Notes under the pieces: generated by a model
Seen by the model: only the letters and a program-made list of their open reading frames with translations
What the model was told of the DNA's origin: nothing
The model's database searches: none
Part shown: positions 1-64,000 of the stretch, piece by piece
How positions within the stretch are numbered: the first letter of the stretch is position 1
Layout of the letters: the number at the start of each line of letters is the position of its first letter
Source of the DNA: Patescibacteria group bacterium
GTDB taxonomy: Bacteria; Patescibacteriota; Minisyncoccia; Ryanbacterales; GWA2-47-10b
Length of the DNA stretch: 64,000 bases
Assembly: GCA_038064855.1 (NCBI GenBank)
Contig: JBBTSE010000002.1
Coordinates: 72,815-136,814 of the forward strand
Reading direction: 5' to 3'
Translations under genes and position numbers: made by a program

Positions 1-1
1 C

Positions 2-577
2 AAGTGCTACAAGATCGGCTTCAAGAAGGGTGAGCTGCAAGTCTCGAATCACGCCTTCGACCCGCTCGTCTTGATCCCGTTCCAGGTGCCCCCGTTCGCC
101 ACCGAGGATGGCTGCCGGCTCCTGCCTGCCAAAGCTCCGCGTCCCGCGATGTTCTGCGTTCCCGTCGACAAGAAGCCGAGGCAGGCTCCCGTCGGCACGG
201 ACATCAAGAACGATTTCTTCGTGTACAAGATGAAGTGCCCCGAGCAGCCCAACTTCGTGCAGGGCGCGTCCGACCAGTTCGTGCGCGGCAACATGCAGGT
301 CAACCGCAAGACGACCGTGCGCATGTTGCTCGTCCCGGCGTACAAGACCACGACGCCGCCCGATCCTTCATGTCAGCCCACCGCGCCTCACCAGTGCGGC
401 GGCACCTGCCCCGACGCGACCGACATCTGTCGGCCCGATGCCGCGGACATCTGCAGGTGCATCCCGCAGATCTCGATGTCGTGCGGGCTCATCCCCGGCA
501 CGAACCAGTGCGGCGGCGATTGCGCCTCCGGACTCTCGTGCAAGCCATCAGCCACGGCGCCCTGCGCCTGCGGCTGA
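2..577 (+). CDS. Partial (5' end outside window) cysteine-rich hypothetical protein, GC-rich gene
   Basis: The reading frame stays open to the window start. The C-terminal ~70 aa hold about 15 Cys in CxxxC/CGG patterns. GC is much higher than the neighbouring str operon. Confidence 0.5.
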   Translation, partial: KCYKIGFKKGELQVSNHAFDPLVLIPFQVPPFATEDGCRLLPAKAPRPAMFCVPVDKKPRQAPVGTDIKNDFFVYKMKCPEQPNFVQGASDQFVRGNMQVNRKTTVRMLLVPAYKTTTPPDPSCQPTAPHQCGGTCPDATDICRPDAADICRCIPQISMSCGLIPGTNQCGGDCASGLSCKPSATAPCACG

Positions 578-612
578 CCTAACCTCATCTGCGAGACGAG
601 ACCAAGGCCGTG

Positions 613-648
613 CCCCCAACCCGAATCGTCGGGAAGGGGGCCTTTTTC
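613..648 (+). terminator. Rho-independent terminator (nested CCCCC/CCCGA hairpin plus T-tract)
   Basis: CCCCCAACCCGA-atcg-TCGGGAAGGGGG followed by CCTTTTT, directly after the stop of the upstream ORF. Confidence 0.6.
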
Positions 649-677
649 TTGACACTGCTTCATCTTTTTGTTATTCT
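649..677 (+). promoter_or_regulatory. Sigma70-like promoter for the rpsL operon (TTGACA-17 nt-TATTCT)
   Basis: TTGACA at 649-654, a 17-nt spacer, TATTCT at 672-677, about 18 nt upstream of the rpsL ATG. Confidence 0.6.
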
Positions 678-694
678 CGAGGGTACATTTTTAT

Positions 695-1120
695 ATGCCA
701 ACTATTCAGCAATTGATTCGTCACGGTCGCAAGCGCATCGTCAAAAAAGCGAAGGCGCCCGCTTTGCGTTTTAGCTTTAATACCATCCACAACAAGCGCG
801 TATGGCACAGCTCGCCGTTCAAACGCGGTGTATGTATAAAGGTAACCACCCAGACTCCAAAGAAGCCAAACTCCGCTATCCGTAAAGTAGCGCGAGTTCG
901 TCTTTCGAATGGTATGGAAGTAACTGCGTATATCCCGGGTATCGGCCACAACTTGCAAGAGCACTCAGTGGTCATGGTGCGTGGCGGTCGCGTAAAAGAC
1001 TTGCCAGGTGTGCGCTATCACATCGTTCGTGGTGTACTCGATGCGTCAGGTGTTGAGACGCGTCGCCAGGCTCGTTCAAAGTACGGATCAAAGCGGCCAA
1101 AGGCGAAGGCAAAGGCATAA
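695..1120 (+). CDS. rpsL: 30S ribosomal protein S12
   Basis: [13 protein letters not shown]... with the typical S12 N-terminus and KKPNSA(I/L)RKV motif. The start is taken at the internal ATG of the ORF-track entry 668..1120. Confidence 0.95.
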
Positions 1121-1139
1121 TTACTACTGAATATTTTTT

Positions 1140-1610
1140 ATGCGTAGAAAACGAAATTACAAACGAGATATCATGCCAGATCCAAAATTTGGTGACGAGA
1201 CACTCGCAAAGTTTATCAACCACCTCATGATTGGTGGCAAAAAATCAACCGCGCGTACATGCATGTACGACGCGCTTGATGAGATCGCAAAAATCCAAAA
1301 GACCGAAGATCCTATGGCGGTATTCAACGCAGCGCTTACCAATGTGGGCCCGCAGGTTGAAGTAAAATCTCGCCGCGTTGGTGGCGCAAACTATCAGGTA
1401 CCCCGTGAAGTTCGCGGTGACCGCCGTATGACGCTCGCGATGCGTTGGATCATCGCCGCATCACGCGCCAAAAAAGGCAAGCCGATCTCAAAGCGTCTTG
1501 CTGATGAATTTATGCTTGCATCAAAAAACGAAGGTACCGCCATCAAGAAAAAACTCGACACCCATCGTATGGCAGAAGCCAACAAGGCCTTTGCACACTT
1601 CGCGTGGTAA
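1140..1610 (+). CDS. rpsG: 30S ribosomal protein S7
   Basis: MRRKRNYKRDIMPDPKFGDETLAKFINHLMIGGKKS... is an S7 signature, and the position after rpsL is conserved. Confidence 0.95.
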   Translation: MRRKRNYKRDIMPDPKFGDETLAKFINHLMIGGKKSTARTCMYDALDEIAKIQKTEDPMAVFNAALTNVGPQVEVKSRRVGGANYQVPREVRGDRRMTLAMRWIIAASRAKKGKPISKRLADEFMLASKNEGTAIKKKLDTHRMAEANKAFAHFAW

Positions 1611-1622
1611 GCTACTGATTGT

Positions 1623-3734
1623 ATGGCACGCGACTATCCTCTCGATCGTATCCGTGATATCGGCATCATTGCTCATATCGACGCCGGCAAGACTACGGTC
1701 TCCGAGCGTGTTTTGTTTTACACCGGTGTATCGCACAAGATTGGTGAAGTACACGAAGGTGAAGCGGTCATGGATTGGATGGAGCAAGAACGAGAGCGTG
1801 GTATCACAATCACCTCAGCTGCAACTACCTGTTTTTGGCGCCCGACCTATCTTCCGGAAGCGCATAAAAATAAAGATCACGAATATCGTATCAATATCAT
1901 CGATACTCCAGGCCATGTGGATTTTACCGTCGAGGTTGAGCGCTCACTACGCGTACTCGATGGCGGTGTGGTTGTCTTTGATGGTGTTGCCGGCGTAGAG
2001 CCGCAGTCAGAAACGGTGTGGCGTCAGGCAGACAAGTACAAAGTGCCGCGCATGTGTTTCATCAACAAGCTCGATCGCACGGGCGCGTCATTTGAGCGCA
2101 GTTTTAACTCGATCATTGAACGACTCACACCAAATGCAGTCGCCGTACAACTTCCTATTGGTTTGGAAGGGGACTTCGCGGGTGTCATCGATCTTTTGCG
2201 TATGAAGGCATTTCGTTTTGAGGGTGATCACGGTGACAAAATTGTCACCGAAGAAATCCCCGCGAATCTCAAAGCCGATGCTGATCGGTATCGCCATATC
2301 TTGCTCGAAAAGATCGTCGAGACGGATGATGTACTCACCGAACAATATCTCGAAGGCAAAGAAATTTCATTTGATAATTTACAAAAAGCTTTGCGCGCCG
2401 CAACCATCGGGTACAAAATCGTACCGGTATTTTGTGGCTCCGCACTCAAAAACAAAGGCGTACAGCTCATGCTTGACGGTGTGGTAGATTATTTGCCAAG
2501 CCCACTCGATCGGCCACCGGTAGTGGGCAAAGATCCCAACACCGATGCTGATATCATCCGCGAGACATCTGACGAAGCGCCCTTTTCAGCGCTTGCGTTT
2601 AAGTTGCAGACTGATCCCTTTGTAGGTCAGCTGACTTATTTTCGTATCTATTCGGGTGTTATCGAGGCGGGTTCGTATATTTACAACGCGACCAAAGATC
2701 AAAAAGAGCGCGTAGGCCGCATCTTGCGCATGCATGCAAACCACCGCGAAGAAGTAAAAGAAATGCACGCAGGCGAGATTGGCGCCATCGTAGGTCTCAA
2801 ATCAACTACTACCGGTGATACGCTCACCGATCCTGAGCATCCAATAATCTTGGAGCGCATCATATTCCCCGAACCTGTTGTAGACCTCAAGATCGAACCA
2901 AAGACCAAAGTAGACCAAGAGCGCATGGGCTTCGCACTCAAGCGCCTTTCCGAAGAAGATCCGACATTCCGCATCAGTAGCAATGGCGAGACCGGCGAGA
3001 CGATCATCTCGGGTATGGGTGAATTGCACCTCGAGATTCTTGTCGATCGTATGCGCCGCGAGTTTAAGGTTGAGGCCAATGTCGGCAAGCCGCAGGTAGC
3101 GTACAAAGAAACCATCCGCAAAAAGGCGGAGGCGGAGGGCAAGTACATCAAGCAATCAGGTGGTCGCGGTCAGTACGGCCATGTGCGCCTTCGCGTTGAA
3201 CCAAACGAAACCGGCAAAGGTTTTGAATTTATCAACGAGATCAAGGGTGGCGCGATCCCCCAAGAGTTTATCCCCGCTGTACAAAAAGGTATCCGCGAAT
3301 CACTCGATCGCGGTGTGGTTGCGGGCTTCCCGATTGTGGATGTCAAAGTGGCACTCTACGATGGCTCATACCACGATGTAGACTCAAACGAAGCGGCGTT
3401 TAAGATCGCGGGTTCTATGGGCTTCCAAGAGGCCGCCAAGCGCGCCGATCCCGTACTGCTCGAGCCAATCATGAAGGTAGAAGTTATCGTACCCGCAGAC
3501 TTCATGGGTGAGGTGACGGGCGATATCAACTCAAAGCGCGGACGCATCGAGCGCATGGAAGACCGCCTCAACCTCAAAGTTATCGACGCCAAAGTGCCGC
3601 TCTCTGAGATGTTTGGTTATGTGACCAATTTACGATCACGCACCGAAGGACGCGGGTCATATACTATGGAATTCTCTTCATACGAAGAGGTACCAAAAAA
3701 TGTGTCGGCAGATATTATTGCTGGTAAAAAGTAA
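1623..3734 (+). CDS. fusA: Elongation factor G
   Basis: 703 aa with [10 protein letters not shown]1 motif, DTPGHVDF and NKLDR motifs, and the EF-G C-terminal domains. It sits in the conserved str operon position. Confidence 0.97.
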
Positions 3735-3751
3735 ATATATATCTGAACAAA

Positions 3752-3782
3752 AAATGCCTTTCGGGGCATTTGTTTGTTTTGC
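3752..3782 (+). terminator. Rho-independent terminator after fusA
   Basis: AAATGCC-tttcgg-GGCATTT stem followed by GTTTGTTTT. Confidence 0.6.
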
Positions 3783-3835
3783 ACAGGAGTCTTGTCAAAA
3801 TGATTTGCTTTGAGTAGAGTAGAGGAGAAGCACCT

Positions 3836-3901
3836 CGTACATGGGGACTCACAAGAGTCCCAATGTCGTACGTGGAGACTCACAAAAGTCTCCCCAACAT
3901 G
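3836..3901 (+). repeat. Two tandem ~33-bp units, each a hairpin, with compensatory stem changes (possible structured RNA)
   Basis: cgtacatGGGGACTCacaagaGAGTCCCaatgt and cgtacgtGGAGACTcacaaaAGTCTCCccaacatg. The stems differ between the copies, but both arms change together. Confidence 0.45.
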
Positions 3902-4001
3902 AAGGAGGTTAGGATGAGGCAGAAGTTCGTCAACTGCCAGCGCAGAGCCGGCCCGATCTAGGCACGACCCCCTCCTCAACAGTCGCTACGGCGACACCCC
4001 C

Positions 4002-4040
4002 CGGCGGAGTCCCTCATGGACTCCGCCGATTTCTTTTTTA
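4002..4040 (+). terminator. Strong rho-independent terminator in the fusA-tuf spacer
   Basis: CGGCGGAGTCC-ctcat-GGACTCCGCCG perfect 11-bp stem followed by ATTTCTTTTTTATTT. Confidence 0.7.
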
Positions 4041-4067
4041 TTTGATTTTGAGGTATATACTACATAC

Positions 4068-4190
4068 ATGGCACACGAACCTGAAGATGCTGGCGCACGC
4101 GAGGTAGATGGCGATTTCTTCTTTGCCGAAGAGGTGTTGGCCGAAGATCTCGAGAGGGTAGAGGCCACAGCCGACGACCTTCCATTATAG
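4068..4190 (+). CDS. Possible 40-aa highly acidic small protein (MAHEPEDAGAREVDGDFFFAEEVLAEDLERVEATADDLPL)
   Basis: ATG-initiated ORF not in the supplied track because it is under 60 aa. It lies between a terminator and the tuf promoter and is GC-rich. Coding status is uncertain. Confidence 0.25.
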   Translation: MAHEPEDAGAREVDGDFFFAEEVLAEDLERVEATADDLPL

Positions 4191-4212
4191 GGAAAGCCCC
4201 AAAGCTCCCTAT

Positions 4213-4241
4213 TTGACAGGGGAGGATATTTTCACTATCAT
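4213..4241 (+). promoter_or_regulatory. Sigma70-like promoter for tuf (TTGACA-17 nt-TATCAT)
   Basis: TTGACA at 4213-4218, 17-nt spacer, TATCAT at 4236-4241, about 42 nt upstream of the tuf ATG. Confidence 0.55.
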
Positions 4242-4283
4242 GGGCGTTATCTAATAATTACTCGTTTTAAACGCTTTTTCACT

Positions 4284-5480
4284 ATGGCAACGGAAAAATT
4301 TGACCGTTCAAAGCCGCACCTCAATGTGGGAACCATTGGTCATGTCGACCACGGAAAGACCACACTGACGGCGGCAATCCTCCATTGCTTGGCACTCGCC
4401 GGAAACAAGGTGCGTGTTGAGGATGTGAGCCAGATTGACAACGCACCCGAGGAGCGGGCGCGTGGTATTACTATTGCACTCCACCACTCAGAGTATGAGT
4501 CGGCAAAGCGCCACTACGCGCACATTGATGCACCTGGTCACGCAGATTACATCAAAAACATGATCACCGGTGCCGCCCAGATGGACGGCGCAGTGCTTGT
4601 GGTAGCCGCCACTGACGGCCCTATGCCACAGACGCGTGAGCATATCTTGCTCGCAAAACAGGTTGGCGTACCTACGATCATCGTATTTCTCAACAAGTGC
4701 GATGCAGTAGACGATCCAGAGCTTATTGATCTCGTCGAACAAGAAATTCGCGAGCTTCTCACCAAGTATGATTACCCAGGTGAAACGACCCCGATCATTC
4801 GTGGGTCAGCGCTCAAGGCACTTGAGGGCAAGACTGTTGATGATCCTGCGGTCAAAGCAGTACTTGAGCTTGCAAACCAGCTTGATAACTATATTCCTGA
4901 GCCAGTTCGCGACCTCGAAAAGCCATTCTTGATGCCAGTAGAAGATGTGTTCTCTATTGAAGGACGCGGTACTGTCGTCACCGGTAAGATCGAGCGCGGT
5001 CAGGTAAAGGTGGGCGAGGAAATTGAAATCATCGGTATCCGCGACACCCAAAAGACGGTCGTCACTGGTATTGAAATGTTCAACAAATCTCTTGACGAAG
5101 GTCGGGCAGGCGACAACGCAGGTCTCCTCCTTCGTGGTCTCAAAAAAGAAGATGTTGAGCGCGGTCAGGTTTTGGCGAAGCCAGGATCAGTCACCCCTCA
5201 CACCGAGTTTGAGGCAGAGGTATATATCCTCACCAAAGAAGAAGGCGGACGCCACACGCCATTTTTCGCGGGCTACAAGCCACAGTTTTACATTCGCACC
5301 ACTGATGTGACCGGCGAGGTAACCCTTCCACAGGGCACCGAGATGGTTATGCCAGGTGATACGATGAAGTTCCAAGTAAAACTCGTACAGCCGGTAGCTT
5401 TAGAAGAAAAACAGCGCTTTGCTATCCGCGAGGGTGGTAAGACTGTCGGTGCTGGTGTTGTTACCAAAATCACCAAGTAA
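4284..5480 (+). CDS. tuf: Elongation factor Tu
   Basis: 398 aa with [18 protein letters not shown] and NKCD motifs, essentially canonical EF-Tu. Confidence 0.98.
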
Positions 5481-5503
5481 TATAATCCTTTACTAGATAT
5501 CAA

Positions 5504-5836
5504 ATGGCACGAGCAGCAGAAAAAACTCCAACCGCGACCAAGCTCCGCATTCGCATCCGCGCGTATGACAACAAGGTCATCGACGCGTCGGTCAAGCAGA
5601 TTGTAGAGACCGCGCGCAGGTATGGGGGCGAGATTGTAGGGCCGGTGCCGTTACCGACAGAAATCCGTAAGTACACGGTAAACCGCTCAACCTTCGTGCA
5701 TAAAAATGCCCGTGAGCAGTTTGAGATGCGAGTGCATAAGCGCATCATCGATATCAAGAACCCAACGCCCAAGATCATCGATGCGCTTACCAACCTCAAC
5801 CTTCCCGCCGGTGTTGATGTCGAAGTAAAGATGTAA
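5504..5836 (+). CDS. rpsJ: 30S ribosomal protein S10
   Basis: [40 protein letters not shown]... is a canonical S10. Confidence 0.95.
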
Positions 5837-5855
5837 AAAGGGTTCTGCCCTAAAC

Positions 5856-5882
5856 CAAAAACCGCCCTCGGGCGGTTTTTGG
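5856..5882 (+). terminator. Rho-independent terminator after rpsJ (copy 1 of a duplicated element)
   Basis: AAAACCGCCC-tcg-GGCGGTTTTTGG. The identical ~27-mer recurs at 6412-6440. Confidence 0.65.
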
Positions 5883-5894
5883 TATACTGTAAAC

Positions 5895-6143
5895 ATGAGA
5901 TATATTTTGTCGCCCCATGCAAAGTTGCGCATGAAGGAGCGATCGATACAGCAGAGTCTTCTTGAGGGAACTCTGGCGAATCCAACAAAAGTATTATATG
6001 ATGCAAGAGGTAGATTAATGTTTAAAAAACTCTATAAAAAGCGGCATACAACGAGACTATTGATAGTTGTTGGTGAAAAAGTAAAAGACACACTGCGCGT
6101 TATTACGGTTATAGAAACATCTAAAATTAAGAAATATTTATGA
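5895..6143 (+). CDS. DUF4258-family small protein (putative toxin-like partner of DUF2283)
   Basis: SPHAKLRMKERSI...LLIVVGEK...LRVITVIE matches the HAxxRMxERgI...lHvVv...viTvY pattern of DUF4258. It overlaps the next gene by 4 nt. Confidence 0.6.
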   Translation: MRYILSPHAKLRMKERSIQQSLLEGTLANPTKVLYDARGRLMFKKLYKKRHTTRLLIVVGEKVKDTLRVITVIETSKIKKYL

Positions 6144-6379
6144 ATAAACAACAAGGAAAAATTTCGTACGATCGAGGAAGTAGAGTGCTTTCTCTCGCCG
6201 TAGGTAAAGGCAAAAGCGTTGATTCTGATATCAGGGGCAATGTGGTCATTGATGTTGATAAAAAAGGCAATCCGGTACGCGTAGATATCCATAGTTTTAG
6301 TTTTGATGCTTTTCGTGCAGGCAAGGGCAAACTAGAACATTTCCTCGGTTCCAAGGCCAGGGTTGTCCAGTTGAGGTAA
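6140..6379 (+). CDS. DUF2283-family small protein (putative antitoxin-like partner)
   Basis: GKISYDRGSRVLSL...VVIDVDKKGNPVRVDI matches the kIsYDkeaDvLyI...iDld.eGrlvGiEI pattern of DUF2283. Confidence 0.6.
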   Translation: MNKQQGKISYDRGSRVLSLAVGKGKSVDSDIRGNVVIDVDKKGNPVRVDIHSFSFDAFRAGKGKLEHFLGSKARVVQLR

Positions 6380-6411
6380 TCTAACTATATTGGCAAGGAT
6401 TCTGTTCTATC

Positions 6412-6440
6412 AAAAACCGCCCTCGGGCGGTTTTTGGTTT
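6412..6440 (+). terminator. Rho-independent terminator (copy 2 of the duplicated rpsJ terminator)
   Basis: CAAAAACCGCCCTCGGGCGGTTTTTGG identical to 5856-5882. A downstream ...GGTATACTG... segment is also shared. Confidence 0.6.
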
Positions 6441-6798
6441 GAGGTGGTATACTGACAAAAGCATGAATATCTATATAAGGATTATTTTGTGGGGGCTACT
6501 TGTTTTTTGGCTGGTCGGTTCTGCTGTCCTATTGCCTAAATTTTATTGCGGAGTTGGGAACGCAGGCAAAGCTGGGTCAGCTGTTTTTAATCAGAGTGAT
6601 CCAAATTTTCGGCAACACAGTAAGGTGATTTTTGATGACTGCTCGTATCCAGCAGTTTTCAAAATCCTTCTTAAGAGGCGCTTGATTCTAGACTATATGC
6701 TCGGTGTTATTGGGTTACCATTAATTCTCATCTCACTTTTTTATGGCGGTCAATTTCTTTATAAGAAAATCTTTCGAAAACAATATGACCACAAATGA
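6439..6798 (+). CDS. Hypothetical small membrane protein
   Basis: Hydrophobic helices in the translation (IILWGLLVFWLVGSAVLL; VIGLPLILISLFYGG) and no recognisable family. Confidence 0.45.
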   Translation: MRWYTDKSMNIYIRIILWGLLVFWLVGSAVLLPKFYCGVGNAGKAGSAVFNQSDPNFRQHSKVIFDDCSYPAVFKILLKRRLILDYMLGVIGLPLILISLFYGGQFLYKKIFRKQYDHK

Positions 6799-7237
6799 AT
6801 TTACAAAGCCGGAGAATTTGGAAAAGTATTCTTTTCTCTGGTCAGAGGCGCGGCTTTTGGTAGCTGCCGTAGCGTTGTTCGCGGGCGGTATTCCAGCAGT
6901 GTATTTATTGCCGATTCCCTACCTATTTGTAGGTTTAGTAAGTACTCTCCTCACGCTCTCGTGGCTTGTTTCGGGCGCGGCATCAGCGTATCTTGGCTGG
7001 CGCTGGTATACGGGTGGGCAAAAAGTATTTGGCAAAAAAGATACGCGTGATACTGTCGCTTTTTTTGTCAGCGTAGTGTCAGGTATCAATCTCGGGCTCG
7101 TTCCAATTTTAGGCAACAATATTGGTATGAGTATCGCGTGGGGCGGATTTGTCTTTACCGTGACCGCTATTTTATATGTCGTTGCCGCAGTACATCTCTG
7201 GATGCGCTGGAACGCGCATGGCAAAAAAGTTTTTTAG
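6785..7237 (+). CDS. Hypothetical membrane protein (4 predicted TM segments)
   Basis: Start taken at the MTTNEF ATG to minimise overlap with the previous gene. Multiple hydrophobic helices. Confidence 0.45.
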   Translation: MTTNEFTKPENLEKYSFLWSEARLLVAAVALFAGGIPAVYLLPIPYLFVGLVSTLLTLSWLVSGAASAYLGWRWYTGGQKVFGKKDTRDTVAFFVSVVSGINLGLVPILGNNIGMSIAWGGFVFTVTAILYVVAAVHLWMRWNAHGKKVF

Positions 7238-7262
7238 AAATAAATCGCATACAAAGAAAATT

Positions 7263-7301
7263 CCCCAGTCACCGTGATGGTGACTGGGGTTTGCCGTTTG
7301 G
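7263..7301. terminator. Bidirectional-looking terminator hairpin between convergent genes
   Basis: CCCCAGTCACC-gtgat-GGTGACTGGGG followed by TTTGCCGTTTGG. Confidence 0.55.
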
Positions 7302-7322
7302 CATGCTCCGTTATACGCAGAG

Positions 7323-7697
7323 CTAGTGGGGGAGAGCGTAGGCTCGCACGGTGTCGGTGAGCTCGTTGGGCACGCCCGATGACTTCGGTACGAACGCCAT
7401 AGCTCCCAGCTTCACCGCCGCCTCGGCGATGCCAGTCATCGTCTCGCGTGAGTAGATGATGATGGGCATCTGGGGGTGTGTCTCGCGCATGCCCGAGACG
7501 AGCTGCATGCCGGGCCGAAACCCTCTGCCCGCCACAATCTCGATGACCATGATGTCAGGACGCTCTTCGTTTGCGATGACTCGCGCCTCCGCAAAGCTGT
7601 CTGTCTCGAGCAGTACTGCGTCCGGTTCGGCGTCTTTGAGCTTCTTGCGTACGCGTGCCCGATCCTCGGCACTTTCGTCCACGAGTAGTATCTTCAT
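7323..7697 (-). CDS. Single-domain response regulator (REC/CheY-like), GC-rich orphan
   Basis: MKILLVDESAEDR...DIMVIEIVAGRGFRPGMQL...MPIIIYS is a receiver-domain pattern with D and K positions. GGAGG lies 12 nt upstream of the MKIL ATG. GC is clearly higher than the surroundings. Confidence 0.7.
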   Translation of the reverse strand: MKILLVDESAEDRARVRKKLKDAEPDAVLLETDSFAEARVIANEERPDIMVIEIVAGRGFRPGMQLVSGMRETHPQMPIIIYSRETMTGIAEAAVKLGAMAFVPKSSGVPNELTDTVRAYALPH

Positions 7698-7865
7698 GGG
7701 TTGGTACATTCCTCCTTCTAATAATAAAAAATACCCCAAAACCTTTAAAGAGTCAATGTTTTGATGGGTAGACTCGTCCCACTCTGGACAGCTCTTTTTC
7801 GTTGTGCTACAAAGGGGTCATGTTTCTCTGGTGATTTCCCCCCAGATAGTGACGGTAAGGCCTAG

Positions 7866-7888
7866 CCCCGCCGTGCGGGGTGTTTTAT
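7866..7888 (+). promoter_or_regulatory. Terminator-like hairpin in the 5' leader of the rplC operon (possible attenuator)
   Basis: CCCCGC-cgt-GCGGGG followed by TGTTTTATT, ~35 nt upstream of the rplC ATG. Confidence 0.35.
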
Positions 7889-7921
7889 TACCTGATGGGA
7901 ACAGCTCCATAAGCGGGGTAT

Positions 7922-8464
7922 ATGAAAAAATTCATCCTCGGTAAAAAGCTCGAAATGAGCCAAATATTCAAAGACGACGGCACAGTAATCCCTGTGACCG
8001 TCATTCAAGCTGGCCCCGTCGAGATCTCTCAAGTAAAGGGCAAGGAAAAAGACGGTTATGAGGCAGTACAAGTCCTTTTCGGCAAAACTCGCAAAGAATT
8101 TCGTACGGAAGATTCATACGAAAAAGGCGGCAAAATCGATGTTTCGGTTTTTGCGGAAGGGGATTTTGTAAAAGTATCAGGCACCATGAAGGGTCGTGGT
8201 TTTCAAGGCGTGGTCAAGCGCCACGGCTTCAAGGGTGCTCCTAAGTCCCACGGTACCAAGCACGCCCACCGCGAGCCGGGTTCAATCGGTGCAGTATGGC
8301 CTCAGCGCGTACTCAAGGGTACTCGTATGGGTGGTCGTATGGGTGGTACTCGTATTACCGTAGAAAATCTGATGGTCGCCAAAGTCGATGCTGAGAAAAA
8401 CTTACTGTATGTACGCGGCGCGGTTCCGGGCGCTCGTGGTACACTCTTGGAAATTTCTGCATAA
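7922..8464 (+). CDS. rplC: 50S ribosomal protein L3
   Basis: GTMKGRGFQGVVKRHGF...GGTRITVENLMVAKVD is an L3 signature. Confidence 0.95.
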   Translation: MKKFILGKKLEMSQIFKDDGTVIPVTVIQAGPVEISQVKGKEKDGYEAVQVLFGKTRKEFRTEDSYEKGGKIDVSVFAEGDFVKVSGTMKGRGFQGVVKRHGFKGAPKSHGTKHAHREPGSIGAVWPQRVLKGTRMGGRMGGTRITVENLMVAKVDAEKNLLYVRGAVPGARGTLLEISA

Positions 8465-8470
8465 CCTATC

Positions 8471-9115
8471 ATGGAAGCTCCACTCTACAACCAAAAAGGT
8501 GATACGGTCGGCAAGATTGCTCTTTCTGATGCTCTTTTCGCTGTTCGTTGGAGCCCAACACTCGTACACGAGACCGTTATCCAGATCCAGGCAAATCGCA
8601 GGAAGGCGATCGCTCATGTTAAAGATCGTGGTGAAGTGCGTGGTGGTGGCAAAAAGCCTTGGCGCCAAAAGGGTACGGGGCGAGCCCGACACGGTTCTAC
8701 TCGCTCACCGTTGTGGGTTGGTGGTGGTGTGACTCACGGTCCATCAAAGGACAAAAATTTTACGACAAAAATAAATAAAAAAGCACGCAGAAAAGCTCTT
8801 GCGGCTGCCCTCTCACACAAATTCAAAGACGGCGAGATTATTTTTGTAGACGCGCTCGCAACCGAAAAACCAAAGACCAAAGAGGCAGCAGTATTTCTCA
8901 AGGCTTTTGGCAAAGCAATCGGCAAAGAGACTTTCGGTGTAAAAGGTGGCCGTACACTCATCTTGACCGCAAAGTCACAGCCCGAGACTGTTCGCGCGTT
9001 TCGCAACTTGCCATTTGTTGAGATCATGGAGGCGCGCAACATAAATGTCGAAGAGGCGCTCTTGCCAAAGTATTTGGTATTTACCAAAGACGCGGTAGCA
9101 ACGATTGCTCGCTAA
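8471..9115 (+). CDS. rplD: 50S ribosomal protein L4
   Basis: [29 protein letters not shown] is an L4 signature. Confidence 0.95.
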
Positions 9116-9124
9116 TCAACTATT

Positions 9125-9505
9125 ATGGCACTCCTCCCCTTTTTAAAGAAAAAAGAAAAAATAGAAAAACATGATCACGAAGGTCATGACCATGATCACG
9201 CCGAGCAAAAACCTATGACGCGTTTTGAGGGTGTTGAGCGCGCGGTACTTATCGCTCCGCATGTTACCGAGCGCGCACGCCAGCTCTCTGAAGTCGGTCA
9301 GTATGTATTTCGTATTGCTACGACAGCCAACAAACAAGCAGTTCGTAAGGCAGTCGAGCGCGCGTACAAAGTGCATGTTACCGGTGTCCGTATTGTGACT
9401 GCGCATGAAAAACCACGCCGCCGTGGGTTGACGGTGGGTGTTAAAAGAGGGTATAAAAAGGCGGTGGTGGCACTCCGCAAAGGCGAGGCCATCGATATTT
9501 TTTAA
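9125..9505 (+). CDS. rplW: 50S ribosomal protein L23 (with a possible His/Asp-rich N-terminal extension; alternative start at 9215)
   Basis: The L23 core starts at MTRFEGVERAVLIAPHVTERA. The upstream in-frame ATG adds KKKEKIEKHDHEGHDHDHAEQKP. Confidence 0.85.
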   Translation: MALLPFLKKKEKIEKHDHEGHDHDHAEQKPMTRFEGVERAVLIAPHVTERARQLSEVGQYVFRIATTANKQAVRKAVERAYKVHVTGVRIVTAHEKPRRRGLTVGVKRGYKKAVVALRKGEAIDIF

Positions 9506-9511
9506 TTACTT

Positions 9512-10354
9512 ATGAAATCCTACGCACCTACAACTCCATCACGCAGGCACATGACTGGTATCAACTACCGGGAAGTTTTGACGCACGGTGCGAAGCCTGA
9601 AAAGAGTTTGACGCAGGGGCGTAAGCGCCATGTTGGCCGCAACAGCGCGGGCCGTATCACGGTGCGTCACAAGGGTGGTGGTCACAAGCGCGTCTATCGC
9701 ATTGTTTCTTTTGCGTATGACAAGCGCGACATTCCAGGCCGCGTCGCTTCTATTGAGTATGATCCAAACCGTACCGCATTTATCGCGCTCGTTATCTACC
9801 CTGACGGTGAGAAGCGCTATGTACTCGCTGGCCGCGAGATGAAGCAAGGGTCAACTATTTTGTATTCTGAAAAAGCTCCCGTAAAGCCGGGCAACGCGAC
9901 CGTGCTCTCACGCATGGTGCCGGGCACCTATGTGTACAATATCGAGTTCAAACCGGGTGGTGGCGGTCGCATGATTCGCTCAGCTGGATCGTCAGCCGAG
10001 GTTGTAGCGCAGGAAGGCCGTACCACGACTCTGAAAATGCCGTCAAAAGAAGTACGCAAGATATCTTCTGCGGTGTGGGGGACGGTTGGCGCGCTTTCAA
10101 ATGAAGAGCATATGTTTATCACAATCGGCAAGGCAGGCCGCTCGCGCTGGCTTGGTATTCGCCCGACTGTTCGTGGATCAGCTATGAATCCTGTCGATCA
10201 CCCGTACGGTGGTGGTGAAGGCGCACAACCGCAAGGTACGCGGCGTCCCAAGAACATGTGGGGTAAGGGTACGCGTGGTGTAAAAACTCGCAACAAGAAG
10301 AAGTACTCACAGCAGTTTATTATCAAGCGTCGTCCAACCAAGCAAAACGGTTAA
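9512..10354 (+). CDS. rplB: 50S ribosomal protein L2
   Basis: 280 aa. GRNSAGRITVRHKGGGHKR and MNPVDHPYGGGEG are L2 signatures. Confidence 0.97.
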   Translation: MKSYAPTTPSRRHMTGINYREVLTHGAKPEKSLTQGRKRHVGRNSAGRITVRHKGGGHKRVYRIVSFAYDKRDIPGRVASIEYDPNRTAFIALVIYPDGEKRYVLAGREMKQGSTILYSEKAPVKPGNATVLSRMVPGTYVYNIEFKPGGGGRMIRSAGSSAEVVAQEGRTTTLKMPSKEVRKISSAVWGTVGALSNEEHMFITIGKAGRSRWLGIRPTVRGSAMNPVDHPYGGGEGAQPQGTRRPKNMWGKGTRGVKTRNKKKYSQQFIIKRRPTKQNG

Positions 10355-10363
10355 TCTGAAATT

Positions 10364-10705
10364 ATGTCACGATCACTCAAAAAAGGACCCTATATCGACG
10401 CAAAACTTTTGGCCAAGGTCAAAAAACTTCCCGCGAACGCAAAGGCGACGGTTATTAAAACTTGGGCGCGTTCTTCTCAAATCTCTCCTGAGATGATTGG
10501 GAATACATTTGGCGTACATAACGGCAAAGATTTTATCAATGTCACGATTGCCGAAGAAATGGTCGGGCACCGCTTGGGTGAGTTTAGTCCTACACGCAAG
10601 TTTACCCGCCATGGCGGTAAGATGCAGAAAGAAATCGAAGCGGCAGCAAAGGTCAAAGAGCAAGATGCCGCAAAAGCTGTCAAAGCTGGTACCGCTACTA
10701 AATAA
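10364..10705 (+). CDS. rpsS: 30S ribosomal protein S19 (with a C-terminal Ala/Lys-rich tail)
   Basis: [16 protein letters not shown]...HNGKDFINV...[13 protein letters not shown] is an S19 signature. Confidence 0.93.
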
Positions 10706-10710
10706 TATAT

Positions 10711-11073
10711 ATGACCAAAGTTCACGCATATCTCAATTCGCTCCGCATCGCACCCCGCAAGGTGCGCTTGGTTACTGATATGGTCAAAGGTATGGATGTG
10801 CGTGTAGCCGAGGTACAACTCCGCTCGCTTCCAAAGCGCGGCGCCGAGCCGATTTTAAAATTGATCCGCAGTGCCGTTGCCAACGCTCGCCACAATGCCA
10901 AGGTTGCCGAGGCGATTCCGCTCGTCATCACTGATTTTCGTGTGGATGAAGGTCGTACGCTCAAGCGCTCGATGCCACGCGCGCGTGGACGAGCGTTTCC
11001 TATCCGCAAGCGCACGAGTCATATTTCATTAACTCTTGAAGCTCAAGAGCCAATGTCAGGAGGTAAAAAATAA
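10711..11073 (+). CDS. rplV: 50S ribosomal protein L22
   Basis: L22 position and pattern (LRIAPRKVRLVTDMVKGMDV...RAFPIRKRTSHI). Confidence 0.9.
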   Translation: MTKVHAYLNSLRIAPRKVRLVTDMVKGMDVRVAEVQLRSLPKRGAEPILKLIRSAVANARHNAKVAEAIPLVITDFRVDEGRTLKRSMPRARGRAFPIRKRTSHISLTLEAQEPMSGGKK

Positions 11074-11074
11074 T

Positions 11075-11734
11075 ATGGGACATTCAGTACATCCATACGC
11101 ACATAGAGTTGGGATCCTTCGTGACTGGCGCTCACGCTGGTTTAACACGAAACAATACACTACTTTTTTGAAAGAAGATGTCACACTTCGCGAATGGTTG
11201 ATGAAAAAACTTCGTGTGCAGATGATTTCTGGTATTGAGATCGAGCGCTCACGCAACGCCATGCAAGTGATTATCCGCACACCCCGCCCCGGTCTTTTGA
11301 TCGGTCGTGGCGGTGAGGGGATTGAGCGTCTCAAAAAAGATATTCACAAAAAGTTTGCCATTAAAGATTTTCGCATCACGATTGAGGAAGTTCGTAATCC
11401 ATTTGGTGACGCCGCATCGGTTGCGCGTCTGGTAGCACAAGACCTCGAAAAACGCCTACCGTTTCGTCGCACACTCAAGATAAACATCCAAAAGGTGATG
11501 ACCTCGGGCGCGGCCAAGGGTATTCGTATCCAAGTCTCGGGCCGTCTTGATGGCTCAGAGATGGGTCGCGTCGAATGGCTTCGTGACGGATCGATTCCGT
11601 TGCAGACCATGCGTGCCGATGTAGAATTTGCCAGAGAGCGTGCCATATTGCCATATGGTACCGTCGGCATCAAAGTTTGGCTGTATAAAGGCGAGGTATT
11701 TGCCGATGATAAGAAAGGACGCAAGGAGAAATAA
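11075..11734 (+). CDS. rpsC: 30S ribosomal protein S3
   Basis: MGHSVHPYAHRVGILRDW... is the S3 N-terminus. GGAGG lies upstream. The start is chosen at the internal ATG of the ORF 11036..11734. Confidence 0.93.
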   Translation: MGHSVHPYAHRVGILRDWRSRWFNTKQYTTFLKEDVTLREWLMKKLRVQMISGIEIERSRNAMQVIIRTPRPGLLIGRGGEGIERLKKDIHKKFAIKDFRITIEEVRNPFGDAASVARLVAQDLEKRLPFRRTLKINIQKVMTSGAAKGIRIQVSGRLDGSEMGRVEWLRDGSIPLQTMRADVEFARERAILPYGTVGIKVWLYKGEVFADDKKGRKEK

Positions 11735-11736
11735 TT

Positions 11737-12150
11737 ATGTTAGTCCCAAAAAAGGTCAAGCATCGCAAATGGCAAAAGGGGCGCTCTCGCAAGCGCATTG
11801 TTGAGACGCGTGGCGTTAAAGTGTCTTTTGGTCAATACGGTCTCAAGGCTGACAGCGCTGCGTGGGTTAACTCGCGCCAGATCGAAGCAGCTCGCAAGGT
11901 CCTTACGCGTTGTATGCAAAAGACTGGCAAGCTCTGGATCCGCATTTTCCCTGACAAGCCAATCACGCGTCGCCCTCCGGAAGTAACTATGGGTGGCGGT
12001 AAGGGTGCGCCTGACCACTATGTGTTTCCTGTGCGTCCCGGTCGCGTACTCTTTGAGGTAGACGGCATGACCCAAGAGGCGGCACGCGAGGCGATGCGCA
12101 AGGCAGGCGCCAAATTACCCGTCAAAACCAAGTTTGTAATCCGCGGGTAA
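11737..12150 (+). CDS. rplP: 50S ribosomal protein L16
   Basis: MLVPKKVKHRKWQKGR... is the L16 N-terminus. Confidence 0.95.
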   Translation: MLVPKKVKHRKWQKGRSRKRIVETRGVKVSFGQYGLKADSAAWVNSRQIEAARKVLTRCMQKTGKLWIRIFPDKPITRRPPEVTMGGGKGAPDHYVFPVRPGRVLFEVDGMTQEAAREAMRKAGAKLPVKTKFVIRG

Positions 12151-12160
12151 GGAGATATAT

Positions 12161-12349
12161 ATGAAAGCAAAAGAATTACGAACAAAGACTGATACTGAAC
12201 TCCTCGATATTTTGAAGACAACCAATCAAAAGATCGCCGAGTCCACTTTTCACCACCTCCGCGCGCGTTCCAAGAATGTCAAAGAGGTGCGTGAATTAAA
12301 GCGAGAACGCGCACGCATTCTCACACTTATGGGAGAGAAAAAATCATGA
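12161..12349 (+). CDS. rpmC: 50S ribosomal protein L29
   Basis: MKAKELRTKTDTELLDIL... is the L29 pattern, in the conserved position. Confidence 0.9.
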   Translation: MKAKELRTKTDTELLDILKTTNQKIAESTFHHLRARSKNVKEVRELKRERARILTLMGEKKS

Positions 12350-12591
12350 TTACCAAACACATCCAAAAATTAAAAGGTACGGTAGTCTCGGCCAAAATGC
12401 AAAAGACCGTGGTTGTTGAGGTTGCGCGTTTGAAAAAACACCCCAAATATCATAAGTTTATGCGTGTCTCAAAGCGCTATAAGGCGCATATTGAGGACAA
12501 CTCTTTGAAAGAAGGGGACAAGGTCATCTTAATGCCGATTCCTCGTATGTCGCGCGACAAGCGCTGGACAGCGGTAAAGCAAACCACATAA
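12346..12591 (+). CDS. rpsQ: 30S ribosomal protein S17
   Basis: GTVVSAKMQKTVVVEV...HPKYHKF..SKRYKAHIEDN is the S17 pattern. 4-nt overlap with rpmC. Confidence 0.92.
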   Translation: MITKHIQKLKGTVVSAKMQKTVVVEVARLKKHPKYHKFMRVSKRYKAHIEDNSLKEGDKVILMPIPRMSRDKRWTAVKQTT

Positions 12592-12600
12592 GGAGATTCT

Positions 12601-12969
12601 ATGGTACAACCACGATCACTATTGGTAGTAGCAGATAATACGGGTGCACGCATCATCCGTGTATTTAAGGTGCTCGGTGGTACTCGCAAGCGCTATGCGC
12701 GCATCGGCGACATTGTGGTTGCATCAGTACAGATAGCCGAACCCCGCAAACTTCTCAAGAAAAAAGAAATCGTTCGCGCGGTCATCGTGCGCCAACGCGC
12801 ACCATTACGCCGCAAAGACGGCTCGTACATCCGTTTTGATGACAACGCGGCGGTGGTGATTGACGCAAAGGGCGAGCCACGAGGCGGTCGTATTTTTGGT
12901 CCTATCGCGCGCGAGTTGCGTGACCTCGGATACACCAAGATTATTTCACTTGCGGAGGAGGTACTCTAA
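12601..12969 (+). CDS. rplN: 50S ribosomal protein L14
   Basis: [21 protein letters not shown]...GDIVVASV is the L14 signature. Confidence 0.95.
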
Positions 12970-12973
12970 ACAT

Positions 12974-13291
12974 ATGAACACGCTCAAACTCAAAAAAGGC
13001 GATACTGTCGTCGTCATGAAAGGGAAGGACCATGGTAAAAAAGGCAAGATCCTTCGTACCTTTCCCGATCTCGAAAAAGTAGTTGTCGAAGGTGTCAACG
13101 AAAAGATGCGTCATACACGCGCCAAGCGTGGCGGGCAGAAAGGTCAGCGCGTAAAAGTCATCCATCCTGTGTGGGCGGCCAATGTACAAGTACTTTGTCC
13201 CGCATGTAGCAAGGTAACGCGCGTAGGTTTTGAATTACACGAAGGCGTAAAGTCGCGTGTATGCAAGAAATGTAAGGCAAGTCTTTCATAG
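12974..13291 (+). CDS. rplX: 50S ribosomal protein L24 (KOW domain plus C-terminal CxxC...CxxC zinc-ribbon-like tail)
   Basis: MNTLKLKKGDTVVVMKGKDHGKKGKIL is L24. The C-terminal CPACSKV...CKKC looks like a zinc ribbon. Start taken at the internal ATG. Confidence 0.9.
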   Translation: MNTLKLKKGDTVVVMKGKDHGKKGKILRTFPDLEKVVVEGVNEKMRHTRAKRGGQKGQRVKVIHPVWAANVQVLCPACSKVTRVGFELHEGVKSRVCKKCKASLS

Positions 13292-13299
13292 GAGATTAT

Positions 13300-13839
13300 A
13301 TGAAACGAATTTCAGAAATATACAAAGAAAAAGCAATCGCGGCATTCCAAAAGGAACATGGCGTTAAGAGCGTATTTGCCGTTCCCCGTATTCTTAAAGT
13401 GATCGTAAATGCCGGTGTAGGGCGACTCAAAGATGACAAAGAGCGCGAAGACATGGCGCGTTTCTTGGAAATAGTGACCGGCCAGAAACCGCAAAAGCGT
13501 CCTGCACGCATTGCTATCGCATCATTCAAGACGCGCGTCGGCTCGCTGGTGGGCTATCGCGTGACACTGCGTGGCAAACGCATGAATGATTTTCTTGACC
13601 GTTTTGTAGGCTCAGCGATTCCTCGTATGCGCGACTTTCGCGGTATCCCGCTCTCATGTGTAGACGAGCATGGCAACTTGCATGTGGGTATTCGCGAGCA
13701 CATCATTTTCCCTGAGATGATCGGTGAGGATGTGCGCCGTATCTACAGCATTCAGGTATCAGTGGTGACCAATGCAGGGTCGAAGCAAAAAGCTGAAACT
13801 CTCTTTCGTTTACTCGGGTTCCCGCTTGCTAAAAAGTAA
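13300..13839 (+). CDS. rplE: 50S ribosomal protein L5
   Basis: L5 pattern (NVMEVPRILKV-like: [16 protein letters not shown]...) at the conserved position. Confidence 0.93.
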
Positions 13840-13867
13840 TTTTTTCAGTATACTAGAGCGACCTTAT

Positions 13868-14053
13868 ATGGCAAAAACATCAGTGCGCGTACGCGCAACA
13901 CGCAAACCAAAGTTCTCGACGCGACTCGTTCGCCGATGCTTTCGTTGCGGCCGCAAGCGCGGCTATATGCGTGATTTCGATCTTTGCCGTATTTGTTTCC
14001 GCGAACTTGCCAACGAAGGCATGCTACCCGGTATTAAAAAATCATCATGGTAA
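13868..14053 (+). CDS. rpsZ: 30S ribosomal protein S14 type Z (zinc-binding)
   Basis: MAKTSVRV...[26 protein letters not shown] is the 61-aa Zn-ribbon form of S14. Confidence 0.92.
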
Positions 14054-14442
14054 GAGATCCACTTTCAGACTTTTTGGTACGCGTGGCAAACGCGCAAGCC
14101 GTTGGCAAAGAATCAACGCTTGTTCCGTATTCAAAATTTTTGTGGGAGGTCTCAAAAATTCTCGAGCAATCTTTCTATATTAAAAAGATCGACCGAAGAG
14201 GCAAGCGCGCAAAGCGTTTTATCGAAGTAACTTTGGCATACAATCCAGAAGGTGAGGGTCGCATTGATGGCATGCGCCGTATCTCAAAGCTCTCACGCCG
14301 TGTGTATCGTGGTGCCGGCGAGATCCATTCGATTAAACACGGGTATGGTGCACAAATTATCTCAACCTCAAAAGGGTTGATGACTGACAAAGAGGCGCGT
14401 AAGGCTCGTGTCGGTGGCGAAGTATTATTTGAAGTTTGGTAA
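14047..14442 (+). CDS. rpsH: 30S ribosomal protein S8
   Basis: [21 protein letters not shown]... is the S8 N-terminus. Confidence 0.93.
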
Positions 14443-14447
14443 CTATT

Positions 14448-14990
14448 ATGAGTCGTATCGGCAAACAACCCGTAGTACTTCCTGAAGGTGTGACCATCGC
14501 GGTCAGCGCTGGTTTTGTGGAAGTCAAAGGACCCAAGGGTGCGCTCGGGCGCGCACTTCCTTTTGATATTGGTGTCACCGAAGAAAACAAAATCGTGACG
14601 GTCTCGCCATTGCACCAAACGCGCGACGCGCTCAAGCTCTGGGGTACGATGCGCGCGCATATCGCCAATATGGTAAAAGGTGTGACGGTCGGTTACGATA
14701 TCAAGCTTGAGATTGAAGGTGTAGGATATCGCGCGACGCAAAAAGGTAAAGATGTAGAATTAGCTCTCGGGTTTTCCCACCCCGTTCTTTTTCCGGCACC
14801 AGACGGCGTTGATCTCAAAGTTGAGAAAAACACCATTTTGGTGTCAGGTATTTCAAAGGACGCAGTAGGAAAGGCCGCAGCAGAGATTCGTGCGCTCAAG
14901 AAGCCGGAGCCTTATAAGGGCAAAGGCATTCGCTACGCGGGCGAAGTCGTGCGCAGAAAAGCGGGTAAGAAGGCATCGACAGGTGCATAA
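14448..14990 (+). CDS. rplF: 50S ribosomal protein L6
   Basis: MSRIGKQPVVLPEGVTIAV... is the L6 N-terminus. Confidence 0.93.
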   Translation: MSRIGKQPVVLPEGVTIAVSAGFVEVKGPKGALGRALPFDIGVTEENKIVTVSPLHQTRDALKLWGTMRAHIANMVKGVTVGYDIKLEIEGVGYRATQKGKDVELALGFSHPVLFPAPDGVDLKVEKNTILVSGISKDAVGKAAAEIRALKKPEPYKGKGIRYAGEVVRRKAGKKASTGA

Positions 14991-14993
14991 TCT

Positions 14994-15341
14994 ATGAAAC
15001 AGACACCCAAACAACGCATTGCCAATCGCCACCGCCGCGTACGCGCGAAGGTATCAGGAACTGACGCTCGTCCGCGCCTTGCTCTTTCTCGTTCTTCTCG
15101 CTATCTTCAGGTGCAGATCATCGACGACAAAAAAGGTCAGACGCTCGTCGGTCTTTCTGACATGGCGATGAAGATCAAAGGCACCAAGCAGGATCGCGCA
15201 AAAGCTCTCGGTAAACTTATGGCAGAGAAGGCCAAGGTCAAGGGTATTTCCAAAGTAGTATTTGATCGCGGAGGTTATCAGTATCATGGGCGTGTTCGCG
15301 CGTTTGCCGAAGCGGCTCGCGCGGGAGGATTAGAATTTTAA
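14994..15341 (+). CDS. rplR: 50S ribosomal protein L18
   Basis: RVRAKVSGTDARPRL...YHGRVRAFAEAARAGGLEF is the L18 pattern. Confidence 0.92.
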   Translation: MKQTPKQRIANRHRRVRAKVSGTDARPRLALSRSSRYLQVQIIDDKKGQTLVGLSDMAMKIKGTKQDRAKALGKLMAEKAKVKGISKVVFDRGGYQYHGRVRAFAEAARAGGLEF

Positions 15342-15345
15342 TTAT

Positions 15346-15873
15346 ATGTCACCACAACCACAACAACGGTCCGGAGGACGACCACCAAACCGACCACGCC
15401 GAGAGCGTCCCGTAGAAGAGGGGCATCATCGCCTTATCGATCTTCGTCGTGTAGCGCGTGTTATGAAAGGCGGTCGCCGCTTTAGTTTTCGCGCGACTGT
15501 TGTCTACGGTGATAAGCTCGGTCGCGTAGGCGTCGGTGTTGCCAAAGGCAACGATACGGCGAAATCAATCGAGAAGGCACTTCGCGTCGCTCGCGCATCG
15601 GTTATTGTCGTACCAATCACCAAATCAAAATCAATTCCATACGAGGTGGAGGCAAAGCTTGGTGCGACGCGGTTGCTTCTCAAACCTGCACGAGAGGGTC
15701 GCGGGTTGGTAGCAGGCGGCCCTATCCGGACGGTGCTTGATTTTGCCGGTATTGAGAATGCGAGCGCGAAACTGTTGTCGCGCACGACCAATAAGCTTAA
15801 CAATGCGCGAGCTGCCATTTTGGCACTCAAACAATTACGACCATATGCAATTACACAGCGTAAAAACGGCTAA
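15346..15873 (+). CDS. rpsE: 30S ribosomal protein S5
   Basis: RVARVMKGGRRFSFRATVVYGDKLGRVGVGVAKG is the S5 signature. Confidence 0.93.
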   Translation: MSPQPQQRSGGRPPNRPRRERPVEEGHHRLIDLRRVARVMKGGRRFSFRATVVYGDKLGRVGVGVAKGNDTAKSIEKALRVARASVIVVPITKSKSIPYEVEAKLGATRLLLKPAREGRGLVAGGPIRTVLDFAGIENASAKLLSRTTNKLNNARAAILALKQLRPYAITQRKNG

Positions 15874-16243
15874 CCCCCGTAAAAAAGCAGTACGCATCGG
15901 ACGCGGCGGTAAGCGCGGTAGTTTTTCCGGCCGTGGTATCAAGGGTCAGAAAGCGCGCGCTGGTCGCCGCATTCGCCCTGAGATGCGCGATGTCATCATG
16001 AAGATTCCAAAGCGCCGAGGTCACGCCGTGTACTTTATCCCGCGCATGCGGATCTCTATCAAACTTTCAGCTATCGCAAAGAAGTTTGGCAAGGGCGAGA
16101 CTATCACTCCCAAAGAGCTCTACAAAAGAGATCTTATCAAGCGCATAGGTGGCAAGATTCCCGCTATCAAAATCGTAGGCCCTGGTACTATTTCAGCGTT
16201 CACAATTAAAGGCTGCGAAATATCAGCTAATCTTCAAAAATAA
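15845..16243 (+). CDS. rplO: 50S ribosomal protein L15 (no L30 gene between rpsE and rplO)
   Basis: MQLHSVKTANPRKKAVRIGRGGKRGSFSGRGIKGQKARAG is the L15 N-terminus. It overlaps the rpsE end by ~29 nt. rpmD is absent. Confidence 0.88.
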   Translation: MQLHSVKTANPRKKAVRIGRGGKRGSFSGRGIKGQKARAGRRIRPEMRDVIMKIPKRRGHAVYFIPRMRISIKLSAIAKKFGKGETITPKELYKRDLIKRIGGKIPAIKIVGPGTISAFTIKGCEISANLQK

Positions 16244-16245
16244 CT

Positions 16246-17505
16246 ATGGCAAATATGTGGCAGGCACTCAAAGACAAGGATTTACGCAGACGCATCCTCG
16301 TCGTGCTCGGATTTTTGGCTTTCTTTCGCTTTCTCGCCATTATTCCTATACCAGCTTTTGATCCACGGATTCGACGCGACCTCTCTGATAGTAACTTTTT
16401 AGGTCTTCTCAATATTTTTTCCGGAGGCGCACTCGACAATGTCTCGATTGTGATGCTTGGCGTCGGGCCCTATATCACCGCGTCTATCATCATGCAGCTT
16501 TTCACTATGATCTTTCCTTCACTCAAAGAGATGTATCAAGAAGACGGGGAGGCAGGCCGCAAAAGGTTCAATCAGTATTCGCGCCTGCTTGCGGTTCCTC
16601 TCGCGTTTCTCCAAGGATACGCGCTTTTGGCGCTTTTGGTACAGCAAAATCAGATTGGTCAGCTGGGTGGTTTTGATTTGTTTACCAATTTGATAGTGGT
16701 TACCGGAGGCGCAATCTTTCTTATGTGGATTGGCGAGGTGGTATCCGAATATGGCATCGGCAACGGTATCTCACTTTTGATTTTTGCTGGTATCGTAGCA
16801 GGCGTCCCCTCGAGTATTGGGCAGACACTTTTTGCCTATGATGCTTCACAATTACCGACTATCCTCGCGTTTTTGATTGCAGCACCCCTCATCATCGCGG
16901 GCACTGTTATCATTACCGAGGCAGAACGACCGATCCCAATCTCGTATACCAAGCGTGTGCGCGGCATGAAGATGTATGGTGGTGTTTCGACCTATCTTCC
17001 ACTTCGTGTAAACCAAGCTGGCGTAATTCCAATCATTTTCGCGATCTCGATTTTACTTTTCCCGTCACTCATCGGTCAGATGTTTGCATCGTCAAAATAT
17101 CCGGCGATCGCGAGTGCGGGAGCCACAATCTTGAACATTGCAAGCAATCAATGGATTTATGGGGGCGTGTATTTCTTGCTGGTATTTTTGTTTACTTACT
17201 TCTATACATCGGTGACATTTGATCCTGACGCCATTTCTTCAAACTTGCAAAAACAAGGCGGGTTCATTCCCGGCATTCGTCCTGGTCCTTCAACCTCTGA
17301 CTACCTTCGCAAACTCATTACACGCATCACGCTTGTCGGCGCACTTTTCTTGGGCGCTATCGCGGTTTTGCCGCTCGCCATGCAAACGATCACCGGTACG
17401 CAAGCGCTCGCTCTTGGTGGTACCGCGCTCCTCATCGTAGTCTCGGTGGTTATTGAAACCATCAAGCAAGTGCGCGCGCAGATGACTCTTCGAGAATACG
17501 ACTAG
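16246..17505 (+). CDS. secY: Preprotein translocase subunit SecY
   Basis: 419 aa with 10 TM helices, LGVGPYITASIIMQL and other SecY motifs. Confidence 0.95.
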   Translation: MANMWQALKDKDLRRRILVVLGFLAFFRFLAIIPIPAFDPRIRRDLSDSNFLGLLNIFSGGALDNVSIVMLGVGPYITASIIMQLFTMIFPSLKEMYQEDGEAGRKRFNQYSRLLAVPLAFLQGYALLALLVQQNQIGQLGGFDLFTNLIVVTGGAIFLMWIGEVVSEYGIGNGISLLIFAGIVAGVPSSIGQTLFAYDASQLPTILAFLIAAPLIIAGTVIITEAERPIPISYTKRVRGMKMYGGVSTYLPLRVNQAGVIPIIFAISILLFPSLIGQMFASSKYPAIASAGATILNIASNQWIYGGVYFLLVFLFTYFYTSVTFDPDAISSNLQKQGGFIPGIRPGPSTSDYLRKLITRITLVGALFLGAIAVLPLAMQTITGTQALALGGTALLIVVSVVIETIKQVRAQMTLREYD

Positions 17506-17567
17506 ATGCCGTTAAAAACGAGTTCCCATCATTAGTAGAATTCGTTTTTTAAGGGTACTATTGTGAT

Positions 17568-17840
17568 ATGAGTAAAGGTGCGGAGCGGGCAATCTTGTTA
17601 AGTATAGGCATTCTTGCAACCCTCAGCGTTTCTTTTTGGATGGGGTTGTTCGCTAGTATCATCCCGATTGGCACTTCTTTCGGAATATACTTTGCAAGTA
17701 AGGCGTCTCAGTCAAAAGAAAATCCTCAACGAATAAAATATATCGTGCTATTTATTCTTTCCTTGTTATTCATGGTATTGGGCGTAGTGTTCATTGATAT
17801 GTATATTGATACTAATTTTTTAGGACGCAACTTCCCTTGA
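17568..17840 (+). CDS. Hypothetical small membrane protein
   Basis: Three hydrophobic helices and no family match. Confidence 0.4.
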   Translation: MSKGAERAILLSIGILATLSVSFWMGLFASIIPIGTSFGIYFASKASQSKENPQRIKYIVLFILSLLFMVLGVVFIDMYIDTNFLGRNFP

Positions 17841-17864
17841 CAAAAGATTATCTTAAGATAAACT

Positions 17865-18113
17865 TTGTGTATGAAAACAAATATTGTGGGGTTTAAGGAG
17901 TTACGAGAAGATGCTGATAAATACATCGCTCAAGTTCAAAAGGGGCGATCTTTTGTGGTAGTTCGCCGCTCAAAGCCTATTTTTAAAATGGTTCCTGTTG
18001 ATGAATGGGGCGATGAAGGTGTGTGGGAGACAGTCGCTGATTTCCGCACGCTTCATCCAAAAGGCGTTCCCGCAACCGATGTATTGAGAGTGTTGAAGAA
18101 GCTTCGTGGATAA
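17865..18113 (+). CDS. Putative type II antitoxin (Phd/YefM-like)
   Basis: ELREDADKYIAQVQKGRSFVVVRRSKPIFKMVPVDEW resembles the Phd/YefM pattern (EL...GEPVVITRRGKPVAVLVS). It overlaps the downstream RelE-like gene by 8 nt. Confidence 0.5.
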   Translation: MCMKTNIVGFKELREDADKYIAQVQKGRSFVVVRRSKPIFKMVPVDEWGDEGVWETVADFRTLHPKGVPATDVLRVLKKLRG

Positions 18114-18345
18114 GATTGAAAAGTTTCTACGAAAACTTTCCCAAAAAGAGCGGGAAGTTGTCAATCATATCATCGAAAAAGTGTTATCAAACGATACTCG
18201 TGATCTTGATGTAAAGAAACTGAAAGATGAATACAAGCTTTTTCGTGTACGAAAGGGAAATATCCGTATAGTATTTTTTCAAGACGATTCCGTCACGCGC
18301 ATCGTGTATATTAGGCGTCGTGGCGAGAAGACCTACAATTTGTGA
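18106..18345 (+). CDS. RelE/ParE-family toxin (GTG start)
   Basis: ...YKLFRVRKGNIRIVFFQDDSVTRIVYIRRRGEKTY matches the RelE core (yrlRvGdyRiiY...il.i.hRkd.Y). Confidence 0.6.
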   Translation: MDKIEKFLRKLSQKEREVVNHIIEKVLSNDTRDLDVKKLKDEYKLFRVRKGNIRIVFFQDDSVTRIVYIRRRGEKTYNL

Positions 18346-18373
18346 AAATACGAGAGCATGCAATACTAGAGGC

Positions 18374-19066
18374 ATGACCCCGCCCCGCCCTGCTGTTATC
18401 ATCTTCATCGGCCCGCCGGGAGCTGGCAAAGGCACACAGGCGACACTTTTTTCTGAATCAAAACCCGGATATCGTCATTTTGACACGGGTCGCGCGATTG
18501 AGCGCGCGCTCTATGATCCAAGGCGAAAAGATGAACCCGAGATACAGCTCGAGCGTGAACGCTTTGAAAAAGGGCTTCTGACAGGTTCGCATTTCAAGAT
18601 GCAGATCATTACTGACGGTATCCAAAAAATAGCACACGAAGGATTCGGTATCATTTTGTCAGGATCTCCGCGCACGAGAGACGAGGCGGAATTTATCATC
18701 CCATTTTTATCAAATCTCTACGGCGATGGGGCTCTGGTGATCGTGCATATCGATGTGCCGGCAGAAGTTTCCATCAATCGTAATTCACGCCGCCGTGTGT
18801 GCAAAAAATGTGGTCAGCCACTCATCTCAAATCCTGAAAATGACGCGATGGATTTTTGCCCCGTGTGCGGAGGCGAACTTATGAAGAGAGTGCTCGACAA
18901 AGAAGATATCATAGAAAAGCGTCTTATCGAGTATATGCGTCACACCAAGGAAATTATCCCCTATGCAGTAGCGCTTGGTGTACAGGTTCTTGATGTATCT
19001 GGCGAAGGGACGCCCGAAGAGATTTGCGAGCGTGTGCAGAAAAAGATTGCAAGTATCAATACATGA
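18374..19066 (+). CDS. adk: Adenylate kinase (zinc-lid type)
   Basis: IFIGPPGAGKGTQA P-loop and a CKKCGQ...CPVCGG zinc lid. Confidence 0.92.
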   Translation: MTPPRPAVIIFIGPPGAGKGTQATLFSESKPGYRHFDTGRAIERALYDPRRKDEPEIQLERERFEKGLLTGSHFKMQIITDGIQKIAHEGFGIILSGSPRTRDEAEFIIPFLSNLYGDGALVIVHIDVPAEVSINRNSRRRVCKKCGQPLISNPENDAMDFCPVCGGELMKRVLDKEDIIEKRLIEYMRHTKEIIPYAVALGVQVLDVSGEGTPEEICERVQKKIASINT

Positions 19067-19824
19067 AAATAAAAAATGATGCACAACTCGCGAGTCTTCG
19101 AGAAGGTGGTAAGCGCCTTGCCGCGGTTCTTTTAGCCGTGCGTGATCGGGTAGCGCCCGGTGTTACTACTGGTGCGCTTGATTGTCTTGCTGAAGAGTTA
19201 ATAAAAAAATCAGGAGGGACGCCATCGTTTAAAAACTATCAAACCGAAGGGACAAAGATGAAATACCCCGCGACGCTTTGCGTATCAGTAAACGATGAGG
19301 TGGTGCACGGGATTCCGGGCGAGCGGATTTTAGTAGAGGGTGATATTGTAGGTCTTGATATTGGTATGCAGTACGAGGGCATTTTTACTGACACGGCGAT
19401 TACGGTACCCGTTGGCAATATCTCTGACGACAAAAAGAAATTGATCGAGGTTACTCGCCGCGCCCTCGAGCTTGGTATCGGTGTCGTGCATGATGGCGCG
19501 CATATCGGTGACATTGGTGAAGCAGTACAAACCTATGTAGAAGGTGAGGGATTTGGCGTGGTACATGAACTTGTAGGACATGGTGTGGGTGATAAGGTAC
19601 ACGAAGACCCTGAAATCCCCAATTGGGGTGAGCGTGGCACACGCGAAGTTTTATCAGAAGGCATGGTCATCGCGCTCGAACCCATGGTGACTTTGGGTTC
19701 GCCAAAAATCAAAGTGAGCAAAGACGGTTGGGTGTGGTCAACACGCGACAAAAAGCCCGCCGCACATTTTGAACACACTATTTTAGTAACCAAAAACGGC
19801 GCCGAGATTATCACTATTATTTAG
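19063..19824 (+). CDS. map: Methionine aminopeptidase type I
   Basis: Pita-bread fold motifs (DIVGLDIG, HGVGD..HE, ALEPM) and a 4-nt overlap with adk. Confidence 0.93.
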   Translation: MKIKNDAQLASLREGGKRLAAVLLAVRDRVAPGVTTGALDCLAEELIKKSGGTPSFKNYQTEGTKMKYPATLCVSVNDEVVHGIPGERILVEGDIVGLDIGMQYEGIFTDTAITVPVGNISDDKKKLIEVTRRALELGIGVVHDGAHIGDIGEAVQTYVEGEGFGVVHELVGHGVGDKVHEDPEIPNWGERGTREVLSEGMVIALEPMVTLGSPKIKVSKDGWVWSTRDKKPAAHFEHTILVTKNGAEIITII

Positions 19825-19847
19825 GTGTTTGTGTTACGATTAGATCA

Positions 19848-20426
19848 ATGAAAAGTAGAGTGAGGGGGTCACTTCTTTTTGGGTGCTTCGGTCTTCTGTC
19901 CGGGCTGATCTCGTCGGTTGGGCTGGTAGTTTTGAATCTGGATATATTTAAAAGCTTGGATTGGGCAGATCTATATCCTATTTATGTTCCAGGGTTTATA
20001 TTCGGTATCGTAATGGCGATGCCATTTTTATTATATAAGAGACGATTCAATGCCCGCTCCATCATCCTTTGGATTATTGGTTCCGGGGGTGCATACATGA
20101 TCGCTTATTGTTCTGTCATTTTGCTTTATTTTGCGGAAATTCCTCTTTCGTTGATTATGTTTTTTATTGCAGGTTGTGTTGGGGCAATGTTCATGTTGAC
20201 CGCATTCTCATACTGTCTTGTAAAAATAAGACCGATCCCATTTTTATTACTCACTACTCTTGGCGGAGTTCTTGCGCTTTCTTTTTTGACTGATATTCAT
20301 ATTCTTTTCCTAAAAAGTGTCTTCTCCGAATACGGTGTACTTTACATTGTTTGGCAAACAGGGATGGCATCGGCAATTGGCTGGACTATTTGTCCTAGTG
20401 AAAATGCTCAAGTAAAAAATGGTTGA
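19848..20426 (+). CDS. Hypothetical membrane protein (about 6 TM segments)
   Basis: Hydrophobic throughout, with no family match. Confidence 0.4.
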   Translation: MKSRVRGSLLFGCFGLLSGLISSVGLVVLNLDIFKSLDWADLYPIYVPGFIFGIVMAMPFLLYKRRFNARSIILWIIGSGGAYMIAYCSVILLYFAEIPLSLIMFFIAGCVGAMFMLTAFSYCLVKIRPIPFLLLTTLGGVLALSFLTDIHILFLKSVFSEYGVLYIVWQTGMASAIGWTICPSENAQVKNG

Positions 20427-20824
20427 TCATGACTCGTTTTCTCGGTATTGATTATGGTGGGAAGCGCGTAGGACTCGCGCTTTCTGATGATGCGGGCACG
20501 ATGGCGTTTCCGCATAAAATCATTGAAAATACCAAGCGGCTCGTAGATGATATTGGTGATTTAGTAAAAAAAGAAGAGATTGCATGCATTGTAGTGGGCT
20601 TACCGCGTGCTCTCGGTGATATGCACGATACTGATATGACTGCCACGGTGCGCGCGTTTGCAAAAGATCTCGAATCGCTCGGTTTGCCTGTCGAGCTTGA
20701 AGATGAATTTTTGTCGTCGAGTGAGGTAACGCGGCAGGGGGGTACCAAGGGCGCGATTGACGCGTCAGCGGCCGCCATTATCCTCCAAAGCTACTTGGAG
20801 CGGCGAAAAAATATGCTACTATAA
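20423..20824 (+). CDS. ruvX: Putative pre-16S rRNA nuclease / Holliday junction resolvase-like YqgF (RuvX)
   Basis: FLGIDYGGKRVGLALSD...IVVGLP is the YqgF/RuvX RNase H-like pattern. Confidence 0.85.
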   Translation: MIMTRFLGIDYGGKRVGLALSDDAGTMAFPHKIIENTKRLVDDIGDLVKKEEIACIVVGLPRALGDMHDTDMTATVRAFAKDLESLGLPVELEDEFLSSSEVTRQGGTKGAIDASAAAIILQSYLERRKNMLL

Positions 20825-20829
20825 GGGAC

Positions 20830-21564
20830 ATGGAGCCCTATCTTTCAGTTATTATACCCGCATACAACGAAGAAAAACGCATTGGCATTACTCTTGCAGC
20901 TATAGAAAAGTGGCTCAAAGCGCAGTCATTTTCTTGGGAGGTTATTATTGCTATTGATGGCGCAAAAGACGGCACTGCTGGTGTGGCACAGACGTTCGCG
21001 TTGGGCAAAGACAATGTTCGCGTCATTGATCGTAAGCAAAATCGCGGCAAGGGGTATACGGTGCGCGAGGGGATGCTCGCCGCCCGCGGGCAAGTTCGTC
21101 TTTTTACCGACGCTGACAATTCGACCGACATCGGGCATTTTGCCAAGATGAAGCCACTCTTTGATGCCGGCAAAGATATCGTTATCTGCTCGCGTGATGC
21201 CAAAGACGCGCCAGGCGCGAGGCAAGCCGTACCCCAACCGTTTGCAAAACGCATGATGGGCGATTTGGGCAATCTCTTTATTCAGATTGTTGCTGTCTAT
21301 GGCATTTGGGACACCCAGTGCGGGTTTAAGGCATTTAATAAAAAAGCAGCAGAGAAAATTTTTACCGTTTCTAAAATTGACAGGTGGGGGTTTGATATTG
21401 AGGCGCTCGCACTTGCGCGGCATTTTAGTTTTTCGATCGCTATTGTTGATGCGTATTGGGTCAATGACACGGCGAGCCATGTAAAACTTTCAGGATACAT
21501 CGGCGTACTGTGGGAGACGGTCAAGATTCGGTGGGGGCTTATCACGAGACAGTACGACAAATAA
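20830..21564 (+). CDS. Family 2 glycosyltransferase (DPM1/GtrB-like)
   Basis: LSVIIPAYNEE... and a DAD motif (FTDADNSTD) typical of GT2. Confidence 0.85.
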   Translation: MEPYLSVIIPAYNEEKRIGITLAAIEKWLKAQSFSWEVIIAIDGAKDGTAGVAQTFALGKDNVRVIDRKQNRGKGYTVREGMLAARGQVRLFTDADNSTDIGHFAKMKPLFDAGKDIVICSRDAKDAPGARQAVPQPFAKRMMGDLGNLFIQIVAVYGIWDTQCGFKAFNKKAAEKIFTVSKIDRWGFDIEALALARHFSFSIAIVDAYWVNDTASHVKLSGYIGVLWETVKIRWGLITRQYDK

Positions 21565-21569
21565 TCTTT

Positions 21570-22586
21570 ATGAATCAGTCTTCAGAACTCCGGCAAAATC
21601 CTGTGAGCGGAGACTGGGTGCTCGTAGCTCCTGGTCGCGCGCATAGACCCAACCAATTCAATCTTGATATTGGCAAACCAACGCCAAAAAAAGATTGTCC
21701 CTTTGAAGATCCGCAAAAAGCAGACAATGGCGAACCACTTATATGGTATGGGCAGGACGGTGAGCGCGGGGAGGGATCAATAGCAAAAACATGGGCACTG
21801 CAGGTGATCCCCAATAAATATCCGTTGGTTACCAAACATCATGGTATCTGCCCTGTGCCGCCCGGTGAAGGACTTGTACGCAATATGTTAGCGGTCGGTT
21901 TTCATGAAGTAGTAATCCCACGCGATCACAATACTTTTTTGGCGGACATGAAACCAGAACAAGCAGAGCTCATGGTGCGCGCGTATCAAGATAGAATCTT
22001 GGCGCACAAAGATGAAGACTGTTTGAATTATGTTTTAGTGTTTCATAATCATGGGGCGGCATCGGGCGCATCCATTTGGCATCCGCATTCGCAGATTTTG
22101 GCGTTGCCGTTTGTACCACATGATGTGTTGCGGTCAATCGAAGGATCCCGCGCGTGGTTTGAGAAAAAAGCTACCTGCGTGCATTGCGAGATTATTGAAG
22201 CAGAAGAAGTTTCCGGCGAGCGCCTCGTGTATCGCAACAACGAGTTCGTGGTGATGACACCCTATGCGCCACACGCGTCTTTCGAGCTTCGCATTTTTCC
22301 TCGAGCGCACAATTCACATTTTGAAGAAATAACCGAAGAACAGCGGCTCTATCTTGCCGACGCGCTCACCGCGGCGCTTCGCCGTCTCAAAAAAGTCATC
22401 GGCGATGCGTCGTACAATTTTTTTATTCATACCGCTCCTGTCGACAGGCAAGATTATCGTTACTATCACTGGCATGTCGAAATATTTCCCAAGACATCTA
22501 CACTCGGTGGGGTAGAACATGGCGCTGGCATCCGTGTAGTCGAGGTTTCACCCGAGGCGGCGGCGGAATATTTACGGGCGGCATAA
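21570..22586 (+). CDS. Galactose-1-phosphate uridylyltransferase-like HIT-superfamily protein
   Basis: HPHSQIL (HxHxQ) motif, CxxC and HCEI motifs, and length and architecture of GalT. Confidence 0.75.
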   Translation: MNQSSELRQNPVSGDWVLVAPGRAHRPNQFNLDIGKPTPKKDCPFEDPQKADNGEPLIWYGQDGERGEGSIAKTWALQVIPNKYPLVTKHHGICPVPPGEGLVRNMLAVGFHEVVIPRDHNTFLADMKPEQAELMVRAYQDRILAHKDEDCLNYVLVFHNHGAASGASIWHPHSQILALPFVPHDVLRSIEGSRAWFEKKATCVHCEIIEAEEVSGERLVYRNNEFVVMTPYAPHASFELRIFPRAHNSHFEEITEEQRLYLADALTAALRRLKKVIGDASYNFFIHTAPVDRQDYRYYHWHVEIFPKTSTLGGVEHGAGIRVVEVSPEAAAEYLRAA

Positions 22587-22590
22587 TAAT

Positions 22591-23343
22591 ATGAAAAAAC
22601 TCATCGTAGCCAATTGGAAAATGAATCCCGTGGATAAGGGGAGTGTAGTAAGCTATTTTTCACAACTTGCGCGCGCTAAAGCAGCACTCAAGCATACTGA
22701 TGTAGTGATAGTGCCTCCATTTCCGTATCTTGCACTTACCCCGCGCTCAAATTCTTTTGCGCTTGGCGCGCAGGATATTTTTTGGGAAAAGGACGGTGCG
22801 TATACTGGTGAAGTATCAGGTCCGATGCTCAAAAGTCTCGGAGTACAATATGTCATCATCGGTCATTCGGAGCGACGGGCGTTGGGCGAGACTGATGACA
22901 TGATTGCCAAAAAAATACGCCGCGCGCTCGACACCAAACTTACTCCCATTCTATGTGTCGGTGAAGACGCACGCGATCCAGATGGCATTTTTTTCTCGGT
23001 TATTCGCGGGCAGCTTGAGCGAGCGCTCTTGCTTGTAAAGCAAGCGGAGGCGGGGCGTTTGGTGATTGCTTACGAACCTCTGTGGGCGGTGGGCGCGGGA
23101 CACAAAGCGGCGACTCCTAAAGATGCCGCAGAGGCAGCGCTTTTTATTAAAAAAACGGTAGCCGCACGATTTGGCTCGGCACGCGCCAAATCGCTCCGCG
23201 TTTTATACGGCGGGTCTACCTCACCGCAAAATGCCGCGAGTTTTCTTGTCGAGCGTGATATCGCGGGGCTGTTGGTGGGTCGCGAAAGCCTTAACCCCAA
23301 ATCATTTATAGCGATACTCCAATGCGCCAATACCAATTCGTAG
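22591..23343 (+). CDS. tpiA: Triosephosphate isomerase
   Basis: IVANWKMN, IIGHSERR and AYEPLWAVGAG motifs. Confidence 0.95.
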   Translation: MKKLIVANWKMNPVDKGSVVSYFSQLARAKAALKHTDVVIVPPFPYLALTPRSNSFALGAQDIFWEKDGAYTGEVSGPMLKSLGVQYVIIGHSERRALGETDDMIAKKIRRALDTKLTPILCVGEDARDPDGIFFSVIRGQLERALLLVKQAEAGRLVIAYEPLWAVGAGHKAATPKDAAEAALFIKKTVAARFGSARAKSLRVLYGGSTSPQNAASFLVERDIAGLLVGRESLNPKSFIAILQCANTNS

Positions 23344-24467
23344 ATATACCAAAAAATCTTCGGGGCAAGACGGCACTTGTGCGTGTTGATTTCAACGAGC
23401 CGCTCAAGGGTGGCCGTATCAAAGATAGTTTTCGCATCAAGCACACCGTGCCTACTATCAAACTATTGCGGGCACGCGGTGCGCGCATCGTGCTTCTCGC
23501 GCACATTGAAGATGAGAAAAAGCATCAGCTTTCATTTAAACCGCTCACGCGTGAGATCGGGCAAATGCTCGGCGCGCCCGTTACTTTTGACGCTTCGTAT
23601 GATGCAGAAAAGATCCGAATGCTCGCGGAAAAAAATATTGTACTGCTCGAAAATATCCGTTTTCATAAAGGTGAAGAAAAAAATGATCCACAGTTTGCCC
23701 GTCTGCTCGCATCATTTGGTGATCTCTATATAAACGAAGGATTCAGTGTCTCTCATCGTGATCATGCGTCAATCGTTGGTGTCCCAACATATCTCGCGTC
23801 GTATGCGGGCCCTCTTTTTCGGCGCGAGGTAGAAAAGCTCTCACATGTACTCAACCCCTCAAAACCTTTTTTGGTGATAGTGGGCGGGGCAAAATTTGAT
23901 ACCAAGTTTGCGCTTCTCAAAAAATTTGTACCGCGTGCAGACGCGGTATTTGTTGGCGGCGTGCTTGCCAATACTTTTTTGGCCGCACATGATTTGGAGG
24001 TAGGTAAATCTTTGTACGAGAAAAAAGCGTTGAGAGATATTCAAAAGCACTTTTTATTGTCTAAAAAAATCATATTGCCATTTGATGTGCGTTTGGGAGA
24101 CAAGGGTAGGGTAGAGAGCGCGTTCGAGATCGGTAAAAATGATTGTATCTATGATATTGGCCCCCAGACCATCGCAGTACTTGGGGATATTGTGCGTACC
24201 GCCAAAACTATTTTGTGGAACGGCCCGCTAGGTTATTTGGAAGGCGGGCACGATCAGGGAACACGCGACTTGTTACGATTACTTGCGCGCGCAAAGGGCA
24301 AAGTTATTATTGGCGGCGGTGATACGCTCGAAGTACTCGACCAGATGCGTATTGGTAAAAGTTTTTTCCATGTTTCTACTGGAGGTGGTGCCATGCTCGA
24401 CTTTTTGGCCGACGGCACCTTGCCAGGTATTGATGCGCTTCGCAAAAGCAAGGCGCGCGTGGGATAA
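23322..24467 (+). CDS. pgk: Phosphoglycerate kinase
   Basis: RVDFNEPL, IVGGAKFDTK and ILWNGPLG motifs. Confidence 0.95.
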   Translation: MRQYQFVDIPKNLRGKTALVRVDFNEPLKGGRIKDSFRIKHTVPTIKLLRARGARIVLLAHIEDEKKHQLSFKPLTREIGQMLGAPVTFDASYDAEKIRMLAEKNIVLLENIRFHKGEEKNDPQFARLLASFGDLYINEGFSVSHRDHASIVGVPTYLASYAGPLFRREVEKLSHVLNPSKPFLVIVGGAKFDTKFALLKKFVPRADAVFVGGVLANTFLAAHDLEVGKSLYEKKALRDIQKHFLLSKKIILPFDVRLGDKGRVESAFEIGKNDCIYDIGPQTIAVLGDIVRTAKTILWNGPLGYLEGGHDQGTRDLLRLLARAKGKVIIGGGDTLEVLDQMRIGKSFFHVSTGGGAMLDFLADGTLPGIDALRKSKARVG

Positions 24468-24474
24468 TACTAGT

Positions 24475-24954
24475 ATGTTTCAGACCATTCACCCCAACCG
24501 TTGGTTTTTCTGGGCCGTAGTGCTACCTATCATGGTAGCACTCGGTCTTTTGTGGGCGATTACGGATTTTTCTATCAGCCAAGAATATGAGTTTACTGGC
24601 GATGAGCTTTTTTATTCACTTCGCGCAAAGCGCAAACACCCAGCACCACAGCAACAAGTTGGCACTGCGCGGACCGAACTCGAATGTACGGATCAGGGTG
24701 GTGATTGGGGATTTTTTGGTGATACGATTGTACGCAGGTGCAATGTAAAGACCGCTGATGCGGGAAAAGCGTGCAGCGATTCGGCCGAGTGTCAGGGCGA
24801 TTGCGCGGCAAGTCTTTCGGTGCGTGACAAAGAGACACTCTCATCAGGGCAAGCTCTATTTATGGAGGGGCAATGCTCTACACAGACTTTAAGTTTGGGG
24901 TGCAATTATTTTGTGCGCCAAGGGCAGGTCAAAGGCCTTCTCTGCGTCGATTAA
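24475..24954 (+). CDS. Hypothetical secreted/anchored Cys-rich protein with an N-terminal HPNRWFFW motif
   Basis: MFQTIHPNRWFFWAVVLPIMVALGLLW anchor followed by a Cys-rich domain of about 10 Cys. Confidence 0.5.
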   Translation: MFQTIHPNRWFFWAVVLPIMVALGLLWAITDFSISQEYEFTGDELFYSLRAKRKHPAPQQQVGTARTELECTDQGGDWGFFGDTIVRRCNVKTADAGKACSDSAECQGDCAASLSVRDKETLSSGQALFMEGQCSTQTLSLGCNYFVRQGQVKGLLCVD

Positions 24955-24971
24955 TAGTGTAAAATGGATAT

Positions 24972-25613
24972 ATGATCTTGCTCAAAACCCTTCATCCCAA
25001 TCGCTGGTTTCTTTATTTTATTCTTGTCGCATTTGCGATTTTACTCGTTGTCTACTATGCGGCGCAGACATATCTTATAGAAGAAGACACAAGATATTTC
25101 GACCAGCCAGTAGGAGTCACCGGTACCACGCCCGCCCACAACGCGGACGATGTTGTCAATACTGCAGGCTGGAAGACTTATCGTAACGAAGAGTATGGGT
25201 TTATGTTTAAGTACCCAGAAGCATATGAATTCGAACAAGAAGCCATTGATGATACAAAAGAAGGACTTCCAGTAAAAGGAGTATCAATATTTCTCCAGAC
25301 TGATGAGAAAACAGTAGGGTATGATTTATCAATGGATATTATTCTTATAACAACGCCAGGGTTTAACCTATTTCAGAAAATAGTTGATGACGAGGTGAAT
25401 CAAGCCGGTTTTTGGGATCATTGCGATTCAAAAATATTATTAGGCAAAACGGCTTATGATTGTAAGCCGGATTCAGGCCCATTTATTGGAGAACGAGAAG
25501 TGCTTTTTCGTCTCGAACAAAATAAAGTTCTTTCTGTCACAATAGATCCAGGCAATGATAGAAGTTCGGAGGTCATTCTCTCCTCCCTCACCTTTTTCGA
25601 GCCCAAGAAATAG
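24972..25613 (+). CDS. Hypothetical anchored protein with an N-terminal HPNRWF motif (paralogous N-terminus to the previous gene)
   Basis: MILLKTLHPNRWFLYFILVAFAILLVVYY and no known domain. Confidence 0.5.
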   Translation: MILLKTLHPNRWFLYFILVAFAILLVVYYAAQTYLIEEDTRYFDQPVGVTGTTPAHNADDVVNTAGWKTYRNEEYGFMFKYPEAYEFEQEAIDDTKEGLPVKGVSIFLQTDEKTVGYDLSMDIILITTPGFNLFQKIVDDEVNQAGFWDHCDSKILLGKTAYDCKPDSGPFIGEREVLFRLEQNKVLSVTIDPGNDRSSEVILSSLTFFEPKK

Positions 25614-25628
25614 TGCTATACTGCCCAA

Positions 25629-26414
25629 ATGCGGCATATTGATGGCAACGATTTTAAAGAAAAAAACGGCTACGAGATAGGGGGGCGGTGGTATCCGCGC
25701 GTCACAAAAATCCTCGAAGTTAAGTCAAAGCCAGCACTCCAAAACTTTTTCCGCGAGATGGGTTCCTTTGAGGCCGCTGAAGCTGTCAAAGAAAAGTCAG
25801 CGCTTGAGGGAACACTCGTGCACGAGACAGTGCAAAAGTTGGCGGTAGGCGAGAAGGTGACTATCCCCAAATCAATAAAGCCAGCGGTCGATAAGTTTCA
25901 AGAGTTTTACGAAGAGCGGAAGATTTTTTTCCACCCCGCATATATTGAGCAGCAGGTTTGGTCAGGGCGTCAGCGCTACGCAGGGACTGTTGATGCTCTA
26001 GCAGAGATTGATGGCAAGTTTGGTGTACTCGATATCAAAACTTCTACAGGGTTTTATCCTGAATACAATTTGCAGACAGCAGCGTATGTGCAGGCGCTCC
26101 AAGAGTATGATGTAAAGCTTGCTCTCAAATTACCACGCCAAATTGAGACGCGATGGATCTTGCGTATCGATCAGCACAAAGTATGTACGCTGTGTGGGTC
26201 AAAACTGCGTGAGAAAGGTGGTCGGGCCAAGATTCGCCCCAATGGTAAAAAGACTTGTGAAGAAGATCGGCATGATTGGGGTAAGGTAGAGGGTGTTGTC
26301 GAGATGCGCGAGTTCCCATACTATTTCAATGATATGAAAGCGTTTAACGCCGCCAAAACTCTGTGGGAGTGGGAAAACAATTATTGGTTGCGCCAGGTAG
26401 GATATTTGTCATAA
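25629..26414 (+). CDS. PD-(D/E)xK nuclease, RecB/Cas4-like (QxxxY motif) with inserted Cys cluster
   Basis: GTVDALAEIDGKFGVLDIKTS (D...D-I-K) followed by QTAAYVQAL (QxxxY), plus CTLCGSK...C. Confidence 0.6.
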   Translation: MRHIDGNDFKEKNGYEIGGRWYPRVTKILEVKSKPALQNFFREMGSFEAAEAVKEKSALEGTLVHETVQKLAVGEKVTIPKSIKPAVDKFQEFYEERKIFFHPAYIEQQVWSGRQRYAGTVDALAEIDGKFGVLDIKTSTGFYPEYNLQTAAYVQALQEYDVKLALKLPRQIETRWILRIDQHKVCTLCGSKLREKGGRAKIRPNGKKTCEEDRHDWGKVEGVVEMREFPYYFNDMKAFNAAKTLWEWENNYWLRQVGYLS

Positions 26415-26421
26415 TACAACA

Positions 26422-27222
26422 ATGGAAAGAGTTGTCTATCTCTTACTAGAACTTGGCATTGTAGCGCTGGTGTTTTATTGGCCCCTTTTCTCTCGGCGTT
26501 TACGAGACAATATTAGAAGCTCTACAAAAGGTATTAAATCGTTTTATGTTTTTGCGTTGCTTCTTCCCATATTGTTTATTGGTGCCTTAGTATTTCTCCC
26601 GCCCGATGGTTACTCAGCCTGTTATCTAGCTCGATTGTCAGAGTGGCAAAAGTGGTCAAATATTTTACATCAGATTAAATATTATATTTACTTTTTACCA
26701 GTTATCACCCTTGTACTCGCAGTATTTTTGCTAATTTATACCACGCTGAGGGGTGGTAAAGATGGCAGGCGAGTAGTTGAACATATCATATATATAGTTG
26801 CTCTGCTAAGCATATTTTCTTTTTTGACATTTGTTGCCAATGCGAGTTGCGGCCATGATTGTCAGATAAAGAGAACTCTTTCTTCATTACGCACAACTAT
26901 GGAGCTTTATTACGATAGTCATGGAGCAAAATACCCTATCGTACATGGTAATACTCCAGCAGAAAGATGGGCTGGACTTGAAATTGCCTTAGGTCAAGAC
27001 TTGCCCGACCATATCTGTTATTCGCAGCATGGAGAACCGAAATTTCAGTATGATTACAAGGGGAGAGAAAATCCTTCACAGTGGGTTGCTTCGGGGTTTC
27101 TCAAGAATCCATTTGAAAGATCTAGTAGCGGTGAGCTACTTAACCAATGGTGTGTTGACTCCGAGGGTTTTTCGCGCCCTATTGTTGGCAAGGAGATAAA
27201 GGGTTTCAATTGTCCAAATTAG
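26422..27222 (+). CDS. Hypothetical membrane protein with a C-terminal extracellular Cys-containing domain
   Basis: Five or six hydrophobic helices, then a ~130-aa domain with 4 Cys. Confidence 0.4.
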   Translation: MERVVYLLLELGIVALVFYWPLFSRRLRDNIRSSTKGIKSFYVFALLLPILFIGALVFLPPDGYSACYLARLSEWQKWSNILHQIKYYIYFLPVITLVLAVFLLIYTTLRGGKDGRRVVEHIIYIVALLSIFSFLTFVANASCGHDCQIKRTLSSLRTTMELYYDSHGAKYPIVHGNTPAERWAGLEIALGQDLPDHICYSQHGEPKFQYDYKGRENPSQWVASGFLKNPFERSSSGELLNQWCVDSEGFSRPIVGKEIKGFNCPN

Positions 27223-27226
27223 ATAT

Positions 27227-27670
27227 ATGAGTAACAAAAAAATCGTTGTCTACACTGACGGGGGGTCGCGGGGCAATCCGGGGCCGGCGGCACTCGGGGT
27301 GGCGTTTGTCGACGAGCGGGGTCAGGTGACCAAGGCATACGGCGAGCCGCTCGGTGTACGGACCAATAACGAAGCTGAATACGAGGCGATTATTTTTGCC
27401 TTCAAAAAGGCAAAGCAACTTTTTGGTAAAGACAAAACAAAAACGATGCACATCGAGGTGCGCATGGACTCAGAGCTTGCGTGCCGCCAGCTCTGTCATG
27501 AATACAAAGTGGAAAATGAAAACATTATCCCACTCTTTCTCAAGGTATGGAATCTGATGATTGATTTTGGTGAGGTGACTTTCACACATGTGCCACGCGA
27601 GAAAAACAAGGACGCTGACCGCATGGTCAACGAAGCACTTGATAGCGGAGTACAAAAATCTTTACTCTAA
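27227..27670 (+). CDS. rnhA: Ribonuclease HI
   Basis: VVYTDGGSRGNPGPAALG...NNEAEYEA is the RNase H catalytic pattern. Confidence 0.88.
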   Translation: MSNKKIVVYTDGGSRGNPGPAALGVAFVDERGQVTKAYGEPLGVRTNNEAEYEAIIFAFKKAKQLFGKDKTKTMHIEVRMDSELACRQLCHEYKVENENIIPLFLKVWNLMIDFGEVTFTHVPREKNKDADRMVNEALDSGVQKSLL

Positions 27671-27735
27671 AATCCTCAAAAGAAAATTTATACTATTTGG
27701 TGCGCTTGGTTGGAGAACGGATTTGAAATATATTA

Positions 27736-28809
27736 ATGTACTCCAAAGATCGCTCAAATAGCACAAACATTTCTTTTGCACAATACCTCACATCTCGCGA
27801 TGTGGCGTTGTGGAGCGCACTCGCGTTTGTGGTAGGTATCGCGTGCGGTTTGCAGGCGTGGGCGCTGCATGCGTTATTTGTACTATTGTCAGTTTTACTT
27901 GGCGCCAGTATCACGGGCGCCTTTTTCTCGCGCAAAGTTTTTATCACAGCCGTCGTGTTGGGGTTTTTTCTGTGCGGCGTGGTGCGTGCTGGTGGCAATG
28001 CGTATACTTTTTCTTTTTTTACTAGTATCGCGCCGCCACTCGAATACGCGCGTAAGTTATTTGCGAATGGACTCGAAGTAGCCCTGCCCGAACCCGAGGC
28101 ATCGTACGCCAAAGGTATTTTGTTGGGTGATCGTAGCGACATGCCGTATGAGCTACGCCAAGTATTTCGTAGAACAGGCACTTCGCACCTGACCGCGCTC
28201 TCGGGTTATAATGTAACTGTTATCGCCCAGTACCTTGGTACACTTTCGCACGGCGTCGCCGTGCCCGTACTCGGCATTGTCTTTTTTGTTATCGCTACGG
28301 GAGCTGCAAGCTCACTCGTACGCGCCGCGATCATGGGTGTGTTGGTATTGATAGTACGCCGCGCGGGGTATCAATATATGGCAGGGCGAGCGCTTTTGTA
28401 TGCAGTAGTTTTAATGCTTTGGTGGGAGCCCGCGATTTTATTTGGTGATATTGGGTTTCAGCTTTCAGTTGCCGCTACCGCGGGTATTATATTTTTAGTG
28501 CCGTACTTTGATACATTGTTTTCGCTTGTGCCAAAAAGATTTGGCGCGCGCGAAGCACTCGCAACCACTATCGCGGCACAAATCACTACATTGCCGCTGA
28601 TCATTTTTTATTTTGGGTTGCCATCGATAGTCTCGATACCGGCAAATATACTCATCATTATCACGATGCCGCTCGCCATGGCGTTTGCGTTTGTCGGAGG
28701 ATTGGTCGGCAGTTTTGCTGGTAGTATATCGGCGTTTGTTGGCCTGCCGGCAACTTTTGTGTTGAGGTATCAGCTTTTTATTGTTGAGTGGTTTAGTCAG
28801 TTATACTAA
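27736..28809 (+). CDS. comEC: ComEC/Rec2 competence channel, membrane (competence) domain only
   Basis: TSHLTALSGYNVTVIAQ motif and multi-TM architecture. It lacks the MBL domain, which is encoded by the next gene. Confidence 0.8.
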   Translation: MYSKDRSNSTNISFAQYLTSRDVALWSALAFVVGIACGLQAWALHALFVLLSVLLGASITGAFFSRKVFITAVVLGFFLCGVVRAGGNAYTFSFFTSIAPPLEYARKLFANGLEVALPEPEASYAKGILLGDRSDMPYELRQVFRRTGTSHLTALSGYNVTVIAQYLGTLSHGVAVPVLGIVFFVIATGAASSLVRAAIMGVLVLIVRRAGYQYMAGRALLYAVVLMLWWEPAILFGDIGFQLSVAATAGIIFLVPYFDTLFSLVPKRFGAREALATTIAAQITTLPLIIFYFGLPSIVSIPANILIIITMPLAMAFAFVGGLVGSFAGSISAFVGLPATFVLRYQLFIVEWFSQLY

Positions 28810-28813
28810 TACT

Positions 28814-29665
28814 ATGATCAAGCGCTGGAAGATTGTTGTTCTGATAAGTCTTAGTTTTGTGGCGATAGCTATTTGGTATGTTGTTCTTACAAGATCAGAC
28901 GGTAAGCTCAAAATAGTATTTTTAAATATTGGGCAGGGCGATGCGATTTTTATTGAAACGCCAACAGGTGCGCAGATACTCATTGATGGAGGCGCCGGTT
29001 CGCGTGTGTTAGGAGAGCTTGCCGCGGTCATGCCCATCTATGATCGTTCGATCGATGTGGTGATTGCCACACATACTGATGCTGATCATATCGGCGGGCT
29101 TACTGAAGTATTGCGAAGATACGATGTCAGTATGGTAATAGAAAACGGCATGACTGCTGATACTAAGATATGGCGCGAGCTCGATGCGCTTATTAAAGAC
29201 GAGGGCAGCGTGAGGCATATCGCTGTAGCGGGCCAGCGTTTGGTGCTCGGAGGTGGTGCGCATCTTGATATTTTGGGACCCGCTTTCGGCGAACGCGACG
29301 AGCCAACATCAAAAGCAAATGATGTCATGATTGTCACACGGCTTGTATATGGCCAGAGTGAAGTATTGCTGACCGGAGATATCGAGCGTGATGATGAGAT
29401 TCGCCTACTTGCTTCGGGTGTTGATTTGCAAAGCGATGTTTTAAAAGTAGCGCACCACGGTTCAAAAAATTCTTCGACTGATTTATTTTTGCAACGCGTT
29501 GCCCCGGATGTTGCTGTCATATCAGTAGGGGAAAGTAATCGGTACGGGCATCCACATAAAGAAGCGCTCGACCGCCTCGCTAAGACAGGCGCTCGCCTAC
29601 TCCGTACTGATATTAATGGGCGACTCTGTTTTGTTGCGGGTAGCTCCGGGTGGCAAGGATGTTAA
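28814..29665 (+). CDS. Metallo-beta-lactamase domain protein (ComEC C-terminal domain as a separate membrane-anchored gene)
   Basis: N-terminal TM, HTDADHIGG and KVAHHGSKNSS motifs typical of the ComEC MBL domain. Separate ORF in another frame. Confidence 0.75.
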   Translation: MIKRWKIVVLISLSFVAIAIWYVVLTRSDGKLKIVFLNIGQGDAIFIETPTGAQILIDGGAGSRVLGELAAVMPIYDRSIDVVIATHTDADHIGGLTEVLRRYDVSMVIENGMTADTKIWRELDALIKDEGSVRHIAVAGQRLVLGGGAHLDILGPAFGERDEPTSKANDVMIVTRLVYGQSEVLLTGDIERDDEIRLLASGVDLQSDVLKVAHHGSKNSSTDLFLQRVAPDVAVISVGESNRYGHPHKEALDRLAKTGARLLRTDINGRLCFVAGSSGWQGC

Positions 29666-30996
29666 GATTTTTTAGCGAGAGGGAAGGAGACGATAAATGT
29701 CGATCCTACTCCTTTCATTGATTCAAGTGCGATGCGGCCATCCATAGTCTCTACAATTTGCTTGGTGATCCAAAGGCCAAGGCCGGTACCACCAACGCTT
29801 CGTGTCTCCGCCGATTTGACGCGATAAAATTTTTGAAAAAGATTTTGCTGCTCATCAGCTGAAATACCAATACCCGTATCGCGTACGCGTATGACTACTT
29901 TTGATCCTTCTTGGGCGACAGTGACGATCACCGATCCCGCAAGAGTATATTTGATAGAATTGCCGACGATGTTAGTGATGACTTGGCGAAAGCGGTCAGG
30001 GTCCACCATGGCGCGTATTTTTTCAGGTTTGTCGTAGGTGAGGGTAAGATTCTTTTGTTTGGCACTTGCGCCAAGAGAGGTAACTGTTTGCTCGATGAGT
30101 GTCGTAATTTCATTTTCATGGATTTCAAATTTTGTCCGCCCTTGCTCGATGCGGGAGACATCCAAAATATCTTCGATAAGTCGGTTGAGCTGATCAATCG
30201 ATGTTTGCAAACTTTCTTTGGTCACCGCTCCGTTGTTGTTGGGGTCAGTAAATAAATCAATTTGCCAGCGAAGCGCGGTGACAGGTGTGCGAAGCTCGTG
30301 AGAGGCGATTGAGATAAAGTCATCTTTCATCTGATCAAGTTCTTTAAGACGGCGATAGAGTACCGTGTAGTCGACGATGCGCGCGTGACGCGCGAGTAGC
30401 AATATGAGTGCAACGATGATGGCTACAAGGAGGAGATAGGCGCGTCTAATATTTTGCGCCGACAATATATCGATATGCTCCATCGAAGTGTTAGTCATAA
30501 GATGGCCGAGCACTTGTCCGTTGGTATCTACAATCGCTCGAAACGCGGGGCGGTGGCGAATGCTGTTTTGTAATTCTTCAAATACCAAAGTCTCACTCTG
30601 TGCTCCCGCAAGCTCATAGTAGCCCGTATATCGGTCATCAATAGATCCAACCTCACGGGCGTTGTTTGATGCGATGATAGTGTGATCGGGGTAGCGTGTC
30701 ACGCGAGTTTCTATAAATGATTCGTTTTGGCGGGAAAATTCCGTGATGCGCGTATTGAGAAATTCTGTATCATCCATATGATTGCGCACGAATCCTACAA
30801 AGACATCATGCATCGTGCCGATACGATCTTCTTCAAGGCGTTCTTGATTGCGCGCGCTGACCTGGAGAAATTTTTCCGCGGTCCATAAAAACGCGAGGGG
30901 GATGACGATAACTAAAAAGAGTGTATAGACAATCTGTGGGTTGTCACGCACAAACGCAGCTCCACGCCCTACAAATCGTGAGAACGGATTGATCAT
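29662..30996 (-). CDS. Sensor histidine kinase (HisKA + HATPase_c)
   Basis: SHELRTPVTALRWQIDL H-box, N/G1/G2 boxes (GTGLGLWITKQIVE), N-terminal TM and sensor region. Confidence 0.9.
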   Translation of the reverse strand: MINPFSRFVGRGAAFVRDNPQIVYTLFLVIVIPLAFLWTAEKFLQVSARNQERLEEDRIGTMHDVFVGFVRNHMDDTEFLNTRITEFSRQNESFIETRVTRYPDHTIIASNNAREVGSIDDRYTGYYELAGAQSETLVFEELQNSIRHRPAFRAIVDTNGQVLGHLMTNTSMEHIDILSAQNIRRAYLLLVAIIVALILLLARHARIVDYTVLYRRLKELDQMKDDFISIASHELRTPVTALRWQIDLFTDPNNNGAVTKESLQTSIDQLNRLIEDILDVSRIEQGRTKFEIHENEITTLIEQTVTSLGASAKQKNLTLTYDKPEKIRAMVDPDRFRQVITNIVGNSIKYTLAGSVIVTVAQEGSKVVIRVRDTGIGISADEQQNLFQKFYRVKSAETRSVGGTGLGLWITKQIVETMDGRIALESMKGVGSTFIVSFPLAKKS

Positions 30997-32618
30997 TGCG
31001 GTGGTAGTATTGCCTGGGCGCGTCGTCGTCGCACAACGAGTCCAACGACGATAAGTGCTACGCCGATGGTAGCGGCAACAAGCGCCACGATAAATGAAGT
31101 TGGATGTTTGCCATAAATACTTGGTTTAGCGCGCGTTGTCTGGGCGACGGCGGGTGTCTTGGTGATGGCGTTTGCTGTTTTAATAAACGGCACCGGATCA
31201 CTTTTTGCGAGCACTGATCCTTTGCTGTTGGTAATGGTGGCATAGACTTCGTGTTTGCCGTCGGCAAGTTCTTTATCAAAGGTATACGCCCACGCGCCCT
31301 CCGCGTTTGTTTTTACGGTAACGACAAAAGGCGTGCTGAAGATATAGAGGGTAACGAGACTATACGGGGGCGCCTGACCAGTTACTATTATTTTATCTAT
31401 GGTTTGGGCAGGGGTGAGTATGGGTATAATATCGGCGACGACAAGAATCTCCGGTCGCGGCGTACCAGCGTTTTTTGGGCTCTCGTAGGAGATTGAGTTT
31501 GCTGTCGCGTTGTTCGGATCGTTGCTCGAGAAAATTTCTACGGCGTCATTGATGCCATCTTTATCCGTGTCTTTGGTATTTGGATTTGTTTGATAGATAT
31601 TTTTCTCGTCATAGTCTGTAATGCCGTCGCCGTCCGAATCTGGTAGTCGCAAGGTCTCTTGAGGACGGTTATCAATCGCTTCTATGGTTTTTGTAAGTAC
31701 ACTGACATCATCGCGAATGCGGCGCTTGATGGCGTCTTTCTCGGTGTTGGTGAATGGTCGGATGTATTCTGCGGGCGGTTCTTGTTTAGTAGGTGGTACG
31801 GGTGTGTGTGTAGGTTGAGCGGGTATTGGTTGTGTTGTCGGAGGGGGTGGTGCTGTGTTTAATATCGTTATCTCGCCAATTTTTGCCCAAAAAGAACTTC
31901 CGGCTGATTGTATTTTTGCACCAACACCATACAGACCATTGTCATATTGTTTTGTATCAAGATGAAAACGCCACAGGCTTGGATTTGTAGGAGCTCGTTC
32001 TGCTCTTCCGATCATACGACCTTCTCCTTCTGATAGTTTGCCCATAAAAATTTCTACACTATCAATTTCTTCTATGGATAGTGAGATATAGAGTGCGTCG
32101 TGCACGACGCCAGTTTGAGAGAGCTCGACAAAAACAGGTCGCGAAGTCGTTGGAGGTGGTGGCAGTGCAATCGTTGGCGGAGGCGGTGTCGTATTGCCTG
32201 AAGTGGTTGTCGTTGGAGGTGGCGGTTGAGTGGTCGCATCAGATCCAGGGCCGCTTTGCGTAGCGTTATGTATGATAACGGGCCGTGACACCTCGGCGCC
32301 GGTTTGGGTTCGTGCGATGAGCTGGTAGGCGCCATCGGGAGTTTGGGTGGTATCCCATACATATTCCCACCGATTTGGATCGGTAGTAGAGCGAGTAAGC
32401 TCTCCGAGTAATATTTGCGGTGGAGCTAAAAAGAGTCTGACTGGTCCAGGTATTGTGGCGAGCGTGATGACGCGTACGGGAACCATGCCGGACAGTTCGC
32501 CACCAGATATTTCGAGCAAAGGCCCAGTTCCTGAAGTTTGGGCGAAGGCAAAAAACCATCCACCAAGTCCAATTCCGGTGACGGCAGTGACGATAAAAAA
32601 TCTTGAAAAAGTGCGCAT
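30993..32618 (-). CDS. Secreted Pro/Thr-rich surface protein with thrombospondin type-3 Ca-binding repeats and a C-terminal TM-RRRR anchor
   Basis: Signal peptide (MRTFSRFFIVTAVTGIGLGG), PPPPTTTT linkers, DSDGDGITDYDEKN...DTDKDGINDAVE repeats and a C-terminal hydrophobic helix plus RRRR. 4-nt overlap with the histidine kinase. Confidence 0.7.
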   Translation of the reverse strand: MRTFSRFFIVTAVTGIGLGGWFFAFAQTSGTGPLLEISGGELSGMVPVRVITLATIPGPVRLFLAPPQILLGELTRSTTDPNRWEYVWDTTQTPDGAYQLIARTQTGAEVSRPVIIHNATQSGPGSDATTQPPPPTTTTSGNTTPPPPTIALPPPPTTSRPVFVELSQTGVVHDALYISLSIEEIDSVEIFMGKLSEGEGRMIGRAERAPTNPSLWRFHLDTKQYDNGLYGVGAKIQSAGSSFWAKIGEITILNTAPPPPTTQPIPAQPTHTPVPPTKQEPPAEYIRPFTNTEKDAIKRRIRDDVSVLTKTIEAIDNRPQETLRLPDSDGDGITDYDEKNIYQTNPNTKDTDKDGINDAVEIFSSNDPNNATANSISYESPKNAGTPRPEILVVADIIPILTPAQTIDKIIVTGQAPPYSLVTLYIFSTPFVVTVKTNAEGAWAYTFDKELADGKHEVYATITNSKGSVLAKSDPVPFIKTANAITKTPAVAQTTRAKPSIYGKHPTSFIVALVAATIGVALIVVGLVVRRRRAQAILPPQ

Positions 32619-32660
32619 GTATGCTATGCTTGGACTTACTATATTATTATATACGAATCT

Positions 32661-33251
32661 ATGAAACATCCGAAAGAAGAACGCACCTTTCTCTTGGTAA
32701 AACCCGATGGCGTAAAGCGCGGGCTTACCGGTGAGATTATTCGCCGTCTCGAGCAACGCAATCTAAAGATTATCGCCATGCAGATGACTGCTCCCGGTCG
32801 CGACAAATTTGATAATCACTATCCGAAGGATCCGGCATGGGTGACGCGTATCGGCGAGAAGACGCTTAATACTTATAAAAAATACGGCTACGATCCCATT
32901 AAAGAGCTTGGCACCGAAAAGCCCGAAGAGATTGGCCCTATGGTGCGCGGCTGGCTTCTCGATTTTATGGCATCGGGCCCTGTGGTAAAGATGATTGTTG
33001 AGGGTGTACACGCCATCGATATGGTTCGCAAAATCGCTGGCAATACCATGCCATCGAGCGCAGAGATGGGTACGATCCGTGGCGATTTTTCGGTAGACTC
33101 TCCAGCGTCTGCAAACCGCGAGAAGCGATCAGTACATAACCTTGTCCATGCATCAGAAACGCCTGAGGAGGCGGCACACGAGATGGCTCTCTGGTTTACA
33201 CCCAAAGAAATCCACGGATATAAGCGCTCTGAAGAAGATCTTACTTTTTAA
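32661..33251 (+). CDS. ndk: Nucleoside diphosphate kinase (with a ~50-aa internal insertion)
   Basis: TFLLVKPDG, NxxHxSD-like (NLVHASE) motifs. 196 aa versus the usual ~140. Confidence 0.85.
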   Translation: MKHPKEERTFLLVKPDGVKRGLTGEIIRRLEQRNLKIIAMQMTAPGRDKFDNHYPKDPAWVTRIGEKTLNTYKKYGYDPIKELGTEKPEEIGPMVRGWLLDFMASGPVVKMIVEGVHAIDMVRKIAGNTMPSSAEMGTIRGDFSVDSPASANREKRSVHNLVHASETPEEAAHEMALWFTPKEIHGYKRSEEDLTF

Positions 33252-33254
33252 CGC

Positions 33255-33650
33255 ATGACGATGGCGTCTCGCCTCGGCGTACTCCTGCTATCACTCGTAG
33301 CGATTTTAGGATTGCACGCGGCGAGCATCATGCCTGAGTACGATTGGTACAATCAATTTTGGTGGCTTGATTGGATACTGCATTTTGCCGGTGGCGCATG
33401 GGTAGCGTCTCTATTTTTAGTAGTGAGGGCAAACACACAGTCACTCACTGTCATAGGTTTTGTTTTTTTTGTCGGCATCGGTTGGGAAGTACTTGAGTAT
33501 ATGTTTAGCGTGCCATTTTTTGGCGTAGGGGAGGCGAGTTTTTCTGATTCGCTCTGGATTCTCGATACACTCATGGATCTTTTCTTTGATGTGAGCGCCG
33601 CAGTGCTAGTCGTCATGCTTGCGAATCGGTATACTAAGAGTAATGTTTAA
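33255..33650 (+). CDS. Hypothetical membrane protein
   Basis: Four hydrophobic helices and no family match. Confidence 0.4.
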   Translation: MTMASRLGVLLLSLVAILGLHAASIMPEYDWYNQFWWLDWILHFAGGAWVASLFLVVRANTQSLTVIGFVFFVGIGWEVLEYMFSVPFFGVGEASFSDSLWILDTLMDLFFDVSAAVLVVMLANRYTKSNV

Positions 33651-34992
33651 AATTACTTTTTGCGGAGGAGCTCAAGAGGTTACCGGCGCGAACTATCTGA
33701 TCGAGACAGAAAAGACTCGCGTACTGGTTGATTGTGGTATGTTTCAATGCCCGCGCTTTTGCGCGGCACGCAATGCAAACGAATTTCCCTATGATCCGGC
33801 GACTATTGATGCGCTCTTTGTAACCCACGCGCATATCGATCATACCGGGCGCATCCCCAAACTTATTAAATACGGTTTCAAGGGAAAGATTTTTTCAACT
33901 CCACCTACAAAAGATTTTGCCAAGCTCATGCTCGAAGATAGTCTTGGCGTGCTTGAGAAAGAGGCGTCGCGCAACGGAGAGAAGACGATTTACGCCATGG
34001 AAGATGTTGAAGGCGCGCTCAAGCTCTGGGAGGCCGTGCCATACCACCAGCGTTTTATGGTGGGCGATATCGGCGTTACTTTTTATGAGGCGGGGCATAT
34101 CTTAGGGTCTCTCATGGTGCTCTTTGAGATTGGTGATAAAAAAATATTATTCACGGGAGACTTGGGTAATACGCCGATGCCGCTTCTCAACCCACCCGAA
34201 TCAATCGTAGGTGTGAACATGATGGTTATCGAATCTGCCTATGGTGACCGTGTGCACGAAGACAACAGCGAGCGCAAAGTAAAGCTTGAACGAGCGATTG
34301 AAGATATCGCAAAGCGCGGCGGCACGCTGATGATTCCTGCGTTCGCGCTTGAACGCACCCAAGAACTTCTCTATGAGTTCAATGATTTGATGGAGCACGG
34401 ACGCGTGCCGCGCATCCCCGTGTATCTCGACAGCCCACTTGCCATTCGCGCGACTGATGTCTATCGCAAGCACATAAGCTATTTTAGTCCCGACGCCAAA
34501 GCGCTCATTAAGGCGGGTGATGATCTTTTTCAATTTCCAGGGCTCCATCGCACGCTTACCACTGATGAATCGAAAGCTATCAATGATGTTCGCGGTCCCA
34601 AGGTGATTTTAGCGGGCGCGGGTATGATGACGGGCGGACGCATACTACATCATGCGAAGCGCCACCTCCACGACAAAAATAGTATTATTTTATTTATTGG
34701 TTATCAGGGCGCGGGATCTGTCGGGCGGCGCATTATGGACGGTGAGCGGCAGGTGACTATCATGGGTGAGAAGGTTTCGGTACACGCTGAGGTCCGTTCG
34801 ATCCATGGGTATTCGGCGCACGCTGATACTAATATGCTTTTGGATTTTGTTCAGCAAAATGTAGATACACTTGAGAAAGTATTTGTCGTACAAGGCGAGC
34901 CATCGGCCGCACTTTTTCTTTCACAGCGTATTCGTGACTATTTGGGTCTCCATTCGCATGCTCCACGCCTTGGAGAGGTCTTTGAGTTCTGA
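33643..34992 (+). CDS. MBL-fold beta-CASP RNA-metabolising hydrolase (RNase J / CPSF-like)
   Basis: HAHIDHTG motif and beta-CASP architecture of ~450 aa. Confidence 0.8.
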   Translation: MFKITFCGGAQEVTGANYLIETEKTRVLVDCGMFQCPRFCAARNANEFPYDPATIDALFVTHAHIDHTGRIPKLIKYGFKGKIFSTPPTKDFAKLMLEDSLGVLEKEASRNGEKTIYAMEDVEGALKLWEAVPYHQRFMVGDIGVTFYEAGHILGSLMVLFEIGDKKILFTGDLGNTPMPLLNPPESIVGVNMMVIESAYGDRVHEDNSERKVKLERAIEDIAKRGGTLMIPAFALERTQELLYEFNDLMEHGRVPRIPVYLDSPLAIRATDVYRKHISYFSPDAKALIKAGDDLFQFPGLHRTLTTDESKAINDVRGPKVILAGAGMMTGGRILHHAKRHLHDKNSIILFIGYQGAGSVGRRIMDGERQVTIMGEKVSVHAEVRSIHGYSAHADTNMLLDFVQQNVDTLEKVFVVQGEPSAALFLSQRIRDYLGLHSHAPRLGEVFEF

Positions 34993-35005
34993 TACCATTT
35001 GAGGC

Positions 35006-35587
35006 ATGGATACATCCACACACAATCATCTGAAACTCAAATTTTGTGTGTCAGGAGCGGCAGAAACAGGTCACTGTTCGGAAGACGCTCTCGACAAAGC
35101 AAAAGCAATCGGCCGTGAGATAGCACAGAGAGGAGGTATCTTGGTAAACGGTGCCACCACAGGTTTTCCGTACTGGGCAGCCATTGGCGCCAAAGAAGCG
35201 GGCGGGGCAACTATCGGTATCTCACCGGCGGCAACCGAAAAAGAGCATCGTGAGGTTTTTGACTTACCGCTCGATTATCTCGATATGATTATCTATACCG
35301 GAGCCGGCATGTCGGGGCGCAATTTGCTACTTACGCGCTCGACCGATGCCGTTATCATTGGTTGCGGTCGTATGGGCACACTCAACGAATTTACCATTGC
35401 TTTTGAAGACAAAAAACCCATTGGCATCTTGACGGGTACCGGCGGTACAACTGAATTGATTGACGAGGTCATCGCCGAGTCTCACAGAGCAAAAGACAAC
35501 CCGCTTATTGTGTATTCCGACGATCCTAAAGAACTTATAGACAAGCTTATAGCGCTTCTCAAGCGAGAAAAAGTAAGCACCGTATAG
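35006..35587 (+). CDS. TIGR00725 / LOG-family Rossmann-fold protein
   Basis: GGATTGFP...GGxGTxxE-like motifs (GTGGTTELIDEV) of the LOG/SLOG fold. Confidence 0.65.
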   Translation: MDTSTHNHLKLKFCVSGAAETGHCSEDALDKAKAIGREIAQRGGILVNGATTGFPYWAAIGAKEAGGATIGISPAATEKEHREVFDLPLDYLDMIIYTGAGMSGRNLLLTRSTDAVIIGCGRMGTLNEFTIAFEDKKPIGILTGTGGTTELIDEVIAESHRAKDNPLIVYSDDPKELIDKLIALLKREKVSTV

Positions 35588-35594
35588 GATTTCT

Positions 35595-36692
35595 ATGTTC
35601 CGTACGCTCAAAGCGATCGGACTGCTCGCGGGCATGATTATCGGTGCTGGTATGTTTGCCCTACCGTATACCATTGTGCGTGCGGGTATTGGTTGGTCGC
35701 TTGTTCATGCCAGTATTGTCCTGGTGCTGGTTACGCTCACGCACGCGCTGTACGCAGGTGTTATTTTAAAAGACCGCAGACACGCGCGTCTCCCTGGGTA
35801 CGCGCGCGAGTATCTGGGCGAGAGTGGTTTTTGGATAGCGCTCATTTCACGGTTAGGGGCGTATTGGGGGTTTTTACTCGCGTACGGTATTATCATTGGC
35901 GATTTTTTTGCGCACATCATTCCGTTGTCTGAGACAACGCTCGCTATCACTTTTTTTATTCTTGTTTCGCCACTTATTCTTTTTCGCCTCTCGCGCATCG
36001 GTACGATCAATTTTGTGCTTACGCTTCCCGAAGTGTTTTTGCCACTCATTTTCTTTTTCATATGGTGGCCGCAGTTTGATTTTTCAGCAGTTTCATTTGG
36101 AGGTCATGGCGATTGGTTCCTACCCTACGGCATTTTTCTTTTCGCACTTTCTGGTGCATCAGTGATACCAGAGGTTATTGACACGCTCGGCACCTCGGCG
36201 CATAAAAAAATATTTCCCGTGATCATCGCTGGTAGTGTGATTGCGATATTAATTTATGCCGCGTTTAGTTTGACGATTATCGGGCTTGCGGGTGGCGTGC
36301 CTTCGCATGATTCACTCTCAGTCCTTGCCGTGAGCATTGGTCACCGTGCGTACATCGTAGGGACATTGCTCGGGCTTCTTGCTGTCATCACTTCATACAT
36401 AGCACTCGGACTTGAGTTGAAGTATACCTTTGAATATGATCTCGGGCGTTCGTCGTATGTTGCGTGGGCGCTCACCGCATTTATGCCTCTCGCGATATAT
36501 CTTGCGGGTGTCAGAAGTTTCATTTTACTCATCGATATTATTGGTGCAGTCGGAGTTGGCGTTGAGGGAGTTATTATTGCGCTTCTCGCGCGTCGCGTGC
36601 TTGGTACCCAATGGATTATCGCAGGCGGTATTGCACTCGCACTTGCGGCCGGTGCCGCCTTTGAATTGATACGCACTACAGGAGTGCTATGA
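35595..36692 (+). CDS. Amino-acid permease-like transporter (about 11 TM, HAAAP-like)
   Basis: GAGMFALPY N-terminal motif and multi-TM architecture. Confidence 0.6.
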   Translation: MFRTLKAIGLLAGMIIGAGMFALPYTIVRAGIGWSLVHASIVLVLVTLTHALYAGVILKDRRHARLPGYAREYLGESGFWIALISRLGAYWGFLLAYGIIIGDFFAHIIPLSETTLAITFFILVSPLILFRLSRIGTINFVLTLPEVFLPLIFFFIWWPQFDFSAVSFGGHGDWFLPYGIFLFALSGASVIPEVIDTLGTSAHKKIFPVIIAGSVIAILIYAAFSLTIIGLAGGVPSHDSLSVLAVSIGHRAYIVGTLLGLLAVITSYIALGLELKYTFEYDLGRSSYVAWALTAFMPLAIYLAGVRSFILLIDIIGAVGVGVEGVIIALLARRVLGTQWIIAGGIALALAAGAAFELIRTTGVL

Positions 36693-37315
36693 CCAAAAAA
36701 GAATTGCTCGCGGACCTCGAGCAAGAAATGATAAAAGATACTACACTCCCGCTACAGGAAGCTCGCTTGGTTTTTGGTGAGGGCAACGAGGACGCCGAGG
36801 TTTTATTTATCGGCGAGGCACCCGGTTTTCACGAAGATCGGCTCGGCCGCCCGTTTGTTGGCAGGGGAGGCGAGCTTCTTACTGAATGTATCGGGAGCAT
36901 CGGTTGGTACCGAGAACAGGTATATATTACAAACATCGTAAAACGCAGACCACCAGAAAATAGAGATCCATTATCTGAAGAGATCGAGGCATACAAACCA
37001 TATCTCGCGCGTCAGATTGAAATTATAGGCCCGCGCATTATTGTACCGCTCGGCAGGTTTGCTATGAATTATTTTTTGCCTGACGCGAAAATTTCTCGTG
37101 ACCAAGGAAAAATATTTGTTGTCGGCAAGTACAAGGTGATGCCCATGTTTCATCCGGCGGCGGCGCTGCGCGGTACGACCGTGCTCAATCAATTTAAAGA
37201 AACATTTACAAAACTTCCTATGATCGTATCGGGCGAGGTTGAGGTAATAAAACCAGAAGTTACTCAAACAAAAAAATCTTCCGAAGAAGAATCGTCTCAA
37301 GTCTCTCTTTTCTAG
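36689..37315 (+). CDS. Uracil-DNA glycosylase family 4
   Basis: LFIGEAPG...GRPFVG...HPAAALR motifs of family 4 UDG. Confidence 0.85.
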   Translation: MTKKELLADLEQEMIKDTTLPLQEARLVFGEGNEDAEVLFIGEAPGFHEDRLGRPFVGRGGELLTECIGSIGWYREQVYITNIVKRRPPENRDPLSEEIEAYKPYLARQIEIIGPRIIVPLGRFAMNYFLPDAKISRDQGKIFVVGKYKVMPMFHPAAALRGTTVLNQFKETFTKLPMIVSGEVEVIKPEVTQTKKSSEEESSQVSLF

Positions 37316-37420
37316 CCAGCTCAAAAAAGCCTTAAAAATAGAGGGAAAGGGGGGACATTGACATATTAGTTTTTATATAGTATAATGCAGAAAGATCTTT
37401 AAATACTTACTTGCGAACTC

Positions 37421-37468
37421 TGCCACAGCAGAAAGCGCCTTATTCTTAGGACCTTTTCTGCTGTGGCA
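37421..37468 (+). promoter_or_regulatory. Long stem-loop (14-bp stem) upstream of the DGR target gene
   Basis: TGCCACAGCAGAAA...18-nt loop...TTTCTGCTGTGGCA. Confidence 0.4.
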
Positions 37469-37548
37469 AAGCCGACAGGCGGTAATGCCAGCCCGTGTTG
37501 GGCAACAGCGTTAATCTAACTGGCGAAAACCGAAAAGGAGAAAACGCC

Positions 37549-38169
37549 ATGGACCGTCAGACTGGAAAGCTTATCTCACGTATCGCGGAGAATCTCCCCG
37601 ACATGTCGTCGGACATCATGCAGGGCTGGATTGAGAACCCGCGGGCACTTCAGAAGTTCCTCGCGAGCCTCAGCCCACCTGAGACATCACCCGAGTTCCA
37701 AACCTGGAAGACCATCAAGCTCGGCACGGGCCTTAAGACCGCGGACGATTTCCGTCGAGTACTCCGTGACAGCTGCCGCATCGGCGACGGGGCTTCGGAC
37801 ATTCTCGGCAAGCCCGCCTTCACGGTGTGCGACACCGAGATGGAGCTCGATCTCGTTCGCCCCTCGGTGGCCGAGCTCGGCTTCAAGGATGGCGCCACCT
37901 TCAAGGACATCTGCGAGCGGGGTCTCGAGTACGGACTCAAGCTCTGTCCCGCAGAAGTCGGCCCCCAGCTCCGTCTCCAGTACAGGGACCAGCCGTTGGG
38001 TGAGTGGCTCATCATCGCCATGAAGGCCATCCGCTACTCGGCCGGCGACCTCAGCGTGTTCAGCGTGGAACGCTATGACAACGGGCTGTGGCTCAGCGGC
38101 TACGATGGCAGCCCTGATTACTTTTGGTTCAGCCTCGACCGTTTCGTGTTCGTTCGTCCTCGCAAGTAG
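37549..38169 (+). CDS. DGR target (variable) protein; the C-terminal ~44 codons are the variable repeat
   Basis: GC-rich ORF with AAGGAG 9 nt upstream of ATG 37549 and no signal peptide. The last 134 bp pair with the TR, and the VR ends 2 codons before the stop. Confidence 0.8.
   Translation: MDRQTGKLISRIAENLPDMSSDIMQGWIENPRALQKFLASLSPPETSPEFQTWKTIKLGTGLKTADDFRRVLRDSCRIGDGASDILGKPAFTVCDTEMELDLVRPSVAELGFKDGATFKDICERGLEYGLKLCPAEVGPQLRLQYRDQPLGEWLIIAMKAIRYSAGDLSVFSVERYDNGLWLSGYDGSPDYFWFSLDRFVFVRPRK
38031..38163 (+). repeat. DGR variable repeat (VR)
   Basis: Aligns over ~133 bp to 38532-38664. All but one of ~18 mismatches fall where the other copy has A, so this copy is the variable one. Confidence 0.85.
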
Positions 38170-38256
38170 TCCTCGGCGCTGGGAGCCTTGGTCTCTGACC
38201 TTGGAGCCTTGGTCCTTGGAGAAAATCATCAACGTTGGGAGATAACGCTAAGCTCC

Positions 38257-38296
38257 AGCCCCATATCTATCGTAGATATGGGGCTCTATTTTTATG
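38257..38296 (+). terminator. Rho-independent terminator / hairpin downstream of VR
   Basis: AGCCCCATATCTA-tcg-TAGATATGGGGCT followed by CTATTTTTAT. Confidence 0.65.
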
Positions 38297-38531
38297 CTAA
38301 AATAATTCTTGGCAGTAGGTGAATATGCGAGAGACCAAGGTTTCTTGCTACCGAACCCAGTATCCTTGCGCCGAGTGTATCCACGACCATGGTTTTGGGT
38401 AGGGTGGTGCATGAGAACTCTCAAAAAATGAAGATACTTGGTATTGCGTGCTAGGGCATTGAAGATGTCGAATACGATACAGCCCCGAGAGTATTCAAGG
38501 GGCAGTGGCACAGATGGCGCGCTTTACGTCT

Positions 38532-38664
38532 CCGCAACTCGGCCGGCAACCTCAACGTGTTCAGCGTGGAACACAATGACAACGGGCTGTGGCTCAACAG
38601 CAACAATGGCAACCCTGACAACTTTTGGAACAGCAACAACCGTTTCGTGTTCGTTCGTCCTCGC
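38532..38664 (+). repeat. DGR template repeat (TR)
   Basis: Non-coding copy with a stop upstream and no start. It carries AAC at every VR-variable codon position and a 24-nt adenine-free 3' segment identical to the VR. Confidence 0.85.
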
Positions 38665-38672
38665 AACTCTCT

Positions 38673-39059
38673 TCATTTCTCCCTCGCCTTTGGTAGGGAG
38701 TTTTGCTTGCCCTGAGGTTGCTCAAGAGATTTTGTAAGCTGCCCGTTCCATCCTCCGAGCATCTTGCCGATTTCATCTATTTTTACCGAAAGCGCGGTGT
38801 ATTTTTTGTTATCAAGAGATTTCGTTTCCCACAAAATCATAAGCAGTATCTTGAGCGTATCTGTTTTGCGTATCGCAAGACGAACATAGGGTCTTTTTTC
38901 CTCTCGTGCAAGGAAGCTTGCACTTGCAATCGCTTCGATACTTTCTACAAAGAGATTATCGATCCTTTGGCCAAGAGAATGTCGGTGAAGTTTTGGTAAC
39001 GCTTGGTAGTATTGATACCACAGCAAATATGTATTTTTTAGCTTCTGTAAAATTGGCAA
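38673..39059 (-). CDS. avd: Avd-like accessory variability determinant (four-helix-bundle / 23S rRNA IVS protein family)
   Basis: LPKLHRHSLGQRID...EAIA...EKRPYVRLAIRKTDTLKILLMILWE...KIDEIGKMLGGW matches the four-helix-bundle family and bAvd-like C-terminal (E)IG(K/R)xLGxW. TTG start. Opposite strand to TR and RT. Confidence 0.7.
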   Translation of the reverse strand: MPILQKLKNTYLLWYQYYQALPKLHRHSLGQRIDNLFVESIEAIASASFLAREEKRPYVRLAIRKTDTLKILLMILWETKSLDNKKYTALSVKIDEIGKMLGGWNGQLTKSLEQPQGKQNSLPKAREK

Positions 39060-39096
39060 AACCCGTTGGGGGGGGGCTTACCTGGTTAGTATTTTT

Positions 39097-40101
39097 ATGA
39101 AAAGGCAGTTCACTCATACCTATAATGATATCATCTCTCTCGAAAATCTTCTTGAGGCGTGGAGGGAGTTTATCAATGGAAAACGCGGGCGCATTGATGT
39201 CCAGTTGTTTGAGCGCGATTTAATGAAAAACATTATCGCGCTTCATATAGATCTTGTAGGTAAGACTTACAAACATTCATCTTACTACGCATTTAACATC
39301 TCAGATCCCAAACCAAGAAATATACACAAAGCGAGTGTCCGAGATAGATTACTGCATCATGCGTTATACAGAAAACTATACCCATTTTTCGATAGGACTT
39401 TTATAGACGATTCATATTCGTGCAGACTGGGTAAGGGAACGCACAAAGCGATGAATAGATTCCGCTCTTTTGCGCAAAAAACATCAAAAAATTATACCAA
39501 AACAGTTTGGGTTCTGAAGTGTGATATACGGAAGTTCTTTGCCTCAATAGATCAAGAGGCTCTCATTAAGGTTATCGAGAGTTATGTGCCAGACAAAGAT
39601 ATTATTTTGCTTATCTCCGAAGTTGTTGGTAGCTTTCACTCAACGCAAACTGGTGTCGGGCTGCCTCTTGGTAATCTCACAAGCCAGCTTCTCGTAAATA
39701 TTTATATGAACGAGTTTGACCAGTTTATGAAACATAAGCTTAAAGCAAAATATTATATTCGCTACGCCGATGATTTTGTTATTTTTTCTCAAGACAAAAA
39801 ATTGCTTGAAAGTATGATGTTACAAATTCAAAGTTTTCTTTGGGAGCGGCTACGATTGCAACTCCACCCCGATAAGGTATCGATACGCACGGTGGCCTCC
39901 GGCGTTGATTTTCTTGGGTGGGTGTATTTTCCAGATCATCGAGTGTTACGAACGGTTACAAAAAAGAGGATGTTTCGCAACATTGGTATAAGCCAAGGCA
40001 AAAAAGAAACGGTACAGTCGTATCTAGGAACGATACGTCATGGCAATAGCCAGAAGCTTAAAGGCAAAATTGAAGGTTTGATAAATAAAATTTCAGTATA
40101 A
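39097..40101 (+). CDS. DGR reverse transcriptase
   Basis: RT motifs: LLEAWREF N-terminus, GLPLGNLTSQLLVNIYMNEFD (LGxxxSQ, DGR hallmark) and YIRYADDFVIF (YxDD). Confidence 0.88.
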   Translation: MKRQFTHTYNDIISLENLLEAWREFINGKRGRIDVQLFERDLMKNIIALHIDLVGKTYKHSSYYAFNISDPKPRNIHKASVRDRLLHHALYRKLYPFFDRTFIDDSYSCRLGKGTHKAMNRFRSFAQKTSKNYTKTVWVLKCDIRKFFASIDQEALIKVIESYVPDKDIILLISEVVGSFHSTQTGVGLPLGNLTSQLLVNIYMNEFDQFMKHKLKAKYYIRYADDFVIFSQDKKLLESMMLQIQSFLWERLRLQLHPDKVSIRTVASGVDFLGWVYFPDHRVLRTVTKKRMFRNIGISQGKKETVQSYLGTIRHGNSQKLKGKIEGLINKISV

Positions 40102-40368
40102 AAAAGTTTGGGCCTGCACGCGTGATGCGGGCAGGCCATTGTGCGAGAGAGAATTGTGGAAGGTGCGGTGAGCAGGGGAACTGCAGGGAAGGGGGAGGTG
40201 TGTAGGTGACGCATGGGCGTCAGTGCCGGTGGTGGCCATTACGCTGACCTCGCTCTTCTCTGAATTTCGATGCTCTTAGGATCTGCCTTAAGTATAGAGT
40301 GTAAAAAGTTTTTATGATACCGTTCTCTGTGGAAAACTTTTTCCTGCGCTATACTATCCATATACGCT

Positions 40369-42096
40369 ATGAACAATAAGGATATTTCAGATACACTGTT
40401 TGCTATCGCCGAGTATTTTACGATATTTAATGAGCCGTTTAAGGCGCGCGCGTATGAAAAAGTGGCAGAGACGCTTTCAAGCTTCGAGAGTGATATTCGC
40501 GAACTTTATAAAAATGGCGGATGCAAAGCGCTCGAAGAAATCCCAGGTATCGGCAAGGGAATTGCACAAACAATTGAAGAATATATCAAGACTAGTCGTG
40601 TGCGCGAGCTCGACGCTATGCGCAAAAAAATGCCGGTCAATATGGAAGAGCTGCGCAGTATTGAAGGTATCGGCCCCAAGGCAATAAAAACACTTTATGA
40701 GAAATTAAAAGTAAAAGATGTAGCAAGCTTAAAGAAGGCAGCGCTCGCAGGCAAGATTAGTAAGCTTGAAAAGTTTGGCCTCAAGTCTGAACAAAAGATT
40801 TTAAAAGGCATCGAGTTTTTTGAATCATCACATGGGAGGTTTTTGTTGGGCGAGGCGTTGCCTATCGCACGACGTATCGCGGGTGACTTACGCAAAGTGA
40901 AGGGCGTATCGCGCGTGGAGATTGCGGGATCGATCAGGCGATGGCGCGAGACATCAGGTGATATTGATATCTTGGTAGAGGCGACAAATGCTGACGCGGT
41001 GATGAGCATGTTTGTATCGCGCGAAGATATTGCGCATGTCATCGCACACGGCGAGACAAAAAGTTCAGCGCGCATAAAGGACGGTATTGATGTCGATGTG
41101 CGTGTACTACCCAAAAAATCTTTTGGTGCGGCACTTATTTATTTTACGGGTTCGAAAGATCATAATGTTTTGCTTAGGTCCTTGGCGCTGAAGAAAAAAT
41201 TGAAACTCAACGAATACGGTTTATATCGTGGTACGAAAATAATCGCGGGAGCTACAGAAGAGGAAGTATACAAAGCGCTCGGTGTCTTTATGCCACCACC
41301 CGAACTACGCGAAGGAAAAGATGAGCTCGAAAAAAAATACGGCGGGGTTGTAGATTTTACAGATTTGTGCGGAGATTTTCAAACACAGACTGATTGGACC
41401 GATGGTGCCGATTCTTTAGAGGCGATGGTGCGAGAAGCAAAACGATTGGGTCATGAATACATCGCGATCACGGATCACACCAAGAGTCTCGCGATGACGG
41501 GCGGATCTGATGAAAAAAAATTGCGTAAACAAATACGAGAGATTGGCACGCTCAATAAAAAAATTTCCGGCATCACGATATTGAGTGGTGCAGAGGTAAA
41601 TATTATGCGCGATGGCACGCTTGATATTTCTGACGAAGTTTTATCAGAGCTTGATATCGTGGGTGCTGCTGTTCACTCGCATTTTAATTTGTCAGCAGAG
41701 GAGCAGACCGAGCGCATCATGCGTGCGATGTCCAGCCCGCATGTCGATATTCTTTTTCATCCGACGGGACGCGTTCTCAAAAAAAGAGATCCATATGCAA
41801 TTGATATTGATCGCATCATCGCGCATGCAGTCTCAACTGGCACGGTACTCGAGATTGATGCACATCCGTGGCGACTTGATTTGAAAGATGATCATATTAA
41901 ACGCGCGGTAGATGCGGGCGCGATGTTTAGTATTGATACGGACGCACACTCTCTTGCAGAACTCTCATATTTGGAGTATGGTATAGGACAAGCGCGACGC
42001 GCGGGTCTTCCCAAAAATCGTGTTCTCAATACGCTTGCATTGCCAGCGTTACAAAAATTTTTGGCGACCCCAAAACAAAAGCGTCATCTCTTATGA
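40369..42096 (+). CDS. DNA polymerase X family with C-terminal PHP domain
   Basis: N-terminal Pol-beta-like HhH/fingers (IPGIGKGIAQTIEE) and C-terminal PHP (ITDHT...). 575 aa. Confidence 0.88.
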   Translation: MNNKDISDTLFAIAEYFTIFNEPFKARAYEKVAETLSSFESDIRELYKNGGCKALEEIPGIGKGIAQTIEEYIKTSRVRELDAMRKKMPVNMEELRSIEGIGPKAIKTLYEKLKVKDVASLKKAALAGKISKLEKFGLKSEQKILKGIEFFESSHGRFLLGEALPIARRIAGDLRKVKGVSRVEIAGSIRRWRETSGDIDILVEATNADAVMSMFVSREDIAHVIAHGETKSSARIKDGIDVDVRVLPKKSFGAALIYFTGSKDHNVLLRSLALKKKLKLNEYGLYRGTKIIAGATEEEVYKALGVFMPPPELREGKDELEKKYGGVVDFTDLCGDFQTQTDWTDGADSLEAMVREAKRLGHEYIAITDHTKSLAMTGGSDEKKLRKQIREIGTLNKKISGITILSGAEVNIMRDGTLDISDEVLSELDIVGAAVHSHFNLSAEEQTERIMRAMSSPHVDILFHPTGRVLKKRDPYAIDIDRIIAHAVSTGTVLEIDAHPWRLDLKDDHIKRAVDAGAMFSIDTDAHSLAELSYLEYGIGQARRAGLPKNRVLNTLALPALQKFLATPKQKRHLL

Positions 42097-42569
42097 CTGA
42101 AAAAAAAATAATAGTAGAGCGATCTGCGGGAGCTATCATATTCCGGCGGCAGGGTGGGCGCGTTTGGTATGTGCTTCTTCAGTATGCGACGCGCAATCAT
42201 TGGACCTTTCCGCGCGGGCGACTCGAAGAAGGTGAGCGACCCATTGATGCGGCGCGCCGAGAGATCGAAGAGGAGACAGGCATCTCGCGTGTAAAATTTA
42301 TCCCCGGATACAAAGAAACGATTCACTTTCACTACCAGTGGCCACCCAAAACCGAAGGGGCCGAGCAACGGCTCAAGTTTATCACCTTCTATTTGGGTGA
42401 AGTATTTGGCCGCACTATCAAAATATCGGAAGAGCACAAGAGCTTTGTGTGGGCGCCGTTTGAAAAAGCTATGAAAATCATCAAACATAAGAATAGCAGG
42501 GAGCTGCTCAAGAAAGCTCATATGAAAATTATTCGCATGGACGTAAAAAAGCCACCTTTGGTATCATAA
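42093..42569 (+). CDS. NUDIX hydrolase
   Basis: Nudix box GRLEEGERPIDAARREIEEETGI. Confidence 0.85.
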   Translation: MTEKKIIVERSAGAIIFRRQGGRVWYVLLQYATRNHWTFPRGRLEEGERPIDAARREIEEETGISRVKFIPGYKETIHFHYQWPPKTEGAEQRLKFITFYLGEVFGRTIKISEEHKSFVWAPFEKAMKIIKHKNSRELLKKAHMKIIRMDVKKPPLVS

Positions 42570-42573
42570 AACT

Positions 42574-43308
42574 ATGCTTCTCTCTATCCTTGTAGCCAGT
42601 ATTCTTGAGTCTTTAGTGTCATTTCTGGCTGGCGTAGCCGTTATTTATAACGAAAAGCGCATGAAGAGTCTTGTGCATGGCGTCATCAGTCTTGCGGTTG
42701 GTGTGATGCTCGGTACGGTCTTTTTCGATATTTTACCCGAGACATTTGAGCTCATAGAGCCGAAAGCGGCGTTACCGTGGGTACTCGGGGGTTTTCTGGT
42801 CTTTTTTGTGCTCGAAAAAATTCTTTTTTGGTATCATCGCCATGAAAATGAAGAGAGTATTCATGCATCGGCTTATCTTGTACTGTGGGGCGATGCCTTG
42901 CATAACTTTATTGATGGCGTATTTATAGCTTTTGCGTTTGCAGCGGGGTTTCCTACGGGTGTTATCGCCTCGTTTGCGGTTATTTTGCACGAGATCCCAC
43001 AAGAAGCGAGTGATTTTACCGTTATGCTCCATGGGGGATTCACCAAGCAAAAGGCACTCTTTTGGAATACATTTGTCTCGATAACTACGGTTGTCGGTGC
43101 ACTCGTGGGCTACTATGTGGCTCTTTCTCACGAATGGATTGGTTTTTTGCTCGCTGTTGTTGCGGGCAACTTTCTATATATAGCGGCCGCCGACCTCATA
43201 CCCGAGCTTCATCATAAGCACGATTCGCGCTCGTCGGTCGCCCAAGTACTCTTGGTGTTTGTAGGGGTGTTCGTTATAGTCTTTGCTCTTACGGTAATTC
43301 CTGAATAA
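42574..43308 (+). CDS. ZIP-family divalent metal transporter (ZupT-like)
   Basis: HNFIDG and HEIPQEASDF motifs and 8 TM segments. Confidence 0.85.
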   Translation: MLLSILVASILESLVSFLAGVAVIYNEKRMKSLVHGVISLAVGVMLGTVFFDILPETFELIEPKAALPWVLGGFLVFFVLEKILFWYHRHENEESIHASAYLVLWGDALHNFIDGVFIAFAFAAGFPTGVIASFAVILHEIPQEASDFTVMLHGGFTKQKALFWNTFVSITTVVGALVGYYVALSHEWIGFLLAVVAGNFLYIAAADLIPELHHKHDSRSSVAQVLLVFVGVFVIVFALTVIPE

Positions 43309-43364
43309 TATATTTTAAACAAAAAATCCCCGTACGGGGATTTTTTGTTTGGTTTACCTTCAGT

Positions 43365-43709
43365 TTACTTTGCCTCCGCGAGGATTTTCTCAAATGCTTT
43401 GGGGTGATGCTCGGCGAGTGTCGAGAGGATCTTGCGATCGATCTTGATGTCAGCCTTTATGAGCGCTCCCATGAGTTTGCTATAAGAGGTGCCGGAAAGC
43501 TTCGCCGCAGCGCTAATCTTTACATTCCAACCTTTGCGCATGACGCGCTTTTTCTTGCGTCTGTCTTGGAATGAGTGGGTGTAGGCATGTAAGAGCGCCT
43601 CTTTGGCGGCGCGCTCTTTTTTACTCCGCTGCCAGCGGAATCCTTTGGTTTGTTTGAGGACGGATCGGCGTCGCTTGAGAGCGCCAACGCCTCGTTTTAC
43701 GCGTGTCAT
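43365..43709 (-). CDS. rplT: 50S ribosomal protein L20
   Basis: MTRVKRGVGALKRRRSVLKQTKGFRWQRSK is the L20 N-terminus. Confidence 0.93.
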   Translation of the reverse strand: MTRVKRGVGALKRRRSVLKQTKGFRWQRSKKERAAKEALLHAYTHSFQDRRKKKRVMRKGWNVKISAAAKLSGTSYSKLMGALIKADIKIDRKILSTLAEHHPKAFEKILAEAK

Positions 43710-43718
43710 GGTAGTGGT

Positions 43719-43907
43719 TTAGGTGTTTGGGAGATAACGATTTTTGATAATTTTACCAAAAGAAAACTCTTTTGTTTTTTTGTTTGCCATTTGCCGTGAA
43801 CGGCTCTTTTTAGCGCTAAAGTGGTTTTGATGCGGTCGGCGCTTGAGCACCTTCCCGTTTTTGGTCACTCGCACTCGCCGCAATACTGCTTTGTTTGTTT
43901 TTGCCAT
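43719..43907 (-). CDS. rpmI: 50S ribosomal protein L35 (with C-terminal extension)
   Basis: MAKTNKAVLRRVRVTKNGKVLKRRP is the L35 pattern. Confidence 0.85.
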   Translation of the reverse strand: MAKTNKAVLRRVRVTKNGKVLKRRPHQNHFSAKKSRSRQMANKKTKEFSFGKIIKNRYLPNT

Positions 43908-44418
43908 GATGTTCGGGTTCTATAGTCATAAGGAGTCCACGGGGACCTTTTTTGGGCTGTTCTGCAATCTTGTGGGGGACCGTAATCGCCTCAAGAAGCT
44001 TGGTGAGCCTGTCGTGGACAAAATTTTTATCAATATATTTTTCTCGGCCTCGTAAGGTGAGCTGTATTTGAAGGCGGTGACCCGCTTTCAAAAACTTTTC
44101 TGCTTGTTTGGCTTTCATGACGAGGTCATGCGAACCGGTGCCGAGGCGCACGCGGATGCCTTTTATCTCAACTTCGTGCGACTTCTTTTTTGTTTTACGA
44201 GCCTCTTTTTCCTGCTGGTACTGGTATTTGCCCCAATCCATAATGCGTGCCACCGGCGGCTTTGCCGTAGGTGAAATCTCGATAAGGTCGAGGCCTGCCT
44301 CATGTGCAAGTGCGAGTGCCTCGTCTCTCGATTTGATGCCGACATTATCACCTGTAGCGCCGATGACTCGGAGCTCAGGGGCGGAAATCGCTTGATTGAT
44401 GCGTATTCGTGGTACCAA
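43816..44418 (-). CDS. infC: Translation initiation factor IF-3 (ORF carries a ~30-aa C-terminal extension overlapping rpmI by ~92 nt)
   Basis: RVIGATGDNVGIKSRDEALALAHEAGLDLIEISPTAKPPVARIMD...IKGIRVRLGTGSHDL is the IF3 N and C domains. Confidence 0.88.
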   Translation of the reverse strand: MVPRIRINQAISAPELRVIGATGDNVGIKSRDEALALAHEAGLDLIEISPTAKPPVARIMDWGKYQYQQEKEARKTKKKSHEVEIKGIRVRLGTGSHDLVMKAKQAEKFLKAGHRLQIQLTLRGREKYIDKNFVHDRLTKLLEAITVPHKIAEQPKKGPRGLLMTIEPEHHGKNKQSSIAASASDQKREGAQAPTASKPL

Positions 44419-44492
44419 TGTTCCTATAGTGTAAGGATATTCAGCTCGAAAGTCAAGAGTAGAGACCGGCTATCAACAGGCCCAGTTGGCAT

Positions 44493-44681
44493 GTGATTGT
44501 TTGCCTATTACTATTAGAAGATATGGATAGTATGATTCGCGACAGGTGGTTTTTCTGGGCTGTCTCGCTCATCGTTATCGTCGGGTTTAGTTTGTGGGGG
44601 TACATTCAGTACACCATTCTCGAGATTGATAATGAAATGAGTGAGGTGGCATTTGCCGAGGTCTCGCGCCCAAACCGCTAA
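44493..44681 (+). CDS. Small anchored protein with RDRWFFWAVS N-terminal motif
   Basis: MIRDRWFFWAVSLIVIVGFSLW has the same RWFFWAV motif as the genes at 24475 and 24972. Confidence 0.4.
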   Translation: MIVCLLLLEDMDSMIRDRWFFWAVSLIVIVGFSLWGYIQYTILEIDNEMSEVAFAEVSRPNR

Positions 44682-44689
44682 CTGAATAT

Positions 44690-44727
44690 AAAGAAAAGAG
44701 CGCCGCCGAATGAGTTCGGCGGCGCTT
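44690..44727 (-). terminator. Rho-independent terminator for the minus-strand gene 44736..45032
   Basis: AGCGCCGCCGAA-tgag-TTCGGCGGCGCT with a T-tract on the minus strand (AAAGAAAAG on plus). Confidence 0.55.
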
Positions 44728-44735
44728 TACGGCGT

Positions 44736-45032
44736 CTAGGCCGCAAGTAGTCTCTCGACGGCAGGAGCCACATAGTCCCACGGGATGTCAGTGCGCTTGT
44801 AGACGATCACCATGAACTGGTGGACTTCGATGGCGCCTACGCCATCAATCTCGAGGATCGAGGCGAGGAACTTTGCCCAGCGCTCTCCCGTGAATCGTGC
44901 GACGAGCGTGGAGTCGACCTTGCCGTTGTCACTGGAAAAGAGCATGCAGGGGCTTGCGGTGACGGGGATCCGCGCGGTTGTTGGAAATTCCCGATGGTCA
45001 TAGTTGCATTCATGTTCGAGATCCATGAGCAC
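44736..45032 (-). CDS. Hypothetical protein (GC-rich)
   Basis: 98-aa ORF with a downstream terminator and no family match. Confidence 0.4.
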   Translation of the reverse strand: MLMDLEHECNYDHREFPTTARIPVTASPCMLFSSDNGKVDSTLVARFTGERWAKFLASILEIDGVGAIEVHQFMVIVYKRTDIPWDYVAPAVERLLAA

Positions 45033-45165
45033 CTCCGTAGCGTGTTTATATCTTTATAGCGCTCTAGGGGACAGTTTTCAAGACGATACTTGCGCTTTCT
45101 AGTCGTGGATGCTTTTGTAGTACATAGAGATTCAGCAACCACGCACGGTGCGTGTGGGAGGAATC

Positions 45166-45471
45166 ATGAACCTACCGGAAGGATATATCAGTATCAAGAC
45201 ATTGCTCGATGCGATCGCGCACCACGAGCAGAAAGCGTATGAAGCTCGTCCTATACCTGGTGACGGGGAGCCCCCGACTTTCGTATGTAGGAATTGCAAT
45301 GAGCCCGTGCGTCATGTGTCGTGATCGTTCCGCGTGCATGGCGATCGTCGCGTTGGATTTGTGTTGTTCAGGCGTCTCGAGCACTACGGTTACTACAAGG
45401 TGGTGCACATTCCGTACTGCCCTGCATGTGAAAGTGTGCCTACCGCCGCCGAGCTCGAGCTCCATGAGTAA
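45166..45471 (+). pseudogene. Zinc-ribbon-like small protein gene interrupted by an in-frame TGA (CxxC ... TGA ... CxxC)
   Basis: TFVCRNCNEPVRHVS-TGA-SFRVHGD...YKVVHIPYCPACESVP in one frame, and a strong terminator immediately after TAA at 45469. Confidence 0.35.
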
Positions 45472-45508
45472 AGCCGATCTACCATCAGATAGATCGGCTT
45501 TTTCTTTT
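45471..45508 (+). terminator. Rho-independent terminator
   Basis: AAGCCGATCTA-ccatcaga-TAGATCGGCTT followed by TTTTCTTTT. Confidence 0.65.
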
Positions 45509-45553
45509 CAAAAAGTTATCCAATGCTGACACGGAGGGTAGTTGTAGTGTAAG

Positions 45554-45916
45554 GTGGGCATTATGAAAAGTGCTCAAGAAATATTTAACCGCATCCAAGA
45601 CATCAAGCGTGAACAGCGCGATTTAAAAGGTTCGTACAAAGACGCACTCGAAAATGCTACAGGGTATCGCGAGATTGTGCAGGAATACAACAAGATCCGC
45701 GACAAAAAAGTATCGATCGAACAAAAGATAAAGCGTGAATCAGCCGCAGAGTTCGCCAAGCTCGAGAGTATGAAAAATAATCTCAAGGGTGATCAAGAAA
45801 TGCTGAGCGACATCACGCTCACTCATATGATGAAAGGGGAGCATGTCGAGATTACTGATGAGCACGCAAATCAATACGAGCCAGTATTTTCGGTGAAGTT
45901 TAAGAAGAAAGGGTAA
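45554..45916 (+). CDS. Hypothetical coiled-coil protein
   Basis: Charged, heptad-like sequence (IQDIKREQRDLKGSYKDALENA...) and a downstream hairpin at 45936-45975. Confidence 0.45.
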   Translation: MGIMKSAQEIFNRIQDIKREQRDLKGSYKDALENATGYREIVQEYNKIRDKKVSIEQKIKRESAAEFAKLESMKNNLKGDQEMLSDITLTHMMKGEHVEITDEHANQYEPVFSVKFKKKG

Positions 45917-45935
45917 GAGTTTATTGATAAAAAAT

Positions 45936-45975
45936 GCCCCGCTCGAGCATGTGCTCGAACGGGGCTTGGGTCTTA
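45936..45975 (+). terminator. Hairpin terminator (long palindromic stem)
   Basis: GCCCCGCTCGAGCA-tg-TGCTCGAACGGGGC followed by TTGGGTCTT. Confidence 0.5.
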
Positions 45976-46265
45976 TCCGGCGGCAGGCGCCTCCTTAGGG
46001 CTGCCCGTTCCAGGGATGGGCGCGCCGCGGACCGGAATGTCCGAGGTCTCGGCGCGCGGGGCGATGCCCCGCGCGCCAGGAAGGCTTTGCGCGCGCGGGC
46101 GCGGTCACCCGGCTTCGGAGGGCAGAAGCCCTGTTTGTGCTCCCTGCCGGATGCTCCGCATTTACTGCATCGTGCCATCATCACCTCATGGTTGGTGAGA
46201 GGGTGATCGAAAGCCACTCTCACATGTGAACTCTGGGAAATACTTTATACTAAATATAATATTTT

Positions 46266-46307
46266 GTCAAACAAAAAGCCTGATCTACATCAGGCTTTTT
46301 ATTTTTT
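46266..46307 (-). terminator. Rho-independent terminator downstream of ssrA (bidirectional hairpin)
   Basis: AAAAAGCCTGAT-ctac-ATCAGGCTTTTT flanked by A/T tracts on both sides. Confidence 0.65.
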
Positions 46308-46309
46308 TG

Positions 46310-46662
46310 TGGAAGTGGGCGGAATTGAACCGCCGTCCGAAAGTTCTTCTCAATAAAAATTTATACAGGCGTACTTAGGACGAACCCAAGAGTTTGCTCG
46401 ATTAGTTTCGCGCGCGTGTATCGAGCATGATGCGCACTAGCTGAGGATTATAACACCGGCATTCCACGCACTCAGCGGTTGCGGACCGATGCTCTGGCGC
46501 ATAGTGGCCAGAGAAACGCCTACGGCTTAGGCAAAAGCCATTGCCGGTTGGCGGTTAAATAAGTTTGCACTTATTGGCGTGTGGCATTTTTGGAAGAGGT
46601 GACCACACCTGCTCTTGCCTGATTTTCAAAGAGTCGAGACCCCGTCGAGGCCTGTCACTCCC
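46310..46662 (-). ncRNA. ssrA: tmRNA (ssrA), about 353 nt
   Basis: The 3' end is tRNA-like: T-stem-loop GGCGG-UUCAAUU-CCGCC plus acceptor CACUUCC-A. The 5' GGGAGUG pairs with it. An internal Ala-initiated tag-like reading frame ends ...AMAFA-TAA. It lies immediately downstream of smpB. Confidence 0.8.
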
Positions 46663-46725
46663 AAAACATGCTGGGAGCACGTTTTGAATCGCGCTCATGG
46701 CGTTTTTTGGAAGCACCAAACTGCT

Positions 46726-47166
46726 TTAGTATTTTTTCAATTCTCGAGAAATTGATCGTTTGACCTCGCGTTTTTTGATTGTTTCGCGCTTGTCAAAGTT
46801 TCGTTTTCCGCGTGCCACACCAAATTCTAGCTTGATGGTACGGGCTTTATTATACAACTTAATTGGTACCAATGTCAAGCCCTTCTCGTGTTCTTTGCCG
46901 GCAAGGTACGAAAGCTCTTTTTTGTGAAGCAATAGCTTGCGCGTACGGTCAGGATCATATGACGGCGGGGTATTGGGCTGTTGGTAGGGGGGGATGCTGG
47001 CACCCACCAAAAATGCCTCACCTCCGCGGATGATGACGCGCGCGCCCTCCAGATGAGCGTTGCCCGCGCGTATTGATTTAACCTCAAAGCCAAAAAGCTC
47101 GATGCCTGCCTCATAGGTTTCGAGTATCTCGTAGTCAAAGTGTACTTTTTTGTTTTGCGTAGTCAT
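46726..47166 (-). CDS. smpB: SsrA-binding protein SmpB
   Basis: KKVHFDYEILETYEAGIELFGFEVKS...LLLHKKE is the SmpB signature. Start taken at MTTQNK. Confidence 0.9.
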   Translation of the reverse strand: MTTQNKKVHFDYEILETYEAGIELFGFEVKSIRAGNAHLEGARVIIRGGEAFLVGASIPPYQQPNTPPSYDPDRTRKLLLHKKELSYLAGKEHEKGLTLVPIKLYNKARTIKLEFGVARGKRNFDKRETIKKREVKRSISRELKKY

Positions 47167-47209
47167 CGCTTCTTCAATATAGAACAAATACGGTTTTTGC
47201 GTTAGAGTA

Positions 47210-48841
47210 GTGCTTACTGACATGGAACGCAATCTCCGTACCTATATAGAAGACATTTTGCATCGCGAGATCGGCTCGGACGTGCCTTTTTCGGTTGAGC
47301 GCCAAGAAATGGAGGGTCGGGGAGACTATTCGTCAAACATCGCACTCGTACGCGCCAAAGTTGAGAAGCGTTTGCCTATGGCGGTTGCCGAAGATATTGC
47401 CTCACGCATCAAAGAAAAACATTTGCCTGTTTTCAGTAAGATTGAGGCAGCTGCTCCCGGCTTTTTAAATTTTTATTTTGACAAACAATACTTGATCGAG
47501 ATTTTGCGTGATTCTTTTGTGTCAGAACCAAAGCTCAAGCTCGGTACGGCATCGGTAGAATATATCTCTGCCAATCCTACGGGCCCCATGCATATTGGCA
47601 ACGCGCGGTCAGGGCCCATCGGCGATGTGGTCGCAAACTTGTTGGCAGATCGCGGATACAAAGTAGTGCGTGAATATTTTCACAATGACGCAGGCGCGCA
47701 GATTGGCCGCTTTGCTGATTCACTGTGGCATTGGTATATGATCGCGTGTGGAGAGCAGTCGGTGCTGGCAGAAGATGGCTACCAGGGCGAGTACATCCAA
47801 GAGATGGGCAAAGCCGTGCACAAAAAATACGGCGCCAAGATTTTAAAAAAACCCGATCTGTACAAAGAGCGCATCACCAAGGTTGCACTCGCAAGCATGC
47901 TCAAAGACAATCTGGCATTGGCAAAGCGTATGGGTATTGTCTTTGACAAGGTTGTCGCGGAAAGTGACCTTGAGGCGAAGACCAAACGCGCGCTCGCCCT
48001 GCTCGATAAAAAAGGATTGCTGACCAAAAAAGAGGGTGCAGTGTGGTTTACACCTAAAGATGACAATCTGGGCGAGCGCGAATCGGTCGTGATCAAGAGT
48101 GATGGCACCTATGTATATTTTGCGGGTGATATTGCGTATCACGCAGAAAAATTTAAGCGTGCTGACTTGGTGGTAGACGAGCTCGGTGAGAATCACGAAG
48201 GTCATGTACCCAAGCTTCGCGCAATCGCTGACGCGTTTGATTTCCTGCAAAAAGATTTCAAGGTAGTGGTGCACGGGCAGGTGACGCTCAAAAAAGACGG
48301 GCAGGTGGTATCAATGGCCAAGCGCAAGGGCAACTTTGTTACGGCCGAAGAACTGCTCGATACGGTGGGCAAGGATGCCTTCCGGTTTTTTATGCTGCAG
48401 TACGCGCCGCGATCCGCCATGACCTTTGATATGGATTTGGCGCGGGCAAAGTCAAAAGACAATCCTGTCTACTATATACAGTATGCGCATGCGCGCGCCT
48501 CGAGTATCCTCAAAAAGGCGGGATACCACCAAAAACGCAAGATAAATTATAAAAAAGTAGCATGGCCGCTTCTTGATACTGAGGCCGAATGGGCGATCAT
48601 TCGCATGATCTTGGCGTTACCTGATGTGATCAATCAAACTGCCGAAGATTTTCAATTGCAGCGCCTCTCGCGCTTTGCGCTCGATTTCGCGCGTGCCTTT
48701 ACGCATTTCTATGAAACGACGCATGTAATAGGCGAGCGCGCTGATCTTGAATATGCGCGCCTCGCGCTCGTATCACTCTTTCGCGAGACCATGCAACGGC
48801 AGTGTAAACTCATGGGGATTTCTACTCCTGATACGATGTAA
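47210..48841 (+). CDS. argS: Arginyl-tRNA synthetase
   Basis: SANPTGPMHIGNAR class I HIGH region plus the ArgRS anticodon-binding C-terminus. 543 aa. Confidence 0.92.
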   Translation: MLTDMERNLRTYIEDILHREIGSDVPFSVERQEMEGRGDYSSNIALVRAKVEKRLPMAVAEDIASRIKEKHLPVFSKIEAAAPGFLNFYFDKQYLIEILRDSFVSEPKLKLGTASVEYISANPTGPMHIGNARSGPIGDVVANLLADRGYKVVREYFHNDAGAQIGRFADSLWHWYMIACGEQSVLAEDGYQGEYIQEMGKAVHKKYGAKILKKPDLYKERITKVALASMLKDNLALAKRMGIVFDKVVAESDLEAKTKRALALLDKKGLLTKKEGAVWFTPKDDNLGERESVVIKSDGTYVYFAGDIAYHAEKFKRADLVVDELGENHEGHVPKLRAIADAFDFLQKDFKVVVHGQVTLKKDGQVVSMAKRKGNFVTAEELLDTVGKDAFRFFMLQYAPRSAMTFDMDLARAKSKDNPVYYIQYAHARASSILKKAGYHQKRKINYKKVAWPLLDTEAEWAIIRMILALPDVINQTAEDFQLQRLSRFALDFARAFTHFYETTHVIGERADLEYARLALVSLFRETMQRQCKLMGISTPDTM

Positions 48842-48880
48842 ACAGTTGCGTCTCTAAAAAAAATCGTTTAGTATTTCTCT

Positions 48881-49576
48881 ATGGATATGCAACAACCACG
48901 CAATGTTATTATCGGACTTCTCGCGCTCTTCGTTGTGTTCGGGGGAGTTGTTTGGCTTGGTACGAGCAAGCCTGCGACAAATGACGCAGGTACTGCCTCG
49001 CTGACTGATCAGGCCGCACCACCACCTCCAGAAGTATCAGTAGGGCCCGAGGTTATACAATTTCAAGGAAAAACTGTGAAAGCAACAATCAAAACACAAA
49101 AAGGTGATATCGAGCTCGAGCTTTACCCAGAGGTAGCACCGAAGACCGTATCAAATTTTGTCACTCTTTCAAAGAAAGGATTTTACAACGGTCTTATCTT
49201 TCACCGTGTAATCGCCGGCTTTATGGCACAGGGCGGTGATCCATCAGGCAATGGCACAGGCGGCCCTGGTTATGAGTTTGAAGATGAGATAAATCCCAAG
49301 ATACTCGGTGTACCCGCAGAGATGATCGTGGGATTAGAAGGCGCTGGCTACAAATATAACTATGATCTCAAATCAATGAAAAATGATGTCGGCGCTATCT
49401 CGATGGCAAACCGTGGTCCCAATACCAACGGCAGTCAATTTTTCATCATCACCGAGAGCGCGCAACCACATCTTGATGGTCGTCACACGGTATTTGGTCG
49501 CGTGACCAAGGGCATGGAGGTAGTCTTGAAGCTCGCCGAGGGCGACGCGATGACTGAGGTCACGATAGCTGAATAG
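48881..49576 (+). CDS. Cyclophilin-type peptidyl-prolyl isomerase with N-terminal membrane anchor
   Basis: [15 protein letters not shown]...[11 protein letters not shown] is a cyclophilin signature. Confidence 0.9.
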
Positions 49577-49595
49577 TCACAAAACAGAGTAAGTC

Positions 49596-49622
49596 AAAAA
49601 CCCCGCGTGCGCGGGGTTTTGA
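49596..49622 (+). terminator. Rho-independent terminator
   Basis: AAAACCCCGC-gtgc-GCGGGGTTTT. Confidence 0.65.
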
Positions 49623-49659
49623 TATTGAAAAAGGCGTTAACTTCGATTAGAATAAAAAA

Positions 49660-52600
49660 ATGCGAGATGAGCTTGGCGTCCTTGGATTCTGGACCCAGAA
49701 AAACATTTTTGAGAAAAGCATTAAGCAGCGCGCTCGGGCAAAGCGCTTTGTTTTTTTTGAGGGGCCACCCACGGCAAATGGCATGCCTGGCCTTCATCAC
49801 GTGGAAGCGCGCGCGTTCAAAGATGTCGTCGCGCGGTACAAGACTATGCAGGGTTTTTTGGTTGAGCGGCGCGCAGGGTGGGATACCCACGGTCTTCCCG
49901 TCGAGATTGGCGTTGAGAAGGCGCTTGGTTTTAAATTAAAACAAGAGATTGATGCGTACGGCATCGAGCCGTTTAATCGCAAATGTAAAGAATCAGTTTG
50001 GCTCTATACCAATCAATGGGAGAAGGTGACCGAGCGTATGGGGTATTGGATTGATACCAAACATCCCTATATCACCTATAAAAATTCATATATCGAATCA
50101 CTTTGGCATATCGTCAAAGAGTTTAACGCGGGTAAGCTCCTCTATCAGGATGACAAAGTGGTGCCGTGGTGCGCGCGTTGTGGCACGGCATTATCATCAC
50201 ATGAGCTCGCGCAAGGATATAAAAAAGTAAAAGATCAGTCAGTCTATGTACGCTTTCGTCTCAAGACGCGCAGAGCATCGCTCCTTGTATGGACCACCAC
50301 GCCATGGACGCTGCCTGCCAATGTGGCAGCGGCTGTGCATCCTGAGCTCGAATATGTAACTATCGATGACCGGGGCGAGCAGCTTATCATGCTCGGATCT
50401 TTGGCATCAAAACTTTTCCCGGGTCTCGAACCGTTGTGGCGCGAACCGGGCTCGAAGCTCTTGGGTCTTGAATACGATCCGCCCTATCCGGCGCCCGACA
50501 TTCCCTATCGTGTGGTTGGCGGTACTTTTATCACCGATCAAGAAGGTACGGGTATCGTGCATATCGCTCCTGCGTTTGGTGATGACGACCTCAAAGTAGG
50601 CAAACGTGAAGGATTGCCCACGTTTGTAACCGTTGATGATGCGGGCAAATTTACCAAGGCAGTACCGCAGTGGGAGGGGATGTTTGTCAAAGAAGCCGAT
50701 CCGCTTGTCGTAAAAGATTTGATACAAAAGGGGCTTTTATTCAAAGAGGCACTCTACGAACATGATTATCCGTTTTGCTGGCGATGTGATACGCCGCTTA
50801 TCTATCGTGTACGCAAGTCATGGTGGGTGAAGGTGAGCGCCGTGCGCCCCAAGATGGTAGAGGCAAATAAATCGATCAATTGGCATCCGGCACATTTGCG
50901 CGATGGGCGTTTTGGTCAATGGCTCAAAGAAGATAAAGATTGGGCATTTAGCCGCGAGCGCTATTGGGGCACGCCATTACCGGTATGGTCGTGCAAAGAG
51001 TGCGATCGCAAGGATGTGTTTGGCTCAATCGCGGAAATCTCTGAGCGCGCGCCCAAATCTACTAATACGTATTTCTTGATGCGCCATGGGTTTGCAAAAA
51101 ATAACTTACTTGGTATCGCAACCGCCAAGCTCAATAACTCATACGGTCTTATGCCGCGCGGCAAGACCGAGGTAAAAAAAGCGGCAGCGGGTTTAAAGAA
51201 GGCGGGCATTCAGCTTATTATTTCATCAGACCTTACGCGCACGCGCGAGACTGCGGCTATTTTGGCGCGCGAACTTCGGGTACCAGTTTTGTACGATGCT
51301 GACTTGCGTGAACACAACCATGGTGATTATGAGGGTGATGCTATCGAAGACATCTGGAAAAAGCATACGGCCGAAGAAATCCTCAAACATCCCTTTCCAG
51401 GAGGCGAGTCATGGGCAGATGTAAAAAAACGCAGTTATCGTTTTTTTCAAAGACTCGAGACATTACATAAGAAGAAAAAGATTTTGGTGGTGGGCCACGG
51501 CGATCCGCTATGGTTTTTAGAGGCGATTATGCGCGGCACGCAACAGCCTGATGAATTTTCACCAGCAAAATATCTCAAAAATGCCGATGTACATCGTATC
51601 GTACCCGTGGCGGTGCCGCGCAATGAGTTTGGTGAGACGGATCTTCACAAACCGTTTATCGATGAGTTTCCGGTAATGTGTTCGGGGTGCCTGACGCGCA
51701 TGGAACGTACACCTGAGGTTGCTGATGTGTGGTTTGATTCGGGTGCCATGCCATTTGCCGCACAGCACTATCCGTTTGAAAACAAAGCGCTTATCGATAA
51801 GGGCACGGCGTATCCTGCAGATTTTATCTCCGAGGCGATTGATCAGACGCGCGGGTGGTTTTATACGCTCCTTGCAGTCTCGACATTGCTTGGCAAAAAA
51901 GCTCCCTATAAAAATGTTATTTCACTCGGGCATTTGCTGGATAAAGAAGGAAAGAAGATGTCAAAGTCTCGCGGCAATGTGGTGGAGCCCATGGATCTTT
52001 TTGAAAAATATGGCGCTGATGCAGTGCGTTGGTATTTCTTTACTATCAATCAGCCTGGCGACTCAAAGCTCTTTGATGTTTCTGATCTTGAAAAATCAAA
52101 ACGAACATTCATCGATCTCTTTCTCAATACGCTCAATTTCTACGAGATGTATAAACCGGTCGCCAAAAAAACATCACGCAAGAATGCTCTTGATGCGTGG
52201 ATGGAGGCGAAGTCTGCCCAAGTAAGCGCCGAGGTCGCACGCCGCATGGATGCGTATGATGTGGTTGGCGCGGCGCGCCTCATCGAAGATTTTGTGGGCA
52301 ATGATATTTCACGTTGGTATGTACGCCGGTCGCGCGAACGCATGCGCTCAGGCGAGGGTGTTGAGATTTTGCGCAAAACGCTTTTGCAGACCGCAGTGCT
52401 CGCAGCTCCTTTTGTGCCGTTTACCGCGGAGATCGTATACCGAGCTGCCGGCGGCAAGCGCGAGAGCGTGCATCTTGAGGATTGGCCAAAGAAACGCGCG
52501 CATAACAAGGCGCTCGTGAGCGGTATGGACGAAGTGCGTGCGCTTGCCGCACGCGGCCTTGAACTCCGTGCGCGCGCCGGTATCAAAGTGCGCCAGCCGC

Positions 52601-52959
52601 TTGCGTCCCTTATGGTTAAAGGCATTACCGTGCGTGATGCATCTCTTCTCGATATTTTAAAAGAAGAACTCAATGTCAAAGATGTGGTGGTCAATAAAAA
52701 ATTAACAGAAGATGCGGCACTCGATACCGTAATATCACCCGAACTCAAAGAAGAAGGCGAGGTGCGTGAGCTTATCCGTTTTGCTCAAGACGCTCGTAAA
52801 AAGGCAGGTCTCCAGCCGCTCGATACGGTAACGCTCACTATTACGGGCAATTTTTCCGCAGCCGCACTCGCGGCCATCAAAAAGGGCACGCGCGCCAAGC
52901 GTCTGGAAGTTGCCGATACAAACAAAGGCCCCAGTGTTGTCTCGGTCGAAAAGGTGTAG
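49660..52959 (+). CDS. ileS: Isoleucyl-tRNA synthetase with an embedded histidine-phosphatase (PGAM-like) domain
   Basis: WAFSRERYWGTPLP (IleRS WCISRQRYWG-like) and KMSKS present. Between WSCKEC and CSGC...DVWFDSG sits a ~170-aa segment with LMRHGFAKNN, SSDLTRTRETAAI and VVGHGDPL (RHG / SSxLxRxxxTA / GHG motifs). Confidence 0.8.
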   Translation: MRDELGVLGFWTQKNIFEKSIKQRARAKRFVFFEGPPTANGMPGLHHVEARAFKDVVARYKTMQGFLVERRAGWDTHGLPVEIGVEKALGFKLKQEIDAYGIEPFNRKCKESVWLYTNQWEKVTERMGYWIDTKHPYITYKNSYIESLWHIVKEFNAGKLLYQDDKVVPWCARCGTALSSHELAQGYKKVKDQSVYVRFRLKTRRASLLVWTTTPWTLPANVAAAVHPELEYVTIDDRGEQLIMLGSLASKLFPGLEPLWREPGSKLLGLEYDPPYPAPDIPYRVVGGTFITDQEGTGIVHIAPAFGDDDLKVGKREGLPTFVTVDDAGKFTKAVPQWEGMFVKEADPLVVKDLIQKGLLFKEALYEHDYPFCWRCDTPLIYRVRKSWWVKVSAVRPKMVEANKSINWHPAHLRDGRFGQWLKEDKDWAFSRERYWGTPLPVWSCKECDRKDVFGSIAEISERAPKSTNTYFLMRHGFAKNNLLGIATAKLNNSYGLMPRGKTEVKKAAAGLKKAGIQLIISSDLTRTRETAAILARELRVPVLYDADLREHNHGDYEGDAIEDIWKKHTAEEILKHPFPGGESWADVKKRSYRFFQRLETLHKKKKILVVGHGDPLWFLEAIMRGTQQPDEFSPAKYLKNADVHRIVPVAVPRNEFGETDLHKPFIDEFPVMCSGCLTRMERTPEVADVWFDSGAMPFAAQHYPFENKALIDKGTAYPADFISEAIDQTRGWFYTLLAVSTLLGKKAPYKNVISLGHLLDKEGKKMSKSRGNVVEPMDLFEKYGADAVRWYFFTINQPGDSKLFDVSDLEKSKRTFIDLFLNTLNFYEMYKPVAKKTSRKNALDAWMEAKSAQVSAEVARRMDAYDVVGAARLIEDFVGNDISRWYVRRSRERMRSGEGVEILRKTLLQTAVLAAPFVPFTAEIVYRAAGGKRESVHLEDWPKKRAHNKALVSGMDEVRALAARGLELRARAGIKVRQPLASLMVKGITVRDASLLDILKEELNVKDVVVNKKLTEDAALDTVISPELKEEGEVRELIRFAQDARKKAGLQPLDTVTLTITGNFSAAALAAIKKGTRAKRLEVADTNKGPSVVSVEKV

Positions 52960-52961
52960 TC

Positions 52962-53531
52962 ATGACCGGGTACTACGGCACCGATGCCATTATACTTGCT
53001 TCGCGCGAGCGGGGGGAGGCTGACGCGTATCTTACTTTTTTTACTAAAGACTTGGGTCGCGTGAGCGCGATTGCTACGGGCGTGCGTCTTGCTAAGTCAA
53101 AGCTTCGTGGGCATTTGAGGCTCTTTATCCCGTTGCGCTTGATGCTCACGCGAGGCAGTACCGTATGGCGCGTGATAGACGCGGAAGCTTTAGGGTCAGG
53201 CGATGAGGGAGCGACCGCGTATCACAAGCGCTGCGCTGATTTTGTATTACGCATGACGGGCGATGAATCTCCCGATCTCGATTTGTGGGACGCGATACTC
53301 GATATAGCAGGCGTACGATATTTTTCCGGCGAGATGCGCTTTAAGTTGCGTGTACTCGAGATTAGCGGGTTTTTGCCGGACGCCCCCGAGCAGAGTAAAT
53401 TTTTTACGGCAAAAGCGAGAGCATTTATAGCACATCGGGCGGATGATGCGCTCTTTGCAGATCACGATGAATGCACCGCGTTTGAAGAGGGCATCGAGGG
53501 GATACTACGCGCCAATCACATGCTATACTAG
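52962..53531 (+). CDS. recO: DNA repair protein RecO
   Basis: AIILASRERGEADAYLTFFTKDLGRVSAIATG is the RecO N-terminal OB pattern. Confidence 0.8.
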   Translation: MTGYYGTDAIILASRERGEADAYLTFFTKDLGRVSAIATGVRLAKSKLRGHLRLFIPLRLMLTRGSTVWRVIDAEALGSGDEGATAYHKRCADFVLRMTGDESPDLDLWDAILDIAGVRYFSGEMRFKLRVLEISGFLPDAPEQSKFFTAKARAFIAHRADDALFADHDECTAFEEGIEGILRANHMLY

Positions 53532-53535
53532 TGAC

Positions 53536-55431
53536 ATGGCGCTCGACGATCTACGGCGACGGCTTTTCAAAAAAGGCGAGGGGTTCGAAGACCGCGAGCA
53601 TTCGTGGCGTCTTCGCAGGCACAATACACAAGCACCGGTGTCATGGAAAGCGGAGCCCGTAGTCGAGGAAGATTCTATGCAAAAATTTCTTCGTAAACTT
53701 TTATGGTGGGGTATCGGTGGGGGGATAGGGACCATTGCGGTTGTTATGTTTGGATATTTACTGATTTCAGGGAAATGGTCTGTTCTCGGCGTTGATACGC
53801 GTAAAAATATCAATCTTACTGTTGAAACTGCCGACGACCCTATCGCCGGCAAAAAACTCGTGTGGCGTGTTGTGTACGAAAACAAAAATGATATCGCGCT
53901 CGACAAAGCAGTACTTGTTTTCGCATATCCGCCCATGTCACAGCCGTTGGCAGGTGAGTACATGAAGGGCGGCTTGCGCCCCGAACGCAGAGAGCTCGGT
54001 ACTATAAATCCCGGCGATAAAAAAGAAGAGTTGTTTTCAGCAATCGTGTTTGGCGCGCAAGATGAGGTTTTAAAGGGGCAGGCAAAAATCGAGTACCGAC
54101 CACGCGATTCGTCGGTACTACTCGCCAAAGAAACGCCGTATTCATCTTCGGTCAAAGGATCACTCTTGGGTCTTGAGCTCCTACTACCTAAAGAGCTCAA
54201 AGCGGGTCAGCAGATCGAAGCACAACTGTCGCTCGTCTCGAGTGCTGAGACACCATTTCGTGGTATATCGATTGAGATGATGTATCCTGACGCATTTGAG
54301 TTTATCTCATCAAGCATCAAGCCAACAAAAGGTACTACGATTTGGACGATAGGAGATCTGGGTAAGGGGGATACCTTTAAGCTTTCTATTAAAGGACGCA
54401 TCAAAGATTCCATAGCGCCCAAATCAATGAAGGCAAAAGTAGGTGTCTACGATCGTACCAAAAACGAGTTTGATGTTTTTACCTCATCGGAAAAAACATT
54501 TACAGTGACGCCACCGCTTTTAGTGACAAAACTTACTATTAATTCTGACGGCGATATTGATACGGGGGTATTGCTTGCCGGTGCGACGGTCAACGGTGTT
54601 CTCGAATGGCGGAACAATCTTCCCGTGGCCATTTCCAACGCTACGGTCGAAGTCGTGTTTGAGGGTGAGGCGTTTGATATCAAAACGCTCATGAGCGATC
54701 GTGGCGAGTTTGATCAGGGTCGCAATTCTTTGCGATGGGTGCCGGGGCGCATTCCCGAGCTTTTGGTGGTAGATCCGAGTGAGAGCGGTACTTTTGCATT
54801 TAGTATTACAAGTAAAAAAACGATTAGCGTGCGCAATCCTACGCTTGTGTTTCGTTCGACCATGCAGACGCGCGAACTTCCATCAGGATATGAGGGGGTA
54901 GATATTTCAGGTGAAGAACGGGTGACCTATAAACTTGCTACGCGCGCTTCGTTTTCTCAAAAAGGGTATTACTATGACTCGCGCATTCAAAACTCGGGTC
55001 CCTTCCCACCTCGCGTTGGGCAAGAGTCGACATACCTTATTGTTTGGTCAGTAACCAATGCGACCAACGATCTTACCGACGCCGTTGTACATGCGACTCT
55101 ACCTTCCTTTGTGCGTTGGAAGGGTGTTGTCGATCCGCCGTCGGGTGCACTTATCACCTTTGATGAATCAACGCGCGAGATATCATGGTTGCCGGGAGCG
55201 ATATCTGCAGGTACGGGTACTGCGGATCGCGCGCGTGAAGTAGCGTTTCAAGTAGCATTTACCCCATCACTCCCGCAGGCAGGGCGGCCCGCAGAGCTTG
55301 TATCTGCGGCAAAATTTGAAGCGCGCGATTCGTTTGCTAATATTACTATTACACAAGTAACAGATCGCGCCACTACCGCCCTGCGTGATGATCCGCGCGC
55401 ATTTCGTGAGGGAGGAGAGGTAGAAGAATAG
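53536..55431 (+). CDS. Large membrane-anchored extracellular hypothetical protein (beta-rich repeats)
   Basis: N-terminal TM (LWWGIGGGIGTIAVVMFGYLLISG) and ~600 aa of Thr/Ser/Val-rich repetitive sequence with no known family. Confidence 0.5.
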   Translation: MALDDLRRRLFKKGEGFEDREHSWRLRRHNTQAPVSWKAEPVVEEDSMQKFLRKLLWWGIGGGIGTIAVVMFGYLLISGKWSVLGVDTRKNINLTVETADDPIAGKKLVWRVVYENKNDIALDKAVLVFAYPPMSQPLAGEYMKGGLRPERRELGTINPGDKKEELFSAIVFGAQDEVLKGQAKIEYRPRDSSVLLAKETPYSSSVKGSLLGLELLLPKELKAGQQIEAQLSLVSSAETPFRGISIEMMYPDAFEFISSSIKPTKGTTIWTIGDLGKGDTFKLSIKGRIKDSIAPKSMKAKVGVYDRTKNEFDVFTSSEKTFTVTPPLLVTKLTINSDGDIDTGVLLAGATVNGVLEWRNNLPVAISNATVEVVFEGEAFDIKTLMSDRGEFDQGRNSLRWVPGRIPELLVVDPSESGTFAFSITSKKTISVRNPTLVFRSTMQTRELPSGYEGVDISGEERVTYKLATRASFSQKGYYYDSRIQNSGPFPPRVGQESTYLIVWSVTNATNDLTDAVVHATLPSFVRWKGVVDPPSGALITFDESTREISWLPGAISAGTGTADRAREVAFQVAFTPSLPQAGRPAELVSAAKFEARDSFANITITQVTDRATTALRDDPRAFREGGEVEE

Positions 55432-55468
55432 CGTTGGCATAATGCCACGCTCGTGCTAGGTTTTTGCT

Positions 55469-56764
55469 ATGACTTCACTCGAAACTATTGTATCGCTCGC
55501 AAAACGCAGGGGCTTTGTCTTCCCCGGGTCTGATATCTATGGCGGTCTTGCAGGTACTTGGGACTACGGTCCGCTTGGCGTTCTTCTCAAAGAAAATATT
55601 AAACGTGCGTGGTGGCGCGCCATGCGCAAGCCCCATATTTTCCCCCTTGATTCAGCGATTATATCAAGCGCTAAAGTGTGGCAGTCGTCAGGGCACACTG
55701 ATCACTTTACCGATCCACTCGTTGAGTGTCGCGTATGCAAACGCCGTTTTCGTACTGATCATATAGATGGTAGTAAATGTCCCGAATGCGGAGGGGTACT
55801 GGGCGAATCTCGCCAATTCAATATGATGTTCAAGACGCACGCGGGCGCCATCGAGGATGAATCAGCCGTGGCATATTTGCGCCCTGAGACCGCGCAGGGC
55901 ATTTTTATCAATTTTAAGAATGTCGTTGACGCGTTTCATCCCAAGCTCGCGTTTGGTATCGCGCAGATTGGCAAAGCCTTTCGCAATGAGATCACGCCGC
56001 GCAACTTCGTGTTTCGTTCGCGAGAGTTCGAGCAGATGGAGCTTGAGTATTTCTGCGATCCTAAAGATGCTGATCAATACTTTGCAGACATTCGCGCGAT
56101 GCGTATGCAATGGTTTTTGGATTTGGGCATCAAGGAAGAAAATTTGCGATTTCATGATTACGCGGCCGATGAGCTTGCGCACTATTCAAAAGCAACGACC
56201 GATATCGAATATCGCTTCGGTCTTTCGCAAGACGGTTTCTCGGAGCTCGAGGGCGTCGCTAACCGCACCGATTTTGATCTCAAAAATCATTTCCCAGGGT
56301 ATCGCTGGGCGGGGGACGACTTTACCAAATCTGACGCAGGATTTGTGCCCAATGTCATTGAACCATCGGTTGGCGTGGATCGCGCGTTTCTCGCGTTCAT
56401 GATTGATGCATATGATGAGGATGAGTTGGCGGGTGACAAGCGCGTGGTATTACGCCTTCATCCCAAGCTCGCGCCTATCACAGCCGCGATTTTCCCATTG
56501 GTATCGAACAAAGAGCATATCACCGCGAAGGCAAAAGAAGTTTTTGACATGCTTGGCCGCGAGTTTATGGTGCGTTGGGATGATATCGGCAATATCGGCA
56601 AGCGCTACCGCAGGCAAGATGAAATCGGCACCCCATGGTGCGTGACTATTGACTACCAAACACTTGAAGACGGTACGGTGACCGTGCGTGATCGCGATAC
56701 CGCAAAACAAGAGCGTATGGCAATCACAGAGATAGCAGGCATGTTTCAAGAAAAGCTTTTATAA
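55469..56764 (+). CDS. glyQS: Glycyl-tRNA synthetase (class II, dimeric type)
   Basis: Class II motifs (FRNEITPRNFVFRSREFEQME) and GlyRS N-terminus VFPGSDIYGGLAGTWDYGP. Confidence 0.93.
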   Translation: MTSLETIVSLAKRRGFVFPGSDIYGGLAGTWDYGPLGVLLKENIKRAWWRAMRKPHIFPLDSAIISSAKVWQSSGHTDHFTDPLVECRVCKRRFRTDHIDGSKCPECGGVLGESRQFNMMFKTHAGAIEDESAVAYLRPETAQGIFINFKNVVDAFHPKLAFGIAQIGKAFRNEITPRNFVFRSREFEQMELEYFCDPKDADQYFADIRAMRMQWFLDLGIKEENLRFHDYAADELAHYSKATTDIEYRFGLSQDGFSELEGVANRTDFDLKNHFPGYRWAGDDFTKSDAGFVPNVIEPSVGVDRAFLAFMIDAYDEDELAGDKRVVLRLHPKLAPITAAIFPLVSNKEHITAKAKEVFDMLGREFMVRWDDIGNIGKRYRRQDEIGTPWCVTIDYQTLEDGTVTVRDRDTAKQERMAITEIAGMFQEKLL

Positions 56765-56825
56765 ACATCTTTCCTCATGCTTTCGCCCCGCTTTCTTTTC
56801 GGGGTTTTTGTGATATGATGATGCT

Positions 56826-58100
56826 ATGAAATTTACCGAAAAGAAGTTTAAAAATGGCTTGCGCGCGATCGTCGCCCCCATGGAATCGACCCAGACGATT
56901 ACGATTTTGGTATTGGTAGGCACCGGTTCAAACTACGAGGCTAGAGACATCAGCGGCCTTTCGCACTTTCTCGAACATATGTTTTTTAAAGGTACTACCA
57001 AATATCCTAAGCCCGGTGAGCTCGACCGGCTACTCGACTCAGTAGGTGCTATCCACAATGCGTTTACTACACGCGAGGAGACGGGGTACTGGATCAAGGT
57101 AGACACCAAACAGTTTGATCTTGCTCTTTTGTTTGTTTCTGATATTTTGCAAAACGCGCTTCTCAAAGAAGAAGAGATCAATCGCGAGCGTGGCGTGATT
57201 TTAGAAGAGATGAAAATGTATTGGGACGACCCTCGTCGGCATGTGTGGTCGCTTTTTGAAGAGCTCGTGTACGGTGATAATGCGTACGGATGGGATGTGA
57301 TCGGTACTGCCGAGAATATTCGCACCATCAAGCGTTCGGATTTTTTGAAGTACTGGAAAAGCCAATATGTCGCACACAACACGGTAGTGACGGTCGCGGG
57401 TAATATATCAGAAGGCGAGACGCTACGCAAAATTGAAAAAGCATTTGGCAAGCTGCGTGTTGGCACGCCCGTAAAGGCAGCTGCGTACAAAGATCCAAAG
57501 TCCGGTCCACGCATGCGTCTTTTTGAAAAAAATACTGATCAATCACATATCGTGGTAGGTACGCTGGGGTATCCGCTCGAGAGTAAAGATCGTGTGGTTG
57601 CTGATGTGCTCTCGACTATTTTGGGTGGCTATATGAGCTCGCGTTTGTGGGCGGATATTCGGGGCAGGCACGGTCTCGCCTATGCTATTCGCGCGGGGCA
57701 TGATGCCTATCTCAAGACGGGTTATTTTGGTGCGTACGCGGGTGTACCGCATGAGCGCAGTATTGAAGTTGTCGAACGCATCGTAGGACACTTAGGAAAG
57801 ATCAAGCAGGGAGGCGTGACTGCCGAAGAACTTAAGCGCGCGAAAGATAACATCAAAGGACATCTTGCTATCTCGCTTGAATCGACTGACGAGGTCGCAT
57901 CATTTTTGGGTACGCAGGAGATCATGCTCGGTAAGATCAAAAAACCCGATGAGTTAATCAAAAAAGTTGACGCGGTTACGCGCCAAGATATTGCGCGCGT
58001 AGCAAAATCTTTGTTTCGCAAAGACAAACTATATCTCTCTATCATCGGTCCCAAACTTGAAAAAGGCCCGTATGAACAAATCCTCAAAAAAGCCCTATGA
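56826..58100 (+). CDS. M16-family zinc peptidase (insulinase-like)
   Basis: HFLEHMFFKGT inverted zinc-binding HxxEH motif. Confidence 0.88.
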   Translation: MKFTEKKFKNGLRAIVAPMESTQTITILVLVGTGSNYEARDISGLSHFLEHMFFKGTTKYPKPGELDRLLDSVGAIHNAFTTREETGYWIKVDTKQFDLALLFVSDILQNALLKEEEINRERGVILEEMKMYWDDPRRHVWSLFEELVYGDNAYGWDVIGTAENIRTIKRSDFLKYWKSQYVAHNTVVTVAGNISEGETLRKIEKAFGKLRVGTPVKAAAYKDPKSGPRMRLFEKNTDQSHIVVGTLGYPLESKDRVVADVLSTILGGYMSSRLWADIRGRHGLAYAIRAGHDAYLKTGYFGAYAGVPHERSIEVVERIVGHLGKIKQGGVTAEELKRAKDNIKGHLAISLESTDEVASFLGTQEIMLGKIKKPDELIKKVDAVTRQDIARVAKSLFRKDKLYLSIIGPKLEKGPYEQILKKAL

Positions 58101-59131
58101 GCCGTCATCCCCACACATCGATTGATATCTCAACAAGTACTCTCATTCGCCTTGCCTTGGTGATACTCGGGGTTGTTTTTCTATGGGTCATTCGTGACAT
58201 TCTGATGATTATTTTAGTGTCAATCGTGATTGCATCAGCGGTAGAACCCCTCGTACAGTGGTTTATGAAATGGCGCATGCCACGCGTACTCGCTACCTTG
58301 CTCATTTATCTTTCAGGGATGGCCTTTGTGATTGGCATCTTCTATCTGTTGGTGCCGCCGCTCGCGGGCGACTTTCAGCTCTTTTTCTCACAGTTACCCT
58401 CGCTTATCGAGACAGCGCTTGTGGGCTTTCAGCAAAAAGTTCCATTTTTCTCGTTTGATTTTGTCATCGATGCGATTCGCACCTCGACACTCAACGCTGA
58501 CCAATATGTGCGTGACGCGGTAGGTGGTTTCTTTAGCTTTTCGTCTGCCTTCTTCTCAGGCGTATTTTCGTTTGGATTCATTGTCATCATTTCCTTTTAT
58601 CTGACGGCACAGGAAGATGGTATCGCCGATGTTCTCCGTATCGTCACGCCCAAAGAATATGAAGAATACGCACTCAATCTGTGGGCGCGCTCACAGCGCA
58701 AGATTGGCAGGTGGCTCCAAGGCCAGCTTTTGCTCGGCCTTTTGGTGGGTGTGCTCGTATTTATTATGCTCACGGTATTGCGTGTTGAGCACGCGTTTTT
58801 GTTTGCGGTACTCTCGGCAGTCTTTGAGATTATTCCATACTTCGGACCCGTCATGGCAGCAATTCCCGCCATAGCAGTGACTGCCATCAAAGACCCGCTT
58901 TTGGGTCTCTTGGTCGCCGGTATTTATTTTTTGGTGCAACAAATGGAAAATCACCTGATCTATCCACAAGTAGTACGCAAGACGGTCGGTGTTCACCCGC
59001 TTTTGGCTATTATCGCGCTTCTTATTGGTGGGACGGTTGCGGGTGTTGTCGGTATTATCATTGCTATTCCTCTTGCAGTGATTCTTGTCGAGTATTTTAA
59101 CGATGTCGTTGAGCATAAGCGGATGGTTTGA
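58097..59131 (+). CDS. AI-2E family transporter (PerM-like)
   Basis: Eight TM helices and an AI-2E pattern. Confidence 0.8.
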   Translation: MSRHPHTSIDISTSTLIRLALVILGVVFLWVIRDILMIILVSIVIASAVEPLVQWFMKWRMPRVLATLLIYLSGMAFVIGIFYLLVPPLAGDFQLFFSQLPSLIETALVGFQQKVPFFSFDFVIDAIRTSTLNADQYVRDAVGGFFSFSSAFFSGVFSFGFIVIISFYLTAQEDGIADVLRIVTPKEYEEYALNLWARSQRKIGRWLQGQLLLGLLVGVLVFIMLTVLRVEHAFLFAVLSAVFEIIPYFGPVMAAIPAIAVTAIKDPLLGLLVAGIYFLVQQMENHLIYPQVVRKTVGVHPLLAIIALLIGGTVAGVVGIIIAIPLAVILVEYFNDVVEHKRMV

Positions 59132-60729
59132 TTCGGACCGACTCTATGGATAAAAAATTTTATATCACGACGCCTATTTTTTATGTAAATGCGGCACCTC
59201 ATCTCGGTCACGCATATGCTGATGTGATCGCCGACACGCTTGCGCGCTGGCACAGAAATCAGGGCGAGCGAACCTTTTTTTTATCAGGTACTGACGAGCA
59301 TGGAGCAAAGATTGTGCGTGCGGCAGAAAAGGTGGGCCTTTCTACCAAAGAGTTTGTAGAGAAGCATCGCGATGAGTTCAAGAAATTGCTCACAGCACTC
59401 GGCGCCCAGCAAGATGATTTTATTTATACATCAGATAGTGAGCGGCATTGGCCGGGTGCACAGGCATTTTGGAAAAAACTTGTAGATGCAGGCGATTTGT
59501 ATAAGGCGACATATAAAGGGCTTTATTGTGTTGGACATGAGGCGTTTGTCACCGAGAAAGATTTAGTTGATGGCAAATGCGTTGATCATAATCAAGCGCC
59601 CGAAGAGATCGCAGAAGAAAATTATTTTTTTAGACTCTCCAAGTATAAAGATCGTATCCGCGAGGCAATTGCATCTGACCAAATGCAGATCCTGCCTGCG
59701 AGTCGTAAAAAAGAGATTCTCGCATTTTTGGGAGAGGGGGTAGAAGATATTAGTTTCTCACGGCCTTCAAAAGATATTTCATGGGGTATCCCCGTACCAG
59801 ATGATCACGAACATACGATGTATGTGTGGGCTGACGCGCTGACAAACTATATTAGTGCGCTTGGATACGGGCGCAGTGACGATGCAAATTTTAAAATTTT
59901 TTGGCCAGCCGACGCGCATATCATAGGCAAAGATATTCTACGATTTCATGCGGCCATTTGGCCGGGCATGTTGCTCTCAGCGGGCCTTCCATTGCCACGC
60001 CGGCTTTTGGTGACTGGCATGATTCGTTCGGCAGGACAGAAGATGAGTAAAACGCTCGGCAATGTGATCGATCCGCATGAGTTTATCAGTGCCTACGGCA
60101 AAGATGCGTTTCGTTATTTTCTCCTGCGTGAGATACCGCTCGGTGAAGACGGCGATTTTACACGCGAACGATTTGCCAATGTCTACGAGGGTAATCTCGC
60201 GCACGGCATGGGCAATCTTGTTTCGCGCACGGCTGCCATGATCAATAAATATTTTGAAGGCGAACTCCATCGACCGTCAGCGGAGGCACTTGCTACTGTG
60301 CCTACGCGCCGCGTACTCAAGCATGAGGTGCTTGCATCTCGAGTATCACTCGACGGATCCGCGCTCGATGTGTATTTTGAACGAGATATCGCCGAAGAGT
60401 TCGGGCGTGCGATGTTTGAGTATCGTCTCACTGATGCTATCACCATGCTCTCCGGTTTTTTCTCGCTCCTCGACGGATATATTCAGGATTATGAGCCGTA
60501 TCGTTTGGTAAAAACTGATCCTGATAAAACAAAGGCGGTTTTGTGGAATGTGGCAATACATATCATTCGCGCCGCGCGCCTCCTCGAAGCGTTCATGCCC
60601 GAGACCGCGGCAAAGATGACGCGTGCATTTGGCGTGACGATTGAGACGAAAGAAGATCCGGTCACTCTTCGTGTCGTGTCAGGCGAAGCACTCTTTCCTT
60701 CAAAAGTAGATGGACCGAAGGCTGATTGA
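59128..60729 (+). CDS. metG: Methionyl-tRNA synthetase
   Basis: YITTPIFYVNAAPHLGHAY (HLGH) and KMSKTLGNVIDP (KMSKS) motifs. Confidence 0.95.
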   Translation: MIRTDSMDKKFYITTPIFYVNAAPHLGHAYADVIADTLARWHRNQGERTFFLSGTDEHGAKIVRAAEKVGLSTKEFVEKHRDEFKKLLTALGAQQDDFIYTSDSERHWPGAQAFWKKLVDAGDLYKATYKGLYCVGHEAFVTEKDLVDGKCVDHNQAPEEIAEENYFFRLSKYKDRIREAIASDQMQILPASRKKEILAFLGEGVEDISFSRPSKDISWGIPVPDDHEHTMYVWADALTNYISALGYGRSDDANFKIFWPADAHIIGKDILRFHAAIWPGMLLSAGLPLPRRLLVTGMIRSAGQKMSKTLGNVIDPHEFISAYGKDAFRYFLLREIPLGEDGDFTRERFANVYEGNLAHGMGNLVSRTAAMINKYFEGELHRPSAEALATVPTRRVLKHEVLASRVSLDGSALDVYFERDIAEEFGRAMFEYRLTDAITMLSGFFSLLDGYIQDYEPYRLVKTDPDKTKAVLWNVAIHIIRAARLLEAFMPETAAKMTRAFGVTIETKEDPVTLRVVSGEALFPSKVDGPKAD

Positions 60730-61549
60730 TATCCACGCGCATGTAAACTTCAACGCCTTTCGTGATGACGGCGATGAGGTGATGCGCCGTACGCTTGCAG
60801 GCGGTGTCGGCATGATTTTAGTCGGATCTCAATACGATACATCGGCGCGCGCTATTGAATATGCTGAACGATATCCTGAAGGTGTGTGGGCGGCGGTTGG
60901 CTTACATCCTATCCATGTGGGGGATGAGATTTATGTCGACGCGCAAGAAATATCAGCATCAGGCGTGCCAGGATTTAGCTCGCGTCACGAAGAGTTTGAT
61001 TACACAAAATACAAAAAACTCGCCATACATCCAAAGACCGTGGCGATTGGCGAATGCGGCCTTGATTATTTTCGTTCAGGTGGCACAGAGGTAGGGCGCG
61101 AAAAACAGTTTGAAGTATTGCGCGCGCACATCAAACTTGCGCGCGAAGTTCGAAAACCGCTTATCATTCACTGTCGTAATGCGTACGATGATTTGGCGCG
61201 CATTTTAACCGAAGAGCATGCGGACGAGGTGGGTGGCACTATTCATTTTTTTGCGGGCACATGGGCTGACGCACAAAAGTTTTTAGATCTTGGCTTCGGT
61301 CTTTCGTTCACAGGCGTTATCACTTTTGCGCGCGATTATGATGAAACCGTAAAAAACATGCCACTCGATCGCATTATGGTTGAGACTGACGCACCCTATG
61401 TCTCTCCCGTACCCTATCGAGGACGACGTAATGAACCTTTGTATGTAGAGGAAATCGCTAAAAAAGTAGCCGAGCTCCGCGGCATCTCTTTTGATGAAGT
61501 AGCAAAAGCTACAACCGAAAACGCAAAAAGGATTTTTAAATTGATCTAA
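60710..61549 (+). CDS. tatD: TatD-family metal-dependent DNase/hydrolase
   Basis: LIDIHAHVN..., GECGLDY and ETDAPY motifs. Confidence 0.9.
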   Translation: MDRRLIDIHAHVNFNAFRDDGDEVMRRTLAGGVGMILVGSQYDTSARAIEYAERYPEGVWAAVGLHPIHVGDEIYVDAQEISASGVPGFSSRHEEFDYTKYKKLAIHPKTVAIGECGLDYFRSGGTEVGREKQFEVLRAHIKLAREVRKPLIIHCRNAYDDLARILTEEHADEVGGTIHFFAGTWADAQKFLDLGFGLSFTGVITFARDYDETVKNMPLDRIMVETDAPYVSPVPYRGRRNEPLYVEEIAKKVAELRGISFDEVAKATTENAKRIFKLI

Positions 61550-61577
61550 AAATAAAAAGAGCCCCAGAATCTGGGGC
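61542..61577 (-). terminator. Terminator hairpin shared by the convergent tatD and minus-strand gene
   Basis: GCCCCAG-aat-CTGGGGC with a T-tract on the minus strand (AAAAATAAAAAGA on plus). Confidence 0.5.
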
Positions 61578-62023
61578 TATGCGGCGATTGTGGTGACCGA
61601 ACGAATCTCGGTGAAGAGACGAGCCATTTTGAGCATTTGTGGCGTTGTCAGAGACCCTACAAAACGAAGCTTCCTCCTCGGTATGTTTGGTGCGAATATT
61701 CGCACTTGGGTATCGATGTAGAGCTGAAGTACGGATCGAGAGCGCACTGTGTGAGATCCGCTGCGAATTTTCTCCCATTCCTCCTTGCAGACAGCGCACA
61801 TGCGGTGGCCGTCAGAATCTTCGAGTGGGCCGTTCAGATGGTTACAGGCGGCGCATGGATTTTTCAAGCTGCCTCCTTCCGCAAATACTGTACGGTATTG
61901 CGAGAGTGTCGTCAAATATGCTACCAATAATGCGAAGTCCTTTGCGAAAGGAGGGTTCCTCATGCAGGGCTTGCAACTCTTTTTCTGGCGATTGCGAGTT
62001 CTCGTACGCGCGGTGGCACTCAC
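61577..62023 (-). CDS. Hypothetical CxxC-rich (zinc-finger-like) protein; start uncertain
   Basis: SCKPC, PCAACNH and MCAVC motifs plus a downstream terminator. Its 5' end overlaps the plsC start divergently. Confidence 0.3.
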   Translation of the reverse strand: MSATARTRTRNRQKKSCKPCMRNPPFAKDFALLVAYLTTLSQYRTVFAEGGSLKNPCAACNHLNGPLEDSDGHRMCAVCKEEWEKIRSGSHTVRSRSVLQLYIDTQVRIFAPNIPRRKLRFVGSLTTPQMLKMARLFTEIRSVTTIAA

Positions 62024-62747
62024 GACATATATTGCTTGGTTCCATCATCGGGGTAGAGGTGTGGTGCGCAATCTCACGCGTCATCCTCGGGGTTCCCGGT
62101 CATGGAGCGACAAGACCCGTGGTCGCTACATTTGGCGTGTAGCACGGCGTTTCTGGGCGCAACCCATCATTAATTTGGCTCGCGCGCGAATCGAGGTGAT
62201 TGGCCGCGGGTATCTCGATGATACGGGCATATGCGTAGTTGCCGCGAATCACGAAAGCGCTTTTGATATACCGCTCGCGGTCGGTATCATCGAGGGTGGG
62301 CGATTCATCGTGAAGAAGGAGATTGCTCGTCTTCCGGTGTTTGGCAAGGCCGCGCTCCACGGTGGGCAAATTATCGTCGATCGCAGTAACAACGCGCAGG
62401 CGGTTGTCGCAATCAAGGCGGGGCTTGTCGTGTGGCCCAACGCACGCCTCGTCATCTTCGTGGAGGGGACGCGCACGCGAACAGGTGAGATGGGCCCCTT
62501 CAAAAAGGGCGCGTTTCATATCGCACTCGATACCAAATTGCCGATTGTACCAATGGCGATCTCAAATGCATTCCGCGTACTTCCTCCAAACTCGATTATG
62601 CGCGTCACGCCCGACGTACACGTCACGGTCGAATTCGGTAAGCCCATCATCGTTCACGCATCGGACACCGTTTTGTCACTCATGACCGAAACGCGTGCTC
62701 AGATCGAGCGTATGCGAGCAAGACATGCTGCGCGCGCCTCACCTTGA
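61962..62747 (+). CDS. plsC: 1-acyl-sn-glycerol-3-phosphate acyltransferase
   Basis: VVAANHESAFDIP (NHxxxxD) and FVEGTRTRTGE (EGTR) motifs. AAAGGAGGG RBS 7 nt before ATG 61962. Confidence 0.85.
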   Translation: MQGLQLFFWRLRVLVRAVALTTYIAWFHHRGRGVVRNLTRHPRGSRSWSDKTRGRYIWRVARRFWAQPIINLARARIEVIGRGYLDDTGICVVAANHESAFDIPLAVGIIEGGRFIVKKEIARLPVFGKAALHGGQIIVDRSNNAQAVVAIKAGLVVWPNARLVIFVEGTRTRTGEMGPFKKGAFHIALDTKLPIVPMAISNAFRVLPPNSIMRVTPDVHVTVEFGKPIIVHASDTVLSLMTETRAQIERMRARHAARASP

Positions 62748-62805
62748 TGGTGAGGCGCCTTTTTCTTTGCAGAGAAACACTTTTTGGCGTACGATAAGAA
62801 AACTA

Positions 62806-64000
62806 ATGAAGAAATATAACCCGCAAGCGCTGGAGAAAAAATGGCAGTCCGTATGGCTCAAAGATCGTATCTACGAGCCTGATTTAGACGGTGCTAAAAA
62901 ACCTTTTTTCAGTCTTATGATGTTTCCGTATCCGTCAGCGGAAGGCTTACATATTGGTAGTGTACGGACATTTACCGGCGTTGATATTTATAGTCGTTTT
63001 AAAAGAATGCAGGGGTACGATGTGTTTCAGCCAATCGGACTTGATGGATTTGGCATCAATGCTGAGAATTACGCGCTGAAAATAAATAAAAATCCCAAAG
63101 AACATTCCAAGGTCACTGAAGAGAATTTTTACCGTCAACTCAATGTTATTGGTAATAGCTTTGCGTGGGAAGAAAAGCTCGAGACCTATGGTCCTGAGTA
63201 TTATCGTTGGACACAATGGCTTTTTATTCAGCTTTTTAAGGCGGGGCTTGCGTACCGCAAAAAAGCCGAGGTCAATTGGTGTCCCAAGTGCGCGACCGTA
63301 CTTGCAAACGAACAGGTTATCGCGGGAGAGTGTGAACGATGCCAGACAAAAGTTATCAAAAAAGATCTTGAGCAATGGTTTTTTAAGATCACTGATTACG
63401 CAGATAGATTGCTCGCAGGCCTCGAAAGCATAGACTGGACAGAAAAAATAAAAATCGCGCAACGCAACTGGATCGGTAAGTCTAAGGGCGCTGAGATTGA
63501 TTTTGCGCTCGCGGATATTCCCGAGCAGACAGATGGTAAACATAAACTCAAGATATTTACCACGCGGCCCGATACAATTTTTGGTGCGACTTTTTGCGTA
63601 GTTTCACCCGAGCTTGCACAAAGCTGGCTTGATGTCGGCTGGCAAGCATCTGACGATGTGCGTGCCTATATCAAAGACGCACTCGCACGGCGTGCCCTTA
63701 CCGGTAATCGCGCTGGAGAAAAAGAAAAGACTGGTATTTTCTCGGGCATCAATGCGATAAATCCAGCAACCAAAAAAGAAGTTCCCGTGTGGGTTTCCGA
63801 TTATGTACTCGCAGGATACGGTACGGGCGCGATTATGGCGGTGCCGGCGCATGACGAGCGTGATCGTGAGTTTGCAGGGAAATTTAAGCTTCCTATTAGT
63901 AATGCGCCACTTGTAACTTTTGAAGATGGTGTCCAGAGTGCAGGCGGTAACCGTAAGACAAATTTTCGTTTGCGTGATTGGCTTGTATCGCGCCAGCGGT
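62806..64000 (+). CDS. leuS: Leucyl-tRNA synthetase (3' end outside window)
   Basis: MKKYNPQALEKKWQSVW...FPYPSAEGLHIGSVRTF (HIGH-class) and CPKCATVL..CERC zinc motifs. The frame is open to the window end. Confidence 0.9.
   Translation, partial: MKKYNPQALEKKWQSVWLKDRIYEPDLDGAKKPFFSLMMFPYPSAEGLHIGSVRTFTGVDIYSRFKRMQGYDVFQPIGLDGFGINAENYALKINKNPKEHSKVTEENFYRQLNVIGNSFAWEEKLETYGPEYYRWTQWLFIQLFKAGLAYRKKAEVNWCPKCATVLANEQVIAGECERCQTKVIKKDLEQWFFKITDYADRLLAGLESIDWTEKIKIAQRNWIGKSKGAEIDFALADIPEQTDGKHKLKIFTTRPDTIFGATFCVVSPELAQSWLDVGWQASDDVRAYIKDALARRALTGNRAGEKEKTGIFSGINAINPATKKEVPVWVSDYVLAGYGTGAIMAVPAHDERDREFAGKFKLPISNAPLVTFEDGVQSAGGNRKTNFRLRDWLVSRQR

Follow-up and report, generated by a model that had tools for sequence, protein, structure and literature searches.

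We analysed a stretch of 64,000 nucleotides (hereafter the window) taken from ENA contig Hain_H51_01um_R3_54, which comes from Hainich groundwater and is assigned to Candidatus Ryanbacteria (Patescibacteria, CPR). Its ribosomal protein L3 shares 98% and 97% identity with those of two Candidatus Ryanbacteria genomes, and no tRNA gene was found anywhere in the 64-kb window. The genes run in the order rpsL, rpsG, fusA, tuf and rpsJ, followed by a gap of 2,085 nt and then rplC, rplD, rplW, rplB, rpsS and onwards. The initial annotation described a two-gene insert between rpsJ and rplC. The pair is indeed there, but the gap holds five genes, since two membrane-protein genes and a response-regulator gene on the opposite strand accompany it. 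The features of this region are as follows:

4213..4241, + strand: promoter-like site of tuf (TTGACA-17-TATCAT; 11/12 matches in a consensus scan)
5504..5836, + strand: rpsJ, ribosomal protein S10 (Pfam Ribosomal_S10, 1.9e-34), 23 nt after tuf
5838..5889, + strand: repeat copy 1, the native rpsJ 3' flank, with a spacer, a putative bidirectional terminator hairpin (core 5856-5883) and TGGTATACT at 5880-5888
5895..6143, + strand: DUF4258 gene (putative toxin, 82 aa), its ATG 6 nt after a -10 hexamer
6140..6379, + strand: DUF2283 gene (presumed antitoxin, 79 aa), whose start shares ATGA (4 nt) with the end of the toxin gene
6395..6454, + strand: repeat copy 2, a duplicate of the rpsJ 3' flank, with its core at 6411-6438, TTTGAGG and TGGTATACT at 6445-6453
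6463..6798, + strand: mem1, a small membrane-protein ORF of 111 aa from the ORF list, in a slot that holds variable cassettes in relatives
6785..7237, + strand: mem2, a membrane-protein gene of 150 aa
7263..7289, no strand assigned: putative bidirectional terminator hairpin separating mem2 from the response-regulator gene
7323..7739, - strand: stand-alone response-regulator receiver gene (Pfam Response_reg, 1.6e-12)
7740..7921, + strand: conserved region upstream of rplC, with a terminator-like hairpin at 7865-7881
7922..8464, + strand: rplC, ribosomal protein L3 (Pfam Ribosomal_L3), heading the downstream ribosomal-protein cluster

Because a near-consensus promoter precedes tuf and rpsJ begins only 23 nt after it, tuf and rpsJ look like a transcription unit of their own that ends at the first hairpin. 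The promoter-like site, itself preceded by a terminator-like hairpin at 4002-4028, is the probable start of this unit. On the other side of the gap, the ~180 nt upstream of rplC are 92-94% identical to those of three relatives (L003, L004 and L005, described below), exceeding the conservation of the rplC coding sequence. An Rfam scan of 5400-8100 returned nothing near any gathering score: neither the hairpin nor the rplC upstream region belongs to a known RNA family, and no leader family matched. The order rpsJ, rplC, rplD, rplW, rplB, rpsS is that of the canonical Escherichia coli S10 operon with its L4-regulated leader. Here, by contrast, rpsJ is joined to tuf and closed by a terminator, and rplC lies 2.1 kb away behind an opposite-strand gene with its own conserved upstream region. 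The initial annotation placed the pair in the S10 operon leader, and this placement does not hold. Such a leader would be an untranslated region upstream of rpsJ carrying an L4-responsive attenuator, whereas the feature lies downstream of rpsJ, where tuf-rpsJ ends and ahead of the separate leader of rplC.

The pair is bracketed by a direct repeat. The 27-mer CAAAAACCGCCCTCGGGCGGTTTTTGG occurs in exactly two copies, at 5856-5882 and 6411-6437, both on the + strand (zero occurrences expected from 100 shuffles). The duplication was thus correctly recognized at the outset, but the second copy spans 6411-6437 rather than 6412-6440. The exact repeat extends to 28 nt (5856-5883 and 6411-6438), and weaker similarity continues for ~16 nt upstream of it (AAGGRTTCTGYYCTA), giving 87% identity over 46 nt between 5838-5883 and 6395-6438. 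The cores are 527 nt apart, and just the two genes lie between them. The sequence GGTATACTG follows both copies, as had been noted, overlapping the end of copy 1 (5881-5889) and standing 10 nt further on after copy 2 (6446-6454). At both it forms the extended -10 motif TGGTATACT, and these may be two similar promoters lying outside the duplication. The hairpin in each repeat, which in copy 1 begins 19 nt past the rpsJ stop codon, has a 13-bp stem and a U tract (-29.6 kcal/mol, z -5.5). Its CCGCCC/GGGCGG stem is lengthened by A/U pairs and followed by UUUUU, the predicted structure of an intrinsic terminator. With A and U tracts on either side, it can potentially terminate transcription in both directions.

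Both family assignments made for the pair were upheld by profile searches. The 82-aa protein scored 29.5 bits against Pfam DUF4258 (PF14076; cut-off 25), with residues 5-73 covering profile positions 1-70 of 71, and it carries an HAxxRMxERxI motif that is invariant across the subfamily. The 79-aa protein scored 24.9 bits against DUF2283 (PF10049; cut-off 23), with residues 7-51 covering positions 1-46 of 49. The larger protein adopts the fold of the RelE/ParE (BECR) superfamily, with N-terminal helices on a four-stranded antiparallel sheet. The model of its partner (pLDDT 86.8), a five-stranded sheet with C-terminal helices, had no significant structural relative and no recognizable DNA-binding or known antitoxin fold. 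Nearly all of the 671 proteins found with the partner profile that have a source name are from Patescibacteria. Neither protein matched anything in PADLOC, PHROGs or NCBIfam, so the pair belongs to no catalogued defence system or phage family. Public gene calls start the toxin too late, at 70 or 41 aa instead of 82.

These observations favour the earlier description of the pair as toxin-antitoxin-like, which is further supported by pairing in about 33 loci and by purifying selection (both below). Like type II toxin-antitoxin systems, it consists of adjacent, co-oriented small genes with conserved pairing. However, RelE/ParE (BECR) type II systems, including the toxin-first HigBA and BrnTA, have other partners. 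The DUF2283 protein shows no ribbon-helix-helix (RHH), HTH, AbrB or Phd fold and does not look like a DNA-binding, autoregulating antitoxin, and expression appears to be leaderless or driven from the upstream unit. Because the toxin ATG lies 6 nt after the -10 hexamer, the mRNA of the pair is probably leaderless. A review of such systems lists the target of DUF4258 as unknown, giving no reference, and records the gene order as antitoxin before toxin (PMC11980606); here the toxin comes first instead. The initial annotation also spoke of an existing proposal that DUF4258 and DUF2283 form a pair, but no paper in the literature collection that we searched names both, and we could not confirm it. 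The GC content of the two genes is 35.7% and 42.9%, compared to 48.7% for the window and 53% for rpsJ, and this low value points to a foreign origin.

To place the junction in context, we scanned for L3 with one genome per species. This gave 80 loci, 70 of which carry both rpsJ and rplC. The gap between the two genes has a median of 163 nt and exceeds 600 nt at 10 of the 70 loci, 8 of them Patescibacteria-type. Among the relatives of the window, the junction is arranged as follows:

L004, gap 689 nt: rpsJ, one copy of the identical 27-mer, the response regulator and rplC; no pair
L003, gap 1847 nt: rpsJ, one hairpin with a different loop, a promoter like that of copy 2, three membrane genes and the regulator; no pair
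L005, gap 5427 nt: rpsJ with a different terminator, two other ORFs, the pair and further genes
L006 and L007 (outgroups), gaps 507 and 296 nt: no ORFs

The rpsJ-rplC junction is therefore a variable islet in this genus, ranging from 296 to 5427 nt across relatives. The response-regulator gene stands at the junction in all four Ryanbacteria relatives (in L003, L004 and L005 besides the window), and mem2 is common to the window, L003 and L005. By contrast, the mem1 slot is filled by unrelated ORFs in L003 and L005, and mem1 itself matched no family in profile searches.

The relatives bear directly on whether the duplicated terminator is the footprint of an insertion, as was suggested from the window alone. 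The single copy in L004 (1600-1646) aligns almost perfectly with copy 1 and at 89% with copy 2, while L003 likewise has one hairpin and no pair. L005 carries the pair, with 83% and 89% amino acid identity to that of the window. After its DUF2283 gene comes GCGGTGTTGATGTCGAAGTAAAGATGTAG, a 27-nt copy of the end of the rpsJ coding sequence, followed by a spacer and the hairpin. This orthologous downstream repeat spans 2619-2695, so that 77 nt of rpsJ flank were copied. The empty sites and the 27 nt of rpsJ coding sequence retained in L005 uphold the footprint reading, and the one relative with the pair does not lack a duplicated flank. The 5' end of mem2 is also duplicated upstream of the pair in L005, once over 71 nt and, at a greater distance, once over 43 nt, and another ORF there is preceded by a degenerate unit of hairpin plus TGGTATACTG. 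The islet is therefore made up of cassettes with duplicated junction fragments between them. The left junctions of the window and L005 differ, which obscures how far the duplication originally extended.

A tree built from rpsJ plus rplC-rpsS gave ((window,L003),L005),L004. Synonymous divergence between the window and L005 is 0.66 and 0.97 for the two genes of the pair, compared to 0.92 for rplC, 0.80 for rplD and 0.83 for mem2. Because the pair has diverged to the level of rplC and rplD, the insertion is older than the split between the window and L005. Over this time both genes have been under purifying selection, with dN/dS of 0.15 and 0.05. L003, the closest relative, has most simply lost the pair, and its arrangement of one hairpin with a copy-2 flank is the expected product of recombination between the repeats. 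Its lack of the pair could be explained by loss or by separate acquisitions.

Taken together, we consider it probable, at roughly 70%, that 5895-6379 is a horizontally acquired, two-gene addiction-type cassette inserted with target duplication after tuf-rpsJ. Insertion with long target duplication was reportedly recognized by Nobusato et al. in 2000 for restriction-modification gene complexes. A later study described the process for the same gene complexes (Furuta et al. 2010, PMC2853133). The repeats there often span gene starts or stops, one of 46 bp taking in 15 bp at the 3' end of a gene, and naturally competent bacteria account for the majority of cases. Separately, Patescibacteria have been reported as competent and carrying recombination genes (PMC12455944). 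All four operational features by which that study recognized such insertions are present at our locus. The insert holds a complete addiction-type module and is shorter than 20 kb; it contains no mobility gene, neither transposase nor integrase; the direct repeats copy local target sequence over more than 30 bp (46 nt at 87% with a 28-nt exact core here, 77 nt in L005); and an empty site with one copy aligning with both repeats exists in L004, with a single copy in L003 too. Unlike the published cases, our locus carries a toxin-antitoxin-like pair in place of restriction-modification genes, lies in a Patescibacteria host, and has as its target the terminator that closes a ribosomal-protein transcription unit. 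Moreover, at L005 and L117 (another cassette locus, below) the process has apparently been repeated at one site, giving cassette arrays with flank copies.

Under this reading, the cassette would have entered an ancestor of the Candidatus Ryanbacteria lineage directly downstream of the tuf-rpsJ unit. The target would have been the rpsJ 3' flank, comprising the bidirectional terminator hairpin, the ~16-nt spacer and originally the last ~27 nt of rpsJ. One hairpin copy would still terminate tuf-rpsJ, while the other would terminate the cassette and insulate the next genes. The + strand units examined, the pair and mem1, each start with a hairpin, then TGGTATACT, then a start codon 6-9 nt later, and this spacing suggests that both mRNAs are leaderless or nearly so. 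We infer that the DUF4258 toxin cleaves RNA and that its DUF2283 partner neutralizes it by binding. The module would then resist deletion through addiction: a cell in which the flanking repeats recombined and excised the pair would be left with unopposed toxin. Candidate routes of insertion include Campbell-type integration of a junction-carrying circle, homology-facilitated illegitimate recombination in the course of natural transformation, and the filling-in of widely staggered breaks.

About 40 further loci with the cassette came from exact look-ups and from scanning metagenomes. A DUF2283 gene follows the DUF4258 gene in about 33 of 36 loci, the remainder being cut by contig ends. Conservation starts ~15 nt ahead of the ATG and ends at the stop codon, and a -10-like box often lies 6-8 nt upstream of the ATG. 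The loci represent about 22 distinct genomic contexts in Patescibacteria, five of which are ribosomal-protein junctions: rpsJ-rplC in the window lineage, rplC-rplD, tRNA-Glu-rplU, upstream of rpsZ-rpsH, and rpsO-pnp. At rplC-rplD, the divergence of the pair parallels that of L4 within the clade, so this cassette was inherited vertically inside the S10 operon. Ten of the about 22 contexts place the cassette within 180 nt of a same-strand tRNA gene. The site in the window was at first considered a highly unusual place for such a module, a view that these recurrences at rplC-rplD and rpsO-pnp and beside rplU and tRNA genes overturn. In another Patescibacteria genome, moreover, the rpsJ-rplC junction is occupied by a MazEF pair. 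Still, the apparent tendency of the family to adjoin tRNA and ribosomal-protein genes is for now a statistically visible one.

Direct repeats of local sequence flank 7 of 24 cassettes, compared to 25 of 603 control segments (Fisher p 8.6e-5). These repeats measure 46-194 nt and span the start or stop of a neighbouring gene. No flanking duplication is present at the other 17 of the 24 homologous cassettes, and self-comparison of the rplC-rplD and rplU loci likewise found none. We also considered the hairpin as part of the mobile cassette itself and rejected this. The other loci differ downstream of the cassette, with unrelated sequence or terminators of other kinds, which assigns the hairpin to the rpsJ target. 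At L117, a HicA cassette and the DUF4258 pair are kept apart by three repeat copies, each composed of a hairpin and a PAP2 gene's 3' end. A broader generalization, which we put forward tentatively and would not expect to hold as readily as it fails, is that DUF4258-DUF2283 pairs are a transposase-free selfish cassette of Patescibacteria, ~0.5 kb from -10 box to stop codon. Such cassettes would settle by preference a short way downstream of tRNA and ribosomal-protein units, be expressed leaderless from those units, and spread with target duplications of tens to hundreds of bases. Arrays like those of L005 and L117 would then result from repeated rounds. In a stronger form of this idea, the RelE-like toxin would be functionally tied to expression of the translation apparatus.

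An alternative origin of the repeats is that they are attL and attR of a site-specific element at the rpsJ 3' end, with the integrase lost or acting in trans and the pair as leftover cargo. Direct repeats that overlap a conserved gene at its 3' end are characteristic of integrase att sites (a class discussed in PMC2853133), and, as in integrase-made islets, the pair sits directly after conserved genes (tRNA genes or rpsJ), with repeats that include the 3' end of the target gene. In addition, the cassette at the rpsO junction (L113, L134) has a XerC-like tyrosine recombinase nearby, and large serine recombinases adjoin the cassette in L127 and L128. Yet no recombinase gene is present in the islet of the window or in the 5.4-kb islet of L005, and the insert is only ~0.5 kb. 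The local flanks also differ from locus to locus, in length (46-194 nt) and in whether 5' or 3' gene ends are copied, so there is no constant attP-like core, and a conserved core was not seen at the cassette boundaries. Nor did any duplicated tRNA 3' end beyond the tRNA-adjacent cassettes exceed shuffled controls, for which reason we rejected classical att-site integration at those loci. Altogether, we regard an att origin as unlikely.

The locus also lacks the hallmarks of an integron or a transposon. Chromosomal superintegron gene cassettes often carry toxin-antitoxin pairs, and the islet resembles integron cassettes in having small, promoter-poor cassettes in tandem at one site with a repeated hairpin-containing sequence between them. 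However, the islet has no integron integrase, attI or attC, and its repeats are copies of host flank (a perfect terminator hairpin plus gene ends). It does not resemble an insertion sequence or transposon either, as no transposase domain was found and its ends carry no inverted repeats apart from the palindromic hairpins.

A second alternative concerns the cargo rather than its arrival. The pair could be something other than a classical toxin-antitoxin system, namely an orphaned tip of a polymorphic toxin together with its immunity gene, or a pair acting on the translation apparatus. The latter version would account for the neighbourhood of the cassettes. Against this, the toxin is complete at 82 aa, its start and N-terminus are its own and conserved, no delivery domain lies upstream, and a structural match to CdiI fell below significance. 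The scattered, lineage-specific distribution and low GC are, moreover, typical of selfish modules. We thus give this alternative only a small share of credence and retain the addiction-type reading.

It is also conceivable that there was no insertion, the pair being native, the second hairpin arising by local duplication or convergence, and the relatives without the pair having lost it. Terminators of the form CCAAAA-stem-TTTTGG are common in the clade (L088, L117 and the rpsJ terminator of L005), and parsimony favours loss in L003, the closest relative. However, convergence would have to explain 28/28 identity, the flanking similarity and the rpsJ coding fragment in the downstream copy of L005. 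Loss would have to extend to L004 and to the outgroups L006 and L007. Neither account fits a pair whose GC lies 6-13 points under the window average and whose homologues occupy many unrelated loci, making this history very improbable. Finally, short exact repeats can mislead assemblers into a chimeric join at the repeated hairpin, but such an artefact can be dismissed because the same sequence and arrangement recur in three independent assemblies from different runs (ENA contig, Logan ERR3858113 and Logan ERR3858115), and four assemblies of another population, sampled at well H41, show the orthologous arrangement.

The insertion with target duplication that we favour would be a clear case, placed in time, of foreign addiction-type genes arriving in a tiny-genome bacterium's most conserved gene cluster, and relatives supply both the unoccupied site and a degraded target copy. 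The kind of event is already known, and our case would extend it to a toxin-antitoxin-like cassette and to Patescibacteria, which have few classical mobile elements yet are thought to take up DNA naturally. A literature search found no paper on toxin-antitoxin modules in the ribosomal-protein operons of Patescibacteria. The enrichment of cassettes beside tRNA and ribosomal-protein genes may offer a view of how such selfish modules survive in genomes that have been streamlined. In addition, the rpsJ-rplC junction, which ribosomal-protein phylogenomics assumes to be syntenic, is a variable islet in these lineages.

The hairpin that terminates rpsJ flanks the DUF4258-DUF2283 pair on both sides in the window, and we located it in three Ryanbacteria relatives, one carrying the pair (L005) and two lacking it (L003 and L004).

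Copies of the rpsJ terminator hairpin
5856-5883: window, first copy
6411-6438: window, second copy
about 1067-1100: L003
1615-1647: L004
2662-2695: L005

Both arms of the 13-bp stem were identical in all five copies, at a genome divergence of 10-18%, and only the loop varied (TC, TT, or CAT). This conservation would seem stricter than terminator function requires. The presumed toxin gene beside the first copy (5895-6143) is shortened to 70 or 41 aa in the public gene calls covering it (L001 and L002), probably because its true start has no preceding Shine-Dalgarno sequence. As these calls are too short, the two records carry no Pfam annotation.

Homologous cassettes occurred in arrays and variable contexts elsewhere. 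In L117 (190-1680), a HicA toxin cassette and a DUF4258-DUF2283 cassette are parted by three direct repeat copies, each combining a terminator hairpin with the 3′ end of a PAP2 gene; this arrangement resembles the array in L005. An identical DUF2283 protein is common to Nomurabacteria contigs L124-L133 (about 3240-5400), and in L124, the only one of these loci scanned for tRNAs, it is followed after 18 nt by a gene for tRNA-Arg(gcg). Beyond the position of this tRNA gene, each contig has different content; the variable part of L127 and L128 carries large serine recombinases, oriented in either direction. The site looks like an active integration hotspot.

Two further loci, L092 and L093, share a block at 95% nucleotide identity that comprises a Kre9-domain gene, a 40-aa ORF, the DUF4258-DUF2283 pair, rplD, and rplW. 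The block is attached to rplC in L092 and to rpsG in L093, where fusA, tuf, rpsJ, and rplC are absent. This difference reflects either a genuine rearrangement or a chimeric assembly.

Toxin-antitoxin modules of other families were also found in ribosomal-protein clusters. In another member of the Patescibacteria (Paceibacterota CTOTU14260), a MazE/MazF pair (L026, 2809-3395; Pfam 1.7e-10 and 2.7e-20) lies in a 1.7-kb rpsJ-rplC gap; a separate family has therefore occupied the same junction independently. L092, a single groundwater contig, holds two modules in its str/S10 cluster (378-898 and 4965-5449), and the window's own cluster holds a second toxin-antitoxin-like pair (17865-18345; GC 38-44%) between secY (16246-17505) and adk.

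Further modules and adjoining genes
L092, upstream of tuf: 88-aa gene and YafQ-family toxin
L092, between rplC and rplD: DUF4258-DUF2283 pair
Window, 17568-17840: 90-aa membrane ORF ahead of the secY-adk pair
Window, in 17865-18345: 82-aa Phd-family antitoxin (TIGR01552 23.9 bits, cut-off 20.8; Pfam PhdYeFM 1.5e-6)
Window, in 17865-18345: 79-aa ORF overlapping the Phd-family gene; weak Gp49/HigB-like match (E 0.008)

Among species representatives, rpsJ was not found within 5-6 kb upstream of rplC in five (L030, L039, L043, L044, and L045). In some genomes there is a complete break in the linkage between rpsJ and rplC that ribosomal-protein marker sets take for granted. Immediately upstream of rplC in the window, positions 7740-7921 share 92-94% identity with L003, L004, and L005, compared to 85-91% for rplC itself, and include a terminator-like hairpin (7865-7881) 40 nt ahead of the rplC start codon. 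An Rfam search of this region returned no match; the region may act as a ribosomal-protein leader or as an attenuator.

Elsewhere in the window, L23 (9125-9505) carries an N-terminal extension rich in histidine and aspartate, KHDHEGHDHDHAEQ, which to our knowledge typical L23 proteins lack. No tRNA genes were found in the 64 kb, which do contain a tmRNA gene and a probable diversity-generating retroelement (38673-40101).

Other features of the window
38673-39059, minus strand: bAvd-like accessory gene (Pfam 2.4e-12)
39097-40101: adjoining reverse transcriptase (RVT_1 1.7e-25)
46309-46662, minus strand: tmRNA gene, tag ANLFNRQPAMAFA

Follow-up and report, generated by a model that had tools for sequence, protein, structure and literature searches.

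A Phd/YefM-RelE-type toxin-antitoxin cassette inserted between secY and adk in the spc operon of a Candidatus Ryanbacteria genome

Results

Organization of the secY-adk junction

The locus described here lies in the spc operon of a groundwater Candidatus Ryanbacteria (Candidate Phyla Radiation, CPR) genome and was studied within a 64-kb window, a term used below for the whole stretch of DNA that was analysed. On the + strand, secY (16246..17505), a 419-aa ORF for which PF00344 was matched in an identical contig and which ends with the TAG at 17503-17505, is followed by a long A-tract/U-tract hairpin (17509..17554), a 90-aa ORF with long hydrophobic stretches (17568..17840, taken from the ORF listing), a sigma-70-type promoter with an overlapping palindrome, an antitoxin gene of the Phd/YefM family (17871..18113), a RelE-type toxin gene (18106..18345) and, finally, adk (18374..19066; PF00406). 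The original prediction had placed an 82-aa and a 79-aa ORF, the latter with a GTG start and an overlap of 8 nt with the former, after secY and a small membrane ORF and ahead of adk, and both the coordinates on the + strand and the position were confirmed. The start of adk was assigned to the ATG at 18374, 28 nt past the toxin stop; a GTG at 18320, from which adk would overlap the toxin gene, was dropped in its favour on the basis of the gene-caller annotation and of the comparison with L006, the locus of the closest relative, also a Ca. Ryanbacteria.

The SecY and Adk proteins of the window are 93% and 85% identical, respectively, to those of L006, where the secY-adk spacing is 18 nt versus 868 nt in the window. 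The synteny comparison that had been proposed as a check thus revealed an insertion of about 850 bp (17506..18355), which comprises the hairpin, the ORFan 90-aa ORF and the toxin-antitoxin cassette and is missing from the L006 site, while the final 18 nt or so ahead of the adk ATG look, in a by-eye reading of the alignments, like the L006 spacer. Compared with this nearest relative, the cassette has been inserted, L006 being the one close relative that covers the secY-adk junction, and the ORFan ORF and the cassette may have come in either jointly or side by side. The G + C content is 0.32-0.44 over 17600-18300, as against 0.47-0.55 in secY and adk. The secY-cassette-adk arrangement is not an assembly artefact, since exactly the same toxin protein is encoded on 7 contigs, on one of which the place was viewed in full, the other 6 being similar.

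No Phd or RelE gene was found between secY and adk in any of 80 related secY loci, and unrelated insertions between secY, adk and map are present in about 20 of about 72 related CPR genomes. The idea that the ribosomal super-operon holds a tolerated hotspot is therefore borne out as far as insertions in general are concerned, to which the variable rpsJ-rplC junction can be added, and not as far as a toxin-antitoxin pair between secY and adk is concerned (0/80).

An imperfect direct repeat of 13 nt, with one copy at each junction (TACGACTAGATGC at 17497 and TACGAGAGCATGC at 18349), was considered as a possible target-site duplication and discounted, because only 9 of the 13 bases match and seven other chance repeats that are as good occur in the same kilobase. 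Its placement at both insert junctions is suggestive, yet it is not counted as evidence. The comparison of the flanks of related cassettes gave neither mobility genes nor conserved attachment sites beside them, and an Rfam scan of 17300-18500 returned no match.

The hairpin and the ORFan ORF upstream of the cassette

Directly 3' of the secY stop, the hairpin is formed by an inverted repeat with 17-nt arms of 82% complementarity (I3). The RNA of the segment 17503-17566 has a predicted folding energy of –18.7 kcal/mol (z = –4.6), which was equalled by none of 200 shuffled sequences. The hairpin is missing from L006 and was not picked up by a scan for G + C-rich terminators. It is terminator-like, and it is possible that it uncouples the downstream genes from the spc transcript.

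The 90-aa ORF that follows ends with a TGA (17838-17840) that falls within the –35 box of the cassette. It gave no Pfam or NCBIfam match above noise, its only match in a collection of 5.8 billion proteins is itself, and the 331-nt segment at this place has no DNA similarity in any of the loci that were fetched. That this membrane ORF might be part of the cassette was ruled out, as it is an ORFan and homologous cassettes have unrelated DNA upstream.

The antitoxin gene

The longest ORF for the antitoxin (17865-18113, + strand) has a TTG start and encodes 82 aa. The start is most likely the ATG at 17871 (MKTNIVG...), which gives a protein of 80 aa; the closest homologous loci share this ATG, which is also the choice of the gene callers, while the TTG at 17865 sits at the edge of the –10 box. 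The assignment to the Phd/YefM family, as originally predicted, is supported by the match to NCBIfam TIGR01552 (phd_fam), whose score of 23.9 bits is above the cutoff of 20.8, and by that to Pfam PF02604 (E 1.5e-6), whose 28.3 bits fall 1.5 bits short of the gathering score of 29.8. PF02604 is also matched, weakly, by the 80-aa partners of the homologous toxins in loci L001 and L002, and by the L005 partner with E 4.5e-5; the antitoxins of L001, L005 and L096 are 81-84% identical to that of the window. In the PDB, the top match of the antitoxin family profile is the antitoxin VapB46 (E 0.0037). A single-sequence AF2 model, unreliable at a pLDDT of 55, has two helices, two strands, a disordered stretch and a C-terminal helix, an order compatible with Phd/YefM proteins.

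The toxin gene

The toxin gene starts with GTG and overlaps the antitoxin gene by 8 nt (GTGGATAA, 18106-18113), an arrangement that suggests coupling of its translation to that of the antitoxin. Taken alone, the 79-aa window toxin does not match PF05016, and its sole Pfam match, Gp49/PF05973 (E 0.008), is below threshold. The prediction of a RelE/ParE-like toxin, weak for this protein by itself, found its support at the level of the family: PF05016 is matched by 32 of 53 toxin homologues, with a best E of 3.4e-6, and the family profile retrieves from the PDB the RelE3 of Methanocaldococcus jannaschii (3bpq_B, E 1.2e-6) and the aRelE of Pyrococcus horikoshii (1wmi_A, E 1.3e-4). Profile support was thus obtained for both proteins of the pair. 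The homologues collected number 120, of about 80 aa each, and the family comprises 831 cluster representatives at E <= 1e-10. Several of the homologues are already named RelE/ParE-family toxins by NCBI.

The AF2 model of the toxin (pLDDT 85) consists of two helices (residues 2-9 and 13-27) and four strands, and displays the N-terminal helical hairpin packed on an antiparallel beta-sheet. In a Foldseek search the top ranks are occupied by RelE structures (TM 0.64-0.76, probability 1.00), the best being M. jannaschii RelE with a TM of 0.76 and 23% identity. Within the family, R47 and R54 are invariant, and R49, K50, R72 and Y77 are kept in at least 90% of the members. By hhalign, R47, R54 and R72 fall on K52, R61 and R81 of Escherichia coli RelE in a weak alignment (E 1.6e-4, probability 50%), in which K54 lies in a gap and Y77 is outside the aligned block, so that its equivalence to Y87 is by spacing only; in a profile alignment, R72 also falls on R85 of P. 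horikoshii aRelE.

These data support the classification of the toxin as a RelE-type member of the RelE/ParE superfamily, which would act as an mRNA interferase. That the toxin is instead a gyrase poison of the ParE type, or some other superfamily member that is not an RNase, and not a ribosome-dependent mRNA endonuclease, seems very improbable. Such a reading could appeal to the fact that the Pfam family which the homologues match bears the name ParE_toxin and spans both activities, and that RelE and ParE are not separable by fold alone; moreover, Phd/YefM-type antitoxins pair with varied RelE/ParE-superfamily toxins. However, RelE proteins provide every one of the best matches in sequence and in structure (M. 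jannaschii RelE3, P. horikoshii aRelE, Mycobacterium tuberculosis RelE1/RelE2 and Thermus thermophilus RelE), no ParE is found among the PDB sequence matches of the family profile, and the ParE structures 6x0a, 5cw7 and 7ycs come in the Foldseek search only at rank 28 or beyond, with probabilities of 0.21-0.30 and TM values of 0.41-0.54. The alignment of the conserved arginines with the catalytic positions K52, R61 and R81 of RelE, given above with its probability of 50%, points in the same direction.

Selective constraint on the gene pair

In a comparison with three homologous loci, pN is 0.07-0.11 against a pS of 0.6-0.8 for the antitoxin, and 0.18-0.20 against a saturated pS for the toxin, values which indicate that both genes are under purifying selection. 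They also bear on whether the pair might be decayed or domesticated and devoid of toxin activity, consisting, for example, of a transcription factor derived from the antitoxin and a harmless partner. Chromosomal toxin-antitoxin loci often decay, the toxin, of a minimal 79 aa, reaches no Pfam threshold by itself, and the toxin frames of two related loci (L088 and L104) are interrupted by stop codons. Against this, in the window both frames are intact, all the residues that are invariant in the family are present, pN is far below pS, and about 80 aa is the normal length in a family of 831 cluster representatives, so that a remnant of this kind is hardly to be expected.

Promoter, operator and borders of the cassette

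The best promoter-like site of the region is a sigma-70-type promoter, TTGACA-N16-TAAACT (17837..17864, + strand), which matches the consensus at 10 of 12 positions. Its spacer and –10 box are overlapped by a 24-nt palindrome, AAAGATTATCTT|AAGATAAACTTT (17843..17866; inverted repeat I10), which is 92% complementary, has no gap and is perfect in several homologous loci. The core of the palindrome, TTATCTTAAGATAA, at 17848-17861, is unique in the 64-kb window (0.01 expected). In the family as a whole, the layout is a TTGACA followed by AAAG-TTATCTTAAGATAA-ACTT, which holds the –10 box. The palindrome is the predicted operator of the antitoxin or of the toxin-antitoxin complex.

The promoter is kept in 22 metagenome loci found by pattern, as well as in L001, L002 and L005, and, with small changes and together with the palindrome, in all four loci that were chosen by toxin similarity alone. 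The promoter-operator precedes all 29 further related loci that were retrieved, and it is shared even where the partner proteins are only 36-51% and 34-52% identical to the Phd and RelE proteins of the window, respectively. Similarity to L001, L002 and L005 starts at the TTGACA at 17837 and stops at the toxin stop. These sequence comparisons show that the promoter-operator block travels with the gene pair.

The ATG of the antitoxin is located 6 nt past the –10 box in the window and, in most of the loci compared, 6-8 nt past it. A Shine-Dalgarno sequence cannot be seen ahead of the antitoxin in these loci. Because of the 6-nt distance, the antitoxin mRNA is probably leaderless; toxin-antitoxin transcripts of M. 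tuberculosis are described as mostly leaderless (PMC8485053).

A Phd-like ORF is followed by a toxin of this family in 23 of the 25 complete loci examined for it, the exceptions being L088 and L104 with their interrupted toxin frames, and in 4 of the 4 loci selected by toxin; a further locus (L094), whose contig ends within the antitoxin with the toxin out of view, is outside the count of 25. Related cassettes are found downstream of secA and of eno-gpmA, between the genes for a penicillin-binding protein and a Mur ligase, and next to TrmB, topA/dprA and ruvB; among the 29 loci retrieved, none is in a ribosomal operon. A search of the six frames of the 64-kb window with HMMs gave no further copies of the family. 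In the PADLOC-DB defence models there was no meaningful match for the antitoxin, for the toxin or for the DUF4258/DUF2283 pair described below.

Discussion

Interpretation of the cassette

The pair described here is a genuine and ordinary type II toxin-antitoxin cassette that joins a Phd/YefM antitoxin to a RelE-type toxin and has its own promoter and operator. In the reading that we favour, to which we give a probability of about 0.8, a self-contained cassette was horizontally acquired, with or beside the hairpin and the hydrophobic ORFan ORF, and lodged co-directionally in the 18-nt secY-adk spacer of Ca. Ryanbacteria. Extrapolating from what is established for these protein families, the N-terminal Phd/YefM domain of the antitoxin would bind the 24-nt palindrome over the TTGACA/TAAACT promoter, which would be repressed by the antitoxin alone or in complex with the toxin. 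Transcription would start at or beside the ATG at 17871 and yield a leaderless mRNA, from which the toxin would be made by translational coupling through the GTGGATAA overlap, and the C-terminal part of the antitoxin would wrap and neutralise the toxin. On loss of the labile antitoxin, the free toxin would enter the ribosomal A site, cleave the mRNA and arrest translation.

The position in the spc operon is most likely incidental, and the cassette is probably selfish or defensive cargo. Since CPR genomes are compact and co-directional, nearly any tolerated insertion point would lie between housekeeping genes, and nothing shows the secY-adk site to be more than a tolerated landing place. The presence of a translation-targeting toxin inside the translation-apparatus operon had been pointed out as a curious arrangement; a functional link of this kind finds no support, the promoter belonging to the cassette itself and the relatives of the cassette lying in unrelated contexts. 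As a side effect, it is possible that adk and map are at least partly transcribed from the cassette promoter.

A stronger version of this side effect would be a functional integration of the cassette, in which the hairpin ends the spc transcript and the toxin-antitoxin promoter drives adk-map, so that their expression tracks the antitoxin:toxin ratio and the activity of the toxin is tied to the synthesis of the translation apparatus. The strong hairpin right after secY, within the inserted DNA, would fit this reading, as would the short distance of 28 nt from the toxin stop to the adk ATG, where no hairpin was found (the segment 18330-18380 folds no better than shuffled sequences, z –0.67), the identity of the best promoter-like site of the region with that of the cassette, and the preservation of the arrangement on all 7 contigs carrying the toxin gene. 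On the other hand, the terminator scan did not pick up the hairpin, which is rich in A and U, neither the closest relative nor any of 79 other CPR genomes has the cassette at this site, and the members of the family occur in many unrelated contexts; functional integration is, on these grounds, unlikely.

The horizontally acquired, self-contained cassette can also be read jointly with a takeover of transcription, a combination that we regard as doubtful. Here, the family would be a plug-and-play CPR cassette, whose promoter-operator of about 30 bp hardly changes even where the identity of the proteins has dropped to about 40-50%, and whose leaderless design would allow expression at any landing place and hence settling in tightly packed operons of essential genes (spc, the cell-wall gene cluster, downstream of secA, eno-gpmA). 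The cassette and the hairpin would then have taken over the transcription of adk-map, placing adenylate kinase and methionine aminopeptidase under an autoregulation of the toxin-antitoxin type.

Comparison with known systems

Modules of the Phd/YefM-RelE type belong to the most frequent type II toxin-antitoxin systems. Among the known systems, the archaeal RelBE pairs (M. jannaschii RelE3-RelB3, 3bpq; P. horikoshii aRelE-aRelB, 1wmi) have in common with the window toxin a short RelE with two N-terminal helices on a four-stranded sheet, and give the best profile matches, the conserved FRVRKGxxRIIY and C-terminal RR motifs being aligned with the window toxin family. They differ in that the host of the window is bacterial (CPR) and the toxin identity is only about 23%; moreover, their partners are named RelB in these entries, whereas the window antitoxin matches Phd/YefM profiles. 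RelBE1 and RelBE2 of M. tuberculosis (9g12, 3g5o) are both among the top structural matches of the window toxin and share with YefM-YoeB, Axe-Txe and the window pair the order of antitoxin gene first and toxin gene second, with the genes overlapping. In these known modules a RelE-superfamily toxin is combined with a Phd/YefM-type antitoxin, and the module is autoregulated via a palindromic operator at the promoter. In contrast to them, the window toxin is shorter (79 aa) and not of the YoeB type, and two features are specific to the CPR-centred family, its operator, built around TTATCTTAAGATAA, and a design that appears to be leaderless. E. coli RelBE (RelE 4fxe, 4v7k) belongs to the same superfamily, and cleavage of A-site mRNA would be shared by the window toxin; unlike E. 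coli RelE, the model of the window toxin starts with a helix and is without the helix after the sheet, and the antitoxin is RelB in E. coli and Phd/YefM in the window. The literature searched contained no experimental work on any member of this CPR-centred Phd/RelE family, and nothing on toxin-antitoxin pairs located within the spc operon or, specifically, in CPR ribosomal operons.

Accessory genes in a conserved operon

The gene pair itself is routine, and what the locus adds is modest. In a streamlined CPR genome, accessory cargo can be accommodated even in the operon that is conserved best, and there precisely at the boundary of two essential genes. In this lineage the rpsJ-rplC and secY-adk-map junctions are variable, which matters when the synteny or composition of ribosomal operons is used in judging MAG quality or horizontal transfer. 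The strongly conserved promoter-operator, positioned for leaderless expression, is a candidate regulatory element of defined sequence for organisms in which hardly any promoter has been described. If it were true that the cassette promoter reads adk-map, the locus would exemplify how a selfish module can rewire the expression of essential genes in nature.

A second toxin-antitoxin-like pair in the same ribosomal super-operon, which had been noticed together with the first, is real. Directly after rpsJ, a DUF4258 ORF (5895-6143; 29.5 bits, cutoff 25) is followed by a DUF2283 ORF (6140-6379; 24.9 bits, cutoff 23), and the literature search found no paper in which DUF4258 occurs together with DUF2283. 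The junction between rpsJ and rplC, which is the home of this pair, is a variable island in Ryanbacteria. The two pairs have ORFs of the same sizes (82 and 79 aa), but paralogy was rejected: they have no BLASTP similarity, belong to different Pfam families and are unrelated to each other.

Identity of the toxin–antitoxin pair

Downstream of secY (16246-17505) the + strand carries, in order, a 90-aa ORF containing long hydrophobic stretches (17568-17840), an antitoxin ORF (17865-18113), a toxin ORF with a GTG start (18106-18345) and adk, for which the gene callers and an end-to-end alignment with the closest relative's Adk favor the start ATG 18374 (the protein then reads MTPPRPAVIIFIGPPGAGKGTQ). 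The GTG start and the 8-nt overlap of the two small ORFs (GTGGATAA), located between the secY-side membrane ORF and adk, are thus present as described in the original prediction. An exact match of the toxin protein is on record for seven contigs, the one detailed being a Hainich groundwater assembly, and has an NCBI entry as a hypothetical protein from a Patescibacteria metagenome-assembled genome (MAG); therefore, the arrangement is no assembly accident.

By sequence profile the antitoxin is a Phd/YefM family member, as had been proposed: it passes the NCBIfam model TIGR01552 (phd_fam; 23.9 bits, cutoff 20.8) and falls just below the gathering score of Pfam PF02604 (PhdYeFM_antitox; E 1.5e-6, 28.3 bits against 29.8), its best solved relative being VapB46 (E 0.0037, with a profile from 17 homologues). 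The assignment of its partner to the RelE/ParE toxins through PF05016 holds for the family, of which 32 of 53 sampled members match, but not for the toxin alone, which gives only a weak Gp49 match in Pfam (E 0.008). The family comprises 120 matches of about 80 aa in a word-indexed search and 831 cluster representatives at E <= 1e-10 in an exhaustive one, and several homologues are already annotated as RelE/ParE-family toxins by NCBI or JGI. Its profile finds RelE3 of M. jannaschii (3bpq_B, E 1.2e-6) and aRelE of P. horikoshii (1wmi_A, E 1.3e-4). The AlphaFold2 model built from the family alignment (pLDDT 85) consists of two helices and four strands; its top Foldseek match is M. jannaschii RelE (TM 0.76), followed among the top matches by M. 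tuberculosis RelE1 and RelE2 and T. thermophilus RelE, whereas ParE structures rank far below the RelE structures in the same listing. Sequence and predicted fold concur in placing the toxin in the RelE/ParE superfamily.

When the family is aligned by hhalign with E. coli RelE, whose reference sequence was checked against the PDB, R47, R54 and R72 fall on K52, R61 and R81. Y77 corresponds to Y87 by spacing only. R47 and R54 are invariant; each of R49, K50, R72 and Y77 occurs in at least 90% of the members. The RelE-specific catalytic signature is verified in part, and the toxin would act as a RelE-type mRNA interferase. The pair can be assigned to the established RelBE/YefM-YoeB class of modules, and would work as these do. 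Relative to their three nearest homologous loci (L001, L005 and L096), the two genes show saturation at synonymous sites (pS 0.60-0.85) and few non-synonymous differences (pN 0.07-0.11 in the antitoxin, 0.18-0.20 in the toxin), values which indicate that both genes are kept by selection.

A conserved promoter-operator

What goes beyond routine annotation would be only the conserved, putatively leaderless promoter-operator of this module and the variable junctions of the super-operon. The closest homologous loci are similar in DNA sequence from exactly the TTGACA at 17837 to the toxin stop codon, and the flanks on either side are unrelated. This hexamer belongs to the top promoter-like site of the region (TTGACA-16 nt-TAAACT, 17837-17864, score 10/12), which is overlapped by a 24-nt palindrome (AAAGATTATCTT/AAGATAAACTTT, 17843-17866) with a 14-nt core occurring once in the window. 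The antitoxin ATG at 17871, conserved in the closest homologous loci, lies 6 nt past the -10 box (6-8 nt in most related loci) and no Shine-Dalgarno sequence is visible before it, and for these reasons the cassette mRNA is predicted to be leaderless. In M. tuberculosis, toxin–antitoxin (TA) transcripts have been described in one report as predominantly leaderless (PMC8485053).

When metagenome contigs were scanned for TTGACAAAAGNTTATCTTAAGNTAAACTT, 22 loci emerged, all with a Phd-like ORF directly 3' of the motif and 19 with a RelE-like ORF next. Except for L096, a closer copy, their antitoxins are 36-51% and their toxins 34-52% identical to those of the window. L088 and L104, which share the same sequence after secA (L088:3499-3800), have an intact antitoxin and stop codons in the toxin frame, a pattern indicating toxin decay within the family; the L094 sequence ends inside the antitoxin gene. 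Since these loci had been picked by the motif itself, four toxins taken on protein similarity alone (P0013, P0022, P0029 and P0033) served as a control for circularity: each has a Phd partner, and each locus has an upstream TTGACA with the palindrome core or a close variant. Because the block recurs in the motif-scan loci and in all four controls, the promoter-operator is a conserved part of the TA unit, conserved above the coding sequence, as is expected of an autoregulated type II module. At L119 (2601-2790) the promoter-operator TTGACAccAAGGTTATCTTAAGATAACCTT and the antitoxin start are about 145 nt apart, separated by A/T-rich DNA. An inverted repeat, agtcccgcacataa ... ttatgtgcggga, delimits this DNA, which resembles a miniature insertion in the leaderless start region.

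Insertion between secY and adk

A SecY scan retrieved 80 related loci of the Candidate Phyla Radiation (CPR), the closest of which, L006 (Ca. Ryanbacteria), has 93, 85 and 79% identity in SecY, Adk and Map, respectively. The secY stop and the adk ATG are 868 nt apart in the window vs 18 nt in L006, so that the synteny comparison suggested in the original prediction reveals an insertion. The last ~18 nt before the window adk resemble the L006 spacer in a by-eye reading, the MAFFT alignment of the junction being poor. The extra ~850 bp, with a GC content of 0.32-0.44 vs 0.47-0.55 in the flanks, contain a strong A/U-rich hairpin directly 3' of secY (-18.7 kcal/mol, z -4.6), an ORFan ORF matching only itself among 5.8 billion proteins, and the TA cassette, the TGA stop of the ORFan falling within the cassette -35 box. 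An imperfect 13-nt direct repeat at the insert ends (TACGACTAGATGC, 17497-17509, including the secY stop codon, and TACGAGAGCATGC, 18349-18361; 9/13 identical) is possibly a degraded target duplication, of a quality no better than that of chance repeats in the region.

No Phd or RelE homologue was found near secY in the 80 related loci. About 20 of the ~72 informative ones (L013-L084) have other inserts of 0.5-3.5 kb in the secY-adk-map array. These consist of unrelated genes, which on a reading of translations without profile check include kinase-like and Nudix-like proteins, cation antiporters, a second adk, an ABC transporter and small membrane proteins; no TA pair is among them. Of the proposed hotspot, the permissive nature of the secY-adk junction in CPR genomes is thus borne out by the compared sequences, but a TA pair at this junction is specific to the window genome among those sampled.

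Since the post-secY hairpin is within the insert and the 28 nt from the toxin stop to adk have none, the cassette promoter may drive at least some of the adk-map transcription; that this would be an adaptive arrangement has a low probability. In bacteria, map is commonly followed by infA-rpmJ-rpsM-rpsK-rpoA. These genes are absent after map in the window, where a 192-aa ORF with long hydrophobic stretches and no Pfam match (19848-20426), ruvX (20423-20824) and a glycosyltransferase gene follow; in this genome, map closes the ribosomal super-operon.

Genomic settings of related cassettes

Related cassettes are found ~10 nt after secA (L087, L088:348-878 and L104), directly after eno-gpmA (L089, L094, L095, L107 and L108:2135-2665), between the genes for a penicillin-binding protein and a Mur ligase (L105:1944-2474), after a flavoprotein (L100), adjoining TrmB (L093 and L106), beside another TA pair, YafQ (L096), and near topA/dprA, NDK and ruvB/tsaE/polA. 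The secA, eno-gpmA and Mur ligase settings place the cassette within, or at the close of, a conserved housekeeping array. Most of the cassettes are co-directional with their housekeeping neighbors at very short distances, and in L108 the upstream gene takes its stop codon from the TTGACA -35 box, as the window ORFan does. None of the loci viewed has the cassette in a ribosomal operon, and no literature was found on TA pairs within CPR ribosomal operons. The simplest reading would be that cassettes settle at whatever sites are tolerated in a compact, co-directional genome. The link between a translation-targeting toxin and a translation operon, implied at the outset, finds no support in relatives outside ribosomal operons: the spc location is most simply one tolerated landing site, with no functional coupling, and the position is unusual and probably incidental. 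The L099 cassette ends at a tRNA-Arg gene on the same strand (7375-7447; L099:7375-7968), a setting that fits tRNA-adjacent insertion of accessory DNA.

The rpsJ-rplC junction

The second TA-like pair claimed for the super-operon was recovered after rpsJ (5504-5836) as a DUF4258 ORF (5895-6143) followed by a DUF2283 ORF (6140-6379), both above Pfam cutoffs. Kinship with the Phd/RelE pair was ruled out, neither protein being related. Two identical 26-nt terminator-like hairpins (AAAAACCGCCCTCGGGCGGTTTTTGG; 5857-5882 and 6412-6437) flank the pair. They have no further copies in the 64-kb window, and each is followed within a few bases by GGTATACTG; the arrangement looks like the duplication scar of an insertion. 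The rest of the ~2.1-kb interval (5837-7921) before rplC, which starts at 7922, holds two ORFs with long hydrophobic stretches and an antisense response-regulator gene.

Four close Ryanbacteria contigs (L109-L112; S10 97-98% identical) differ in this interval, in support of a tolerated hotspot at this junction: L109 has an AIPR abortive-infection gene, L110 nothing extra, and L111 and L112 the DUF4258/DUF2283 pair (83 and 89% identity) with several other ORFs. Common to all four are a ~150-aa ORF that corresponds to window 6743-7237 and, beside rplC, a predicted antisense response-regulator gene. The N-terminus of the ~150-aa ORF is present a second time in L111 and L112, as a 27-residue copy just upstream of the DUF4258 gene.

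What the first reader, a model, noticed from the sequence alone, without database searches (positions are those of the whole stretch)
38031..38664. VR/TR mismatch pattern is adenine-specific; every variable codon is AAC in the TR
Codon-by-codon alignment of 38035-38166 with 38536-38667 shows about 15 differing codons carrying ~17 nucleotide substitutions. In each case the TR has A where the VR has T, G or C: tac/aac, gac/aac, agc/aac, cgc/cac, tat/aat, ggc/agc, gat/aat, ttc/aac, ctc/aac. There is only one non-A difference (gat/gac, silent). The TR encodes Asn (AAC) at nearly all diversified positions. This is the classical DGR design that permits many residues and avoids stops. The observed VR state (Y, D, S, R, Y, S, G, Y, D, S, Y, F, L, D) is aromatic/Asp-rich like a ligand-binding surface.
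Basis: seen in the sequence. Interest (0 to 1): 0.85.

Follow-up and report, generated by a model that had tools for sequence, protein, structure and literature searches.

The report
Diversity-generating retroelement in a Patescibacteria genome
The two repeats are the variable and template copies of a complete diversity-generating retroelement, a reverse-transcriptase system that rewrites the tip of one small binding protein. It is a typical example of a type already known to be common in Patescibacteria, though its template sits inside a conserved folded RNA that the sources I could search do not describe.

Summary
Window 38030-38165 and 38531-38666 are a 136-nt repeat with 17 mismatches. Sixteen fall on adenines of the second copy (Fisher p = 4e-10) and the other is a silent C/T. 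The variable repeat (VR) is the last 46 codons of a 206-aa ORF (37549-38169). The template repeat (TR) is non-coding and is followed by an inverted avd gene (38673-39059, minus strand) and a reverse transcriptase (39097-40101). That enzyme's best solved relative is the Bordetella phage DGR enzyme bRT (E = 2e-45).

This TR-(avd)-RT layout is the published "B3" architecture, reported for 90% of candidate-phyla-radiation (CPR) DGRs. The target belongs to a family of at least 1,518 Pfam-less CPR proteins. It is conserved over residues 1-160 and hypervariable exactly at the AAC/AAT (AAY) positions. The predicted fold resembles a divergent C-type lectin.

The title overstates one point: 10 of the 15 changed codons are AAC in the TR, not all.

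I also found three features:
- The TR is embedded in a covariation-supported RNA of about 390 nt with a 215-nt 5' domain and no Rfam match.
- CTTNG repeats with a 7-8 nt period follow the VR.
- A conserved hairpin lies in the target's 5' UTR.

Verdict: a real, probably active DGR and a new member of a known kind.

The parts
37358..37386 (+). Promoter-like site of the target gene (TTGACA-17-TATAAT)
   Evidence: 12 of 12 consensus match, the best in 37250-40400. Consensus match only; function is inferred.
37421..37468 (+). 14-bp hairpin in the target 5' UTR (UGCCACAGCAGAAA ... UUUCUGCUGUGGCA)
   Evidence: Read from the sequence. Homologous hairpins lie in at least 9 other loci that carry the leader RNA. 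In the 6 with a clean orientation readout they sit about 790-920 nt upstream of the leader. None of the 9 has a tblastn-detectable homolog of this target upstream of its leader.
37549..38169 (+). Target (variable protein) gene, 206 aa, with no Pfam or NCBIfam domain
38030..38165 (+). Variable repeat (VR), codons 161-206, ending 4 nt before the stop codon
   Evidence: The family alignment is hypervariable exactly at the positions that are AAY in the TR.
38172..38219 (+). Array of CTNGG/CTTGG pentamers (38172, 38179, 38187, 38200, 38208, 38215) with a small central hairpin, GGTC-TCT-GACC
   Evidence: This is the densest CTTGG cluster in the 64-kb window. Across 125 loci the mean is 4.4 CTTNG per 160 nt after the VR, against 0.39 in a control region, with a dominant spacing of 7-8 nt (alignments). 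A role as target-site marker is inferred.
38257..38295 (+). Intrinsic-terminator-like hairpin (13-bp stem) plus T-run, ending the target transcription unit
   Evidence: A GC hairpin plus T-run sits at the same place in the related loci.
38295..38303 (+). Extended -10-like element TGCTAAAAT upstream of the TR RNA
   Evidence: The consensus TGnTAnAAT is conserved at this position in the 29-locus alignment. A promoter role is inferred.
38310..38530 (+). Structured 5' domain of the TR RNA: P1 38318-38352, P2 38367-38411, strand AAAUGAAG 38426-38433, invariant junction AUACUUG 38434-38440, P3 38441-38527
   Evidence: RNAalifold and pair counts on 25 loci: 96.1% of cells paired against 42-51% in slid controls, 47 of 64 pairs with compensatory changes, 0 of 500 shuffles as high. 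There is a single nhmmer hit in the window and no Rfam 15 match even at E<=10.
38531..38666 (+). Template repeat (TR), non-coding, with 12 in-frame AAC and 2 AAT codons
38671..38678 (+). CUUCAUUU, the 3' strand of a long-range duplex with 38426-38433 that brackets P3 plus the TR
   Evidence: Helix 6: 94% of cells paired, 3 of 8 pairs with compensatory change, otherwise nearly invariant. It recurs as the top hit of an independent helix scan. Its equivalence to the bRT 'cPRT Stop' duplex is inferred from bioRxiv 10.1101/2023.10.23.563531.
38679..38708 (+). Hairpin just after the TR (CUCCCU ... AGGGAG) followed by UUUUGCUU
   Evidence: Helix 10: 88.7% paired, 4 of 6 pairs with compensatory change (alignments). 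Whether it is an Avd-binding stem-loop, a terminator or both is inferred.
38673..39059 (-). avd accessory gene, 128 aa, opposite in orientation to the TR and RT
   Evidence: Pfam bAvd 2.4e-12 (47.7 bits, cut-off 40). [quoted passage not shown]
39097..40101 (+). DGR reverse transcriptase, 334 aa
   Evidence: RVT_1 1.7e-25. The best PDB match is bRT 8ub7 at 2e-45 over residues 7-312. The bRT residues K29, F66, R74, D138 and Q187 and the YxDD box are aligned and conserved, and I181 is Leu here.

Best explanation
This is a complete chromosomal diversity-generating retroelement (DGR) of the type typical of the candidate phyla radiation (CPR), with the layout target/VR - TR - (avd) - RT.

Proposed mechanism:
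1. The TR is transcribed on the + strand as part of its own RNA of about 390 nt. That RNA consists of a 5' structured domain, the TR, a duplex joining sequences upstream and downstream of the TR, and a 3' hairpin.
2. The reverse transcriptase, together with Avd, copies the TR into cDNA and misincorporates opposite template adenines.
3. The cDNA replaces the last 136 nt of the target gene.
4. As a result up to 21 codons (14 of them AAC/AAT, which can never become stop codons) are re-randomised on the C-terminal face of a small soluble protein with a C-type-lectin-like fold.

Shown here: the adenine-specific repeat pair, the gene set, the homology to bRT, the family-wide confinement of variation to VR positions, and the conserved RNA structure.

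Inferred: actual cDNA synthesis and homing, the priming site, the roles of the RNA domains and of the CTTNG repeats after the VR, and what ligand the target binds.
For: - Repeat and adenine bias: 16 of 17 mismatches at TR adenines, p = 4e-10.
- The TR has no stop-capable codon.
- Avd and RT family hits. The RT is closest to the Bordetella phage bRT, with catalytic and template-contacting residues conserved.
- About 38 of 80 genome loci encoding relatives of the target have the same layout. In the 25 related loci where a true TR/VR pair was aligned, about 94% of mismatches are at TR adenines; the pooled count of 518 A against 122 other bases includes five loci where the aligner paired something other than the true TR (L005, L007, L038, L010, L018).
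- Target family: residues 1-160 are conserved, and the columns matching the TR's AAY codons are hypervariable. Within 90%-identity clusters, 18 of 18, 23 of 25, 22 of 30 and 22 of 35 variable columns lie in the last 50 residues.
- The fold search returns almost only C-type-lectin and FGE folds, including the DGR variable proteins TvpA and Mtd.
- The TR-flanking RNA structure has strong covariation support.
- The RNA's sequence profile is found in 113 of 119 metagenome loci recovered with a 20-nt motif taken from the leader itself, so the enrichment is expected. The informative result is that avd(-) and RT(+) follow it wherever the contig extends far enough (about 85 loci show avd), mostly with other target genes.
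[quoted passage not shown] CPR DGRs form their own clade, with targets lacking recognisable domains (PMC8144416).
Against: - There is no direct evidence of activity at this locus. It is a single assembled sequence and the protein's cluster has one member.
- One non-adenine mismatch exists.
- In this window helix P3 of the RNA has two U-U mismatches (sequence read against the pair list).
- avd starts at TTG and has a C-terminal extension that overlaps the post-TR hairpin.
- The NCBIfam Avd score is below its cut-off.
- The priming site could not be located.
Confidence: 0.93

Rival explanations
1. It is a DGR by descent but is currently inactive: a fossil cassette whose VR was fixed some time ago.
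For: One non-A mismatch. Two mismatches in RNA helix P3, and an atypically extended avd with a TTG start, in this window. Decay does happen in this family: several related loci keep the target followed only by truncated remnants of the leader RNA and no RT.
Against: The RT and avd ORFs are intact, and the catalytic and template-contact residues are conserved. The TR keeps all its AAY codons. There is only 1 change in 100 non-A positions, so the VR and TR have been homogenised recently. All RNA helices and the VR-end signature are present.
Confidence: 0.15
2. It is an ordinary partial gene duplication, or a pseudogene fragment of the target's 3' end, with no retroelement involved.
For: Two copies of a 136-nt coding segment lie 501 nt apart. 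Tandem duplications of this segment do occur in relatives (L018 and L010).
Against: Mismatches are adenine-specific (p = 4e-10) and directional. The second copy is non-coding and sits inside a conserved structured RNA next to avd and a bRT-like RT. The same arrangement recurs in dozens of loci.
Confidence: 0.01
3. The RT/ncRNA pair is a retron-like or defence-type reverse-transcriptase system, and the repeat is incidental.
For: NCBIfam gives sub-threshold hits to retron, Drt and Abi reverse transcriptases. A structured ncRNA adjoins the RT.
Against: All of those hits are far below their cut-offs. The best solved relative is bRT, by 24 orders of magnitude. The accessory gene is Avd, not a retron effector. 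The ncRNA contains the TR itself, and the VR/TR pattern is the DGR hallmark.
Confidence: 0.01

Closest known systems
CPR / Patescibacteria DGRs: architecture B3, TR-(avd)-RT, of Wu et al. 2018 (PMC5758913), and 'DGR clade 2' of Roux et al. 2021 (PMC8144416)
   Same: The order and orientation of TR, inverted avd and RT are identical. The host is a CPR organism, the context is chromosomal, and the target has no recognisable domain or transmembrane segment. The adenine bias is the same.
   Different: Nothing essential differs; this locus is one more member. I could not check whether this target family equals one of their 'UVR1-6' classes, because no supplements are held. In the papers I could read and search I did not find a description of the 215-nt 5' RNA domain, the CTTNG repeats or the 5' UTR hairpin.
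Bordetella phage BPP-1 DGR (mtd / avd / TR / brt), including the bRT-Avd-RNA complex (PDB 8ub7 series; bioRxiv 10.1101/2023.10.23.563531)
   Same: The RT is homologous over its full length (2e-45), with the active-site and template-contacting residues conserved. An Avd is present. The TR is about 135 nt and the VR lies at the 3' end of the target. A duplex forms between sequences upstream and downstream of the TR, and a stem-loop sits just after the TR.
   Different: avd is inverted and lies downstream of the TR, so it cannot supply the upstream RNA strand. In place of the 140-nt 3' spacer that carries the priming adenosine, only about 4 nt separate the TR from the duplex strand, and the large structured part lies 5' of the TR. 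The target is a 206-aa cytoplasmic-looking protein, not a phage tail fibre. After the VR there is a CTTNG array with only a weak 4-bp hairpin, instead of the GC-rich cruciform.
DGR variable proteins with a C-type-lectin fold (Mtd 1yu0, TvpA 2y3c) and FGE-type domains
   Different: There is no sequence similarity (no Pfam hit and no PDB sequence hit). The scores are moderate. The domain is preceded by a family-specific helical N-terminus of about 45 residues.
RT-10 and the other 'RT' RNA motifs of Weinberg et al. 2017 (PMC5737381)
   Same: They are conserved RNA structures next to bacterial RT genes. RT-10 lies between the TR and brt of BPP-1.
   Different: No Rfam 15 family matches 37300-39200 even at E<=10. 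The structure here lies mostly 5' of the TR.

Membership tests
Diversity-generating retroelement (DGR) | Two near-identical repeats whose differences fall almost only on adenines of one copy (the TR) | tested here: met
   16 of 17 mismatches are at TR adenines, p = 4e-10. The same holds in 25 related loci.
Diversity-generating retroelement (DGR) | The VR lies inside a protein-coding gene, typically at its 3' end; the TR is non-coding and close to the RT | tested here: met
   The VR is codons 161-206 of a 206-codon ORF. The TR's frame is stop-bounded with no ATG, and the TR ends 430 nt before the RT start.
Diversity-generating retroelement (DGR) | Reverse transcriptase of the DGR clade, with the [I/L/V]GxxxSQ motif in place of the group II intron QGxxxSP, and a YxDD box | tested here: met
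   LGNLTSQ and YADD are present. The best PDB relative is bRT at 2e-45, against 5e-21 for group II intron RTs. No phylogeny was built.
Diversity-generating retroelement (DGR) | Accessory protein Avd (present in most DGRs, not all) | tested here: met
   Pfam bAvd at 47.7 bits, above the cut-off of 40. NCBIfam DivGenRetAVD at 66 bits, below the cut-off of 80.
Diversity-generating retroelement (DGR) | Diversified TR codons designed to avoid stop codons (AAY-rich) | tested here: met
   14 AAY codons among 21 A-bearing codons, none stop-capable.
Diversity-generating retroelement (DGR) | Directionality elements at the VR end (IMH versus IMH*) and an inverted repeat downstream of the VR | tested here: inconclusive
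   The VR ends CGCAAG plus a stop codon and the TR ends CGCAA[C/A] in most loci. Downstream there is a CTTNG array with only a short (4-8 bp) hairpin, and RNAalifold found no consensus structure there. Function was not tested.
Diversity-generating retroelement (DGR) | TR RNA flanked by elements needed for cis-primed reverse transcription (a duplex between upstream and downstream sequences, and a stem-loop after the TR) | tested here: met
   The duplex 38426-38433 with 38671-38678, and the hairpin 38679-38700, are both conserved, with some compensatory changes. The equivalence to the BPP-1 elements is by position only.
Diversity-generating retroelement (DGR) | Demonstrated mutagenic retrohoming (cDNA with adenine-specific errors replacing the VR) | not testable with these tools
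   There is only indirect support: variation within 90%-identity clusters of the target family is confined to VR columns.
CPR-type DGR, architecture B3 | Core order TR - avd on the opposite strand - RT, in a CPR genome | tested here: met
   Coordinates. The source record is labelled Patescibacteria group bacterium. The definition comes from PMC5758913.
C-type-lectin-fold DGR variable proteins | The VR maps onto a C-type-lectin / FGE-like fold | tested here: inconclusive

The most novel reading that the evidence does not exclude
In this CPR clade the DGR template may be a self-contained RNA of about 390 nt, with its own promoter and terminator-like hairpin. Its large 5' structured domain (P1-P3) would take over the priming and processivity roles that the 3' spacer plays in the Bordetella phage element, making it a permuted DGR RNA and an undescribed RNA class. 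The CTTNG array after every VR would be the target-site marker. It might be read by the RNA's invariant single-stranded ACUUGG, which is complementary to the bottom strand of the repeats, or by Avd. If so, the long-unknown target-recognition step of retrohoming would become testable.
Probability: 0.2. Interest if true: 0.7.

Novelty: new member of a known kind. Interest (0 to 1): 0.38.

Why it matters
The DGR itself is ordinary for a Patescibacteria genome, so the finding mainly annotates four features that the source record leaves as hypothetical or unannotated.

Its value lies in what the family comparison exposes:
- A very large, Pfam-less family of small target proteins with a confidently predicted fold.
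- A strongly covarying RNA around the TR, shared by more than 100 CPR DGR cores whatever their target.
- A repeat signature (CGCAAG, a stop codon, then CTTNG repeats) that marks target genes, including apparent remote or orphaned ones.

These give concrete handles for reconstituting a CPR-type DGR. They also make it possible to ask how cDNA priming and target recognition work when avd is inverted and there is no 3' spacer.

Tried and rejected
- A sequence search of the target-family profile and of Avd against PDB sequences found nothing.
- A 14-mer from the leader scanned against viral contigs gave 120 loci, none of which contains the leader. Those were chance matches, so there is no evidence of a phage association.
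- I looked for conserved neighbours, because UDG and PolX flank the cassette here. Neither is linked in related loci, so I rejected this as coincidence.
- RNAalifold on the region after the TR gave no structure at first, because two loci (L010, L018) had a duplicated unit mis-assigned as the TR. This resolved once they were removed.
- RNAalifold on the post-VR repeats gave no consensus. The small hairpin there rests on inspection only.
- A helix scan for a partner of the TR's 3' end (a priming duplex) found only the long-range duplex and weak alternatives.
- Rfam at the gathering threshold and at E<=10 found no family over 38170-39100. The matches to microRNA families at 37410-37479 merely reflect a long hairpin.
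- Paul et al. 2017 and the supplements of Wu et al. 2018 are not held. I therefore could not check whether this target family or the RNA is described there.
- My first frame assignment for the ORF was off by one; it was corrected.

Full report
**Observation**

The repeat finder returns one long direct repeat near the finding: 38030-38165 and 38531-38666, 136 nt, offset 501, 88% identical. Base-by-base comparison gives 17 mismatches. Sixteen lie where the second copy has A (A>G 8, A>T 7, A>C 1). One lies where it has C (a silent GAC/GAT). With 36 A and 100 non-A bases in that copy, the one-sided Fisher p is 4e-10.

The only overstatement is the title. The changed template codons are AAC (10), AAT (2), CAC, AGC and GAC. 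One AAC (codon 178) is unchanged.

The Tyr/Asp/Ser-rich state of the variable copy is what single substitutions of AAY produce. It says little by itself about a binding surface.

No A-bearing template codon can become a stop, and the theoretical diversity is about 10^20.8 proteins. The template copy is not part of an intact gene: its frame is a stop-bounded 87-codon stretch without an ATG.

**What is there**

The variable repeat (VR) is the last 46 codons of a 206-aa ORF, 37549-38169. Six nucleotides after the template repeat (TR) lies the end of a 128-aa minus-strand ORF (38673-39059). That ORF matches Pfam bAvd above its cut-off, and NCBIfam DivGenRetAVD below its cut-off. Thirty-seven nucleotides further on, a 334-aa reverse transcriptase starts on the plus strand (39097-40101; RVT_1).

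The best solved relative of that enzyme is bRT of the Bordetella phage DGR (8ub7), at E = 2e-45 over residues 7-312. The next best are group II intron enzymes at 5e-21. The aligned residues include bRT K29, F66, R74, D138 and Q187 and the YxDD box. I181 is Leu here, inside LGNLTSQ.

The neighbours are housekeeping genes: NDK, a beta-CASP RNase, a SLOG protein, a permease, UDG, PolX, NUDIX and ZIP. A tmRNA gene lies at 46307-46662. The source record is a Patescibacteria MAG in which the target is annotated 'hypothetical protein'. This is a chromosomal DGR with the layout target/VR - TR - (avd) - RT.

**Evidence from relatives**

The target has at least 1,518 homologs of about 205-215 aa. The named source records are mostly Patescibacteria lineages, and none of the listed homologs has a Pfam domain. 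In a 61-sequence alignment, residues 1-160 are well conserved, while the columns corresponding to the TR's AAY codons are hypervariable.

I fetched eighty genome loci encoding relatives. About 38 have TR, avd(-) and RT(+) in the same order within 4 kb. In 25 of them a VR/TR pair of about 135 nt could be aligned without gaps, and its mismatches are overwhelmingly at TR adenines. Five further rows in that table are the aligner pairing something other than the true TR: two paralogous target genes in L005, L007 and L038, and a duplicated repeat unit in L010 and L018.

Within 90%-identity clusters of the family, the variable columns fall almost entirely in the last 50 residues: 18 of 18, 23 of 25, 22 of 30 and 22 of 35. 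That is the pattern expected if the element is active in natural populations of this family.

**Target fold**

I read this as a divergent C-type-lectin-like domain preceded by a helical N-terminus of about 45 residues. The fold assignment is moderate in strength, not proven. No hydrophobic segment is visible by eye, which agrees with the published remark that CPR targets lack transmembrane and other recognisable domains (PMC8144416).

**How it most likely works**

By homology with the Bordetella phage system, the TR is transcribed, RT-Avd copies it into cDNA with errors opposite adenines, and the cDNA replaces the VR. The anatomy here adds detail.

The target gene looks like its own transcription unit. 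It has a perfect TTGACA-17-TATAAT at 37358-37386 and a 13-bp hairpin plus T-run at 38257-38295.

The 361 nt between the target's stop codon and the TR are conserved in length (250-383 nt in 29 loci). After the terminator comes a conserved extended -10-like TGnTAnAAT (38295-38303), followed by about 215 nt of strongly conserved sequence up to the TR.

RNAalifold on 25 loci predicts these elements:
- Two 5' hairpin domains: P1 38318-38352 and P2 38367-38411.
- A three-way domain, P3, at 38441-38527.
- A long-range duplex, AAAUGAAG (38426-38433) with CUUCAUUU (38671-38678), that brackets P3 plus the TR.
- A hairpin right after it (38679-38700), followed by a U-run.

Counting pairs on that alignment gives 96.1% of cells paired, against 42-51% when the partners are slid. 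Forty-seven of 64 pairs show compensatory changes, against 12-26 in the slid controls, and 0 of 500 shuffles reach the observed values. The caveat is that the structure was derived from the same alignment, and the sequences are related by descent.

Many conserved G-U pairs make the structure specific to the + strand, which is also the strand implied by the adenine bias.

No Rfam 15 family matches, even at E<=10.

An nhmmer profile of the leader hits the window once. It hits every complete locus and none of the 120 viral-contig chance matches.

A 20-nt motif from the leader recovered 119 metagenome loci, 113 of which contain the leader. Because the seed motif comes from the leader, that high yield is expected. 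What is informative is what follows: wherever the contig extends far enough, a TR-sized gap, then avd(-), then RT(+) (about 85 loci show avd). Most of these loci have no homolog of this window's target. The RNA therefore belongs to the RT/avd core rather than to the target family.

The cryo-EM work on bRT-Avd-RNA describes a duplex between sequences upstream and downstream of the TR (the 'cPRT Stop'). It also describes an Avd-binding stem-loop just after the TR, and says such elements are predictable in many DGRs, CPR ones included (bioRxiv 10.1101/2023.10.23.563531). The long-range duplex and the post-TR hairpin here are most likely those elements.

What differs is the rest. Only about 4 nt separate the TR from the duplex strand, so there is no room for a 3' spacer carrying the primer, and the bulk of the structure is 5' of the TR. 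I could not locate a priming duplex by covariation. Whether P3 supplies the primer is an inference.

**Target-site signature**

In this family, and in loci with other targets, the VR ends CGCAAG followed by a stop codon, while the TR ends CGCAA[C/A].

Directly after the stop comes an array of CTTNG pentamers with a 7-8 nt period. The mean is 4.4 per 160 nt in 125 loci, against 0.39 in a control region. The window's four exact CTTGG copies within 34 nt are the densest cluster in the 64 kb. A short hairpin sits in the middle (GGTC-TCT-GACC here), but RNAalifold found no consensus there.

Many relatives of the target without a nearby RT still keep CGCAAG and the repeats, so they may be remote targets. 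Others keep only truncated remnants of the leader and look like decayed cassettes.

The invariant single-stranded ACUUGG of the RNA (38435-38440) has the same sequence as the repeats, so it could pair with their bottom strand. This is a 5-6 nt coincidence until tested.

**Comparison with what is known**

TR-(avd)-RT is architecture B3 of Wu et al. [quoted passage not shown] Roux et al. 2021 place CPR DGRs in their own clade, with targets that lack recognisable domains and may be new C-type-lectin variants (PMC8144416). This locus is therefore a new member of a known kind.

I found no description of the 5' RNA domain, the CTTNG array or the conserved 5' UTR hairpin, either in Rfam 15 or in the papers I could search and read.

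**Rivals**

- A fossil DGR remains possible, at about 0.15. There is one non-A mismatch, two U-U mismatches in P3 in this window, and an extended avd that starts at TTG. However, the genes and motifs are intact, and only 1 of 100 non-A positions differs.
- An ordinary duplication, or a retron-like system, is excluded by the adenine specificity, the directionality and the gene set.

**Verdict**

The element is ordinary for its host group. Interest is moderate and comes mainly from the conserved RNA and the target-site signature that the comparison revealed.

Noticed in passing
window 38310-38708: The TR is embedded in a conserved structured RNA of about 390 nt: a 5' domain with helices P1-P3, a long-range duplex bracketing the TR, and a 3' hairpin with a U-run. 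Covariation support is strong and there is no Rfam 15 match. The same RNA precedes avd(-) and RT(+) in more than 100 metagenome loci that carry other target genes.
   Followed up: yes
window 38172-38219: An array of CTTGG-type pentamers with a 7-8 nt period lies directly after the VR stop codon, with a small central hairpin. It is present after the VR in about 125 related loci, roughly 11-fold enriched over a control region, and is retained after some 'orphan' targets. Its function is unknown. The RNA's invariant ACUUGG has the same sequence.
   Followed up: partly
window 37421-37468: A 14-bp hairpin (GCCACAGCAGAAAG ... UUUCUGCUGUGGC) lies in the target's 5' UTR, downstream of a perfect sigma-70-type promoter. 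Homologous hairpins, with a few compensatory changes, occur in at least 9 other leader-bearing loci that lack a detectable homolog of this target upstream of the leader, at about 790-920 nt upstream of the leader where the orientation is clear.
   Followed up: partly
window 37549-38169 against 38700-40100, and loci L003-L079: The target gene is much richer in G+C (0.61) than the RT/avd region (0.38-0.41) and the flanking genome (about 0.47). The same 10-25 point excess is seen in most of the related loci. It is unexplained.
   Followed up: partly
L018 4484-5442 and L010 1066-1974: These two loci have a tandem duplication of the unit [CTTNG repeats - terminator - leader - TR-like repeat]. A leader-preceded repeat copy is itself followed by VR-type CTTNG repeats, which looks like the product of VR/TR recombination.
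   Followed up: no
L054, L043, L059, L011, L073, L026, L005, L077, L045 (just after the target gene): Target homologs are followed only by truncated remnants of the leader RNA, with no TR or RT in the flank, suggesting decayed cassettes. Other orphans (for example L002, L040, L056, L076) keep CGCAAG, the stop codon and the CTTNG repeats but have no leader, so they may be remote targets.
   Followed up: partly
protein P0147 (cluster of P0013): One family member reads Asn at essentially every variable position (NLNVFNVKRNDDGKQWLNANNGHPDNFWNGNN). It is either an unmutated, freshly reset VR or a gene call across a TR.
   Followed up: no
record titles of L009, L014, L020, L036, L038, L039, L050; P0136: Several loci with this CPR-type target or cassette sit in MAGs labelled Gammaproteobacteria, Verrucomicrobiota, Limisphaerales, Bryobacterales or Negativicutes. 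This could be binning or labelling error, or horizontal transfer.
   Followed up: no
window 36689-37315 and 40369-42096: The cassette is flanked by two DNA-repair genes, a family-4-type UDG and PolX. This linkage is not conserved in related loci, so it is probably a coincidence.
   Followed up: yes
window 46307-46662 (-): A tmRNA gene with the tag peptide ANLFNRQPAMAFA.
   Followed up: no

Follow-up and report, generated by a model that had tools for sequence, protein, structure and literature searches.

The window, by which we mean the whole stretch of 64,000 nucleotides analysed here, contains a complete diversity-generating retroelement (DGR) composed of a target gene that carries the variable repeat (VR), a template repeat (TR), an avd gene encoded on the minus strand, and a reverse transcriptase (RT) gene. 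The cassette is chromosomal and is flanked by a gene of the UDG superfamily (36689-37315) and a PolX-PHP DNA polymerase gene (40369-42096), with a NUDIX gene (42093-42569) next to the latter. The target gene (37549-38169, plus strand) starts at an ATG at 37549, a GTG at 37495 being a possible alternative start upstream, and the VR (38030-38165, plus strand) makes up its C-terminal 45 codons. The TR (38531-38666, plus strand) is a 136-nt direct repeat of the VR at an offset of 501 nt, and the two copies align without gaps and with 17 mismatches. Since 16 of these 17 differences fall on adenines of the downstream copy, we identify that copy as the TR and the upstream one as the VR. The sole non-adenine difference is a C-to-T change (C 38619 in the TR, T 38118 in the VR) that adjoins a mutated adenine. 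No Pfam or NCBIfam family matched the target protein, for which comparison with the PDB yielded only a weak match, to a designed beta-propeller. The avd gene (bAvd-like; 38673-39059, minus strand) was recognized by PF22296 (E 2e-12) and by NF033474 (DivGenRetAVD; E 2e-18, which falls below the curated cut-off of that family) and is convergent on the TR. It is separated by only 37 nt from the start of the RT gene (39097-40101, plus strand; RVT_1, E 2e-25). GC content is 56-65% over the target gene (37450-38200), 37-45% in the RT/avd part, and 40-54% in the neighbouring genes. The 5' leader of the target gene carries a perfect sigma-70 consensus promoter (TTGACA-17-TATAAT, 37358-37386) followed by a long hairpin of ~25 bp (37410-37479; fold z-score -3.8).

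An RT search restricted to one genome per species recovered 324 relatives, of which we kept the best 80 (64-72% identity), nearly all of them from Patescibacteria MAGs and all of them adjoining the same cassette. In 62 of these best 80 relatives we detected a VR/TR pair whose differences are adenine-specific, and the layout VR, ~350 nt, TR, ~420 nt, RT is common to 63 of 81 sources. As the initial annotation had proposed, we compared the 3' boundaries of the related VR/TR pairs; in the 62 loci available for this comparison, the boundary is conserved.

[quoted passage not shown] The initial annotation had described it as 24 nt long; it is indeed devoid of adenine, and its length is 25 nt because one more C precedes. 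As adenine makes up 32% of the TR outside this run, the chance of such a run there is ~0.68^25, roughly 6e-5. The last base common to both copies is 38165 and the first discriminating base is G38166 (C in the TR), the stop codon of the target gene, TAG, occupying 38167-38169. The abrupt divergence reported earlier is real: after CGCAA (38161-38165) the VR continues with GTAGTCCTCGG and the TR with CTCTCTTCATTTCTCC, so that beyond this point the two share only a T at +2 in the window and their flanks are then unrelated, while a few relatives keep ~10 of 13 VR/TR matches past the boundary. An adenine-free run of 10-27 nt lies at or near the shared 3' end in all 63 VR/TR pairs. In the 46 loci that we could anchor on the conserved TR flank, adenines account for 0.8% of the bases between -3 and -10 and for 3% between -11 and -20, compared with 25-35% further upstream. 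Changes in the VR affect the two terminal adenines in just 6 of 82 cases (7%), but 50-64% (~55%) of the adenines in the TR body. The boundary motif itself, TCGCAA/GT (38160-38167, plus strand; the slash marks the boundary), is nearly invariant, the VR logo giving C, G, C, A, and A at 1.0 each, followed by G and T at 0.9. The locus therefore possesses an adenine-free segment at the VR 3' end that is identical in the TR and that, on comparative evidence, marks the 3' limit of A-to-N mutagenesis, whereas the window has no segment of ~21 bp partly mismatched to IMH*. The IMH-like boundary claimed in the initial annotation consequently stands as a conserved limit of mutagenesis, with IMH and IMH* identical in this system. 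From these alignments, we consider the adenine-free block and the divergence point to be a genuine, conserved IMH-like boundary.

Past the boundary, and on the VR side, lies an array of six units of 7-8 nt (38171-38220, plus strand): CCTCGG at 38171, CCTTGG at 38186, 38199, 38207, and 38214, and CTCTG at 38193, the first of them starting 6 nt past the VR boundary. The four CCTTGG copies and the duplicated 11-nt repeat already noticed at this site are far above chance expectation. On the plus strand, the hexamer occurs four times in 34 nt, compared with 34 occurrences on both strands of the entire 64 kb, and GAGCCTTGGTC is found at 38183 and 38204 for an expected number of 0.01. The relatives carry at the same site 4-6 units of the form CYTTNG (RRNC-CTT-[T/G/A]-G) with a period of 7-8 nt, and the spacing between units peaks at 7 and 8 nt. 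After the VR of these relatives, CCTTGG was counted 40 times versus 1.4 expected and CTTTG 80 times versus 8 expected. In 30 of 62 loci, the VR is followed by a cluster of at least four units within 60 nt; elsewhere in 1.66 Mb there are only 27 such clusters, several of which also stand after a VR, in second or truncated cassettes. The array is degenerate (two units or fewer in 12 of 60 loci, with a copy number ranging from 0 to 7), and close relatives share its motif cores but differ in the spacers. Counted from the boundary, its first unit starts between +5 and +8 or at +14 or +15 (sd 6), whereas its distance to the downstream RNA start is far more variable (sd 23); because of this phasing, we tie the array to the VR junction. 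The same figures led us to reject the idea that the array regulates the TR RNA promoter. Judging from the aligned loci, the CCTTGG run represents, in local form, a conserved CYTTNG array specific to this lineage, which we did not find described in the literature searched.

Two further observations concern arrays outside the main set of cassettes. One element (found in both L017 and L018; 7943-10701 in the latter) is a second DGR with the classical layout, namely target (with a GYVRCVR end), avd, TR, and RT, and its VR is followed by T-rich TTCTTTG-like (CTTTG) repeats and then by a GC hairpin. This hints that VR-side repeats may perhaps extend beyond one lineage. In another relative (L034, 10200-10400), a second array, terminator, promoter, and start of the 5' domain lie ~4 kb downstream of the first cassette, and this second copy is best described as a tandem second DGR.

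What the array does can be approached from its position. It is the only conserved feature that separates the VR flank from the TR flank, and for this reason we rank first the reading in which it is a recognition element. Our best guess from the sequence is thus that it acts as a VR-side discriminator letting the DGR tell VR from TR, most likely by offering several copies of a putative binding site to a protein belonging to the DGR particle or to the host; one possibility is that each unit binds one subunit of a pentameric Avd. This reading draws on position and conservation, and second in rank comes one in which the array has nothing to do with retrohoming, being either a 3'-UTR element of the target mRNA (involved in stability or processing, or serving as a platform for RNA-binding proteins) or a by-product of replication slippage at a non-coding site that tolerates it. 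The array lies between stop codon and terminator, so that it would be transcribed with the target gene; in some frames the target ORF even extends a few codons into it, and its copy number varies from none to seven. Array regions also fold somewhat better than shuffled sequences on average (mean z -2.2), a value partly driven by extra GC hairpins in some loci, but the array of the window shows no folding tendency (z +0.6). Moreover, the array is phased to the VR/TR boundary and not to the stop codon, which lies anywhere from +1 to +32, it is almost absent after other genes in the 1.66 Mb, and its motif cores are retained in close relatives while the intervening spacers change. We therefore regard a role unrelated to retrohoming as rather unlikely, while giving it real weight. 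A conserved RNA or DNA secondary structure formed by the array was also considered and rejected, given that no consistent fold emerged and that the z-score in the window is positive, as given above.

Downstream of the array, the perfect 13-bp hairpin that had been pointed out earlier (38257-38285) is confirmed: it has a 3-nt loop, is followed by CTATTTTTAT, and lies far beyond chance. It starts 91 nt past the VR, its stem is 46% GC, and its loop is TCG. With its T-tract (38289-38293) it forms a predicted intrinsic terminator of the target gene (38257-38293, plus strand), since it combines a stable stem-loop with a T-tract directly after it, downstream of the stop codon. In a promoter/terminator scan, the CTATTTTTAT tail led to a terminator-like classification, and terminator-like scores of at least 22 were obtained in 77% of loci compared with 2% of control segments. 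A T-tract hairpin occupies the same interval in nearly all relatives, with unrelated stem sequences and at a variable distance from the VR (43-103 nt between the 10th and 90th percentiles, range 0-146, median 61). In the window, the hairpin abuts an extended -10 promoter.

The initial annotation had seen in this hairpin a target-recognition signal of the Bordetella type, and it could be argued that it is the counterpart of the BPP-1 hairpin/cruciform, promoting cDNA integration at the VR 3' end, the CCTTGG run then being incidental. Inverted repeats downstream of the VR are needed for efficient homing both in BPP-1 and in its reconstitution in E. coli, where a kanR-repair target was used (PMC12875486), and the hairpin of the window is perfect, far beyond chance, and has a counterpart downstream of the VR in nearly all relatives. 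However, the BPP-1 hairpin is an 8-bp GC hairpin located 4 bp past the VR, whatever lies beyond +24 is dispensable, and spacer insertions progressively reduce function (PMC3240598), whereas here the structure starts 91 nt away, is 46% GC with a TCG loop and a T-tract, has a promoter abutting it, and in relatives lies 0-146 nt from the VR with a sequence that is not conserved. No hairpin with a stem of at least 6 bp starts within 30 nt of the VR in the window, which likewise has no GC-rich inverted repeat within a few bp downstream of the IMH; a GC hairpin starting within 30 nt of the VR exists in only 8 of 62 relatives, the window not being among them. Because no more than a few bp may separate the BPP-1 hairpin from the VR, an ordinary intrinsic terminator of the target gene is much the better reading of the predicted structure, and we give the homing role claimed for this hairpin a low probability. 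In principle, cruciform extrusion of the terminator is conceivable as well. Short GC tetraloop hairpins right after the VR, as in BPP-1, do occur in a few relatives (L066 at +4, L078 at +3, and L057 at +12), besides or in place of the array.

The boundary itself could be questioned in a different manner, by supposing that the adenine-free block merely follows from the coding of conserved scaffold residues and plays no role as nucleic acid. A peptide written in adenine-free codons can contain only F, L, S, P, C, W, R, G, V, and A, all of them typical of scaffolds, and shielding the scaffold from mutagenesis is known TR logic. Against this, the boundary is read in three frames across loci (CGC AAG TAG, GCA AGT TAG, and CAA GTY AGT), so that the same YCGCAAGT nucleotides end unrelated C-terminal peptides (RK*, AS*, or PQVS), the A at -2, a silent third position in the frame-2 loci, is nonetheless A in 16 of 16, and a block of 10-27 nt is present in all 63 pairs. 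Because they are conserved across three frames, we interpret boundary and block as a nucleic-acid signal and not a by-product of coding. This contradicts the purely coding explanation, which the initial annotation had itself raised against its reading and which we now consider very improbable.

Immediately downstream of the terminator, an extended -10 promoter element for the TR RNA (TGCTAAAAT, 38295-38303, plus strand) predicts a transcription start near the GG at 38311-38312, and TGNTANNNT is found 7-8 nt before GGYAGTAGG in 32 of 41 loci. It precedes a strongly conserved, structured 5' domain of ~220 nt (38308-38534, plus strand), for which covariation and covariance-model matches provide the evidence: 37 of its 53 predicted pairs show compensatory changes. 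The domain comprises two similar bulged hairpins of ~9-10 bp with YAMG tetraloops (38327-38348 and ~38378-38401); ACTTGG (38436-38441) is invariant, and a stem of 12 bp is completed immediately upstream of the TR. Trained on 29 loci, a covariance model detected exactly one copy per locus in 43 further loci, always ending at the TR, and matched the window at 38308-38534 with 220 bits. Apart from a chance miRNA-like match to the hairpin at 37410-37479, no Rfam family was found for 37300-40300 at E <= 1.

The conserved TR 3' flank (38667-38704, plus strand) stands where the VR has its VR-side flank and consists of CTCTCTTCATTTCTCC, a hairpin (38679-38700), and TTTT; across loci, the sequence past CGCAA reads CTCTCTTCATTTCTCTCC, hairpin, GGAGAGTTTTGTTT, and is highly conserved. 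The avd stop codon lies within this flank, and part of the conservation could come from the overlapping avd C-terminus. A TR transcript running beyond the post-TR hairpin would be antisense to avd. Pairing is possible between TCTTCATTT of the TR flank (38670-38678) and AAATGAAGA of the 5' domain (38426-38434). Among the loci compared, the corresponding duplex AAAUGAAGA/UCUUCAUUU is paired in 90% of cells and 5 of its 9 pairs show double changes, although a local 4-bp hairpin fits the TR-flank data equally well; we retain this duplex between sequences upstream and downstream of the TR as a suggestion. TTGCGA, a cis-primer candidate complementary to CGCAA, occurs downstream of the TR in some loci, inconsistently and in a region that also encodes the Avd tail. 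Taken together, the promoter, the 5' domain, and the hairpin with U-tract after the TR suggest a free-standing TR RNA of ~400 nt, although that last hairpin might be an attenuator rather than the RNA 3' end.

The 5' domain also invites the proposal that the array pairs with the TR RNA and thereby docks it on the VR flank. In the window, CCTTGGTCTCT in the array (38186-38196) and AGAGACCAAGG in the first hairpin (38330-38340) are perfect complements, folding of either RNA or DNA places this 11-nt match in a long-range stem, and YYAAGG, the sequence complementary to CCTTRR, is frequent at the hairpin tips of relatives. We nevertheless reject this proposal as largely refuted and give it hardly any credence, since the longest match between array and 5' domain is equal for cognate and non-cognate pairs (mean 6.82 in both), only the window exceeds 9 nt (its 11-nt match is unique among the 57 loci compared), and the tips consist of YAMG tetraloops (4 nt) with covarying closing pairs, the tip variants (ACGG, ATGG) not tracking those of the array.

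We conclude, with a probability of about 0.72, that the region represents the 3' cis-acting end of a chromosomal Patescibacteria DGR target, combining the adenine-free block, the array, the terminator, and the promoter for the TR RNA. For the ends of the transcripts, the site of cDNA initiation and integration, and the role of the array, we infer the following scheme. The block ending in CGCAA would serve as a fixed homology anchor, because a cDNA copied from a TR segment without adenine is always identical to the VR there. Information transfer would stop within this block, which would explain why the two adenines that follow it are not mutagenised. The first base by which VR and TR could then be distinguished would be the next one, G in the VR and C or A in the TR, and the array of 4-6 units, present on the VR side only, would act as the discriminator in place of the proximal GC hairpin of BPP-1. 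Further downstream, the 13-bp hairpin and its T-tract would end transcription of the target gene, and the extended -10 element right after this terminator would start a separate RNA of ~400 nt containing, in this order, the covarying 220-nt 5' scaffold, the TR, the conserved 3' flank, and the hairpin with U-tract. A more specific version, which we put forward only tentatively, is that the phased array of ~5 units next to CGCAA/G is the docking site of an RT-Avd-RNA complex that uses no VR-proximal cruciform and whose RNA is a free-standing ncRNA, the scaffold that wraps the enzyme having moved to the 5' side of the TR.

DGRs are most abundant in candidate-phyla bacteria. To our knowledge, how the cDNA of a DGR finds and enters its target is unresolved even for the one well-studied phage element, and we know of almost nothing on DGR homing in candidate-phyla bacteria. 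The locus described here and its 60-odd relatives provide precise, conserved, and testable cis elements, namely an invariant junction, an array confined to the VR side, a terminator/promoter pair, and a new structured RNA, which depart from the phage paradigm and define what must be transplanted in order to retarget such a DGR. They also show that a hairpin after the VR is not automatically a homing signal. What appears to be new, on present comparisons, is the VR-side repeat array and an RNA 5' domain without an Rfam family, within an otherwise known DGR system.

Compared with the IMH/IMH* of BPP-1 (Guo et al. 2011, PMC3240598), the boundary described here likewise lies at the VR 3' end with a copy at the TR 3' end, starts with an adenine-free segment identical in both copies, and forms the 3' limit of A-to-N changes. 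It differs in that its block is composed of G, C, and T, with 60% GC over 25 nt, whereas that of BPP-1 is GC-only and 14 nt long, and in that it is not accompanied by a 21-bp segment with few mismatches. In this respect, it matches the cases with IMH identical to IMH* described by Wu et al. (2018, PMC5758913), in which recognition must extend further downstream. Like the BPP-1 hairpin/cruciform, the hairpin is an inverted repeat found past the VR and confined to the target side. By contrast, it lies 91 nt away instead of 4 bp, is followed by a T-tract and then a promoter, varies in position among relatives, and has a 13-bp stem (46% GC) and a 3-nt loop where BPP-1 has an 8-bp GC stem and a tetraloop. 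The array, for its part, recalls the (G/U)AG repeats bound by TRAP or the GGA repeats of CsrB in having 5-6-nt cores at short regular spacing, with variable spacers and copy number. Its motif, CYTTNG, is different, and we draw this parallel as an analogy and not as a claim of membership.

As for the RNA, Trichodesmium erythraeum offers a precedent for the organization predicted here, its TR being expressed as a separate ncRNA with a start site of its own (Pfreundt et al. 2014, PMC4143802). There it was shown experimentally, in an unrelated DGR lineage for which neither a 5' scaffold nor a VR-side array has been described. The BPP-1 DGR RNA, which comprises the avd 3' end, the TR, and the Spacer (Handa et al., bioRxiv 10.1101/2023.10.23.563531), is organized differently: the large scaffold, here of ~220 nt with two stem-loops, lies upstream of the TR and not downstream, avd lies here on the strand opposite to the TR, and the RNA of our locus has its own apparent promoter, a U-tract hairpin ~13 nt after the TR, and no evident fold-back primer segment between the TR and the duplex strand. 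Nevertheless, in both systems the TR is embedded in a structured RNA, the bulged stem-loops of ~9 bp with tetraloops found here resemble the Avd-binding stem-loop of BPP-1, and the candidate duplex between TR-upstream and TR-downstream sequences recalls the cPRT Stop duplex of the phage RNA.
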